The notes beneath the pieces are model-generated. The model did no database searches. It was not told the DNA's origin and saw nothing but the letters and a program-made list of their open reading frames with translations. The translations under genes and the position numbers were made by a program. This document shows, in pieces, positions 1 to 64,000 of a stretch of 64,000 nt of DNA. Source of the DNA: Squalus acanthias (Eukaryota); NCBI GenBank assembly GCA_030390025.1, contig CM059438.1, forward strand, positions 744,001 through 808,000, given 5' to 3'. How positions within the stretch are numbered: position 1 is the first letter of the stretch; each line of letters opens with the position of its first letter.

Positions 1-180
1 CAACCCTCAGAAGAAATTTCTCATCTCTGTCCTAAATGGCCGACCCCTTATCCTGAGACTATGTCCCCTAGTTCTACACTCTCCAGCCAGGGGGAAACAG
101 CCACTCAGCATCTACCCTGTCAAGCTCTCTCAGAATCTCATAAGTTTCAATAAGATCACCTCTCATTCTTCTAAACTCCC
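1..180 (-). mobile_element. CR1 LINE ORF2 3' fragment
   Basis: Near-identical to the CR1 3' ends at 9190-9360 and 45735-45860 (ctcatctc.gtcctaaatggccgacccctt...ctcattcttctaaactc). Confidence 0.85.
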
Positions 181-888
181 AAAGCACTTTACAGCCAATG
201 AAGTACTTTTTAAAGTGTAGTCACTGTTGTAATGCAGGGAAACATGGAAGCCAATTTGCACACAGCAAGCTCCCACCAACAGCAATATGATGACAGCCAG
301 ATAATTTTTTTTAATGATGGTGATTCAGGGATAAATATTGGCCGGAACACCAGGGAGAACTCCCTTGTTCTTCTTCGAAATAGTGCCATGGGAACTTTTA
401 CGTCCACCTGAGGGGGCAGACGAGGCCTTGGTTCAACATCTCATCAGACAGACGGCACCTCTGACAGTGCAGCACTCCCTCAGCACTGCACTGGGAGTGC
501 CAGCCTGGATTATGGGCTCAAGTGTCAAAAATGTGCGGGTTAGGTTGATTTGGCTATGATAAATTGACCCTTAGTGTTAGGGGGGGATTAAATATGTGGG
601 GTTATGGGGATAGGATGGGATATGTTAGGTTGGGAATTAAATATGTGGGGTTACGGGGATAGGGTGGGATAGGTGCAGGCTCGATGTGGGGATTCTGTGT
701 GAGAAAGCAAGGACAGGGTACTGGATTTGGATGATCAGCCATGATCGTATTGAATGGTGGAGCAGGCTCGATGGGCCGAATGGCCTACTCCTGCTCCTAG
801 TTTCTATGTTTCTATGTAAGTGTCTGGAGTGGGACTTGAACCCACAACCTTCTGACGCGGAGGCGAGAGTGCTGCCCACTGAGCCCTG
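181..888 (-). mobile_element. tRNA-headed Deu-domain SINE (SacSINE1-like), interrupted at 527-817
   Basis: The minus strand has an A/B-box-like head (ggctcagtggg...ggttcaagtccc), a Deu-like core (gctgcactgtcagaggtgccgtc...cccatggcactatttcgaagaag) and a 3' tail cattggctgtaaagtgcttt. Confidence 0.75.
527..817 (+). mobile_element. HE1/V-SINE-like 3' part with CR1-derived tail, nested in the Deu SINE
   Basis: atgtgcgggttaggttgatttggctatgataaattg V-domain-like sequence. Tail gggccgaatggcctactcctgctcc followed by (tttctatg)2. TSD aagtgtc at 520-526 and 818-824. Confidence 0.7.
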
Positions 889-1899
889 TTAAGAAGTATC
901 TGGGTGAGGGTTATAAGAATTAGAACAGGATCATGCTCAGTTGTGATGTACCTTGTGATCGAAAACTCTACCAACACTTATTGTATGGGCTCACGGACAT
1001 GGATATGGGAACAGGGTGGATTGGACTGTTTATTAAAATGATTTGCTCGCGTGGAAAGTAAATGGCAATGTGGACTAGTTGGGCCAAATGGCCTGTTAGC
1101 AGGTTGTAATTTCTACGTATAGTACCGCCAATGGAGCAAATGAGACAGGATCATTAGACTTCATTGTGCAGCAGTTGCAGAGAAACTCAAAGTTTGGCCA
1201 CTGCACTGGAGGGCCGAGGCTTCACAGCTATATCATTCTGCAAGTTCGAAAAGGTGCAGAAATGGAAAGAGGTTAAAAACGGTTGTAGATCTTTGTCACA
1301 ACAGTTCCGAGAAGGGGCTACTCCTGGAACATTAACGTGTTTCTCAGATGCTGACTGATCGGCTGTGTGTTGCCAGCACCGGGTTTGTATTTTTAGATTT
1401 CCATCATCCAGTTTTTCCATTTTATTCCCGAGTGATCAATTCTTCTTGTAGCAATTTATGGCGGCGAGTCTGAGCTTTGAAAATTCCCTGCACCGGAGTC
1501 CCAAGCGTGCCACAGATTGCGCTTCTGGTTGTGCAAGGGGCTGGAGAGGCCAGAACATTATTTAGTTTTGCCTTGTGCCTTTGGCACTTGGCAACATGTT
1601 CAACCTCGTAAGATTTTCTTTTGGTGGAAAGTCTGTGATTGGAAGAGTCACAGACATTTCACAGCAGTCGGAACATTTGAAAACCAAAGAGAGATTCTTT
1701 GGTCCCAGTAACGATCGCTGCCGTACAGAAAGCAACGAGTAGCTCAGCTTACTGAGAGCCAAGGCCAAAGTAACCTCATTTCTGTGCCCAGTTCTGACAG
1801 GGAATTCATCCACCCCATGGTACCTTTAACATTTTTATAAATTTTAAAATAATATTCATTTCTAAAAGTATATATATTTTAAGTGAAACGTATCAGGAG

Positions 1900-2960
1900 A
1901 GGCGAGAGTAGCTGCCGTTGACATCAAGGCAGCTTTCGACTGAGTATGGCACCAAGGAGTCCTAGCAAAACTGAAGTCAATGGGAGTCAAAGGCAAACCC
2001 CTCGAGTGGCTGGAGTCATACTTGAAACAAAGGAAGATGGTTGTGGTTTCCAGAGGCCAGTCATCACAGCCCCAGGACATCGCTGCAGGAGTTCCTCAGG
2101 GCAGCATTCTCAGCCCAACACTGACCCTCCCTCCATCATAAAGTCAGAAGTGGGGCTATGCTGACTATTCCACAATGTTTAGCTCCATTCTTCCAATCAT
2201 GAAACAACCCATGTTGGCGTCAAGCAGAACCTGGATAACATTGAGGCTTAGGCTGACAAGTGGCAGGTAGCAACCATTTCAAAAAAGAGAAAGCCCAGTC
2301 ATCTCCCCATGACATTCAACAACACCACCACTGCTTAGTCGTCATCCCCCCCCACCCCCCACTATCAATATCTTAAGGGTCACCATTGACCATAAGCTTA
2401 ACCGGACAAGCCATATCAGCACCATGGCTACAAGAGCAGGACCGTGACTGGGTACAACTGTGACAAGTGGCTCACCTCCTCAAAGCCTCAACACTATTTA
2501 CAAGGTTCAAGTCAGGAGAGTATTGGAATACTCACCACTCGCTGGATGGGTGCAGCCACAATAACACAAAAAGCTCGACAACATACAGGACGGAGCAGTT
2601 TGCTTGATTGGTGCCCCTGCCACTGGACTCAACATCTATTCCTTCCACCACCAGCACACCATTGCTTCAGTATATACGAACAACAGGATGCACTGCAGCA
2701 ACTCGTCGAGGTTAATTGGACAGCAACCCCTACCACAACTATCAAGTCACACACCATTATGACAGACATATATTAGTTCCTTCATCATCAATGTGTCAAT
2801 ATCCTGGAATTCCCGACACCACCGTGGGAGCATCATCACCACAAGGACGACAGCAGCTCAAGGAAAAGGCCTACCATCGTCTTCTCAGGACGACAAGGGA
2901 ATGGGCATTAAATGTGGCCTCACCAGTGTCACCCATCTCCCGAGAACAAACAGAAATATT
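1900..2960 (+). mobile_element. Degenerate non-LTR retrotransposon (CR1/L2-clade RT 3' half), same family as 51487-52660
   Basis: Co-linear similarity to 51500-52640 (gacatcaaggcagc, gctgcaggagttcctcagggcag, tcaccattgac). Frameshifted. Confidence 0.8.
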
Positions 2961-4877
2961 TAAAAAAACTCGAGAACAAGGCAATTTGTAGGAACTTTCA
3001 AGTTTTTTTGTTGTGCTGTGTTGTACAGGTTACAGGCTCTCAAAGCCTGTGGATTTAAAAATGAGTCTCTATGGATTAATGTGCAAAGTAGATATGGGAA
3101 ATTTCAATAATGGCAAGGTTCTGGTGAGAAATCTCATTTGTTACAAAGTAACAGTGCAAGTACGATATGCTTTGCTTGAAATGCTTATTATGTGCTGCCT
3201 GTGGTGACTTTTGTCACTCATTCAACTCAGAGGGTCTACTTCTGCACACCAATCCTATCAGACTGCATTGCGTATCCTAAACCTTGCTGCTCAATCTCCC
3301 ATCTTTACACCGCAAGACAGATTCAGCAACAGGTAACTGCGCATGTGCGAGATTCAATCCTGCATAGCTGCTCTGAATTTGTGAGGGCAACTTTAAAGCA
3401 ACCAGCCTTGCACAAATCCTGCGCATGAGCAGTTAGTGCAAAATTGCATTCTCAACTTGGCCTATCTGGTGTGCACCTTTCCAGAGTATGAGGGGAAGGT
3501 CTTTAACAGACCAGCAATGTCAAAAATGTATCACTGGCCCATGGGGATGGGTTGAGAGATCAGCCACCATGTCAACTAGACCAAAAGGGCAGTGATCCTA
3601 ACGTACATACTTCTGGCAGCCACTGTTTCATGCCTGCTGCTGCCAGCTACCCAGCAAGAGGCACCTGGAAAAATGCCTTCCAAAAGGAGTATGTACATCT
3701 GCAGTTGCATTGCTGTTGCCTTGCTTACGTCACTAGTCATCCCATGAACTATTAACGCAGCACGAACACCACCACCAGAAGAGGGACTGGAAGAAAAGAG
3801 CTGAGAAAGTAAAGTTTCAATCTCAAGAAAGAAACGTTGCACCGTAAATATAGGGAAAGAAACAGGAATTTATAGTATTTTACAAAAAAGATTAAATCTC
3901 TCCGGTCTCAGTGGGTTGTTAAAAAAATTGACTTGGTACAGCCATGAACTAGTAAATACAACTAATGTATGAAAAAACCTTAACTGGATTAAATAAAAAT
4001 TAAAAGTATTGGTTTTGTATTTTTCTCCCATTTCATAATTTTTTGTGATGACATATTGCATATATGTGCATACCGTATTTTAAATTGTTGTCACTAATAT
4101 CTTGGTAATGTGAAACGGATGTATCAAATATTAACACCCTGTCCACTTAAAACGATGAAAAGTCAGTATGTGTCCTACCAAACGTGGTAGTATCTGAAGA
4201 GAGCATTTCAAGCTGGGTAGCACTAGGGTGCATACTAGTGGTTGCAAGTCTGTCACTGGCATTGGTGGAAGCAATCTGAGGTAATGGATATTGTAAATCA
4301 AGAAATATCAATACAAAGAATATTACTCAAGGCTGCCAGTACCTTTGTGCTAAGACACATTTACAGTAACTGCGTAAAGTTAAGATTCATCGCAAATTTA
4401 AATTTGCAAAAAGAACATTTCTCGAACAGCAAAAACTTCCTGATTGACAGCATCTTACAAGAATTGTATTGGCAAAACATTAAGCTGTGTTGGCTTAAGT
4501 GTAATTTTTCCTACAGCATTTCTACCAATACATTAAACAAGTCAGGTGACAACAGTTTAATACAGGCAGCATTGTGCATTGCAAAACCAAACCAAAGCCA
4601 ACGGAAGTGAACTACCTCCAGAATTTAGCAAGGTTAACATCTAAAGCTGGCACTGTTACTAAAATCTCTAAAAGTTCCTGAGTTTCAACAGTGACTGCCA
4701 TTAACCCAAATGGTTTTCAGGGCCTGAACAATCCAGATAGGTTTATTCACTTCTAGGCTTATTTTCTGACTCTCACGGGCAGACGTTGTTTTCCCCTCCC
4801 ATTTTCTGCTTCTCCTGGTGCCATACAAAACATCTCCAAAACATAAACTTTTTTGAAAGTCAGTCAGTCAGATACTG

Positions 4878-5358
4878 AACTGCAATTACCAGTATTTTGT
4901 TTTTATTTCAGATTCCCAACATTTATTTTGCTGCCATAACTGACAGTGAACTTCTAAAGACCGACACACCATTGTCTGTAGACAGCAGTCTATTTGACTG
5001 TATGAACACAAAGATTTTCCTTGTGTTAAAAACAGATTTCCACACTGCTAGCCAGCCAATAACAAGAAAATTGCAGAAATGTCTTAAATTCAGTTATTTT
5101 GTTGGACTGGGGGGGGGTAGGGGATGTTGTGCTACAGTAAAAGTTTAGATATGGTGTACTGTACAAGGCTAATTGTGATTTCTAAAATGCCAACATGGCG
5201 CACTCTATATTCTGGTAGTGATCGATGAAGCTTAGAGTCGTGTAATATGGAAACCTAATCAACACCTCTCCTCACCACTGCTATCTAGAGGAGTACGGGT
5301 GGAAACAAAGTTACACTGACAAACTTGACTTCAATACAGCTGGACTCATTCAAATACT
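4878..5358 (+). repeat. Direct local duplication, copy A (about 480 bp)
   Basis: Aligns co-linearly with 6683-7159, from ctgcaattaccagtattttg to caaatacta. Confidence 0.9.
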
Positions 5359-6682
5359 ACAGGGGCGAGGGTTGTAAATGCAAGTGTACTGCTTCAAAGT
5401 TCAAAGTGAGTGGGAAGGCTGCCAGAAATTTGTGCCATACTGAGAGCTCTTCAGAGAACAAAATGTTCAAGGAAATAAATAAAAACAAAGCAAAGCTTTG
5501 AGGATTAAAAAAAACAAAATTAACAGACAGCATAAAATTTAACAAACAAAATTTATTAGAAGAATAGTGTTTTTGTACCGAAACTGAGCCTAGCAACCAG
5601 TGAGTACTACAAACACATTACAGTTAGAATTTGTGTTATTTGTTAAAACTCCATGTTATTCTTATGCGATAACAATCAAAAATTCCCACATGCACAGAGA
5701 CAGAATCAATGTTTTCCAACATACTGTACAATGCAAAGGACCTCACAAATTACAAAAAATCTAAAAGTACTGGTCACTTACAGTAAGACACAGGGTATTT
5801 CAGTATTCCAGTTGAAATTAATTTGCATTTTTAAAACAAATCAATTAACAGTAGTGCAAAAAAATCATAAGTGCCACAACAGCAGTACAAAACATTGCTA
5901 ATAAATGGACACAGAATCAAGAAATACATTTATAAACGACGGCAAAATAAGCTTTTAAAAAAAATTCGACAATTCTTTCGGACTGTAAACTGTTATAATA
6001 AGAGGTCAAGCAGACCAAATGGGCACCCGTTTTTTGAACATTACCTGAATCTGGGAAGATGAGCTAGTTTAAGAATGGGGCAGTATTGGGAACGGTCAAG
6101 GTAGCAGTGCTCAAAATCTGGCCGGGGCTATTTGTGGTCACGTGTACCTCAGCAGACTTGCGGCACCACACGTCACTGGGCTTTAAATCATAAGCCTGCC
6201 TCTCCATCACATGGTCAAACCAGGATACGTACATAAAGAGGGAGAGACAAACAAATCTTAAGCAAGTCACTGCTCAAGATTATGGGCCTCAACAAAACGA
6301 TAAGATAACACCCCTGCAGTAAAGCAACATCCAGTGACATTATAGATTATTAAGGGAGGGCTGGATATGACACACACCTTACTCCCAACTCAACTGGTTA
6401 GCAGCTGTAGCTTACACTGAATATTCTGCAGCCAACACTAGTAGAAATTCCTGAAATATGAGATTGAGGTAATGTGCTTTTGACAATAAAAGTACAGTTT
6501 ATTAAAGTGTGAGTGTATAATTCTGAGGTATTAATAGTGTCTTTGATATTGATCAGCACAGCCAGAAAGCTTTGTTGCCATTTTTGACGGATTGTGCGGG
6601 GCTCTTCTGACACCACGAGTTCTGGTGGAGAGTCCCACCTGAAACATTAACCTTTACTTCGCCCTTTCAGATGATGACTGAT

Positions 6683-7159
6683 CTGCAATTACCAGTATTT
6701 TGTATTTATTTCAGATTCCCAACATTTACTTTGCTGCTGTAACTGACAGTGAATTTCTAAAGACTGATGTACCATTGTCTGTAGACAGCAGTCTATGTGA
6801 CTGTATGAACACACAGATTTTCCTTGTGTAAAACGCATTTCCACACTGCTAGACAGCCAATGAGAAAATTGCAGAAATTTCTTAAATTCAGTTATTTTGT
6901 TGGAGGTGGTGGGAAAGGGATGTTGTACTACAGTAGAAGTTTAGATATGGCGTATTGTATAGGGCCAATTGTGGTTTCTAAAATGCCAACATGGCCCACT
7001 CTATATTCTGGTACCTGATCCATGAAGCTTAGAGTCGTGTAATATGGAAACCTAATCAACACCTCTCCTCACCACTGCTATCTAAAGAGGAGTACGGGGG
7101 AGGGGGGGAAATAAACAAAGTTACATTGCCAGACTTGACTTTAATACAGCTCAAATACT
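6683..7159 (+). repeat. Direct local duplication, copy B
   Basis: Aligns with 4878-5358. Its left end is continuous with a degenerate Penelope-type pLTR relic (6618-6735). Confidence 0.9.
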
Positions 7160-7598
7160 AAACTAATTAACAAGCACAGCTCTTTGTACTAGGAGTATTG
7201 TGCCTGCATTGTCTGGGCAGGAGTCACCAATTTAGAGACCATTGAAAAAACACAGCAAATCTGATTTAATACCAGTAAGTAATTCCCACATAACACTCCA
7301 GATTTTTTTTGCTAGAGAATATTAAACCTTTTAAAGGGAAATCAGCCAGACAAATGTGTCCCACTGCTGAATCAATGCAGACTCCACCCTATGTCTACCA
7401 TGTAAATAGGATTAAAAATCGACTTTTAAAATGGGGGGGTGGGTGGAAAACAACACCAGGTTTTGAAATTTGCAGTACAAAGACCATCGACTCTGCCTTC
7501 TACCCCACCCCTATGATTCACTCGTGCAACTTCACAGCCACTCATTCAATGTATCGCTATGTCTGGATACTGTAGCTGGTTTCACTGGGTATTTAGAC

Positions 7599-7715
7599 TG
7601 GGTAGTTATTCACTGGGTATTTATTCACTTCACCCGACGAAGGAGTAGTAAGCTCCGAAAGCTTGTGATTTCAAATAAAACTGTTGGACTATAACCTGGT
7701 GTTGTGCGACCTCTC
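7599..7715 (+). mobile_element. Penelope-like pLTR fragment, family A, with degenerate hammerhead (CCGACGA core)
   Basis: tcac-CCGACGA-aggag...ctcc-GAAA-gctt-gtga followed by tttcaaataaaactgttggactataacctggtgttgtgcgac. TSD tatttagac at 7590-7598 and 7716-7724. Confidence 0.75.
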
Positions 7716-8955
7716 TATTTAGACAATGGCAGCAAAATATAATCATGCACTATCCCGTGAGCACCCCACTCCCCCGTCGGCCTCGCTCTAAAAAGTGATC
7801 ACATGTAATTCGGCGTGTATGACACAGCAATATGTCTTCACACTGTGGTACATGCTAATTTTACACAAGACAGATTTAGTGGGATAATACCAGGGATTAG
7901 AGATTTAAGAAAACACTCGAGCTGAGGTTAAAGGGGGATCTAGTACAATTTGATATAGTTTGTCCCTTCAGCCCCAACCTACAAAAATTGGCAATTATAA
8001 ACAGCTGAATTTCTACAAACATTTAAAAAATGTAAACAGTATTGTTGAAATAAGGTGCGTTCAGAAAACAGAGCCCAGGAAGTCTGTACAGAAACACACA
8101 ATTGTGGAGACAGAATGCCGCTATAAATGTCAGAGGCACTGTGTAGAAAAAACGCAGCTTCAGTTTGGCGGACTAGGTTTTTGTTAAACTGAGTAAAATC
8201 AACATTCACCAACAGATGTGCTGTAACACTTAAAAAAGTCACTATTAGATTTAACAATCTAGCTTAAAGTACCTGCACTAAGTAAGTGGTTTTGAAGTAG
8301 TGTGTCAAATGTCCCTGAGGGTTTTCTTAAAACAGTAATAGTTAGAGGTGCTATTTTTTTTTTAAAGTCACTTATTCTTCTTAGTTAACATAAAAACACA
8401 CAGTACAGCACAACCAGCACAATTGAAACAACCAAAGGGATTATTAAAACCAAAAAGGGTTTGTTTCTTTGATGTGCATCTAAGTAATGACAGTTCATAC
8501 AGCTCTTCCATTTTCTTCCTCCATCATCTTAAAACTGTTGCTTTCCAATGTGATGTGTGCCTTCATCTTTGTACCACACAAGCCAATATAATTCTCGTGA
8601 AATATCTTTTGTATTTTATAGGGACATCACAATTGTGACAAGTTACAGTGACATCACTGGAATCTGTCTGCAATCAACAGAGCCTGCATTTAAAATGGGA
8701 CATTTCCATCAACTTCTTTGGATTATAATTACTTAGCTAACAAGTGGTAATGATTAGAATACGTGATGAGGAGTCATGTGATACAATTTACATCTGACTT
8801 TTGGCATTGACACAATCTCATCTGTTGCTAAGAGTATAACGAGGTATAAATCGCAGCCTGTGGTATTTTATCATGTATCCGTCATTCCTCTTGTACATAG
8901 AAGTTCTCCTCTCAAAAAGTGTGGTTTATTAATGAAATGACAAAAAAAAATTGGC

Positions 8956-10335
8956 CATAGAAACATAGAAGATTGGAGCAGGAGTAGGCCATTCGGCCCC
9001 TCGAGCCTGCTCCGCCATTCAATGCGATCATGGCTGATCATCCAAATTCAGTAACCTGTCCCTGCTTTCTCCCCATATCCCTTGATCCCCTTAGCCTTAA
9101 GAAATATATCCAACTCCTTCTTGAACATATTTAATGAATTGGACTCAACTGTCTTCTGTGGTAGAGAATTCCACAGGTTCACCACTCTCTGGGTGAAGAA
9201 ATTCCTCATCTCAGTCCTAAATGGCTTACCACTTATCCTTAGACTGTGACCCCTGGTTCTGGACTCCCCCGCCATCGGGAACAGCCTTCCTGCATCTAGT
9301 CTGTCCAGTCCCATTAGAATTTTATAAGTTTCAATGAGATCCCCTCTCATTCTTCTAAACTCTAGCGCATATAAGCCTAATCGACCCAATCTCTCTTCAT
9401 ACATCATTCCTGCCATCCCAGGTATCAGTCTGGTGAATCTTCGCTGCACTCCCTCCATGGCAAGAACATCCTTCCTCAGATAAGGCGACCAAAACTGCAC
9501 ACAACTCACCAAGGCCCTGTACAACTGCAGCAAGACATCCTTGCTCCTGTACTCAAATCCTCTCGCTATGAAGGCCAACATACCATTTGCCTTCTTAACC
9601 GCATGCTGCACCTGCATGCTTACCTTCAGCGACTGGTGCACAAGGACACCCAGGTCTTGTTGCACTTCCCCTTTTCCCAATCTATTGCCGTTCAGATAAT
9701 AATCTGTCTTCCTGTTTTTGCCACCAAAGTGGATAACCTCGTATTTATCCACATTATACTGCATCTGCCATGCATCTGCCCAATCACCCAACCTGTCCAA
9801 ATCATCCTGGAGTTTCTCTGCATCCTCCTCACAGCACACACGCCCACCCAGCTTTGTGTCGTCTGCAAACTTGGAGATATTACATCTAGTTCCCTCGTCT
9901 AGATCATTAATATATTTGTGAATAACTGGGGTCCTAGCACCGATCCCTGCGGTACCCCACTAGTCACTGCCTGCCACTCGGAAAAAGACCCGTTTATTCC
10001 AACTCTTTGCTTCCTGTCTGCCAACCAGTTCTCTATCCAAGTCAGTACCTTACCCCCAATCCCATGTGCTTTAACTTTGCACGCTAATCTCTTATGCGGG
10101 ACCTTATCGAAAGCCTTCTGAAAGTCCAAATACACCACATCCACTGGTTCTCCCTTATCTATTCTACCAGTTACATCCTCAAAAAATTCCAGTAGATTAG
10201 TCAAGCATGATTTACCTTTTGTAAATCCATGTTGACTTTGTCCGATCCTGTCACTGTTTTCCAAGTGCTCTGCTATTACATCTTTTATAATGGACTCTAG
10301 CATTTTGCCCACTACCGATGTCAGGCTTACCGGTC
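8956..10335 (-). mobile_element. CR1 LINE (HER1-like), 5'-truncated; RT with one frameshift
   Basis: ORFs 9899..10312 (QHGFTKGKSCLTNLLEFFE, YLDFQKAFDKVPH, GVPQGSVLGP) and 9048..9839 (RT C-terminus). 3' terminal stem-loop and ttctatg repeats. Confidence 0.93.
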
Positions 10336-10790
10336 CATCTCATTACAAAATCTTTAGTGTGTATAGAGAAGATGGCATTAGCGACTGTGTGAGGAACCTA
10401 AAAAACCTGCAGCAACCCAGCAGGATGAAGGAAAATACGTGAAGGCAAGGAATGTAAAGAGCAACTGGGGAACTTAAGTATTCCATATTCTAAGCATGTA
10501 TATCTTCTCATACTTGGCTCTACTCATCTCTTACCACAATAACAGAAGACAATACTTCCCAGTAATCCAGATACCTGATCAGTATTTTCTACTACAACCT
10601 TAACCAATTCATCAAAAAAGTTCCAGAAAATCAAGCTCAAGTTTAAAGCCCTCCAGCTGGGGTAAACAGTAAAGTTGCTACAACTGGCATTTGGTATCTT
10701 TGGGCTGTGTTTGGGGGGCGGTGAAAGAAGATGGGAGTGCACGTGCAGATGTTGAGTAAGGAAACTATCAGGCTCTGTTGCAATTCCAGC

Positions 10791-10870
10791 CAACAACAAC
10801 AACAAGTATTTATATAGCACCTTTAACGTAGTAAAACGTCCCAAGGCACTTCACAGGAGCATTATAAGAC
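10791..10870 (-). mobile_element. L2-type LINE/SINE 3' tail
   Basis: (caa)n-gtatttatatagcacctttaacgtagtaaaacgtcccaaggcacttcacaggagc. The same tail occurs at 14825-14895, 38715-38790, 42420-42490 and 43376-43445. Confidence 0.65.
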
Positions 10871-13800
10871 GGTTAAATAGCCTTCCAACATTCACGGTCA
10901 AGGCTTTTCACACAAATAAAGGCCATTTGGGAAAGGTCCTGGAAACTGAGAGAAAATGGTGAGAAAAAATACCTGAGTTTCAAGCTGCTTGTGAAACGAG
11001 ATGCACATCAAAAAGAAACAAAGCCCACCTTTCTGTCAACATTTTAGTCTTTCCCCTCCCCCCTCCAAGCACGTAGCATATCAGAATCAGCAGATGCATT
11101 TTAAAAATTAAAAACAGAGGCATTTTACATCATGAATATACTGCACACACCACAGACCTGGAAACAAAGTAGTGGCATTTAAAAATCTGGAACGAATAGA
11201 TTTGAAATGCCTCAACAGATATATACTGTACAGTCCGTTTTTCTGCTTTGAAACAGGGAACAAGTGCAGCTATAATAAATTGACAAATTATTCTGAGCAT
11301 CCCGACATGTTCACAGTCAATACTGCAGCCAGATTTTCCTGAACTCTCTAAAGTAGCCTCTCTTATCATTGCTGCGTCAGGTATGATGAGCCATAAATCA
11401 CGTCCAGAATGCAGAATATTTCAAACTCTGGGCAGGCCCAATATGTTCACTATAGTCACCCCAAGAAAAGCTGCTTTCCTGTAAACAAGCTTTGGGAAGT
11501 TATTCCCAACCTCATCACTCCCTTATGTACCAACTCCCCCCGACCCCTAAGAATGCAAATTCTTAAACTGGGTTGGTTGTAAATGTGTGTAAAAATCGGT
11601 AAATTTAGTACATTTATATGGAGGAATATATTATATATATAGTCCACATTCACTGGTAAGACTTTGAGGCAATAATCTATATACATTTTGCAACTTTCCT
11701 CCCCTCCTCTCTCTCGAGCATGTGGACTCTTGTTGGGGTGATTCCAAAGGTACTTTAGGTACCTCACACAAGTAGATTACTCAATCATAAATGGATACAC
11801 AACCAAGCACCGGACGTTCACAAGAGCACCAATATCCAGCTGGGATCCTGACTGGCTAACTGTAGCCCACCAACTGCTGGCCCTGCGGAGATTTGGTAGC
11901 TCAGTACAGACATGGGATTGAACCTCAGATCTTTTAGTCTGTATTACTTAATGCTGCATTGGGCAGTATCTTTACCCACCTGGCCATCAGAAGACCAATA
12001 CTTTTTTAAGCTAGTAAAAATCCGTGCAAAGTGCATGGAGGATATGCAAGAGGAGAAATGAAACACTGATCCAGCAAACTGCAACAGTAAGAGATCTCTT
12101 CCATTCCCTCCCCTTCAAAAAAGGTCACGGCTGCATGCAAGAGCCCATTTGGTTAGAACCCTGGGCCGTATCAAATTAAAAACAAGATTAGGGATTACAT
12201 AGTACTGCTTTCAGTTCTTCAATGGACCATCAACCAAATACTGGTTGTTGTCACTATCCAAGCAGTAACCAGAACTGGACTTATTTCACACACAGCCTGT
12301 TGTCATATGCCAGTTTTCAGTCCAGCTGGGAGTTAACTGCTGGTTGCACATGTAACATCATTCTCCCTACTGATCAAATAGTGCTTGGGAAATCAGAAAA
12401 CTGTCATTGTCCACTGTTTCCTGGTGCTGCAGAAGTAATTTTACATAAACCCTGTCTTCCAGCACAGAGGATGTGCCTGTTGCTGAAACACAAAGGTTAG
12501 TAATTTTCAGTCACGTTTACTGTGCTGAAGGATGGACCACATCTATAAAAGATCTGCTGCTCGGTCAAGGTTTTTGCCCTCTAATCCGGCAAAAAAAAAT
12601 CAAGAAGTAGAGAAAATACCCGACCATTTTAACCTTGATATGTTAACTCTGGAATGCAGAGCAACTGAAACTGGCTTCAGTATCGAATGATGAACAATTT
12701 CAGGCTTACAATAAAAGACAACTACATTACGCACAAAGATTACTTTACACAGACAGTATTGTCACTAGGATTTCAATAAAACATGATGGTAGGAGTGAGG
12801 AACTTTCACATTATGTCCACTTGAATTGTGAAAAGCACTCAGAATGCAATTATAAATTCGGTCCTCTCAAAATGGGCTGTGTCTGCACAGAGCATTGAGT
12901 CTGTAACATCAGGGTAAATACTGATGGTTACTGCTCTGTCACTGACGGTGTTAGTGATGGAAGCGATTTGAGATGAATTATCATACACGTGCACTGGCAC
13001 ACCATTAAAACATATTAAATGTAATTTTTTCCTATAGCTTGTTGGTACCAATACACTAAATAAACCTAGTGACAACAAAGACAAGGATGACATTATGAAT
13101 TATGGTATTAAAGAGTACTTTTGATATAAACTGAAGACTTGTAGGAAGCTAGCCTTGGGAAAGGGGGAAAAGATTATTTTTAAAAAGACCTGTATGACAG
13201 CGAAGTGAGAATGAATACATCAGAAAGAGTACTGTGTAATACTGAGAAGCACTACAGCAGTCAATCCCTCATTTACTGTAGGTTATAAAGCAGAGAAATG
13301 TGAGCATTTGGTCATCGAAATGTACAGGAGTGATACAAGTCCGTAAACACTTAGAAAATACTGCACTGTTAAAGAGTATCATCGCTTTCATTCTGCTCTA
13401 TTTATACATACATTACAAACTTCAATCTACCATCTAGGTTTCCAAATTCAGATTTTAAATGATATACAGTTTTTTTTTTTTTAAAAGAAAGTTTACACAG
13501 TAACAATACCTTCAAGGGCTAGGCACACCATTTAATGAATCCATTCTGGACATAATACTGACTCAATGTCACTTCAAATCAAATTCAAGAACTTTGTGAA
13601 GAGCAAAGCATGATGATGATGATGATGCAATAGGATATCTGCTACAGAGAATTTTGTCCACTCTAATCCCTTCACTGATAGATTGAACAAGATTTCTGTT
13701 CACGAACAGCTGGGAAACATAAAATGGGATTCCAGCATTGATAAGCTCTTTAATCTTTTTAAATTAAGGCAAAATAAAAATAAAGCTGCAATCTTTAGAC

Positions 13801-15049
13801 CATGTAGGTGTGAAATAATTTGGCAAATCATGTTCTAAATATAGTTACTACTGCCAAAACGGCCCTGCTCTTTACAGTTGTGTTGCCGTTAGCCATCTAA
13901 TGTTTCACAAATGAGGTACCTTGCTCCTGACCTGAAACAGCTCTTTAAAGCCTTGGTCATAGTTTCCATGGCAACCTGTTATCTGGATTAGAAGTCAGGC
14001 AAAAAAATGTGCATTGTACAGCTTGTGAATCAAAATTACATTCAAACAAAATCTCGATGTGTCACAATTTTGGGTGGGGGAAAAAACCCATTGCGAAAAT
14101 GGGTTGATAATTTTAAAAATGAGATTGGAATGGGAAATTCAAGGCTGGATTCAAAATTTGCAATGATTTGTTGCAAACACAATTAAATTAAGGAACCCAC
14201 ACTAGAAGAAAAAATATATAAAGTGATGGGAAAAAAAGCTTACTCCATCCATCCCTGCAACATATTAAAATTTTAATATTGTAAACTGTGTTCAAGCAAC
14301 ACCAGCTGAAAGAGGCACGTGGAACCTGTGTGTTTAGCTTTGTTATAATGGATCAGGATTCCCAAGGAGCTGATGCTTGCAATTTACCTATTAACGAAAT
14401 CTGCATGAGGTATAAAATTGAAAACTGCACAAGTGAAGAATGACAACAAATGGCATATCAGCTTTTAATACAGATCTCAAAACTGACTCACACCATCTAA
14501 TGGGACGAGTGGGTCCAGAGGCCAATTCACCAAAAGCATTTTTTTTTGGTGAAGGTGGGAAATCCTTCAATTTTCGCCCCAGGCTATGTACCAGTTAGGC
14601 CCAAGAGAGCAGGTACCCGACCTCATTTGGAGGCATTAAGCCTATGCTCCCATTACTGCTGAAGATGCTCCAACATGCTGTATCACTAAGGCATGCAAGG
14701 ATGTGTTTTGATAAAAACCCTGTTTCGATAATGCTTTTCCCATCCAGTTTCAAAGTAGGCAGAGCTACCAACTTCTCTCCCTCCTATCCCAAATGTTTGT
14801 ATTTTGCACTTAAATGTTTTTTTGATTCCATCTCCGTGAAGTGCTTTGAGACATTTTCTATGTTAAAAGGCGCTGTATAATGCAAGTTGTTGCTGTTGTG
14901 TGACAATACTGTTCTGCTCCAGATTTCTGTGAAAACACACCGCAGATTATGACATTTTGTAAAGAACGAATGTAGTTTGCCTGGCATTCATAGGAAACAA
15001 ACCAATAGAACTATTTTTCCTTGTTTTTGTGCTCATTAAGAGCTGGGAG

Positions 15050-15345
15050 ATGTTAGTGCTCCAGAATGGAACTCTTTCCATCTGAAGCAGCCAGCGACAG
15101 CATCAAGCACTGCCAGATTAGGTATAAGATTGTTAGATAGAGTAAAGTTCCTTCTACTTCGCCTCAACACGACTCAACCCAAAACTCAGAACACCCCTCT
15201 ACTGCACCAATGTGTTATTCTTTTCATTTCCCACCAGCCATCTGAGTGAAATTGTCAATTTAGTGCCAAATTAGTAGTTTTACAATGTGGGTCTATGCTG
15301 ACTAGGAACTGCATTAAGCTTGTCCAAATTCACTTCACAAAGGAC
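15050..15345 (-). mobile_element. LF-SINE-related tRNA SINE fragment
   Basis: Reverse complement aligns with 57590-57880 (cagttcctagt...aatttggcactaaattg...actttactctatctaac). Confidence 0.55.
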
Positions 15346-16162
15346 TCTTCACACATTTTACGGTTTCCCACAATTCTAACAAGTTATGTGATTGAAGAAG
15401 GGCAAGTAACAAGGGTAATTTACTTGGAGATTAGATCACATTATACTATCCTCCAATTACTGCTAATACTAATGCCCCTGTTCATTTTCTAGCAGTGTTA
15501 ATCTTCATTATTGTGGATGCAACTATTATATTGATGCAACAAATATACTCAACGCTACAGTATAGAAATTACATCCAGTTAAACAGGTAGTCTTAACAGT
15601 TTTTTTAAGTGCTTTTTAGAATGGATTTCATTTCTATTAACAGGATGGTGTGCCCAGTTGTTTTTTTTTAGTAATGTTAGTGCATTTTTTTTTTAACACT
15701 ACAGTATTCATGCAGTCATAACAAGCAGGGGTAGCATGTCCCTGCTTCCATTATTATCCCTCTTTTTCCTTTCTCTCACCCCAATTGAAAATATTCTGGG
15801 TCCATACTTGCAAAAGGCAGGCACAGAAACAAGCCACCCAAAATTTAGCAAGATGTGTTGAGCCAGGCAGCGTTTTTGTGAATACAGTTCTTGGGTTGCC
15901 AAATTTTACAGTCTAAAGGCCAGATAATCAATGTGCTAGGAAGTAACAGTAAATGTTTGCAATTTCAAGAATTCTTTATGTTGCAAGAAGACACACCAGA
16001 AAACTGCATGGCTCCAGCACGGGTCTCAAATATTTTCTGGTTGTTAGTTAATAATTATACCTCTCCAAAAAAGAATATAGTTAGCATTCCAACTGGAATG
16101 GAGGTTCAATACATTAGCAAAAAGAAAAAATGACAAGATAACATTTCATTTTAGTGCTTTAG

Positions 16163-16200
16163 AATAAATAAATAAATATAAATAAATAAATAAATAAAAT
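16163..16200 (+). repeat. (AAAT)n microsatellite
   Basis: aataaataaataaatataaataaataaataaataaaat. Confidence 0.9.
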
Positions 16201-18331
16201 CAGTGAAGCAGAGGCTGGCCACAATCAGTTCACTTTACATTAAATAATAAATTCATTTAAAATATCATAAATAATTCAACAGAATTTTTTCCCAAGTCAC
16301 AGAGAAATGGATATGAAAAATTCAGGAGAACTTCTTCCTCACATTTCTTCTCCAAAAGAAACAATATGAAATGCTGAAAACATTTTGCCTGAAGTTGATA
16401 TTTGTCTTGTCTGACAGCCTATTTTAAAGAGGCGGGATATAGAAAGCTGGCAATTACACGTCAGTGTAAGCTGCACGAGTGTTTATGTTTTGTAGAACCC
16501 ATTGTTTTCAGAAGTCCTTTCTGTTGAATTCATGGAGAATGTTACATTACTAGAACCAAGCAGTTTCTGTAAGCAATTTTTGGGAAAATTAATGCTTTAA
16601 CAAAGGAAGTGAATGAGTAGGGTTTAAATACATCAAACAAAAATCACCTCCAGTAAACAGCTACTGCAATATACTATAATGGGTTATGAATCTTTATAAA
16701 TAAGGCTATAAGGCTACTGATCATAAAGAGGTGAGAAAGTCTCATAATACAATATTACAGTGAAGGTACCGCTTTCTCCATTTGATGTGAAGTAGTTGTG
16801 CATAATTAGGTATGAAGTATTAAGACAATTACAGTACAAGCACAGCACGATACAGTCAGCCATTTCACTGACATGAGTGAGCTGTGTTCTAGGTGAGCAC
16901 TAGCATACAATCTACTATCTTTTCTCTTGTGTTTTGATTCAGATCCATCCCCAAGCCATTCTCTGGCCAGAATATATTTTGTTAAACTTGTAGCTTGATG
17001 TCACCACCCTCTTATACTTAGAAGCTGAGGAACTGTTTCAATTTTAACTCTTCCTATAGATACACAATTGTGTGTTTTTAAGGCAGTCACTTCAGATGAC
17101 TAAACTGAAGCAAACATGTAGTCAGCACAGAAACAGTGGTGATCTGCCCCAAGACCACCACAAGCAAGCCTTGGTAATTGGATGTCAGGTTCCAGAAATT
17201 TTCCCAGCACATTTATGTACTGACTATTTCAAAATTATTATATGCACAAAAACAAATAATGAATCACAAATTAGGCATGAAAATTATACAACAGTTTAAC
17301 TACTGCAACACATTTTAGAATTTTGAAATGCAGACTTAAGAAAAAAGGGGCAAGGTGCATCGAAATGTCCAATTGAATAAAACCACCTATTATTAAATTT
17401 CTTATCACAATTATCTGATCGGTATTAAATCTTTACTCTCACATTAACACTTTCTATCGTATGCAGGTTGAAATTATTAGAGTTCTTGAGTTGCTTTAAC
17501 AGAAGACCTGGAGCCTTTCACCGTCACACATTAAGGTACTTTTACAATGATGCTGGGGCACCGGTCAGGGCCTGCGATTTTGGAATGCCATTCTGCTCTT
17601 TAGTTTACCAGCATGGCACCAGTCAGCAGCTTATGTATTTCCAAACTTAGGGAACTTTATGATGCCTTTCCCTCTTAACAAATATATGGCTGTACATTAA
17701 CAAAAGTAGTGACTGCTAATATGGTCTCCAGTTAAGCAACCAGCATTACACCTAGAAGAGCCGGAAGTTGTTTAAAAACTACATTAAGAACCTGTTACGA
17801 TGAATTTAAGGTGCAACACTAAAGATTAAACAAGATGTGAAAAGTTGAGTAAATTTAAAAGCTCCATGGTGCACTATCGCGGTGCATATCCATGTTAATG
17901 GAAAACATGTACCATCTTGATCAACATTTCATTTGCTTAGATGCAAATGTTAAATACCCCTCCTTCCAGTAAAAATAAATAAAATGTGTATGTAAAGTCC
18001 AATGAAATATCCTTGGAAAAAATGAGGGGGTTTAAAATAAACTGCCTTTTAGGCAGCAAAACTGCATTTCTATGGTAACTTGGTTATTTAAATAAAGTTA
18101 TCTTCATAGCATCAGTTCCTTTGTCAACTTCTTCGAATCAACAGGAACGGCAGTTATCAATTATTCTATCCCATTTATATGTAGCCAAGAGATCAGTTGA
18201 TACTTAACAATGACGAATACGGAACTGTTATTCAGTGCGTGCATGAAGCCACAAAACCTAACATGTCTGTCAAAACCAAAATATGCTGCTTTTCATGATT
18301 TGTCAACACACAACTACACTAGATCAAGACA

Positions 18332-18914
18332 CCTCCGTTCAGTCCGTAAGGGGGACCCCGAGCTCCCGGTGGCCTGTCACTTTAATTCACCGCTTCACTC
18401 CCACTCTGACCTCACCGTCCTCGGCCTATTACACTGTTCCACGGAAGCGCAGCGTAAGCTCGAGGAACAGCACCTCATCTTTCGTTTAGGCACGCTACAG
18501 CCCTCTGGACTCAATATCGAGTTCAACAATTTTAGATCATAACCTCAGCTCCAATCACATTTATATTTTATTTTTATTTGTCCCCCCCCCCACCTTTTTT
18601 TTTCCTCCTAGAAGCTGGCAGCTGTCCTTCATTCTGCCAGTGGATTTCACACTTCATTCAGCCTTAATCTGTCACATTAACACCACCTCTAGCCTTGCAT
18701 ATCTCTTAATGTCTCTTAATGTCTCTTCATCTCCCCCTTTGTTCCTTTATCCCCTCCCCCTTTTCCCAGCTTTACCCTGGCCTTAAATCTATTTGATTTC
18801 CGGCTCTTCCCAGTTCTGATGAAAGGTCATCGACCTGAAACGTTAACTCTCTTTCTCTCTCTCCACGGATGCTGCCTGGCCTGCTGAGTTTTTCCAGCGT
18901 TTTCTGTTGTTATT
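18332..18914 (+). mobile_element. Penelope-like retroelement 3' end: GIY-YIG endonuclease C-terminus plus pLTR with hammerhead motif (family B)
   Basis: ORF 18210..18542 part HLRSVRKGDPELPVACHFNS...RKLEEQHLIFRLGTLQPSGLN is typical of PLE GIY-YIG. 13-bp TSD ctagatcaagaca at 18319-18331 and 18915-18927. Confidence 0.9.
18812..18848 (+). ncRNA. Minimal type-I hammerhead ribozyme motif (PLE-associated)
   Basis: AGTT-CTGATGA-a-AGGTC atc GACCT-GAAA-CGTT-AACT: stem I AGTT/AACT, 5-bp stem II, palindromic AACGTT stem III. Confidence 0.7.
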
Positions 18915-21272
18915 CTAGATCAAGACAATTAGTCAACAAAACAACACAATGATTCAACAGCAAATAAGCCACCCTCTTGTACTGCACTATTCAAATAACA
19001 CGAACACAGAAAATCCAAGGTTAACAAATCTTACTCCTCAAAACCAGTCAATTCACAACAGTGTGTAAATAGCTTATTTTAATTCATCGGCATTCTAGTT
19101 TAATTTCACTTAGAATTTGAAAATGGCAGAAAGGATGAACTGCAGCAGTGATAAGGTAAAACAACAATATTCATAAGAACATAACTCCAGAGCGAAAAAA
19201 GGTCATTCTGTCCACCAAGTTCAGACCATCCAGAGTCGATGCATGACTAACTCAAAACGCCCCACCTGTTGATCTCCTACTTTAAAGGAACACTGAAGCC
19301 CTGAAATGATGTCATGATGCCAAATGTACCAACGGTTAACGCAGCCTCTGAAACCCTTCTCTATACCGTCTGGGTCGCGACGCAACCCATTTATTTTAAA
19401 TGAATGCCTCTACTAAAACAGCAAGAGGAATTTCAGATGAACACATCAAGATCTTCCCCAAGCATCACATGACAGCATCAGATCTGCTACTTCCAAGAGT
19501 TCTAAAATCCTCTTGGTTCCTTTTCTTTCTTGTGCAAATGTTACTTTGCCGTGCACCTCCTACAATAAGGGCAAACCCCCAACAACATAGCTCTTCAAGT
19601 TCACAACAGCAGGCCAGCAATAAATGTCCCTTAGATTTGCTCTCTCCCCCTCCTTTCCCTGTGTAGGGAAGTGATTGGCCACCATACCGACATTTTACCA
19701 CAGCAGCACACCTGAGAACATAAACTGGGTAGAATAGAGGGATGGGGCAGGCGAGCAAGCCCGAGCCCTACCACATTCTGATGCTACAACGGGCTGCACC
19801 ACCACACTGCCAACATTACCATGTTCATATTTTAAGGCACAGAAGTTCTGACATAGAGGGCATGTGTAATGAGAGAATAAAGAGAATTACCGATTTTATT
19901 CCTCAAGAACGACAAACCTAACAAGCCTTTCAATTGTGTTTAGAATAAACATTTAGTCAAACTCATGTTAGAATTCATTGTTTTAAAGTTACTTTGTGGA
20001 AATATAAATCTTATCCCACAATTTTGTATTCAACCCAACATACATGGTATAACTTTAAATTATGCCAAGGATACAAGCCAGTTTAAAATAACTATTTTCA
20101 ACTCTTAATTACAAAGTTTATATGTTGTGCTCTTCAAATTTGCCTAACGTTGTTTCCCCCTTTCCTGTCTAGTTTTTATTTTAAACAAATTAAAGAACGA
20201 TATGTTATCCACAGATTTGATTCTTTAAAACCCATTTAATAATGAAAATATGCAACAAAAAAAAAAATCACTTGTCAACTTCTACTCGTTCCAAATTTGT
20301 CAGTTCATTGTCCAATTCTGCAGAGCTATACTAGCAGAACAAATGGCCTTTCCTCCTGCATTGACCGGACTCTCCTGAAATTAGAGTGTTCTAAAACTTT
20401 TTTTTTAACATTACCTGCCACTTCAAGAGAGAATGCAAACAGTACTCCACATTTTTGGATTAGAAATATTTTAGTTCCTGCACAATGTTAAGAAGCTACA
20501 ACTTTATCTCTGTAAACTCTTTCTAATCCCCTGATGGTGGTGGTGGTGGTGATGGGGGAAAGTTATGCCACCTTCATAGGAGGACAGTCGAAGTAGCCAA
20601 GGGTTTACCTAATCGATCTGTACAAGCCACAATTGTGCCCTCTTGTGGGGTCCATAATTAAGGCCATTAAGTCCCCCTACTTTGAAGATAAATCTAGCTC
20701 TTTTGTATGCAATCCAAATGGATTTATCAAATTTGAACTAACGCAAAGACAACATTTCATAACTGATACTATAGCTTTAAAACTTACCAAACGATCAGTT
20801 AGTAGCTCCACAGAACATTACCAAATTGCAGTGCCAACTTAAGAACGACTCACAGTGACAATTACCACAAAATGTGCTAGTACTTATTAAAAAGAAGCCA
20901 CTACATGCTCTAATGCTCCAAATATGAAGAACAATTTGCATGAAGATAACCAATGTTGGTGAAGGCAGATCCGAGACTCACTGTACTGGAGTCTAAATTT
21001 AATCCTTTTAAAAAACATTTCCAAGTATAGAGATGCTGTTACAGCAAGACTTGTATACTGTTTAAGCATCATTAAAATACAAGACTCCACTTTATACTCA
21101 CGTTGAACTTGTAAAACGAATTTTACAGTAATTGTCAAACAGGAAGTGTCAGTGAAGGAGGGGATTCCAATATTTGGTCCTCAACTTAATTAGTGAAACA
21201 GGATTATTTTAAACAAACGCCAGCAGGTTAACTAACCTTGCAACGCCAAATATTTGGTGATTATCATGAATT

Positions 21273-21293
21273 GGGGGGGGGGGGGGGGGGGGG
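21273..21293 (+). repeat. Poly-G tract (about 21 nt)
   Basis: Run of G read directly from the sequence. Confidence 0.9.
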
Positions 21294-22837
21294 CGCTGAC
21301 CGTGCAGAGGTACAACCTCTTGTGGTTTCGGGTTCTGTGCTCCTCGCTGCCTCTTAGCTAGCTAGGCCTGTTTCCAATGATATCTAATAAAAGCGCAGCC
21401 ATAACAAAACCTTCTTTTATTCAGCTACAGCCAGGCTACTCTGTTTCACCGCCCGACCGCTCTGCTGATCCATCTCAATTTGTTAAGAGTTTAAAAAGAA
21501 ATAACAATTTATACCACCAGGGACTGAGCGCATCTAAAAAATGTTTTTTTTAAAGATATGTGGGTCAAAATAGCCAGACAACAGTGAAAGCCATACTCTC
21601 TCTCTGCTCAGCCTGTTAAATCGCTACAATCAACTTACATTTCATATAGATGGTTTCCAGTTCGCAATCATTCCATTGTCCCTGAACTCCATTAAGGGAA
21701 ATTTGTCAAGACATAATTTTTTTCCAAAAAAAGATAGAACTACAGTAAGATCCCAGGAGCCCGCAAGCCTTGGTGAAAGGGACCTGAGGAGTCCCGCCCG
21801 CATCTGCCCCGATTGGCTCAGGGCACAGAACACCTCCTCGACTGGCTATTACACCTGTCAATCTGCAGCTTGTGAAGGCTGCAGCATGTGCCTGTTTCAT
21901 TTTCATTAAAACGGGAAAAAAATTAAAAAATTGACATAAATTACCTAAAAAAATGTACACAATTAGCTCCAATAATATCTATTACTGTGATAGATATGTA
22001 CAGAATTAGCTCCAATAATAAGCGTCAATTACTGTGATTTATTTTCAGCTCCTTACAACCCCACTCCCCTCCAGGCAAGCAATGAGATTACGGACACTTT
22101 GCCCCCATTCCTAAGGTTATTGATTTGATTTTATTGGGTGGGGAAGAACCAAAGCATTGTTGGAAGCCTGCAATACCAGCACACGCCTTGTATAGGATAG
22201 TTCCTCGCCACTCCAGATTATAAATCTCGTTGCCAGTTCAAGTCGAACAAGACTCAATGGAACCTTTTCCTTTATTGCAGAATTCTATATTTAGATATAA
22301 TACATTCTACTTCAAAAACATTTGGGAAGTCAAATGTAAAGCAAATTCACCATTTTTGAATGATTTAAAAAAACCATTTAAAACACTTATGGTTTGATGT
22401 ACCAAATTCCAAAATAAAATTAAAAAGGGGCAGGAAATAGTTTGGCCAATTATTCTTGATTTTTTTCTAAGCTAGGAATATGAATACCCAGGGTATAAAT
22501 CTCCTATCAATTTCATGTCAAATGCATTTCTTGAACTGATGCGAGAGCAGGAAACGCGAATGCCATGAACAGTGCCTGGACTGCAGTATAGGTTACCAAG
22601 ATTCAATTTAGCAACTCTATTTTATAGAAAGCTGCGTAAGTGTTCAGTGCTGATCCTGCTATAAGTGCTATTCACCTTGGTACTGCTAGTTTATAGCGCT
22701 TCAGAAGTCTGTCCCATGTTAAGTACAAACTCCTTTGTTACTGCATTGAAAAAAATGCACAAAGATTCAGAGAGCATTTAGAAAGAGATTACATTCAGAC
22801 GTTTTCCTTTGCTGGACCAGAGTAGTACTGCTGTAAA

Positions 22838-23004
22838 TAAAAATAGAAAATACTGGAAATACTCAGCAAGTCAGATGACATCAGTGGAGAGAGAAACAGA
22901 GTTAACGTTTCAGGTTGGTGACCTTTCAACAGGACTTAGTGTTCCCAGCATTTTCCGTTTTTATTTTAGATTTCCAGCATCCGCAGTATTTTCCTTTTGT
23001 TTTG
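22838..23004. mobile_element. Penelope family-B pLTR insertion with inverted segment, in proximal LCOR 3'UTR
   Basis: 13-bp TSD gtactgctgtaaa at 22825-22837 and 23005-23017. Minus-strand hammerhead relic with a CTGTTGA core at 22900-22936. Confidence 0.8.
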
Positions 23005-23187
23005 GTACTGCTGTAAAGTTTGCTCGTTTTAAACAAAGAGTAATTGGTATTTTCAGTAGCAAAGGAGCTCTCCCTTTTGTTCCCCAACTCCCCCCACCAC
23101 CCCGCCACCATGTTGTCTTTTCGAATTGTTGCTGTTCTATACTAGTGCTCACCCAGATACTAAAAGTACTAGCACCAACACAAAACC

Positions 23188-24148
23188 CTACTCAACTTTC
23201 GAATTGCTAGGACTGTGTTCCAGCTCGTCATCCAACTCTTGGGGCTCTGGACTGAGGAGTTTCAGCTTTTTCTTTGGCGGGTTTTTCAAAGTACCCAGCC
23301 TCTCTTTCACTTTGTACTCCAGGGTGCTGTGAGGGATTCCGTAGGTACTCTGCGCTTTCGAGACACTCATCTTTCCATTCATCACCACAGTGATAGCTTC
23401 TTCAAGGATCTCATTGTTGTACTGTCGGTAGCGTCCTCGCTTTTTTCTAGGCTGCTTTGAGTCGCCTTCTTGGTCAGAAGTGGCCCGCTGCTTGCTAGAG
23501 GTTGGCTGGTCCACATCTGAGCCCCAGGAATCATGTCCTCCATCAACCAAGCTCACCACCCCTTTCCTGTGCCACAAATTCTGCTTTGGAAGGATCACTC
23601 TGAGTTTCCTGTGAAGTGCGCTTTCAATCTGTGAATTCATGAGCAATGGGCTATAGGTATAATGATTTGTGGCATTGGTTTCACAAGAGAGATCCATTCC
23701 CCGAACCTGTGGTATCTTCAAATCCACTGAAGCTGAATGGCCTTGGTCTTTCTTCCCATCATGTTTTGTCTGAACCGATCCTCTCTGAAATGTAACCTGA
23801 TGGAAAGGAAGTTCCTTGGTATCTGCAGATGTATCCTTTCCCCTGAATTTTACATGTTCCAAATTGAATTCATAATGTGGTTTGGCCCAGGGTGCCTCTC
23901 TGGCTAGTATTAAGTGCTGTCCACGGTGCTGAGATGCTGGTCCTAAATTGGATGTAGTAGATGCCTCATTCCTGCTTACTGGTTCCTCACCCTTTTGGGT
24001 TGATCGAGTCACCGGTATTTTGAGAACAACAGAAGATCCATAACTGTCCTGCGTCACTGTCTGAATGCTTCTTAGCGACTTTGGAAGTGCCCCTTCAATA
24101 CTTTGCGATTCGCAGTCCAATTGTTGTTGGCCAGCTCTCCCAGGACGC
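23188..24148 (-). CDS. LCOR: LCOR terminal coding exon with NLS and pipsqueak-type HTH DNA-binding domain; stop TAG
   Basis: cctag acceptor at 24150-24149. (G)RPGRAGQQQ leads into ORF 23188..24120. QHLILAREAPWAKPHYEFNL, VDLKIPQVRGMDLS and KQPRKKRGRYRQYNNEILEEAI...GIPHSTLEYKVKERLGTLKNPPKKK fit LCOR rather than LCORL. Confidence 0.97.
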
Positions 24149-24869
24149 CTAGGATTGGATGGAAGGAAACTCAGGTGAGCAGGACTTGCACAGGCAGGAA
24201 GGGATGGATGGGGTCACTCCTTTATTAGAAGACCTTGCTTGGGTAACATCACTTTATGAATCTATAGAATTTAACCACCTCAGCTTCTGCATCAATTTTA
24301 ATTTTATTTTGTTTGAATAATTATTTATAAAATGGTTAGAAAATATTCACCAACAGTCTGAAATAGCTCAAACTGAGGCATTGGAATCAAAGCTCCCCCA
24401 AAATACAAAAATTATTCAGCAGTAAGGGCAGTCATTTTGTTTTTAAAAAGGGTGCACAAATTTCTGTTGAAATGACTCGCGCAAATAATCTACAAACAGT
24501 AGCTTTATTGCACATTACAACTTAACATATATTGTCACTCTACAAATACAAAATTGATTTTAGTGCAACAAATGTGACGTTACCGCTAAACAAGTAATAA
24601 AAGAGTCAGCCAAATGATTCAAGATTAAACATTTAATGCCATAATAATAAAATAGCACATTAAACCTTTGTGCAAGCCACACTTTCACCAAAACATAGGA
24701 ATGACCTTCTAATAAATATATCTTAAAAAAACAATATATTTATTAAAGTCTCTGATGAAGCCAAAACAGGAAAGTTCCCAATAATTTTGCAGTGCTTGCC
24801 AGCGTGACTTCAACACAGATTACGCCCTTCATGTGCATTACACTTTTTTCCTGCTCATCTTTCCCTTTT

Positions 24870-25382
24870 TCCTCCCCTCACTCACTCCTGAAGCCACTGA
24901 CTCATGCTAGGGTACAGTTCCACAGGTGCTAAGTGCCCTCTGGTACTTGGCCCAGGGGGCCACTCTTCACATCTGAGCCGAGGGAGTGAGTATTGACAGG
25001 CTATTTGATCACAGATCCATGAAAAGGAAACATTTGCAGGGTTATGGGGAAAGAGCAGGGGAGTAGGACTAATTGGAGAGCTCCTTCAAACAGCCGGCAC
25101 AGGCATGATGGGTTGAAAGGCCTCCTTCTGTGCTGTGTGATTCTATGATCACAGTTCAGCTCATTCTTGTTCTCCACACAGATGCACTCTCCAGTGAGGG
25201 TCACTGGATAGCTAACAGGAGTGGGAACCCTCCAAGCCAAGGGTGCAAAAGCCAATTGTAGCACCCTTACTGCCATCCCAGCAGAGATCAGATTAATCAG
25301 CACAGAGCAGGAATTAACCTAGGACCTCACTGGTCTATGTGGCCCAGCTGTTTACTGCTTTAACCAATTGAGCCATTTAGGA
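24870..25382 (-). mobile_element. tRNA-derived SINE interrupted by a CR1 3' tail (25015-25145)
   Basis: Minus-strand head tggctcaattggttaaagc...ggtcctaggttaattcc. The nested CR1 tail is flanked by TSD tgatcacag (25006-25014, 25146-25154). Related fragments at about 11840-11995, 28600-28860 and 43040-43230. Confidence 0.65.
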
Positions 25383-25416
25383 ATCATATATTACTGCTTT
25401 CATACTCACTACATTC

Positions 25417-25778
25417 ATAGAAGGATACAGCACAGAAGACGACCATTCGGTCCATCGTGCCTGTGCTTGAGCTAGCCAATTAGTCCCATTTCCCTGCTCT
25501 TTCCCCATTGCCTTGCAAATTTTTCCCCTTTAAGTATTTATCCAATTCCCTTTTGAAAGTTACTATTAAATCTGCTTCCACCACCCTTTCAGGCAGCACA
25601 TTCCAGATCATCATAACTTGCTCCATAAACAAATTTCTTCTCATCTCACCTCTGGTTCTTTTGCCAATTACCTTCAATCTGTGTCCTCTGGTTACCGACC
25701 CTCCTGCCACTGGAAACAGTTTCTCCTTATTTACTCTATCAAAACCCTTCATGATTTTGAACACCTCTATCAAATCTA
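25417..25778 (-). mobile_element. CR1 LINE 3' fragment
   Basis: ORF 25480..25812 DLIEVFKIMKGFDRV...TRGHRLKV. Same subfamily as 41500-42400 and 53860-54815. Confidence 0.88.
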
Positions 25779-26659
25779 AATGCAACATTTCAAATTGCTG
25801 ATCATTAACCAATAATTTTCACTTACCATCTGATTTGTACATTACATCAATTCCACTGTATAATTTTTGATACTTTTACCCTTTTGAGAATTTGGGAATT
25901 TTTGCATCATGGGCACAGAACTTCTTCTGGGTAGCACCATTAGTAATAAATACTAAACTGTATCATTTGCACACATTCCAGTTTTAATATTCTACAACTA
26001 TAATTAATTTTTTTTTTTTTTTAAACAGGGATGCCCTTCTTACCAGGTGTGTACTCAAATCAGACTCTAGGATACATGCAGATTTGATAGCAACAAGTCA
26101 GATTTGTGGGAAGAAAAGTATCAAAATACTACTTTAGTGTGGTCCTTGCAGTTGTAGATATATAGTGGGGGTGGGGAAGAGAAAAGAAAATGATCCTTAT
26201 TAGATCCTACATAGGTTAGATATATGATGAAGATCACTATTTTGTAACATCTGCAAGAAAGCAGCCCAGTATGAGATTGCTCACACCAGATATCTGTAGC
26301 CCCTTGCGTGCCAATCTGTGCTGAATTGTAGGTCGTCTTGCTCGAAAGGTCAGCAAGAGAAATTTCACTTTGGCTCCTCATAGCTGGTAGAGAATTATGC
26401 CTCATGAGTTCAGGCTTGATCCAGTTCAGTGAGATTAAGTAGTGAGCTAACTCACTGCATTATCCACTGCCTTCATTTTCAGTTCTAAAAACAGTTAGTA
26501 AGGAGTATTACACTTCACCATTCAGTATTTGTTACATTAATAGACAAAAACAAAAAAAAATGCGCAGCAAAATCTAACAGTCTGTTAATAGGATACTCGT
26601 TACTTACTGTGGCCTCTAGTTTAACATTTCATTTTGATTATTTAATAACCTCCAAAAAC

Positions 26660-27175
26660 ACATCCTTTCCTGCGGATGAGGACAATCTTAGTTGATTCAC
26701 CCAGTGCGACCTAAACTTCCCCGACCACAGCATCCAATTGGTTCTTAAATAATTCCAGAGCTTTCACCTCCGCTATTCTATCCGGGAGTCCATTCCACCT
26801 GCTGATCACTGCTTGCTTGAAAGCACAACTCCCTGGCATCTATCCTAAATTGCCTTTCACGAGTTCTACCCGAGCAATTTAATTTAAGGTGATTTTCTGG
26901 AGTACCCTTTTTCAGACCACTTAATATCTTATATACTTCTAGAAGGTTGGACGGCTCTTTTCAAGACTGAGCAGCCCAAGTTCCTCAAGCGTTTCCCGAT
27001 AACTCAGACCTCTAACACTAGGGAACAGTCTGGTGGCTCTTCTCACTGTCTCCGAAGCTTGGATGTCTTGGTGACCAGAAATGTCACAAGGTATGATCTA
27101 GCCAGAGCATTATACAGGTTTAAACATGAATTTCTCTGACTTGTTTTGGCTATATAATTCAACATTCTACTGGCT
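26660..27175 (-). mobile_element. Old degenerate CR1 fragment
   Basis: Residual CR1 3' motifs (gagtccattccac, catctatcctaaatt, gtgaccagaa...ccagagcattatacag). Confidence 0.55.
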
Positions 27176-29509
27176 TTAAATTACAATCCTACATTTTCTA
27201 TCCAGACTAGTGCCACAACTAATGAGAAAAGGAATTTCAAGTCCCTTTTCGCCTAGATTAGGCACATAGCAAAGATAGTTGTGTTCTGTAAGTGTTATAT
27301 GGTTGCTGTGGTGAAAGATACCGTAGAATAGACTCATAAATTCTTGGTACTGTATAGGAAGGATTTCTGGCAATTGAACAGAACTACTCCCATTCACTTG
27401 ACACAATTCAACCTTCATTACATCACAATCAGGGCCCCAATGTAAATTAGGTTTGACTAGGTTAGGGGAGTGAGCAATTGTTTGCTGCTGAGCATTGTTA
27501 ACGAAAGTAATGAGATCTATTTGGGCCAAAACATAAAACAGTGATGTTGAAATGCAACATTACATCACTTGTGTGTGGTATCAAAAAACAAAAATAATAA
27601 CCAGCTCTTCTTCCCCAAAATAAAAAAAACTAAAGTATGTTTTCATGAAAATTGTCCCATGAAATTAAATTCAGTTTAGGAATTCTATGACTATTACCTA
27701 CAGTTTCCAAACACATATACACAAACCCAACGTCATAACACATTACACTCACACAGATCTACCACTATAAAACTCTAGAATTTATGTACATTTTTTGCTG
27801 CAATTTTGTATTATAAGATTAACTTATTACACCAATTGTGCAACATAAAAACAGTCTGAATAACAACACTGGGTCCAAGCAAGTAAACTAACAGAAAAAC
27901 AGAATTTAGATAAACTCACCCCCAAAATAATTTCAAACAGACAGCAAAAAATGATTAGAAACAGCCCATCTATTAAAAATTGCAGGGAAACTACATTTTG
28001 CTCCCATCCAAATCTGGGTGGGGTATTAAAAAAAAAACCTGTGCGCACATGTGAAATAGTCATAACAAATCAAATCATATACCAAGCAACTATTTACATT
28101 TACGTGTACATGATCAATGCCTATTTACTGTGCTCTGGCTGTTCCACCAATGCAGAGTCATTTTCCTTTAAAAAAAATTGTAGGCCAATTTTTCTCTAGT
28201 CCAAAATTAGAACTGGGGCAGGTGTATAGATACAGAAATGTGGGCAGTCAGGTCACATACAAGGGAAACGGGGGCATTTTGCTTGTGTATGTTCAATCAT
28301 GCATACGCATGTCATTTTTATAAATCCAGCAATGGAAAATAAAATTTGCCTTTATTTCTCAGTATTATCTGGCAGCCACCCTGAAAATAACCTATTATAT
28401 TTAAAACCACTCTACCTAAATTAGGGTAGTCATTGTATATGCCTGATTGAGCAAGTTCCACTCCAGAATGAGGGCAGTTATTGCCCCTTACTTTAAATAC
28501 TTTTCATTCCAAGACTTTCAGGAGTATCAATTAGCATCTTCGAATAGAAACTGGATTGCTGCAAATTCTAACTCTAATGTTCGAGGAAGTATTACTCAAC
28601 GTTTCCCTTTATTCTGTATTTTTCTCATCTCCTTTCCTGAAGGCGTCGACTCAGGCGCTGGTAGCCATTGGATGTTTCTCTCAAGTGACCATTTTTTCCA
28701 TACAAGTCTAGCTAGTGAGTGTCAGCAGGTTCTTCAACCACAGGGATCATTATAGCCAAGCCCAATCCTGTCCTCATCCAAGCACCTTCCAGCTGGGGTC
28801 ACTGGACAGTCATCAGGAATGGGAACTTCTGGCTTATTTTCCTCTCCCTAACGCAAGAGATGTCAATCATACAGCCAGTGGGCCGAATCCAGCCTGCGGA
28901 ACATTTTGATCTGGCCTGCAGACCGAGACGCTTTTGCATACGAATCTGCCAGATGATCATCCCCTTCCCCCATCCCAAATCCTAGCCACAATCTGTAACA
29001 GCCACACCCCCACGGTGAACCCCAGGTAATAATTTGTGACTTCTCAAACCTTCGATGATAGTTGCTTTGTTGTTGCAGAACATTTTTATTGACAGTGTAA
29101 TTAACCAATGAGCAGCTTGTGGTGCTGTAGTACGAGCAGAGAGTCAGCGGCAGATGGATGAGCCTGCCCAATCAATGCTACAGAGGCGCTGTCCTTGGTT
29201 ATGATGGGTCCCCGGGTGCCATGCAGTGTGCGAGTTGGTAAAGGTTCCGGTGATGCAATGAACCTGTCGCTGAGGCAGGTGCACCATGCTGCCTGGCGTT
29301 GTTAGCACTAGAGCAGTAAAATAAAGACCCCGCTTTTCCTTACAGAGGGCTCTTGTTAAGGGAAATCCTGTGCTGTTGGCCCTTTAGTTGGGTGGATTGC
29401 CTATTTCCCCAGGCCCACCATATAAAATGAATGACAACCCTGCCCTAACTGAAGTTTGACACCAATTGAACTATGTAGTCTGCAGCTCTGGCTTTGATTA
29501 GCTAAGAGG

Positions 29510-29680
29510 AAATATTAACATAGCCCACCCCTCGGGATCGGGTAGAACGCCGGTTTTACACAACGCCTGATTTTACTCTCCATTGAAGTCAACGGAGACC
29601 AATATTGGGCAGGGTGTAAAACCGGTGTTCCACCCGATCCCATGGGTTTCCCGCCCAGAAAACTAGGTTAAAATGACCCT
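29510..29680. mobile_element. Palindromic MITE (about 170 bp)
   Basis: ggatcgggtagaacgccggttttacac...gtgtaaaaccggtgttccacccgatcc inverted arms around ccattgaagtcaacgg. Related to 31398-31567. Confidence 0.75.
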
Positions 29681-31397
29681 TCAAGAACCAAATTTGAAAT
29701 CTTTGTGAGGTTCAGTTACTCTATCGTTTTACTAACTGAGGTATTGGGAGAACTCAACCTTTCTTCTCTTTCAGGGCACAGTCCATTCAATCACACGGTA
29801 GAACTCTGATATTAATCTTTGATGGCGGAGGACAGTGCATCAGAGAGACCTAGTTTACTATGAATAGAAAGTTATAAATATTCCTGAGGTCAATGCAGAA
29901 AGTTGTGTAACAAAAGTAAAAACTTAAGATGTAGGACACACTAAAATGGCTCCAAACATTACGTAGGCCAGACAGAGCTTGCAAGGGCCATACAAATTAG
30001 GTTTCTATTGCTGTTCGAATAACAAATTCATATTTACGAGAACAGCCAATGGTGGGAGAATGTAAAATGGCCTTGAAATGCTACAAGGTCTCTAAATTAA
30101 CGGTCCACTGGATTGAGGCTAGTAAATTTAGAAACAGTTGAGTGACAGTTGAAGTGTAACTCGCCTGAGGGACCAGTGAAGCCATTCCAATAAGCAACAT
30201 GCACTGCTTGCTGCTCAGATTCTCATGCAGGCTTTTAACAAATTTGCATTTGATGGCTGCCCACATATAGAAGGTAAGTTACAGCTTTTAGAATGTCAGC
30301 AAACCAGTTACTGATATCAGTACTCAACCTATAGGTCATTGTTTTGACCCTCATTTCTGTCCCATGATTTCACTGAAGGACACCAGCAGTAAAAACCTGG
30401 TACATAAGCATGACATCAGTACATGGTTTTAGTAGAATTCCAATGAATTTGAATGTTTTCATACTCTAACATCTGGGACCAGTACACTGACAATAACAGA
30501 AAGAACTTTCTATCCCTGCAATACTATTGTTTATTGCTTCCATATACTGGCATACAGGCACCTAACTAGCACCATCATCACATCATCATTATTCAACAAA
30601 CTGGCTAACCTAGCAGCAAATGTGAAGTTGTGAATTTTAATGTTTGAATTGCCATAAACATTTGTAATATTGTGTCCAAATCCCACAACAATCTACTAAT
30701 GGTTTGGAAGAAAATTATATAGGGGAGAGGAAGTTTACAGATAGGTTAACCTGATACAGGGCATATCTAGATTGCTAGTAGCAATGCTATTACTAGATTT
30801 ACTTAGCATATTTGTAGCATATATGCTATGGTGGAGGGAGGAAATCACACTTAATCCAAAATGCTTTAAATATTTTCCAGTATGTTGTGTGTCAAATACT
30901 CTAAATTAAAACAAATTGTTCCCACCACAATCACTAGCACCACCATATTTAATCCTAGTGTTATACAGCTCAATGCTCTCTCCATATGCTACCCAAATTC
31001 AGGAGGATTAGATCTGTTAAAGGTGTTTTTCACAGCTCACGTAGACTTACAAAAATTCTTAGACGTCCATCACTAGGCTTCATTAAAACCCTAATGACAA
31101 CATTGAATACATTCTGACATGTCAATATAGAAAGCCCAGGAAACCGCTCTCTTTTTCTCCTGGACTGCGTTAAGCGAAATCATAATAATTAATCAGAACA
31201 AAACTGAAAAAAGATAAATGCAATCAAAAAACCCTTATGACTTGCACGAATACAATTGAGCTACTTTTAGATTGCAGTTTTTCACATTTCCATTTCAGAT
31301 CTTCTATATCAGTGAACATCTCTGGGCATTTATACTGTTAAATGAATTTTCCATACTTCGACAGTAGACTCATACACCTAGCTTCATCTGAGCCTGT

Positions 31398-31566
31398 GGG
31401 GGTAATTTTAACCAAACTCGCCTGGCGGGAGACCCATAGGATTGGGTAGAATGCCGACTTTACTCTGTTGACTACAATGCAGAGTAAAATCGAGTGAAGT
31501 GTAAAACCCGCATTCGACCGATCCAGTCAGTTCCCCAATGGACAGCTTTGGTTAAAATTGCCCCCT
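31398..31566. mobile_element. MITE with TIRs GGGGGTAATTTTAACC / GGTTAAAATTGCCCCC
   Basis: Terminal inverted repeats read directly. Internal similarity to 29510-29680. Confidence 0.75.
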
Positions 31567-32479
31567 ATGAGTCTGCTGTGTTACGGAAGACAGAATTAAC
31601 ACTGGGACTTGGCTCCCGCATGGTGTGCTCCCAGAATTCAAATTCAAATAGAAAAGCAATTTATAACTTCCATGATGAACAACAAGATGGCCAATGTCCG
31701 GACCCTGGAAGCTGTGTAGACGAGTTTGGGGAAGTCCCTTACACTGTTACAACAAGGGCAGGGTTAACAGTAAGCTTTTGTGCAAAGCTGTAGCATATTA
31801 AAATGATGACTTCATAGGACCAAAATTATAAATGCACAGTGCCACCTGGAATGCACAATCCTTTCAGAAAATGGGCACACAATGTGTGTGACACCAAATT
31901 GTCTTCAAAAGTCTTGCAAATTAAATTATTTGTTTTGGGACATTTGACACAAGAAAGCTTCAGAAACTATATATTTTTTTTTAAAGGCGATAGCATAGGA
32001 TTTAAAAAACAGAATTTTTACTTTTGGAAAAAAAACTTTCCCAAATTATATTTCCTACCTAATTTGATCACGGAAGAGCTACAAGTCTGCGCTTTACTGC
32101 ATTTGTGTTTCACAAAATAATTGCATTTGCTGAGTTTCATAATGCAATGTTATATGGGTACAAATGGTCACACTGGTCAACTGTCCTTTCCCTCAGTGAT
32201 TGCATAAAGTTCGACATCAACACCTAACTGTGGTGCTTTATTATTGAAATACTAGGTTTAAGATCAAATTAATTAACAAAAAAAACTGAATAAAAATACT
32301 TCTCAGCAAATCTATGTCTGTAGACATCACACACATGTTTTAATACTATTATATGTTTCTACCTGGGGCACTGAAACTTTGATAAGATAATCAAAAAAGA
32401 ACTGCTTCCTTGTATCAAAAAAACAAGGTGGTAACTCCAATAAATAAGTATTGTATTATAGCAATATAACTAATACTTG

Positions 32480-32765
32480 CACTAATATACTGCCTTTCAA
32501 GTCAACAAGCCCCAAAGCACCTTCCAGAATATTTTTATGTAGGCAAATGCAGCAAAGATTCTGTGCTAGCAACAACCCACAAGAAGCAGCAAGATGAATG
32601 ATCAGAATAATTCTTTTTTTGATGGTATTTCTTTTTGGAGAAATCTTGGCCAGGACATTTGTAGAACTCCTTTAAATACTCTTCTTCAAATACTCCCACG
32701 AGAGCTTTTAATATCCACCCTCACAGGTTGACTGGACCTCAGATTAGTGTCTCATCTAAAGGATG
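32480..32765 (-). mobile_element. Degenerate Deu-SINE fragment
   Basis: ttggccaggaca...gagaactcc...ctcttcttcaaatac...gtctcatctaaagg resembles 330-450. Confidence 0.55.
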
Positions 32766-34494
32766 TTATTAACTCTAAGTACTTACCTACAAGTCATCAC
32801 CATAGGCAAGATTGATACAAAATTTTTTTTTTTTTTTTTAAATGGTAACTTTTTTTTTAAGTTGTTACAGCGCTGTTCTATGGAGCCAATCTGTCCATTC
32901 CAGTCAACAATCAAGTGGGAACAGTCTGACTGAGGGCTGCTTTTAAAAATATATATCACTGAATATTTCCTGTCTGTTAATAAATACTAAGCAGAGAAAA
33001 CAGCAGGCAGCCACAATCAGTCTGAAGATATAGATCCACAATAAGTGACTGGCATCATCATGGCATCCACTGCACCCTTAACTTTGGAACCCTGTAAATG
33101 TAGGCACCTTTTCAAAAAAGAAAGTTCTTTTAAAGGTTAACACCAAACATGTAGCATCTGGAAACAAGTGCTGTTTTTAAATGCTGCAAATAGGATATTA
33201 TACAATCACCATGGAAATACAAGGGAAGCAATAGTGGCTTGGAGTCATTTATGAATAAAATCGGCTTTACAAATAACTGTTCCTTTCCAGAATATAGTAT
33301 TGCTTTTATAAAAAAAAACTTGATATAAAAATTTATTGTTCTATTACAATTTTACACTGTGTAGTGTTAATGGACCTCTGAAATATGGAACTGCAATAAT
33401 TTACAAAGTACCATTCCTATAAGAGGCAATGTACTCTGCAAGAAAACATGACATCCTGAAATCAAAGGGTTAATGCTCCAAAATCTCTCATTTTTGCAGC
33501 AGGCATGGGCTTTGTTGGTTTACTTAAACTCAAATCACAAACAATCTGTTCAATGTTTGACGACAGGGTTATTTTAATGGAGCCCAGAGGAGCACTTGTG
33601 CTCACAAAACTAAATAAAGAACGTACACTCTGTGTTCCTATTCAGCTGGACTTCCAGTGAACAATGCACACTCCGCCCAGTTGAGTCCTAAAATGACACT
33701 CTGTGCGTCGTAGGGCCTGGATTTGCATATTAAAATGGCCTACGGCCGCACTCAGGCAGGTGCTCTGGTTGGAGCCATTCCTGGAGGTTTGATCACATGG
33801 CATCTGCAACTGTTACTGCATCTCCCTCCATATCTCCTTAGACTCTGGCTCTGTGTGAAGGTGACGACTCTGAACTGGGAGCCTCAGTCAGAGCTGATCT
33901 GTATTTGGACTTCACACATTGAAACCGGCTGGCATGGACCAACATGAACCAAACCGAGAGATCGCACAAAGTGCAGGGGGCTCAGTGTTTGGGGCACTTC
34001 TCACAGGGTACGTCTTCCTAAACTCAGCTCAGCACCAACGTTTCTAAACTACTCTCTGGGCTCAGACTCAATGAAAGAGTTTCCATAGAATGATAGAAAT
34101 TACAGCACATGAGGCAGCCATTCGGCCCCGGTGCCCGTGCTAGTGCTCTCTCCTGTAACTCCATTCCCCCCATGATGCTTTTATATCCCTCCTCTTCAAA
34201 TATTTATCTCATTCCCTTTTTAAATGATGTTTCAGTCTGTCTCAATAGCCAATACGGTGAAGCATCCTATGGTCCAATAGCCCTCAGTTCAAAAATCTTC
34301 CTTCTCCCCTCCCCCTTGGTTCTTGCAGTAGGAATCCTTGGTTTTGGTCTCTATTTACCCACAGTAAAGTCCCCGAGTTTCACGCACCCCTTAACTGGCT
34401 GCTCCTCTCGGCGCCGCTCCCACTCACCAAGTTGCTGCTGCTGCTCCCAGTTCTACAGGAAATGCTGGTCCCCATGCCCATCCCATTCCAGAAT

Positions 34495-35240
34495 CTCCCT
34501 CCCGACCCCTCACCCCCGATCCCTATTCCTGTCTCCCTCGCTCCCCCAATCCTCCCGACCCCTCACCCCCGATCCCTATTCCCCAGTCCTCCCGACCCCT
34601 CATCCCGATCCCTCAGTCTCCTTCCCTTCCCCCGATCCCTATTCCCCAGTCCTCCCGATCCCTATTCCCCAGTCTCCTTCCCTTCCCCCGATCCCTATTC
34701 CCCAGTCTCTCCCTTCCCCCAATCCCTATTCCCCAGTCTCCCTCTCCCCCAATCCTCCCGACCCCTCACCCCAATCCCTATTCCCCAGTCTCTCTCCCTT
34801 CCCCCGATCCCTATTCCCCAGTCTCCCTCTCCCCCAATCCTCCCGACCCCTCATCCCCGATCCCTATTCCCCAGTCTCCCCCTCTCCCCAATCCTCCAGA
34901 CCCCTGACCCCCAGTCTCCCTCTCCCCCAATCCTCCCGACCCCTCATCCCCAATCCCTATTCCCCAGTCTCCTTCTCCCCCAATCCCTATTCCCCAGTCT
35001 CCCTCGCTCCTCCCAATCCTCTCGACCCCTCACCCCGATCCCCATTCCCCAATCCTCCTGACCCCTCACCCCGATCCCTATTCCCCAGTCTCCCTCGCTA
35101 CCCCCAATCCTCTCGACTCCTCACCTCCGATTCCTATTCCCCAATCTCCCACTCTCCCCCAATCCTTATTCCTGTCTCCCCCTCTCACCCAACCCCATCC
35201 TCATTCACCAGTCTCTTCCTCTCACCCCTGACTCCCAATC
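34495..35240 (+). repeat. C-rich composite minisatellite (CCCCGATCCCTATTCCCCAGTCT / CCCCAATCCTCCCGACCCCTCA modules)
   Basis: Repeated modules visible directly. Explains the Pro/Ser-rich ORFs 34109..35275 and 34432..35061. A hAT-like end, ggagagttggcaacccta, is at 35308-35325. Confidence 0.9.
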
Positions 35241-36156
35241 TTCTGCATTGTTCACAGCAGTGTCCAGGATATTAATCTTTAATTCCTCATGACTCCAGGA
35301 CATTCCTGGAGAGTTGGCAACCCTAGTCACTCATGGTTAGTCTCGCAAACTGAGGCGTTTCAAAAGGTCTAGGGAGCACTGAGGCACGATTTTATCCCTA
35401 GTTGTATGCTCCCAGCATCTTCTGTTGTTCATTCAATACAGTGGAGTGGTGTTCAGAGGGTTTTCTATATCATTTTACATACTACTGAAATCACATAATT
35501 GTTTATGCTTTAAAAAGTCTTTTCAATACATTCCATAGAAGCTACATTCTTACACCAAAACAAATTAGAGTTTCTTTGTTTATTCTAAGTCTACTGTACA
35601 TTAAGAAATCTGCATAGTTATGTACAGTTAAATAATTGCATATTACAAAGTTCAGCACCAGGAATGTTACAGAAAAGCATGCATTACATTGGGATGGGAT
35701 GTCTTGTGTAATCTGAGAACTGCAGAAGATGCTCTGCAGAGATAACGTTATATATAGACACGACTAACAATATCATCAAGCAAACAGGGTTGATAAAATA
35801 CACACAAAGATGGGAAGTTATCTAAAATAATAACTGACTTCTGCAAAAACAGAAGGGAAGTAAAAAGATTTTATTTCACGAATATTAAAAGGTAATAAAA
35901 CAATTAACTTGCTGTACAACTAATTTTTACCTTAATTGGTGATTTAAATTTTCCCCTGCTTCCCCAGCAACACCTTGTACTTGTTGCATTGTTGAATTAA
36001 AAAAAGAGAAAATCCCTTAAATAAGAGTATAGAAGACTAAGGGAAACGCCCAGCATTCATGTGGTTTCTCAGTGACAGCCTAATGTGAACTAGTAATCAA
36101 AAAGGGTAAAGTACTTAAAGGGAAATAAAGCAATTCAAGACAGTCTTCATGCTTAC

Positions 36157-36256
36157 CCTTTGGCTAGAATAGCAGATGAGGAGCAGCCCAGGGACCTGCT
36201 CGAGGAAACATTGCTGGCACAAGGACTCTTCTTAGTAGACAGATCAAGCACTCCAT
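36157..36256 (-). CDS. LCOR: LCOR coding exon (presumed exon 6; 100 bp), DGVLDLSTKKSPCASNVSSSRSLGCSSSAILAK(G), second CtBP motif
   Basis: tttctccag acceptor, AGG|gtaagc donor. Matches LCOR DGVLDLSTKKSPCA. Phase 1/2. Confidence 0.95.
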
Positions 36257-36309
36257 CTGGAGAAAGAAACACAGATGTCAACACCCCCAGACTGACAGGT
36301 TGATGGGGG

Positions 36310-36410
36310 AAAAAAATGAGAAGTCGCACAACACCAGGTTATAGTCCAACAGTTTTATTTGAAATCACAAGCTTTCGGAGCTTTCGTAGCTCCTTCGTCA
36401 GGTGAAGTGA
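36310..36410 (-). mobile_element. Penelope family-A pLTR insertion (about 100 bp)
   Basis: 13-bp TSD aggttgatggggg at 36297-36309 and 36411-36423. Near-identical to 44627-44716. Confidence 0.85.
36365..36405 (-). ncRNA. Minimal hammerhead ribozyme motif, intact core, LCOR-sense
   Basis: Minus strand: TCAC-CTGACGA-a-GGAGCT acgaa AGCTCC-GAAA-GCTT-GTGA. Confidence 0.7.
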
Positions 36411-37109
36411 AGGTTGATGGGGGGTGGGTGCACTTTTTTTTTTTGCAACTTCATACATGTCTTTCTAAAATACTAAGAAAGTGAAATTAATCAGAGTTAA
36501 AAAAAATCTAGCTCTTCAGTGCAATGAAACACCATCAACTGTGCAGCACAATTTCATAATGAGGTCATTATTGCTTTCTCAAGTCACAAACAAGCTAACG
36601 CCCTACAAGATCCACAATTTCAATGCTGGCAAGTTAAAAATAACCAAACACTGGAATGGATTGCTCCTGGGGTACAGTTGCTGCAGTTTGATTTTTTTCT
36701 GAACCAGCAGTGCCCGTCTCCCTGCCAATTTTTAGGAACCAGACCTGCTGTCGACACTCAAAATTGTCATCTAATTATATAATGACACCTTCCATTTTCA
36801 ACACCTCCCAATAAACACATTCGATAGTATCTGGAGATACAAGGGTAAATTTTCCTTCCCCTAACTTGACTTCCAGTTCAATTGTACGTCAATATTGTCA
36901 CGGGTACCCATATTACTTTAATTAGCTGAAACAGAATGGCTTAATCTATGCTGAGGAGCATGAGTAGCACCATAACACTAACGTAACTTGGCTGGGATTC
37001 CAACTGGGAGTTTCAGAGAAAAACACACAGACATAGAGGGTGCATGGGGTAGAACTCACAGGGCACAAATACATTATTGGATTATATAGTTCGGGCATCA
37101 GCAACAAAT

Positions 37110-38150
37110 GGAGTGGCCAGAATTGGACAGTGCTCAAGGTGTAGTCTGACCAGAGCATTGTACAGTTTGAACATGACTTCCTTTGATTTGCACTCCACAA
37201 TTTTGGCTATATAATTCAATATTCCATTGACTTTGTTGATGTTGCTCTGCATTGGTTGCACATCTGAAGCATCAAGTCTACTGAAATCCCTAGAACTCTC
37301 TCAAATTCATCTTTAGCTATTTCAACACCATTCATGGAGTACTTCACCCATTTTTATTTCCTATGTAGGGTATTTTTCACTTGTCCATGAAAAATTCCAT
37401 CTGCTATTGCTCTGCACCCTTATATATTTTGTCCAACTTCTGAGCTGGCTCCTCCCAATCCACTGTCCCTCCTAAATTGATACCAAATTTTATCAATCTG
37501 CATTGAGTTCCTGAATCCAGGTCATTGATATAAATTGGAAACAGTAGCAATCCCAAAACTGATCCCTGGGCACCCCACTAAGTACTTGACAAACTCCAAC
37601 ACAATTCCTCTAACAAGTATTTTCTGTTTTCTACCCAAGATTTATCCTGAAGCCCCACAATTTGAGTTTAACTAATCACCTTTTTTTTTTAAATGGAGCT
37701 TTGTCAAATACTTTTTGGAATTCTAGGTACACCACAACGTATGGCTTTCCATCGGACACTTAGGATGACACTTCCTCAGAAAAGTCAAGGAGATTCGTCA
37801 GATAGGTCCTTCCCTTTTTTAATCCATAGCGGTTTCTATTTACTAACTTTTTATTGAATAGATAATCCTCAATTTACTCATTCATCAATTCCACTATTGT
37901 ACACAGGATAGTCGAAAGACAAATACAGTAGTTCTACAGTTGTCCATGTCTGCTGTCACCATTTTTGAAAACAGACATCACGCTAGCCTGTTTCTAATCT
38001 GCTGCTCCTTCCTCAGCGTCCAGTGACTTCATCACAATGATGGTCCATGCCTCATAGCTCTCCTGCCTAGTCTCTCAATACTCTAGGATAAATATTATCT
38101 ATCTCAGGGGACTTAATTATTTTGAGCCATTTTAGCTCGTCTTTTATGAC
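37110..38150 (-). mobile_element. Old degenerate CR1 RT fragment
   Basis: Residual motifs: tcattgatataaat...actgatccctggggcaccccacta (GVPQGS-like antisense) and tttgtcaaatactttttggaattctaggtacacc (YLDFQKAFDK-like). Confidence 0.65.
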
Positions 38151-38329
38151 AAAGTAATTAATTCTGCTTCAGTTATCTCTGCTTGGAAAGGGCATGTTGC
38201 TCATGTCTTCTTCCCTTGTGAATACTTGGGAGAGTGATCGCTCAGATTTTGTGGTCTTCCTTCGTTTCAAGCTGTTCATATCTTTTATGGTTATTACCTC
38301 TTCTCTAACTGCCCTCTTACTGTTGAAGT

Positions 38330-38790
38330 CTGCTGCCAGTATCCTAACTCAGCAAGTTTAGTTCACCCATCACCCCCCGTGCTCACTGACCTACATTGGC
38401 TTCCGGTCCGGCAACGCCCCGATTTTAGAATTCTCATCCATGTTTTCAAATCCCTCCATGGTATTGCCCTTGCCTATCTCTGTAATCTCCTCCAGCCCTA
38501 CAACCCTCCGACATCTCTGCGCTCCTCCAATTCTGGGATCTTGCGCATCCCCGACTTTCATCACTCCACCATTGGCGGCCGTGCCTTCAGCTGCCTAGGC
38601 CCTAAGTTCTGGAATTCCCTCCCTAAACCTCTCTACCCTCCTTTAAGACACTCCTTAAAACCTACCTCCATCTGCCCCAATATATCATGTGGTTTGGTGT
38701 CGAATTTTGTTTGATAACGCTCCTGTGAAGCAGCTTGTGACGTTTTACTACATTAAAGGCACAATATAAATGGAAGTAGTAGTTGTTGTT
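38330..38790 (+). mobile_element. L2 LINE 3' end
   Basis: ORF 38379..38714 LTDLHWLPVRQR..FRILIHVFKSLHG..YL...GGRAFSCLGPKFWNSLP is typical of the L2 ORF2 C-terminus. L2 tail present. Confidence 0.88.
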
Positions 38791-39016
38791 ACTGAAAGAA
38801 TTTCTTAACTTTAGGTTTTATCTCTGCAGCTATACTCTTTTCTGAATCTCTCTTTGTCCCTCTGACCGTTCTCAACATAGTAACAGTTTCAGGCAGCAGA
38901 AAACTTTCAGCCCATCTATCCACAGTATTCCCTTGGTGCATTTCTAATAACCCTGAATCCCATTTGTTGACAAGAACCTGTCTAGTTCTTTCTTGAAATC
39001 CATTAAGGTTTCTTGG

Positions 39017-39195
39017 TCATAAAAACAGAAAATGCTGGAAATACTCAGGTCAGGCAGCATCGTCAGACAAAAGGTCATCAACCTGAAACATTAACTCGGT
39101 TTCTCTCTCCACAAATGCTGCCTGACCTGCTGAGTATATCCAGCATTTTCTGTTTCTTTTTCAGATTTCCAGCATCCGCAGTATTTTGCTTTTGT
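39017..39195. mobile_element. Penelope family-B pLTR insertion with inverted 5' segment
   Basis: 15-bp TSD attaaggtttcttgg at 39002-39016 and 39196-39210. aaaacagaaaatgctggaaatactcag is inverted against ctgagtatatccagcattttctgttt. Confidence 0.82.
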
Positions 39196-40527
39196 ATTAA
39201 GGTTTCTTGGCCCACTATCCATGCTGACAATATGTTCCACATACTTACCATCCTTTTAGTAAAATAATTTCCACCTTCATTTCCTATTTGTTGTCCTTAA
39301 CTTGTAAATATGACGCCTTGTCCTTAAATTCTGTACATGGCAGAAAAACTTACTAGATCCAATTTGTTCAAACCTTTCATAATTTTAAGCACTACTAACA
39401 TAGCCCCTCTCAGTCTTCTCTTTCAAGAGAGAAAAGACGTAGGGTAGTCCATCTTTCCTCGTAAGTCATTGCCTTACATTCTGGCATCAAATCTGTAAGC
39501 CATTCTCGGTACCCCGCCCCCCCACCCATTAACTGAATTTTTTGAAATAGGGAGACCAAATACTGCAGATGTAGAGCTTGGAATTATAAAGCTGTGAAGC
39601 ACTTTGGGACATCCTGAGGTCGTGAAAGGCACTATATCAATGCAAGTTCTTTCTTTCGATCTTACATACTTTCAAAAAAAGAATCAGGAGCTAATGATAA
39701 TCACATTTCTGGAAACCTAGGAACTCCTCCCATCTAAATAAAATTCACATAGGTTGCCATAAAACTGTGCAGAAAAAAGTGTATTTGACTGCTTAGAATA
39801 AACACTGAGGAGTATGTTTGTACTCCTAGGGATTGCTCTTATAGCTATCCATCCGTGGCACTAGGCACTCTGCTACCCCTGACAATGCTGTGTCACTGTC
39901 ATATATGGGTAGAGATTATTTTGAAAACACTGTTTAGGTTCATTAATTTATGCTTAATTTTTTTAAGTTTAATTTTGAAAAACATATAATCACTCCAGAT
40001 CTAGATACCCAAGCTGTACTCAGCAAAAATATCTCTTACTCCAGGTAAACTTTTATCAGTCCAAAATTTAAAGAAAAACAAATCTACATAGAAATTGGTC
40101 ATACAGATAGAAAATGGCAGAAATTCACAAGTGTGTCAGCATCTGAGTAAAGACTAGTTAACACTGTAGACAGCATTTCACTCAAAACTTTTTCTCAGAT
40201 GCTGATGTGCCAACTGTTTCATTTTCAGTATTTTTATTCCTTTTTCAAAATTTTCAGCATTTGCCATGTTTTACTTTACGTATGGATAAGAATGTACCAC
40301 ATCAATTTGCACTTAGCATTTATTAAAACAATCTGGTGGACAGATTACATCCTTTCTTACACTGCTGGAGGACATTGAAAAGCTTCAATATTGCAAACAT
40401 AGCCTCAACTGGGAAAGCATCACATAATGGCTCTAATTAATATACGGAGTGACTCCTGGCAACGAATCGGAAACTGCGCAGAAACGTTCTGCGCATTAAT
40501 CTGGAAATTTCGATGATGTTTCTGCTT

Positions 40528-41138
40528 GGCCCGCTCCCTGTTCCCGACATTTCAGGCCCGCTCCCTGTTCCCGACATGACAGGCCCGCTCCCTGTTCCCG
40601 ACATTTCAGTCCCGCTCCCTGTTCCCGACATTTCAGGTCCGCTCCCTGTTCCCGACATTTCAGTCTCGCTCCCTGTTCCCGACATTTCAGTCTCGCTCCC
40701 TGTTCCCGACATTTCAGTCTCGCTCCCTGTTCCCGACATTGCAGGCCCGCTCCCTGTTCCCGACATTGCAGGCCCGCTCCCTGTTCCCGACATTGCAGGC
40801 CCGCTCCCTGTTCCCGACATTGCAGGCCCGCTCCCTGTTCCCGACATTGCAGGCCCGCTCCCTGTTCCCGACATTGCAGGCCCGCTCCCTGTTCCCGACA
40901 TTGCAGGTCCGCTCCCTGTTCCCGACATTGCAGGCCCGCTCCCTGTTCCCGACATTGCAGGCCCGCTCCCTGTTCCCGACATTGCAGGTCCGCTCCCTGT
41001 TCCCGACATTGCAGGCCCGCTCCCTGTTCCCGACATTGCAGGCCCGCTCCCTGTTCCCGACATTGCAGGTCCGCTCCCTGTTCCCGACATTGCAGGCCTG
41101 CTCCCTGTTCCCGACATTGCAGGCCTGCTCCCTGTTCC
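40528..41138 (+). repeat. 27-bp minisatellite (GGCCCGCTCCCTGTTCCCGACATTGCA), about 22.5 copies
   Basis: 9-aa periodicity in four ORFs (PLPVPDIAG, SGTGSGPAM, CREQGAGLQ, QARSLFPTL). Variant TTTCA units cluster at the left end. Confidence 0.95.
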
Positions 41139-41396
41139 CAAGATTTCTCTGTTCGCCAGAAATGCATTAAACTCAAACTGAGCCTCCAAAACTTTCTCCA
41201 GACGACATGATGTCCACGTTATTTTATAAAGTTTCATCCCAATTAAAAAGTAAACAGAACCTATACAAAATAAGCATTTCTGATATGACTGACAGCCTCT
41301 TCACAGAGTAACGAACAGTCACTGCAAACAGCTTCACAGCATATTTTCACCGAACAGTTTAAAAAAACAACATTGGAACCACCAAAAAACACAGAC

Positions 41397-41427
41397 TGCG
41401 CATGCGCAACTACTTCCGGTTCATTGG
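41397..41427. promoter_or_regulatory. Cluster of NRF1 (TGCGCATGCGCA), ETS/GABP (ACTTCCGG) and CCAAT motifs
   Basis: Perfect consensus matches at 41397-41408, 41412-41419 and 41423-41427. Function not shown. Confidence 0.4.
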
Positions 41428-41504
41428 CAGCAGTAGCGTCCTTCTAATTAAGGCTTCAGGGACTGATTAATCCACTAGGGGACAGAAAGGATTAGTTGTA
41501 ACAA

Positions 41505-42400
41505 AGTAGATGACACAAAACTTGGAAGTATAGTGAACAGTGAGGAGGATAGTGATAGACTTCAAGAAGACATAGACATGCTGGTGAAATGGGCGGGCAC
41601 GTGGCAGATGAAATTTAACACAGAAAAGTGAGAAGTGATACATTTTGGTAGGAAGAACAAGGAGAGGCAATATAAACTAAAGGGTACAATCCTAAATGGG
41701 GTGCATAAACAGAGAGACCTGAGGGTATATGTGCACAAATCATTGAAGGTGGCAAGGGCAGGTTGAGAAGGCAGTTTTTTTTAAAAAGCATACAGGATCC
41801 TGGGCTTCATAAATAGAGGCATAGAGTACAAAAGCAAGGAAGTTATGATGAACCTTTATAAAACACTGGTCCGACCTCAACTGGAGTATTCCAATTCTGG
41901 GCACCACAATTTAGGAAGGATGTGAAGGCCTTAGAGAGGGTGCAGAAAAGATTTACGAGAATAATTCCAGGGATGAGGGACTTCAGTTACGTGGATAGAC
42001 TAGAGAAGCTGGGGTTGTTCTCCTTAGAGCAGAGAAGGTTGAGAGGAGATTTGATAGAAGTGCTCAAAATCATAAGGGGTCTAGACAGAGTAGATAGAGA
42101 GAAACCGTTACCATTGGTGGAAGGGTCGAGAACCAGAGGACACAGATTTAAGGCGACATGAGGAAAAACTTTTTTACGCAGCGAGTGGTTAGGATCTGGA
42201 ATGCACTACCTGAAAGGGTGGTGGAGGCAGGCTCAATCTTTCAAAAGGGAATTAGCTAAGTACCTGAAGGAAAAAAAAATTGCAGGGCTACGGGGAAAGG
42301 GCGGGGGAGTGGGACGAGCTGAAGTGCTCTTGCAGAGAGCCGGCACGGGCTCGATGGGCCAAATGGCCTCCTTCTGTGCTGTAACCATTCACTGATTCGA
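41505..42400 (+). mobile_element. CR1 LINE 3' fragment
   Basis: gatgacacaaaacttgga (DDTKLG). ORF 41922..42161 ALERVQKRFTRIIPG...RRLRGDLIEV. CR1 tail. Confidence 0.9.
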
Positions 42401-43375
42401 TGTAGATGTTTCTCTAATGAACAACTTGCATTTATATAGCCCCTTTAACATAATAAAAATGTTTTAAGGCACTGCACAGAAACGTGATCAGACAAAACAT
42501 GACACCACAACATGTGGAGTCACCTAATGATGAAGGATTCGATTGGTCATCATATATTTTACATCAGAGAAAGGCACTTCTCTCCATTATTTGTTGTGTG
42601 TTCTTTGCAATTCTTAATACCCGCTGACAACAGCTTGTGAGCAAATCAGTCTGTTCTCTATGGTTCTCATAGAATTCCACAAAGAACAAAAGTCCTGAAT
42701 AGATGTCACGTCTGCGGAACATTACTTGCAGCCCAAGCAGGTCCCTTTTATAAAACATTGCATAGTCTAGAACTGAATAGGAAGCTGGGATTTCTAGCTT
42801 CAAATATGCACCAGACATCTAGTTACTCCAAAATAAGATCAATACTCCAAGATTAGACAACACACTTGAACAAGATTCAAGCTAGCCAACCAGGATATTT
42901 TCAGCTAACATTAGGTTTACTCTGGGCCTCAGTTCGTACACTGGAGGGACAAGAGTAGAAATAAAACAATAATATATTCAAAAGATGTTACTCCCCTGTA
43001 ATAAAACAACAACTTGCATTTTTATAGTTCCATTCTGTTCTCATCCGATCTTCACACACACACATTTTACCAGGGGGCCACTGGACTGCGATCAGGAGCA
43101 AGATTCCTCTCCTTAACCCAGGGCCTCTAAACCCAATTGTAGTGTACAAACTATCACTCCAAACAAGATCAGCTAGATCAGCATAGACCGGGAATCAAAC
43201 CTGGATCCTTTCGTGTCGTTTAGTTACATGCTGCCTTCATTTTATAAATATTGAAAGTACTCCCTCGCACTTATCTTTTCCTTTAATTATAAGAGATATT
43301 GGTATATATTGTTGGAAGGACACAATAAAATACAAATACGAGCTAGAATTGGTCTTAAACCTCCTTAAACAAACA

Positions 43376-43670
43376 ACACAACTACTTGCATTTATACAGC
43401 ACCTTCAATGTAGCAAAATGTCCCAAGGCGCTTCACAGGAGCGATTATCAAACAAAATTTGACACCGAGCCACATAAGGAGATATTAGGGCAGATGACCA
43501 AAAGCTTGGTCAAAGAGGTAGGTTTAAACAAGCATCTGAAAGGAGAAGAGTGTTAGAGAGGTGAAGAGGTTTAGGGAGGGAATTCCAGAGCTTAAGGCTT
43601 CGGCAGCTGAAGACACGGCCACCAATGGTCAAGCGATTAAAATCAGGGATGCGCAAGAGGCCAGAATTAA
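43376..43670 (-). mobile_element. L2 LINE 3' end
   Basis: Reverse complement of the 38530-38790 element. Confidence 0.85.
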
Positions 43671-44133
43671 TGAGGAGGGAAGTTGCAATTGCCCATCCTC
43701 CTAGTTCCAGGATATGAGCAGCACTTTGGAAGGCAGGGAGGTTTAGGAGTAAAAGAAAAAACTAAAATAGTAAAAAGTTATGCATATAGAGTGAAATCCA
43801 AATATAGAACCTCACTTTGAAATACTACAATCTCTGATAAAAGCCCACTCAGGTTTTTTTTTTAAACTGAGAAATCATATGAAATATTCTCTTTTCCCAT
43901 GCACCTCATTGCAATACAAGAGACTAGGCTGTAGAACTCGTGCAGCTCCCAAAAGCCAGCCTTCAAAGAGAAGGTTGAATGCATTTCCAATTGGAACACA
44001 AGCAGACCCTGGTTACAAATCAGACTAAAAATCACAATGTTGCATTGAAATATCCACCCACTCCCATTTGCTCAGAGGAAACCACTGTAAACAAAAGAAA
44101 TCTACTACAGATATGTAGAAACTGTACACTTAC

Positions 44134-44406
44134 CTTGATTGTCCGATTCAGAGTTAGACTTTTTGACAGTTAGATCCAAAGGTCTATCTTGGTCAGCCAT
44201 AAGAAGCTTGCTTAAAACAGGATTTAGAGCACTCGCACCGAGCACAGGCGTTTTAGATGCACTTGGGTCCTTAGTGCTGGTGAGTACAATAGAGTCCTGA
44301 GAAGTGCTAGTTTTTGAGGTATATTCAGCAGCAAACTGCCTGATCATTCGATGCATAATCTCACGAGCCACTAAAGGAATATTGGGGTCCGCAACCCGTG
44401 GGCTGT
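44134..44406 (-). CDS. LCOR: LCOR coding exon (presumed exon 5; 273 bp) with NR box LSKLL and CtBP-binding PLDLT motif
   Basis: tttgcag acceptor, AAG|gtaagt donor. DSPRVADPNIPLVAREIMHRMIRQFAAEYTSK...NPVLSKLLMADQDRPLDLTVKKS matches human LCOR MQRMIQQFAAEYTSK...NPVLSKLLMADQDSPLDLTVRKS. Confidence 0.96.
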
Positions 44407-44626
44407 CTGCAAAGGAGAGAAAAAAAAGTTACTATTTTCTCGGAAATGACAATTCTTTCCTCCCGAGATGGAGGAATAGGGCTGAAGATCCCTCTCCAAG
44501 ATGTCTTGGAAGCTACAGTATCCAGCATTTAATAAACAGGCTTATTGGAGATACCACTAGCTCACAATAAGTCTCTCTCTTACCTGTCTCATTCCTCTTT
44601 ATTTTTCCATATCCTAGTTTAACTTG

Positions 44627-45012
44627 TGAGAAGTCGCACAACACCAGGTTATAGTCCAACAGTTTTATTTGAAATCACAAGCTTTCGGAGCGCTGCTCCT
44701 TCGTCAGGTGAAGTGAAGAGATGTATATAGGCACAGCATATATAGTCAGAGAACACTGCCAGATGATTACAGTTAATCTTTCTAACTGCCCTTTATCACA
44801 CCTCGGGCAGTTAGAAAGATTAACTGCAATCATCTGGCAGTGTTTTCTGACTATTTATGCTGTGCCTATATACATCTCTTCACTTCACCTGACAAAGGAG
44901 CAGCGCTCTGAAAGCTTGTGATATCAAATAAAACTGTTGGACTATAACCTGGTGTTGTGCAACTTGTCACATTTGGCCACCCCAGTCCAACACCGGCATC
45001 TCCACATCATGG
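44627..45012. mobile_element. Penelope family-A insertion forming a long palindrome (arms 44625-44791 and 44805-44971, 13-nt loop)
   Basis: Arms are reverse complements with a few mismatches. 13-bp TSD ctagtttaacttg at 44614-44626 and 45013-45025. Each arm holds a hammerhead motif. Confidence 0.9.
44675..44711 (-). ncRNA. Minimal hammerhead ribozyme motif, intact core, LCOR-sense
   Basis: Minus strand: TCAC-CTGACGA-a-GGAGC agc GCTCC-GAAA-GCTT-GTGA. The + strand twin (44885-44921) has a mutated CTGACAA core. Confidence 0.7.
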
Positions 45013-45511
45013 CTAGTTTAACTTGATACAAGTATTATAGAATTAGCAGTTTTATCAGAGATTGGTGTCCAAGTAAGACTCCAAACCATCCGATATAAAC
45101 ATCTTAAAGGATCTGTTCAAATAGTTGTTTGATTGGCAGCTTTTCTGAATATAATAGTTTTTTAAACCAGTCACGTTTTGGACATATTTAATGTTTTATC
45201 TGTCTGAACCCCTCAAAGAGATAGTCAGAGCAATTGCTCCCATAGACAGGAAAAACAAGAGAAAGCAACTTCTACCTAGGAATATTGCTTATATCAAAAT
45301 TTAGCACAGCAGTCACAAAATATTTATTAAATTCTACTACAAGAAGCTATCCAAGCATAATAACTACTATAAAAATATATGTACCGTTACTGCCATTGTC
45401 CTTTTACTGCTTAATAAATTTACTTGGCAGTTGAAGCCCAAGTCCAAATCTAGTGCAGTGTTATTCTGCCACCTTCCAAAGACAAGGTAAATCATGTAAG
45501 GAAATAGGTTT

Positions 45512-45875
45512 AAGAACATAAGAAATAGGAGCAGGAGTAGGCCAGTCAGCCCCTCGAGCCTGCTCCGCCATTCAATATCATGGCTGATCTTCTACCTCAT
45601 CTCCACTTTCCTGCACTATCCCCATATCCCTTGATTCCCTTAACATCCAAAAATCTAATCGATCTCTGACTTGAATGTACTCAATGACTGAGCCTCCACA
45701 GCCCTCTGGGGTAGAGAATTCCAAAGATTCACCACCCACTGAGTGAAGAAATTTCTCCTCATCTCAGTCCTAAATGGCCGACCCCTTATTCTGAGACTGT
45801 GACCCCTGGTTCCAGACTCTCCAGCCAGGGGAAACAGCCTCCCTGCATCTACCCTGTAGAATTTTGTATGTTTCA
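45512..45875 (-). mobile_element. CR1 LINE 3' fragment
   Basis: ORF 45655..45876 DAGRLFPLAGESGTRGHSLRIRG...WNSLP. aagaacataagaaatagg tail. Confidence 0.9.
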
Positions 45876-46229
45876 AAGAATTTTGTAAGTATCTGAAATG
45901 AAGTTAGAAAAGGTTCGCTGTTCATTTCCTAGGCACACTACAAATTTACCTCGCTATCTGGGAAAGTAAAAACCACTGCCTCACATACCAAAATCAAAAA
46001 TATCTAGAGTCAAAAAGAGAAAAAAAAACCCAAGAACAGAATTGTATTCAAGTGAAGCAAAAAGATAAACAATAGAGCTCGTTGCCATAGATTATTAATC
46101 TAGGTCAGCCTCTCCTGATAGAACACCTTCATCAAAATATAGACTATAATAAATCAGTAGTCACATATTTAATAGGAAGGTGGGCTTGGGCCACCTGTAT
46201 GATAAACACTAAAAGCAGCGACTACGGAG

Positions 46230-48495
46230 GGAGCAAAGCAGTCAAACCAACAAATCGGAGAAAAGCTCTATTGCCCGACCACTTACAGTCGTCCATGGTG
46301 GTGGACCAACCAGGCAACTAGCAGGAGCAGCGGTTCCACAAACATCTCCATTCTCAACTGTAGTGGAGCCCAGCACGCGAGTACAAGAGACGAGGCAGAG
46401 TGCTTGCGAGCGTCTACAGCCAAAAGTGCCAAGTGGACTATCTTATTTCGGCCTCCTCCCTAAGGTCCCCACCATCATACATGACTGCCAATTCGGTTCA
46501 CTCCACATAACATTAAGAAGCTGAATGCATTAAATACAGTAAAGGCTATGAGCCTTGAATGCCTGTGCACCAGAGCTAGTCACTCTCATCAAGCTGTTCT
46601 AGCACCACTGCTATGATACTGGCATATACCAGACAATTTGGACGATTGCCCAATTAAGTACAATCCACTAAAAATAGGAGAAATCTAACCTGGTAAATTA
46701 CTGCCCTATCAGCATCCTCCTAGTCATCAGTAAAGCGATGGAAGGTGTCATCAATAGTGCATCAACCAACACCAAATTACTGATAACCTGCTCCCCAGTG
46801 CTCAGTTCAGTTTCTGACAGAACCACTCAGCCCCAGACCTCAGCACAGCCTTGATAAGAACATAAGAAATAGGAGCAGGAGTAGGCCAATTGGCCCCTCG
46901 AGCCTGCTCCGCCATTCAATAAGATCATGGCTGATCTGATCCTAACCGCCAATCTACTATCACGGAACCATCTCCTGAACCTAACAGAATTGGACACACG
47001 AAATAGGAGCAGGATCGGGCTACACGGCCCCTGGGCCCGCTACGCTACCCACAGGGCCATGACCGATCCGAACCTAGACTCATGTCCAAATTCCTGCCCG
47101 CTCCCCGTAACCCTTAATTCCCTTTACTTCTAGGAAACTGTCTATTTCTGTTTTAAATTTATGTAATGATGTAGCTTCTACAGCTTTTTGGGGCAGCATA
47201 TTCCATGGACCTACCACCCTCTGAGTGAAATAGTTCCTTCTCATCTCAGTTTTGAAAGAGCAGCCCCTTATTCTAAGATTATGCCCCCTAGTTCTAGTTT
47301 CACCCATCATCGGGAACATCCTCCCCGCATCCACCCGATCCAACCCCTTCACAATCTTATATGTTTCAATAAGATCGCCTCTCATTCTTCTGAACTCCAA
47401 TGAGCAGAGTCCCAATCTACCCAACCTCTCCTCATATGTCCATCCCCTCATCCCCGGGATTAACCGAGTGAACCTTCTTTGTACTGACTCGAGAGCAAGT
47501 ATGTCTTTCCTTAAGTAAGGACACCAAAACTGTATGCAGTATTCCAGGTGCGGTCTCACCAATACCTTGTACAACTGAAGCAATACCTCCCTATTTTTAT
47601 ATTCTATCCCCTTAGCAATGAAAGCCAACATTCCATTGGCCTTCTTAATCACTTGCTGCACCTGCATACTAACCTTTTGAGTTTCGTGCACCAGGACCCC
47701 CAGATCCCTTTGTACTTCAGTACTTTCCAGTTTCTTGCCATTTAGATAATAACTTGCTCTACTATTTTTCCTGCCAAAGTGCATAACCTCACACTTTCCA
47801 GTATTGTATTCCATCTGCCAAATCTCTGCCCACTTCCTTAGCCTGTCTATGTCCCCTTGCAGATTTTTTATGTCCTCCTCACTCACTACTTTCCCTCCCA
47901 TCTTAGTATCATCTGCAAACTTTGATATGTTACACTCGGTCCCCTCCTCCAAATCGTTAATATAGATTGTAAAGAGTTGGGGACCCAGCACTGACCCCTG
48001 CGGAACACCACTAGTTACTGATTGCCAGTCTGAGAATGAACCATTTATCCCAACTCTCTGCCTTCTGTTAGATAGCCAATCCTCTATCCATGCCAGAATG
48101 TCAAGGGAGAGAAACTGCCCTCAACATCAAGACAACATTTGACAAAATATGACACCAAGACACCCTAACAAAACTGAAGTCAGTGAGGGTCAAAGGGAAA
48201 ACTGACAGTTTGCAGTACAGCAACTCACCAGTACCTCCTTCTTCTACAACCTCAATCACGAGAATGACAAGAGCAGCAATGTCACGAGAACACCATTACC
48301 TATAATTCATGGACCATTCTGTCTTAGACCATTCCTTCACTGTAGCTGGATCAATATCCTGGTACCCCTTACCAAGCACCATCACTACAAGGAATGCAGT
48401 AGTTCAGGGAAAAGGCCCACCTCCACCTTCTCAAGGCAACTAGGATTGAGCATTAAATGCAGCCTTGCCAGCGTCGTCCACATTCAGAATTTTAA
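46230..48495 (+). mobile_element. Old degenerate non-LTR element (family of 51487-52660) split by a younger CR1
   Basis: 46230-46852 carries upstream RT motifs (aattactgccctatcagc...tcatcagtaaagcgatggaagg). 48101-48495 resumes at ctgccctcaacatcaag, as at 51505. Confidence 0.7.
46856..48101 (-). mobile_element. Young CR1 LINE, 5'-truncated, with uninterrupted RT C-terminal ORF
   Basis: ORF 47080..47991 (LGPQLFTIYINDL, KFADDTK, VRPHLEYC, RRMRGDLIE) stays open upstream to about 48100 (WIEDWLSNRRQRVGING...GVPQGSV). Confidence 0.95.
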
Positions 48496-49395
48496 AAAAA
48501 ATAAACCATATTGTCATATTATAAAATGTGATAAAGACAGATACTGGTACACTATTGGTGTTTCTGGGTCACTACCTTACTGCTCTGGACAATGCTCCAG
48601 AAATAGCAGTGACAGGCAGCATGGGAGTTGAGTCACCAAAATTTTGGTCCCTCTCATGCTGCATCATAAAGTTCAGCTCCAACATCATCATGAATAGCAA
48701 TGGAAAGATGTAGGCAGCAATTTCTGGTCATGTTGCTGCACAGAATTTCATAATATATGAGGAACTATGCGAGTGAAGAAGTAGATGCATTAGAAAACTC
48801 AACCATTAGATTTCCAGTGCGTGCTTGAAGCAATGGGGAAAAACTCAACAACTGAAAATACTTGATTTGGATAAACTCCCAGAGTTTAAACTCTACCCCC
48901 AAAGGTTTTCTTTCTTCTCTTAAGCACCACTGAGTGACTAAAGTATGAAAAAAGTTAACTGATTAAAGTTGAATCATATAATTAAGGATAGTTTTCATTG
49001 TGAATACTCACCTCTGAGGGTCTATCAAACATTGTACCATCCACCTTAGTCACCACTATGATATAAACTAAAACTTCAATCCAAATCAGACATCAAAGAG
49101 CGCAAAGAACAACATTTCCCATCTGTTGCCTTGAGACTTTCTTTCCCTAGGGGTTCTTTACTTGGGCACCAAATGATTATTAAACTTAAGATTCAGACAA
49201 TAATTTCCACACGATTCTCTGACTTGGAATAAAATAGGACTTCCCACAAGGCAAGCTTCAAAACCTGGTAAATCCAATTATTTTGTGGAGTCCTTAGCAA
49301 GTACAGAAATAATACAGCACGGAATGCAGGTTCAAAAGCAACCAATTCACCAGAAGCAAAATAGTTCCATAACAGCAGCTTCTCTAATGACTTAC

Positions 49396-49528
49396 CTTTT
49401 TTCTGAAAGACAGCATTGAGAAATTCTTCTGCTTGCTTTTCTAAACGGTTAATTTTGGCCTGTTCCTGTTTTGACAATGCCTCTTCACCAACTTCTAATT
49501 TTGGTTGATCAAGAGCGACTAAATGTTC
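49396..49528 (-). CDS. LCOR: LCOR coding exon (presumed exon 4; 133 bp), EHLVALDQPK...LEKQAEEFLNAVFQKK(D)
   Basis: ctctacag acceptor, AAG|gtaagt donor. Lies within ORF 49193..49546. Similar to LCORL IECQAENYLNALFRKKD. Phase 0/1. Confidence 0.92.
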
Positions 49529-50187
49529 CTGTAGAGAAGCAAGCATGCAATTAGAACTATACTTGTAAAGGAAGAAGTTCGACTAAATTCACTAAACAAA
49601 TACGACAAATGACCTGGTGTATAAGTAGCACCTTCATACATGGTTTTAGTTCCTCTTTATTAAAAAAAAGGGAAGAATTTGTGTACCAATACAGCTTAGT
49701 GCTTTAACTGAAATGGCGACTGTAAAATTGAAGGGTGAATTGTACACCAGATTCTACTTTAAATGTTTTAAATAAACAGGAATATAAGTTGTCTATAGCA
49801 ATTGTTACTGATATGAAGATCAGTTCATTCATATTAACAAGTAAAGAGATGCACACCGGAGACCAACAGGATATGATATTTATCTCACTCAGAAAATCTG
49901 ATTGAAGTTGCGAGTGTGTTATTCAGTCAGGTCGAAGATCCTGATGGACTTTTTGTTTATTCAATCCATTAGATTTTTTCAATTTTCTCAAATTTGGGGG
50001 TTAGGTTTATATGTTATGGGAATGGTGTAGTGATAGTACAGTAACCTATGCAATGCTACAGTGATAATGCCACCCACTGATTGTCCCATGCTTGCAATTA
50101 TCCTGTTGTCATGGCAGCACAGGGAGGAAGTGTTCTGCAACACACTAAGCTAGAGTGACTCACGAAAACCATTAGCATCGCTGGGTA

Positions 50188-50282
50188 TAAACAGAAAATG
50201 CTGGAAACACTCAGCAGGCCAGGCAGCATCATTTTCTGTTTATACTTAAGACTTGCAACAGCCGCAATATTTTGCCTTTTGT
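50188..50282. mobile_element. Short Penelope family-B inverted remnant
   Basis: 17-bp TSD attagcatc(g/c)ctgggta at 50171-50187 and 50283-50299. aaacagaaaatgctggaaacactcagcaggc and attttctgttta arms. Confidence 0.75.
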
Positions 50283-51486
50283 ATTAGCATCCCTGGGTAC
50301 TTCAATATTGACGGCAAGTCTACAGTACTCCTGCAGCTGACAGCTGATAATATAAAGCAGGCAAACCCTATACCTCCAACAACACCAGGGAGCCAGTGTT
50401 TTAAGAGTTCAGAGAGCGGAAGGTGGAGGTGCTATTGTCACTAGCCCTCCAACAGGATACTGGCAGCATGCATGGTACAACCACAAATGTTGAATTTGTG
50501 TGGTTCATGCTTTGTACTTAAAGATCGAACAGAGCCTGTTCATTCCGAAAGCACAAATAGAGTCATTCACAATGTAATTAACCACTGAGCTCTTTTTTTT
50601 GGTGAAGGAAATAGCCTGAAAATGCAAAACAATCATGCAAAATGTTTTTAGCTGACTCACTGTCCTTTGTAAAACCATTAAAAACATTTTTCCATTATGA
50701 ACTATAATGTCTGTGCAGTCAGGAAACGATCTACTATACTGTCTGTGCTTTCAGGAAATTATCTACAAGCATCTAAGATTAATTTTCTTGTATTCAAAGA
50801 ATTAATGATCTAAAATCCTGACTTTGAAAGAAATAACAGGTTAAAAACTGGAAGGTTTTTCAGTTCAGCTGTTTATTGTGTTCTGAGATTGAGGACATCC
50901 GAACATGAGACTTATGCTGCGTATATAATGTTTTAATTATAATTAACCAATACCAAAAGGCAGATGCAAGAGAAATCATACTGAATTTACTTAACCAGGA
51001 TATTGTTTCACAAAAGAGTAAACTTACATTTTTTCATCAGAAAGTTAATGAAAAAGATAATTAGCCCATTATTGACTTTACTATTTTAGTTTGATGCAGA
51101 ATTATTTTGTACTGCATACTTGTATTTAATTGTAAATATATTAGTTGCTTTAGCCTGAGAAAACTACCTCCAATTCGTATGTAATGTCTGCCTATTCAAA
51201 GAAAGTCTGCAGCATAGCACAAGACTACATTTAATCCAGTAGGAGTCTGACTGCAAATAGGGTAATTATTTATCCTTGGAGTCACCCCACTCTATGAGGA
51301 TTGACCATTTGAAAAAGTACAGCTTTTGAATCACAAGGCACAAGATTAGCTTATCAAAATTGCTGTGAAAACAATGAAAGAGAAGAAACTATCCTATAAA
51401 AACCCTAAATTTCAACATGCACAAAAAAGGAGCCGCAGCATTCACCTCACCCAATTAGCCTTTCTCCATATAAAAGCTGAATTCCA

Positions 51487-52660
51487 GAGATGAGGTGAGA
51501 GTGATTGCCCTTGACATCAAGGCAGCATTTGACAGAGTGCGGCATCAGGGAGCCCTAGCAAAATTGATGTCAATGGGAATCAGGGGAAAAACTCTCCACT
51601 GACTGGAGTCATAACCTAGCACAAAGGAAGATGGTTGTGGTTGTTGGAGGTCAATCATCTCATCCCCAGGACATTGCTGCAGGAGTTCCTCAGGGCAGTG
51701 TCCTAGGCCCAACCATCTTCAGCTGCTTCATCAATGACCTTCCCTCCATCATAAGGTCAGAAGTGAGGATATTCGCTGATGATTGCAGTGTTCAGTTCCA
51801 TTTGCAACTCCTCAGACAATGAAGCAGTCCATGCCCACATGCAGCAAGACCTGGACAACATTTAGGCTTGGGCTGATAAGTGGCAAGTAACATTCGTGCC
51901 ACACAAGCGCCAGGCAATGACCATCTCCAACAAGAGAGAGTCTAACCACCTCCCCTTGACATTCAACGACATTACCATCGTCAAATCCCCCACCATCAAC
52001 ATCCTGGGGGGGGTCACCATTGACCAGAAACTTAACTGGACCAGCCACATAAATACTGTGGCTACATGAGCAGGTCAGAGGCTGGGTATTCTGTGGTGAG
52101 TGTCTCACCTCCTGACTCCCCAAAGCCCTTCCACCATCTACAAGGCACAAGTCAAAGAGTGTGATGGAATACTCTCCACTTGCCTGGACGAGTACAGCTC
52201 CAACAACACTCAAGAGGCTCAACACCATCCAGGACAAAGCAGCCCACTTGATTAGCATCCCATCCACCACCTTAAACATTCACTTCCTCAACCGTGCACC
52301 GTGGCTGCAGTGTGTACCATCTACAAGATGCACTGCAGCAACTCGCTAAGGCTTCTTTGGCAGCACCTCCCAAACGCCCGACTTCTACCTCCTAGGACAA
52401 GGGCAGCAGGCGCATGGGAACACCACCGCCTGCAGGTTTGGCTCCAAGTCACACACCAGCCTGACTTGGGAATATATCACCATTACATCATCATCATCGC
52501 TGAGGCAAAATCCTGGAACTCCCTACTTAACAGCACTGTGGGAGTACCTTCACCACACGGACTGCAGCGGTTCAAGAAGGCAGCTCGCCACCACCTTCTC
52601 AAGGGCAATTTGCTGGCCTTCCCAGTGACGCCCACATTCCATGAATGAATTAAAAAAAAT
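51487..52660 (+). mobile_element. Non-LTR retrotransposon RT 3' half (CR1/L2 clade)
   Basis: ORF 51631..51822 GVPQGSVLGPTIFSCFINDL...IFADD and ORF 52161..52349 MEYSPLAW. A-rich end. Confidence 0.9.
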
Positions 52661-53859
52661 TCAAGCCTGAAAAGATAGTTTCAGCAGGCTATTCTGTCAG
52701 GCTGCATATAGTGACACCACTATTCCAGGCCACAATGGAGTTGATTGGATAATTCCCCCGTCAATCACGCCTGGAGACCGCACTGCTGCTGTAAGTGACT
52801 GGGATTGACTTTACGCATATCATTTGTATTATGTAACTATCCTCCACTCACTGTATTTTGCTGGAGAAATAATCCTGCATTTATCTGGAGAAGTTGCTAC
52901 AGTTTCGGTCATGAGTTCTGTTTGTTGCAGTTCTTAGAAACTCTGACTTTGTCTGCTTTGCTGTTTACGCTGAGTCCTGCCGTAAGTCCCACTCCTCCTC
53001 CAACTCATTGGCTGACACAGTGTCAATAGACACTCCAATTCGGTCACAGTGCCTCAAAACTGAGCCATCACAATCCGCAGCCAATATCCACAAGTATTAC
53101 TTCTGGAAATTATTTTAGTCTCAGCCCTGCTTCATTTCAAATTTTATTCTAACTTTAGTTAGTCTCTATAAAAGACTTTATCCAAATTTCAGATCAGTCT
53201 TCTGTTACTAAATTTTAAGGATACAGTAATATAACTATAGAAAAAAAGCTTTTGCTTTCCATATTTTAGTTCTAAACTTTTCAAAACATTGTAGATATAG
53301 AAAGTATTAATTAACTGAGGGAGGGTACTGTGAAAGAGAGAGGAGAGGCTATTGACTAGAGATTAAGTTAAAAATCAGAGAAAAAAATCAGCACTCAATT
53401 ATTACAACTTCACAAAGATGTGGTGCAGAAGACAAAATTGAAACATGCAGCCTGCATGCATGAGCTTAGCATGAAAAACCAAGGACGGCCTTTCTGCCAG
53501 CTTGTTTCGTTCCTTTTTCCCACTAGCACTAACAAAATCTGTGAAGGAGAGAGAAGGGTATACTGTGCGGACTGGCAAGTAAAAGATTCTTCTCTCTGCA
53601 AGTTATTTGTTTTTAAAAACAACAGTTAATAATATCTATATATACACACACACTTACTATAAAGCACTGAAAACTAAAATTTATATTAAATATATACAAT
53701 GTTTTTAAATAATCTCAAAAATGTACATAAATTAGTTCATCAACATTTGTAGGTCTACCATAAATAGAGGCAGACCTGGAAACTACCTTATCGAAAAACG
53801 ATGCTGATGTTTCTGGTTTTCTCAAACACCAATGGGAAGGCGGCAGCTTTATACCAGGA

Positions 53860-54815
53860 TGATACCACATAATAGACTTGCCAGCAAAGTTGAAGCCCAT
53901 GGAATAAAAGGGACAGGAAACAGAGAGTAGTGGTGAACCGTTGTTTAACGGACTGGAGGAAGGTACACAGTGGTGTTCCCCAGGGGTTGGTACGAGGACC
54001 ACTGCTTTTCTTGATATATATTAATGACTTGGACTTGGGAGTACAGGGTACAATTTTAAAATTTGCAGATGACACAAAACTTGGAAGTATAATGAACAGT
54101 GAGGAGGATAGTGATAGACTTCAAGAGGACATAGACAGGCTGGTGAAATGGGTGGATATGTGGCAGATGAAATTTAACGCAGAAAAGTGCAAAGTGATAC
54201 CTTTTGGTAGGAAGAACAAGGAGAGACAATATAAAGTAAAGGGTACAATCCTAAAAGGGGTGCATGAACAGAGAGTCCTGGGGGTGTATGTGCACAAATC
54301 ATTGAAGGTGGTAGGGCAGGTTGAAAAAGTGGTTAAAAAGCATATGGGATCCTGGGCTTCATAAATAGAGGCATAGAGTACAAAAGCAAGGAAGTTATGA
54401 TGAACCTGTATAAAACACTGGTTCAGCCTCAACTGGAGTATTGTGTCCAATTCTGGGCACTGCACTTTAGGAAGGATGTGAAGGCCTTAGAGAGGTTGCA
54501 CAAAAGATTTACGAGAATGATTTTAGGAATGAGGGACTTCAGTTACGTGGATAGACTGGAGAAGCTGGGGTTGTTCTCCTTAGAGCAGAGAAGCTTGAGA
54601 GGAGACCAGTGGTTAGGATTTGGAATGCACTGCTTGAAAGGGTGGTGGAGGCACATTCAATCGCGGCTTTCAAAAGGGAATTGGATAAGTACCTGAAGGA
54701 AAAAAATTTGGAGGACTACGGGGAAAGGACAAGGGAGTGAGACTAACAGAAATCTGGCATGGGCTCGACGGGCCGAATGGCCTCCTTCTGTGCTGTAACC
54801 ATTCTATGATTCTAT
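53860..54815 (+). mobile_element. CR1 LINE 3' fragment with internal deletions
   Basis: ORFs 53930..54364 (SGVPQG...YINDL...KFADDTKLG) and 54397..54696. ttctatga tail. Confidence 0.92.
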
Positions 54816-55019
54816 AAGAAGGTAAACAAAAAAAAAATTGTCCTCATAGCAATGCTGGTCAAGTTAGGATATCCTGCCCATATGATGGGAAACAATGGTT
54901 TTGTAGATTTTTGTATCACTGTAGGCCTACAGTATCTAGTTTCAGGTAGTCAGGCAAAAGGAAAAAACTGCAAATGTTGGAAATCTAAAATAAAAAGAAC
55001 ATTTTGGAAATACTACGCA

Positions 55020-55166
55020 GGGAGCTTGCTGTGCGCAAATTGGCTGCCGTGTTTCCTACATTACAACAGTGACTACACTTCAAAAAGTACTTCATTGGCT
55101 GTAAAGCATTTTGGGAAGTCTGGTGGTCGTGAAAGGCGCTACATAAATGCAAGTCTTTCTTTCTTT
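55020..55166 (+). mobile_element. Deu-SINE 3' part
   Basis: Reverse complement of 181-275, plus tail gaaaggcgctacataaatgcaagtctttctttc. Confidence 0.75.
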
Positions 55167-56205
55167 CAGAATCTGTAAACATAAAAGACAGGCTAGCATT
55201 TAGGTGTAGAGGAAAGTGGAATACTGTCTAAATTGTCACTGCAAACACGGCCAGGTCTGTTTACTTTGGATCACTTGTACACTGAGTAAGTAAATTAGGG
55301 ACACTCGGTTAAAATTTCTTCACAATTGGGAAATCGCAAGTTACAAATAACAATGGTAGCAATATGTAAAAGGCAGTAAAAAGGTTAACCTGATCGACTA
55401 CCACCAAGAAGGAAAGCAATCAGAAGTCAGAAAAATCTGACAGTATCGATGATCATGTTTTGTTGCTGATTGCAGTTGAAAAGGAAATTCAACTGCAAGT
55501 TCCTTATAATATCCAGCTTCTAGGCAACAGGTCATACATGTGCAGTCAGGCATCAAAGAGATCTACAAAATGTGCACAAATTCCAGTCTAGTAAAGCGAG
55601 TGAAGAAACCAATTGAAGCAACTGAAACTTTGACTTTGCCCATCACATACAATGGAATAGCACCCACTATTTGATTTTTATATATGAAAAAAGAAATTAC
55701 TCATTGATGATGGCATCAAAGGGGATTGGGTAAAACTGGGCATTGTGGAGAGCCTTTTTAATCACCACACATGTAAAAACCCTCTTGGGAATAACTCATG
55801 TTGTCATGGATTGAGAAGCACTTCTGAAGGTTGTCCAGGAAGGTGGTACAAATCTGATGCTGACATCCTTTAAGTAGAAAAATGTTTCTGGGTTATCTGC
55901 ACTTTAAGCCCATGTCTGTAATCTTACGGTGTGTTTATCAAGTTTCTCTATAAAAGTTGAATGTACTTTGAATGAAATATTAGATTGTTCTTTCCAGGTT
56001 CTTTCCTATCCTTCATCTAAGTTAAGATCTAATTCTTTCCATTCAATTGCAATGTGGATCAACAGCACAGCATGAACTGATAGTACAGAGGTCCAATCTC
56101 CCACATCCCTGTTTTCAATCTCCCTTTGAGGGGGTTGGGTGGGGGGGGGGGGGGTGGCGGAAGGGGAAGGGCAGGGTGAAGGAAAGTAAGATGGATAGTC
56201 AGCAC

Positions 56206-56327
56206 CAATGTTCCCTTTAAGCTGCACAGCTCTAGGGACCTCCCATGCAGCCGGCTCTTCAATGCAAAAAACTGCACAGGCACAGTATTTTGAATGAGCC
56301 GCGTACCCAAAAAAAGAGGGAACATTG
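56206..56327. mobile_element. hAT-type MITE (122 bp)
   Basis: 11-bp TIR CAATGTTCCCT/AGGGAACATTG. Perfect 8-bp TSD gtcagcac at 56198-56205 and 56328-56335. Confidence 0.88.
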
Positions 56328-56569
56328 GTCAGCACCAGGCCATGCACCTCGTGACAACTGGTCAAGAGCAACATGGGTGGTGGCCTGGCAGGGAGTAAGG
56401 GAAGAGTACATACCCTCAAAAAATATATAATTTGTACCAAAAAAAACTTTTTTTGCATTACCAGCTACATAACCTAACAGACTAAGCAGCATCTTTCTGT
56501 CCTAAACCAAGTGTACCAACCAGTCGCTAAAATTAGATTGAAATTTTAATATTTCAAATTGCTTCTTAC

Positions 56570-56649
56570 CTTCACTTTTTCTCTTCTCAAGCAACAGAAA
56601 AGACAGTTTTCATCAAATGACCAGTCAGAAACACCTGTAGGCTCACAAT
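56570..56649 (-). CDS. LCOR: LCOR coding exon (presumed exon 3; 80 bp), DCEPTGVSDWSFDENCLFCCLRREKVK
   Basis: ccacag acceptor, AAG|gtaaga donor. Homologous to LCORL [21 protein letters not shown]. In frame with the flanking exons. Confidence 0.93.
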
Positions 56650-57482
56650 CTGTGGAATTCAAGAATAATTTTAGCCTAACACAAGATTGATTTTGTTGCT
56701 GTTTTTAGTCTTTTTTCCTCATCCTTCATTTGGGAGGGTGGATGATCTGCCAAATAGCATCCTTGACAATGACAAATCATTCCACATTTCAGTCGACCAG
56801 AGGTACACTTGGCAGTACTCCTAAAATTCCTCCTCCCAGTGCAAAAGGAGCAAAACTAAGAAGTCAGCCTCTATATGCTACAAGTGAAATTTCCACACAG
56901 AACTCAACAGTGCTTAGAATAGAAACAAAACTGACTTAGCTATTTTTGAGGGTATGAAAACACTTTATTCTTCCCTTCTTCCTTTGCTTCTCATACAGGT
57001 ATTGCCAAGCCAACACCCTTGTAGCTGAGAGGGCAGGTGCACAACCAGCTCCAAGCCCTCTGTCAATGCAGTTCTTCATTCAGTAGAGGACACTTATGCA
57101 ACAGTGGTCTAACAATAAATCTCACTCTAATTTCACCCCACCTCCCAAAGCACAAGATGCTAAATTAATACTAGGCACCGCACTACAACAATGCAGCCGA
57201 GAGAAGGTACTTACCAGAATGGACAGTAAATCAAACACAAATCCCTGCACTTTTTAAATAGTACATGTTGATATTCTAACAAGCCATGTCACTCTGTCAA
57301 ATATTTGTTTTAAAATCGACAGGATGGACCTTACAATGGACATCAAAGTTACTGAGAACACTAATTGTTTAACTGCAACACAGACTAGAAAGGTTCTAGG
57401 AGCTGAGCTTAACTTGTCGTGTTAAGCTCATTGACTGAAGTATATTATTTCTAAACTCACTGTTCAAAAAGTCAAGAGAAAC

Positions 57483-57895
57483 TGGGTAGTGCAGTGGGTC
57501 AGACAATAACCCTTCACCTACAAGATGTCAAATCCACCCCAACATGAGGGGATTAAAGATTCCTTGGTCAGCTGGCTATAAGGGTCCTATGTAAAATGAG
57601 TCTGAACAGTCTCAATCCAGTTCTGAGTGGGTATGGTACACCATGAAACTGGCCTTAATTCAGCACCAATTGGCAATATCACTTAAAGAATTACAGGTGT
57701 GGGAAATTAAAAAACATCAGTGTGCAGGAGGAGGTACTCCACTGAGTTTGAGCTGAAGCACATCGTTGGGGCAGAATAGTGGGAGCTTTATTCTGCATCT
57801 AACCAAGTTATTCTTGGCGTGGTAGTACTGGATCTGATGCTGGGCGCCCAGAATGGATTATGTTCCACCTCCAGCATTAACATTCTTCACAATTT
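57483..57895 (+). mobile_element. LF-SINE-related tRNA SINE, near full length
   Basis: Blocks cccttcacct, tcaaatcc, cctatgtaaaatgagt, gtctcaatccagtt, caccaattggca and gaagcacatcgttggggca follow the order I recall for the LF-SINE consensus. Another fragment at 59622-59680. Confidence 0.6.
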
Positions 57896-59212
57896 AAAAC
57901 ATGGATCAAAATGATGTCATTGATGGAAATTATTATGGGTACATAATAATGCAAGGACTGGCTAATAACAGTCTACTGACAACAGAAGAGTAACACATAA
58001 AAATCAAATTAGAAGTGCACAAGCAGCATTGTAAATCCAACTATGAATTAAGTAAGCAGACACATTTTTCAGCACTAAAGGAGAAGTTAACTAGCAGGCA
58101 AATGCTATATCACAGAACCACCTTTGCTGCATTTTTAAAAAGTAACATTTTTAAAATATCTATTTATAGGGGGTTCCCTTAAGTGCCCTATTTTTATCCA
58201 TTTGATGCTACAAAGATATGTTCAGCAATAACATAGGACAAAGGGATCCCTTTACAGTGTAGCCACTCAATTTCACGATGCTTGTGTCTTCAGTCTTCAT
58301 AAACAGATCTTTTCTTTTTTTTAAAAAAATACATAAACAACCAACTTGCGATCCGTCACTAAAGGATACTGAACTCAGTCCACCAAGGATACCAACAGGA
58401 TCAACTACAATGGGGATCCCTTTGCTCTACATCATTCCAGCACATCAAAACCAAATAGATAAATACGTAGAACAGAGGCGCCCTATAAATACCTTTTACG
58501 TTGAAAAGAAATCATAGAGGTCGGCCTACAGCTAAGTTAGCTGCAGTTACCTTCATCTTCAGTAATTTAGGTTGAGAGATTTAATATTTTTCTTTCTTGT
58601 TCCATCCATTCTCTTGTCAAAGTGATAGAAATAATCAGTAACCTATCTGCCCAAGATGAGCAAACATCTTATTTCTATTCTCAGAACAAGTAAACAAAAA
58701 TTTAAACAGAACTTTATCGCAACACAGAGACAGCTCCAATTTGACAGTTTACAGCAATCCATTTACAGAAGAACCACCATTATGTCGCTCCATCTTCCCG
58801 ATAAGGCTTTTTGTAAGATGAACCTTACTGTACAGTCCACCTGCTTGTATTTCATATCCTTTTCTTGATTAATAAAACAACATAATATTTACTGTTATCT
58901 GCATTGCACTTGTCTTCATGCCTACACCTCGGGTATTGCTCAACAAGGCTAAATGTTGGGGATTCTCATTACCCACCAATTTCCATTCTAGCAGATAACG
59001 GAGGTACACTGTGTCTGATCATTAGTCTAAAAAATATTCAGCATGGGTAGGATGACTTTCCTCTCTCTCCCTCTTCCAAAAATAGAATTCTGTGGAACAA
59101 AACATCAAAGATTTTCCACTATTTCCTGCATTTGTGCAAATATGTAAAACAAAACTGCGGTTTTCATACGCTATTTTTGGGTGAGGTTATTAGAAATAAA
59201 TAAAAGGTTTAC

Positions 59213-59278
59213 CTTCAAATAGGCTGATATCTTTTAGAAGTCTAGGTCCGAACAGCCCTTCCAAAATGCTTTCAAACC
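59213..59278 (-). CDS. LCOR: LCOR coding exon (presumed exon 2; 66 bp), (G)[21 protein letters not shown](D)
   Basis: AG acceptor at 59280-59279, GT donor at 59212-59211. Translation matches the LCORL/LCOR N-terminal motif [22 protein letters not shown]. Phase 1/1. Confidence 0.93.
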
Positions 59279-62089
59279 CTTATGGAAAAACAATTACGAC
59301 AATGTGAGTACAAACAGAATTGTCCTGGCAACAACATGCAGGAGCTGAAACAGTAGGCATTAATTTCACAATTATATATCTGCCAACTCGTGCTATATTT
59401 ATTATTACAGGCATCGGACTGTGATTAATAGAGCTGCTCAGTATATTTATAGACATAAAAAATGTTGGCAATTTTAAAATGTCAGCATTAATATTTTTAA
59501 GAAATGCAATTCAGCTGGAGAGCAACTTCACAAAACAATCCTTGCTAACACCCTGTATATTAAAAAGAAATGTCATCGTAGGGTAGACAGGATCTGTGAT
59601 GTTTTATTTTAGATAACAACGTTTTACTCTGCATCTAACCAAGCTATGCTTGACCTGGTAGTGCTTGATGCAATCACTAGTTTATACCAGATGTGTACAA
59701 ACATCTGTTTTCTCCAGCATGTATCCATCAACAACAGGACAACTGGAACTGACCAACTTTCTACGAAAAGAATCACCAATGGAACATCAGATCTGGAATA
59801 CTTTAAATAGTTCAACATTTATGTCAAATTATGTCATTAAATACATGTTTGGGCGAGGAAGATTTATGCATTTTGTGCACCAATCTTTTAAGCAGTACTG
59901 CATGATATTGGTTTTGATCGAGCCACCACATGTCACCTTTCAGCTATTTGCATTGGTCATTGAAAAGTTCACAAGCCTGGACTAAACCAAACTTCCAAAT
60001 ACAGGAAGTTGCATGATGGTTTTATACAGGAGAATGGGAGAGAGAGAAAGAAATGTGGAAACAGGAGCATATTGTTACATTAAGAATGTGGAAAAGTACA
60101 GACAAAACGTCGGCATGGACTGGTTGGGCCGAATGGCCTGTTTCTGTGCCGTATATCCTATGTAATCCTATGCAATGTAAACCAAGCAATCACTGGACCG
60201 CAACTGTCTATTCCCCCTACGGACAGTTACCTCCATGTATTTTTCCCAAACTCAGATAATAAACAAATAGCATGTGGACATATATGCAGAACTTCCAATT
60301 AACACAGTTTCACACCACCAACCAAGACATTCAGGAATCCCACATAAATCGCCTAAATCCACTGATATTCCTTTGGATGTTGAGTCTGGCAAGGAGAACT
60401 TCTAAAATCTTTTCTTACAACAACATTTTTCTGCTTTTTGGTCTTATTTTCTTTATATATTTATGTGTTTATTTTCCATTACCTTTTCTTTACTCTTCCA
60501 CTCATTTTATTTTTGTCAACAGTCGCAATTGCAACTTGATTATTAAACTGTTCTTTATAATGATGACTTTCCTTTATTTATTTATATTTTTTCTGTACTT
60601 TTGTGTTAATAAAAGGCATTTTTAAATATATAAAAATTATAATTAATCTATCCAAAGCCCTTGCTGTTCAGCAACATTCAGAGAGAGCAAGAGAGACATG
60701 GAGAAAGAAAGTGTGAGCTCAAAAAGAGCAGGTGTCTTCCAGGATTTACAGCTTCATTTAGAAGATCTTTGCTGGCTTTGATTTCCATGTCATAACCAGT
60801 GGATAAGCCTGTTGCTGAAACTTACGACTACTGTATTTGCAGTCCCCTTGCACAATGAGTCTATGTGCACAATGTCTGACACTCCAGTATTTACTGTAGG
60901 CTGCAGTTGGTGTATGGGAGTTGTCTAAGCAACCCTGGCAGCTAAAGCAATACAGGAGAATTCAACAAACTCTACTTACACAGTCAGTGTCGGGAAAGCT
61001 GTGCCAGTGACTCCGGCCTCGGCTACCAAATACTGATTTGAAAAGCATATTTCTTGGGATGTTCAATTAATCCAATATCCGCAAATGTTAATACTTTTAA
61101 TCTGTAATATATACTGATCATATTATTTCCTGGTAATCAACTCTTCATTACTGAACAAATTTACAGTCACAATTATGGATCCTTCAGTATGCACATCAAG
61201 ACTCAGCACACTTGCCATCAACTTGTTCCATGACAGTCGGTGTTGGCGAAAAGGCCCAAAACAGTTCATCAGTTATCCGAAACTTCCCTCTCACCAATTG
61301 CTGTCATCTGCCTGCTTTCTCATTTATTACATTTTTGGAATAAAATGCCATGACATCACACAGGAGGGATCTCTGTATAAAATTACCTATATCCAGGCTT
61401 CCTTTAACAAGCAAATATATAAAACACTACACGTCCTTCAAAAATATTTCCAACTATATTATTCTATATAACAAAGAAGTGGAGTTTGGGAGAGGGGAGA
61501 ATGGTCATTTTTGGCATGTTTCTGTTTGAAATCAATGAATATTTCATTGTCTCTTACACTGTATTATGAAAAACAGTTACCCCAGTGATTTCAATGCTGT
61601 AATCTAAGGGTTCAAGTGATGGTTGTAAATGACTGAAGATTCAATCTTGCTTAGTCCACCTCTACTTTAATAAAACAAATGCAAATGACTTGCCAGGTGA
61701 CATACTCAATGCACAACCGACACTAATACACTCACAGTAACAATTTAACTCAATCAAGAATTGCAACTTTTAAAAAGACATTGTAGTTTGCACAGGGGTC
61801 ACAGTACAACTCCGGAGGCACCCCATGGACAGGATGCACATTCTAAGAATACAAGATTATCCATTCAGAGAAAACAATCACCATGATCTTCAAAAGCAAT
61901 GATTTAAGACTTCCCCATGGGTTTGCTTCTCCTTTTCCCTCCCCCCCAAAAAATACTGATACCACACAACAGTAATCCAGTTTACATGCACACACCACTA
62001 CACATTTTCTAATCAAATGTTTTAACTGGTAAATCACTCACTCTGGATAATCTAGAAAGAAATGTGACTACTCCTGTTCCTAACTTACA

Positions 62090-63075
62090 TCAATGACATG
62101 GATTCAGAGCAACCTGGTCAGATTTGCAGATGATACCAAACTAGGAGAGGCAATGGAATCAAAGGAGGCAGCCCAGAAGTCACAAAATGAGTTGGATAAA
62201 ATGTGTAAGTATGAAAAAGAATGGCAGATGAGCAGACAAGTATAAAATACTACACGTAGAAAAGAAAAATGGCTGTCACATACTCCGTAAATGGTGTCAA
62301 AACACTCAAGGGTGAAGCTGAAAGGAGTCTTAGTAGACAATGCTCAAGGGTCAGGATTTGCTTCCTCTGTGCTCCCAAGCCTGCAACGTTCTGCTAGCTA
62401 ATTTTAAATGGGTGGAAAATCGCTGGGCTGGAAACACAGAAGCAGAAATTCTGGTCAAACATGTCCAACCAACGTACAACAGCAACCAACAATGCCAATA
62501 GATTGTTGAACTATGTCGCCAAAACAGCAGAATACAAGTCGAGAGGAAGTTGGAGTCAAACTGTATAGTGCTCTGGTCAGACTACACCTTGGGTACTGTG
62601 ACTAGTTCTGGTCACCGGGACACAAGAGAGACATTTTAGCACGAGATGAAGTGCATAGAAGTGCTATAAAGCTGATCTCAAGTGTTAAAGGCCCGAGTTA
62701 TAAGTTTGTTAGCTTGAAAGAAGACCTTTGAGAGCTAGTCTTCTAGAGGTGTAAAGAATAGCAAATGGTATGGAAAAGGTAAATTCAGAAAATTCATTTC
62801 AAATTAAATGAGTGTATGACAAGGGGACACTAATAAAAGGAAATTTTAGGACTGATACCAATTAATATTTATCCAGAGTGATCAATACATGGAATGGACT
62901 CCCAGTTACAACAGCGGATGCAAAATCCCTCCAGTTCTGACGAAAGGTCTTCGACCTGAAACGTTAACTCTGTTTCTCTCTTCACAGATGCTGCCTGACC
63001 TGCTGAGTATTTCCAGCATTTTCTGTTTTTATTGCAAAATCCCTGGATTCAGTTCAGAAACAGTTGGATGCTAAA
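62090..63075 (+). mobile_element. Old degenerate CR1 fragment
   Basis: tttgcagatgataccaaactagg (FADDTKLG) and ctggtcagactacaccttgggtactgtg (LVRPHLEYC-like). Confidence 0.7.
62931..63032 (+). mobile_element. Penelope family-B pLTR with intact hammerhead core (62933-62969), nested in old CR1
   Basis: AGTT-CTGACGA-a-AGGTC ttc GACCT-GAAA-CGTT-AACT. 12-bp TSD tgcaaaatccct at 62919-62930 and 63033-63044. Confidence 0.85.
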
Positions 63076-63119
63076 AAGGAGACTTCAAGGCATTTTCGGA
63101 TGATTTTTTTTTATTCGTT

Positions 63120-63385
63120 TTTTTTTAATGGGATGTGGACGTCGCTGGCAAGGCCAGCATTTATTGCCCATCCCTAATTGTCCGAGAAGGTGGTGGTGAG
63201 CCACCTTCTTGAACCGCTGCAGTCCGTGTGGTAAAGGTACTCCCACAGTGCTGTTCGGTAGGTAGTTCCAGGATTTTGACCCAGCGACGATGAAGGATCG
63301 GCGATATACTTCTAAGTCAGGATGATGTGTGACTTGGAGGGGAACTTGGAGGTGGTGGTGTTCCCATGTGTCTGCTGCCCTTGAT
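63120..63385 (-). mobile_element. 3' end of non-LTR element (family of 51487-52660)
   Basis: Reverse complement of 52395-52645. Confidence 0.85.
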
Positions 63386-63584
63386 GAAGCAAGATGAGCT
63401 CAAAGGCCTTCCTCATCTGTAATTACCTTGTGATTCTTAGCTTTGGCTGAAAGGAACTTTTGAAACTACTTACCTAGTAATTCTACCGAAGCAACTCTGC
63501 ACAAATATTGATTGTTGTTAAGTTTTCAAGCCCACCCACATGGGAAGGCTCAAATTTGCCACCATACAACATGACTAAGTACAA

Positions 63585-64000
63585 TGGCCCAGAAATTGGA
63601 CTTCGATGGTTGCCGCGGGGGTAAGGATCCCCCGCGATATCGCACTCCGCGCCTGCCTTTACGGTTTTGGCCCACACGAACTTCAGTTCCTGGTGCCGGC
63701 GCGCAGTGTGTGCATGTCCCAGAGGCAAAGTTAGTTCGATGCGACCTCTGGGATCACGTGGGCCAGTTAGAGCCAATGGCAGCACACCATCTTTCATTCA
63801 TAGTTTTGACAGGAAGAGCTGTCAAAGCTATGAATACAACTTGCCCCCAAAAGAACAGCTAAATCTCAATTAAATTTTTTTTAAAAACCATCACATTAAT
63901 AAAATAACTATAGTTAAATAAATTAACCACTTTAAACAAAAATTTAAATTTTTGAAAAAATTTAAATTCTTTTTAAAAGTTATAAAAATAAACTTACCTT
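63585..64000. mobile_element. Probable non-autonomous DNA element, truncated by the window edge
   Basis: Abrupt GC/CpG-rich start ggcccagaaattgg followed by an AT-rich interior. The far terminus is not visible. Confidence 0.4.

Follow-up and report, generated by a model that had tools for sequence, protein, structure and literature searches.

The window, i.e. the whole 64-kb stretch of Squalus acanthias DNA that was analysed, carries the gene LCOR on the - strand (93% to the LCOR of Heterodontus). Exons were mapped by tblastn with skate and coelacanth proteins, and their boundaries were taken from splice contexts. Four minimal hammerhead ribozyme motifs with an intact core are present in the window, two sense and two antisense to LCOR. 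The sense motifs, copy 1 and copy 2, are found in introns 5 and 4, each inside an insertion derived from a Penelope-like element (PLE).

7599 to 7715, + strand: third family-A stub, antisense to LCOR, with a hammerhead at 7630-7668 (core U4>C) and a 9-bp TSD (7590-7598/7716-7724)
18812 to 18848, + strand: family-B minimal hammerhead, core intact, antisense to LCOR, with a fragment of the endonuclease end of a PLE (18201-18542) upstream of it
36157 to 36256, - strand: LCOR exon 6, 100 nt (splice contexts and tblastn)
36297 to 36309 and 36411 to 36423: 13-bp TSD of insertion 1
36310 to 36410, - strand: insertion 1, a 101-bp 5'-truncated pLTR stub of the family-A element, without tail or inverted arm
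36365 to 36405, - strand: copy 1, a minimal type-I hammerhead with an intact core and a predicted cut at 36369/36368
44134 to 44406, - strand: LCOR exon 5, 273 nt, with identical start and end phase (splice contexts and tblastn)
44614 to 44626 and 45013 to 45025: 13-bp TSD of insertion 2, single copy at the empty site
44627 to 45012: insertion 2, a single 386-bp fold-back of two inverted 5'-truncated pLTR arms with a 13-nt spacer and a tail
44625 to 44791, - strand: sense-strand arm of insertion 2, tail-less, containing copy 2
44675 to 44711, - strand: copy 2, minimal hammerhead, core intact, predicted to be sequestered in a 167-bp hairpin, predicted cut 44679/44678
44805 to 44971, + strand: antisense arm of insertion 2 with a decayed hammerhead (44885-44921), preceding copy 2 in the LCOR pre-mRNA
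44972 to 45012, + strand: PLE 'tail', about 40 bp, continuing into the 5' end of the element ORF and matching the ORF start of full-length copies
62933 to 62969, + strand: family-B minimal hammerhead, core intact, antisense to LCOR

The hammerhead motifs and their parent element

Both copies have the attributes of the minimal hammerhead (min-HHR) class described from metazoan Penelope-like elements in 2014 (Cervera and De la Pena, PMC4209133). The CUGANGA and GAAA-NN-UH core boxes are intact (CUGACGA and GAAA in either copy), helix I is within the 4-5 bp of the class, helix II contains G10.1-C11.1, and position 9 is followed by an extra nucleotide, in both cases a single A before stem II. Helix III is lacking, and 15.2-16.2 is palindromic. 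Stem I has 4 bp in both copies, stem II 6 bp in copy 1 and 5 bp in copy 2. The predicted cut sites are located 112 nt upstream of exon 6 (copy 1) and 272 nt upstream of exon 5 (copy 2). A preliminary description of the window had placed core-intact hammerheads at 36365-36405 and 44675-44711 on the LCOR sense strand, about 110 and 270 nt before the exon-6 and exon-5 acceptors, with 13-bp TSDs and with nothing but a palindrome as stem III, all of which was confirmed. Its observation that the + strand family-A copies carry core mutations also holds: 44885-44921 has two substitutions at CpG sites, G8>A and C11.1>U, and 7630-7668 has the change listed above. However, it had counted copy 2 and 44885-44921 as separate copies. 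Each sequence is real, but the second TSD encloses both, and they are the arms of one fold-back insertion, a single 167-bp inverted repeat (95%). It had also passed over the two core-intact family-B motifs antisense to LCOR. An Rfam scan of the window gave four matches at E<=5 and none to a hammerhead; for motifs this reduced, no score was to be expected.

Both LCOR motifs derive from the terminal repeat of a young and very abundant Penelope-like element, of which they are fragments. The family-A ORF is absent from the window, where only repeat fragments are found. Full-length elements are located elsewhere in the genome: 921-codon frames adjoin the same repeat in all five loci inspected, and four of these have direct repeats at a distance of about 3.1 kb. 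The motif is thereby placed within the flanking repeats of an element encoding RT and GIY-YIG. The whole ORF matched RVT_1 in Pfam (E=1.3e-8) as its sole domain, and GIY-YIG was matched by the C-terminal piece only, at 22.8 bits against a cut-off of 22.6; a PDB sequence search with the ORF gave 0 matches. The translation has the CX2-5CxxC linker and the cysteines within GIY-YIG known from Neptune/Nematis-type elements, and insertions of the family display the 5' truncation, inverted arm and 30-40 bp tail of EN+ Penelope-like elements (Craig et al. 2021, PMC8557442). The earlier assignment to the Penelope-like minimal type-I hammerheads, a class that requires dimers, is supported and can now be tied to full-length RT + GIY-YIG elements. 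Copy 1 is 98/99 identical to a repeat adjoining an element ORF elsewhere in the genome. Insertion 1 is 97.9-100% identical to 13 dispersed genomic copies (99/99 to four of these), and the exact copy-1 motif occurs 39 times genome-wide. An 18-nt word from the tail of insertion 2 has 38,136 exact copies in the genome.

Within a class known since 2014, the locus is an unremarkable case from a shark; sharks are not named in the parts of PMC4209133 that were consulted. In the open literature we found no report on shark Penelope hammerheads, although the species tables of that paper may include cartilaginous fish, and no paper joining LCOR and a hammerhead. The shark element resembles PAc of Anolis in having a pLTR hammerhead around the ORF start and a tail at the ORF 5' end, whereas PAc belongs to the Poseidon clade and has been assayed (Frangieh et al. 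2024, PMC11167929). According to the accessible part of that study, the PAc hammerhead cuts only with its own protein, has no RNA-seq ends at the site and is dispensable for insertion in vitro. A non-LTR retrozyme was considered and rejected: it needs at least two consecutive hammerhead units in tandem (bioRxiv 10.64898/2026.07.22.740005), and the copies in the LCOR window are solo or inverted.

Predicted folding and history of the insertions

Stems I and II of copy 1 would form, helix III being absent; in the local context, stem I is predicted with a probability of 0.5-0.8 and stem II of >0.9. The hairpin of insertion 2 has a predicted MFE of about -297 kcal/mol, with 36 of the 37 nt of copy 2 paired to its own upstream antisense arm at a probability of about 1. 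The antisense arm, being made first, would zip copy 2 into the 167-bp hairpin, leaving no ribozyme fold. Releasing the copy-2 motif is predicted to cost 74 kcal/mol and to regain 10.8 kcal/mol.

For the isolated copies 1 and 2, the predicted heterodimer MFE is a double-hammerhead-like fold with an energy equal to that of two monomers. The active cis double hammerhead is predicted at -21.4 kcal/mol versus -23.9 kcal/mol for two monomers, thus 2.5 kcal/mol less stable with loop cost excluded, and the 8,269-nt (8.3-kb) loop between the copies would cost about 6 kcal/mol extra. An intermolecular palindrome helix of 4-6 bp is predicted to yield -2.5 to -4.3 kcal/mol. A long-range pairing of the antisense arm with copy 1, spanning exon 5, is predicted at -147 kcal/mol, but the local hairpin (-296 kcal/mol) is predicted to outcompete this.

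The site orthologous to insertion 2 is empty in all three related organisms compared, two of which have the family elsewhere; species-specific insertion was among the outcomes that the preliminary description had named as refuting its proposal, and insertion 2 shows it in this comparison. Another sample of the shark itself also has both junctions of insertion 2, which may therefore be fixed in the species. The sense arm agrees with the majority consensus of 19 genomic copies at 167/167 positions, and derived changes number 0 in the sense arm versus 8 in the antisense arm; a second method gave the same antisense-heavy skew (6 versus 0, with 2 not placed), and the nominal p for the skew is about 0.008-0.03. 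A general arm asymmetry was rejected as its source, as changes in 59 other fold-back pairs are divided 44 versus 40 between the arms. Among the five pairs with at least five changes, none has all of them in one arm and three have all but one. An A-to-I signature was likewise rejected, only one of the eight antisense-arm changes being A>G on the RNA strand. The fold-back form is common in the family (59 of 90 tail-bearing insertions).

Abundance, strand and chance expectation

The strict family-A pattern has 19,217 copies in the genome, the family-B pattern 20,574, and general cores 79,533 versus 418 for the control; such cores number about 100,000 in the genome. Cervera and De la Pena (PMC4209133) give ~4,000 cores for coelacanth and ~9,000 for Xenopus, obtained with different search methods. 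In 464 kb around LCOR there are 21 folded motifs (12 minus, 9 plus).

The excess of intact cores on the sense strand, on which the preliminary description had made its proposal depend, was not seen around kinase exons, where 12 of 27 motifs are sense and 15 antisense (p=0.70); this sample of 80 kinase regions is small and of low power (95% CI for sense 0.25-0.65). Family-A cores at these loci are intact in 7/10 sense and 10/14 antisense cases. Two sense copies flanking an exon were also found in one of the 80 regions, and all 12 sense motifs are more than 500 nt away from the centre of their region, where the matched exon is located. With insertion taken as uniform and the acceptors as 200,000, the number of cases expected genome-wide in which two consecutive acceptors each have a sense core at <300 nt is 0.11 for strict family-A and 1.9-2.9 for all cores. 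The arrangement at LCOR is thus only modestly expected by chance.

The amniote hammerheads of RECK, CTCL and DTNB are likewise type I, intronic, on the sense strand and by hypothesis retroelement-derived (PMC6155905). These are conserved across birds and mammals, whereas at LCOR insertion 2 does not occur in close relatives, and both motifs have thousands of nearly identical mobile counterparts. Neither is an active monomer fold predicted at LCOR.

Passengers or functional ribozymes

The LCOR motifs are scraps of a young, very abundant Penelope-like element that inserted independently in introns 4 and 5, and we consider it probable (about 0.85) that they are silent passengers. As truncation would always spare the 3' end, where the hammerhead would lie, intact cores would reflect the youth of the copies and not selection at LCOR. 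Lacking helix III, copy 1 would not be expected to cut unless a nearby free partner or element protein is present. A rare slow cut at copy 1 would likely be tolerated by splicing; hammerhead-cut introns are still spliced (PMC2995048, citing Dye 2006 and Fong 2009). The predicted hairpin lock and the empty orthologous site of insertion 2 point to likely passengers rather than a splicing switch. Several observations count against this reading: the skew of 0 versus 8 changes between the arms, the low chance expectation for two consecutive acceptors, the lack of sense motifs near the matched exons of the kinase regions, the double-hammerhead-like heterodimer fold, the recurrence of insertion 2 in another sample and the small size of the strand test.

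A slight non-catalytic effect on splicing, through the 167-bp hairpin as dsRNA (a possible ADAR substrate) or through splice-like signals in insertion 1, is unlikely. The hairpin, of high predicted stability, ends about 220 nt before exon 5, and a CAG located 35 nt before the exon-6 acceptor is preceded by a branch-like CUCAU (A at 36317) and a U tract, both supplied by insertion 1; the pairing available between the antisense arm and copy 1 also speaks for such an effect. However, the local hairpin is predicted to win over that pairing, fold-backs are ordinary in the family, and use of the upstream CAG would break the reading frame.

It is quite improbable that copy 1 is occasionally cut in trans with the help of free family-A RNA or of the RT/EN protein in tissues where the element is active, which would be a side effect borne by LCOR together with thousands of other genes and no device specific to the locus. 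The copy-1 stems are predicted to form in context, intact element ORFs and ~100,000 compatible cores exist, and the PLE hammerhead of Anolis is protein-assisted; on the other hand, insertion 1 lacks the tail region, in which the RT start site of the Anolis element is located (PMC11167929). Furthermore, the short intermolecular helix argues against trans cutting, and sense copies are not depleted in genes of the kinase sample. With U as the residue at position 17, cleavage would be slow, which also counts against it; no paper on this point was found in the open literature.

Highly improbable is a stronger version, in which copy 1 works as a ribozyme gated by a protein or a partner and links the activity of the transposon to splicing in the host, with the unmutated sense arm of insertion 2 marking early selection at LCOR; active Penelope RNA or protein would then complete helix III and cut copy 1 together with thousands of sense intronic stubs.

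Scarcely credible is the cis-dimer switch of the preliminary description, in which copies 1 and 2 pair via the palindrome across exon 5 and cut or loop the nascent RNA so as to tune exon-5/6 splicing: the intact cores, compatible palindromes, predicted double-hammerhead topology, unmutated sense arm and the length of exon 5, by which skipping would keep the frame, favour it, but copy 2 is predicted to be locked, the dimer less stable than the monomers, insertion 2 is confined to this organism among those compared, no sense bias was seen, and single min-HHRs are inactive and dimers weak in vitro (PMC4209133). Were it real, a corepressor gene would have recently domesticated such an element; the findings argue the other way.

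With the LCOR motifs read as passengers, the presence of about 100,000 intact cores and no visible purge from the sense strands of genes argues that the motifs are nearly silent in host transcripts. The shark genome is also a large natural test of PLE hammerhead cutting in vivo.

The two hammerheads and their host gene

Both hammerheads named in the preliminary description were recovered on the minus strand. Their core boxes are intact, stem I has 4 bp and stem II 5–6 bp, a single additional A is present and helix III is lacking. The 13-bp target-site duplications (TSDs) of both insertions were likewise confirmed in the window sequence, the plus-strand copies carry the core changes ascribed to them, and comparison with homologous proteins identified the host of both motifs as the minus-strand gene LCOR. 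Cleavage is predicted 112 and 272 nt upstream of the starts of exons 6 and 5, respectively; these exon numbers are taken from the preliminary description and are consistent if one further exon lies upstream.

Features of the LCOR region in the window
36310–36410: insertion 1
36365–36405, minus: hammerhead copy 1
44614–44626 and 45013–45025: TSD pair of insertion 2
44625–44791, minus: sense arm of insertion 2
44675–44711, minus: hammerhead copy 2
44805–44971, plus: antisense arm of insertion 2
Near 59279, 56650, 49528, 44406, 36256 and 24147, minus: LCOR coding exons, from homologous proteins
40393–41283: tandem array of about 33 units of 27 bp, in intron 5 between the two motifs
34480–35200: degenerate C-rich tandem repeat, in intron 6

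The intact motifs in the window are two sense and two antisense to LCOR, the latter being minimal hammerheads of a second family. Two long minus-strand frames (437 and 976 codons) lie 12–16 kb past the window start (G000:C14, the contig around the window, about 727,550–732,340), presumably the alternative PALI1-type last exon of LCOR. The first 187 residues of the public Heterodontus LCOR model (P0001) correspond not to exons of LCOR but to repeat-derived sequence found in many places, and the model looks mis-annotated.

Folding and predicted activity

Between the two TSDs of insertion 2 lie copy 2, a spacer of 13 nt, the core-mutant plus-strand copy and a 41-bp tail. Copy 2 and the core-mutant copy are thus one insertion with 167-bp arms of 95% complementarity, which the preliminary description had overlooked. 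Fold-back is the norm for family-A insertions: among the 38,136 tail-bearing places, the first 90 included 59 with an inverted arm within 1.15 kb. In the LCOR transcript the antisense arm precedes copy 2, and the region is predicted to fold at -297 kcal/mol with 36 of the 37 copy-2 nucleotides paired to the antisense arm (P about 1). Freeing copy 2 would cost a predicted 74 kcal/mol, against 10.8 regained by the motif. The repeat in antisense orientation (44879–44971, minus) holds the donor-like words CAG|GUGAAG and CAG|GUUAUA, both inside the hairpin here.

For the isolated motifs, the minimum free energy topology of the heterodimer is a double hammerhead, equal in stability to two monomers (-24.0 versus -23.9). 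The active dimer with a 4-bp helix III is predicted at -21.4, to which the 8,269-nt loop would add a penalty of about 6 kcal/mol, and copy 1 is predicted to be able to form its own stems in local context. The proposal that the two copies act as a cis-dimer ribozyme switch across exon 5 is highly improbable: copy 2 is predicted to be sequestered and the active dimer to be less stable than two monomers, insertion 2 is absent from three other organisms, and intact cores showed no sense excess in the small sample around kinase exons. In the available text of PMC4209133, lone minimal hammerheads are inactive and dimers weak, and that of PMC11167929 describes an Anolis Penelope-like element (PLE) hammerhead that cleaves only with its protein, with no RNA-seq ends at its site. 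The accessible part of PMC2995048 (citing Dye 2006 and Fong 2009) describes splicing as persisting in hammerhead-cut introns and as prevented by a fast HDV ribozyme. Both LCOR motifs are judged likely to be silent.

Two observations count against silence. At all eight differences between the arms of insertion 2 (44625–44971) the antisense arm has the derived state, and the sense arm matches the majority of 19 copies over its whole length; a second polarisation gave six antisense, none sense and two without assignment. Other family-A pairs had no overall skew (44 versus 40 changes). Because family arms usually differ by only 0–4%, the outlier is also read as an antisense-arm excess, and the asymmetry is as much that excess as sense-arm conservation; the unchanged stretch covers all 167 bp, beyond the hammerhead core. 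The skew could stem from selection, from chance, or from a second insertion or a conversion at a later time. The second observation is at 36292–36320 (minus), where insertion 1 supplies a branch-like word, CUCAU (its A at 36317), and a U tract ahead of a CAG; this CAG, 35 nt 5' of the exon-6 acceptor, could possibly serve as a cryptic acceptor shifting the frame.

Abundance and strand

Exact pattern searches of the genome found 19,217 strict family-A and 20,574 family-B motifs. The general core pattern, matched without a check of the stems, occurs 79,533 times, compared with 418 times in a reversed control. Hammerhead pattern density is one per 37 kb genome-wide. Core-intact minimal hammerheads number about 100,000, with many stem-II and loop variants that keep pairing. 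The core is intact in 17 of 23 family-A copies spanning the motif. Within 464 kb around LCOR there are 21 folded motifs, 12 on the minus and 9 on the plus strand.

Vertebrate genomes have about 200,000 splice acceptors. Assuming this number and uniform insertion, about 640–800 acceptors are expected to have a sense core within 300 nt, and 1.9–2.9 consecutive acceptor pairs for all cores, only 0.11 for the strict pattern. The two-acceptor arrangement is uncommon, yet of the order met by a genome-wide scan. Around kinase exons (80 partial-domain matches chosen from 136 Pkinase matches, 10 kb around each, 799 kb in total), intact motifs were 12 sense and 15 antisense (p=0.70), at low power, with flanks assumed intronic and three genes sampled twice. 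Family-A cores there were intact in 7/10 sense and 10/14 antisense copies, and two sense copies flanked an exon in one of the 80 regions.

Age and source element

The exact copy-1 motif occurs in 39 genomic copies. Compared with 12 of these loci and L038, a locus with a PLE frame, insertion 1 is identical over 99/99 positions to four of the 13 and at least 97.9% identical to all. Insertion 2 was examined in four of the 22 runs listed. Contigs of X5, a second sample of the same organism, run into it from both flanks; in X13, X14 and X18, three other organisms from two studies, the site is empty and the flanks are about 94–97% alike, the evidence being one contig per organism that joins about 44613–44622 directly to 45013 or 45049. 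The element family occurs at high depth elsewhere in X13 and X14, and was not found in the X18 reads (organism F). With named relatives in Heptranchias (92%), Scyliorhinus (85%) and Mustelus (80%) and none seen in organism F, the element appears patchily distributed among sharks.

One locus found by the pattern search has a PLE-like C-terminal frame, which lies upstream of its motif. When this frame was used to search the genome, 140 matches were scored among 58,663 candidates, and several of them lie in 921-codon frames. In all five fetched loci (L043–L047) the 921-codon frame begins within the repeat that carries the hammerhead; four of the five have direct repeats spaced by about 3.1 kb, and four have an inverted copy. 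The 5' truncation, inverted arm and tail of the shark insertions are the published PLE insertion pattern. In two short inverted blocks (44937–44998, plus), the tail complements the repeat immediately upstream; this is a likely stem-loop at the 3' end of the element and resembles the one reported at the start of reverse transcription in the Anolis element.

The motifs are real and of a class already known, of which the shark is a new member, with a genome count roughly ten times the highest in the available text of the 2014 paper on PLE minimal hammerheads (PMC4209133). The many near-identical, intact 921-codon copies (95–97% protein identity) suggest that the element has been active recently.
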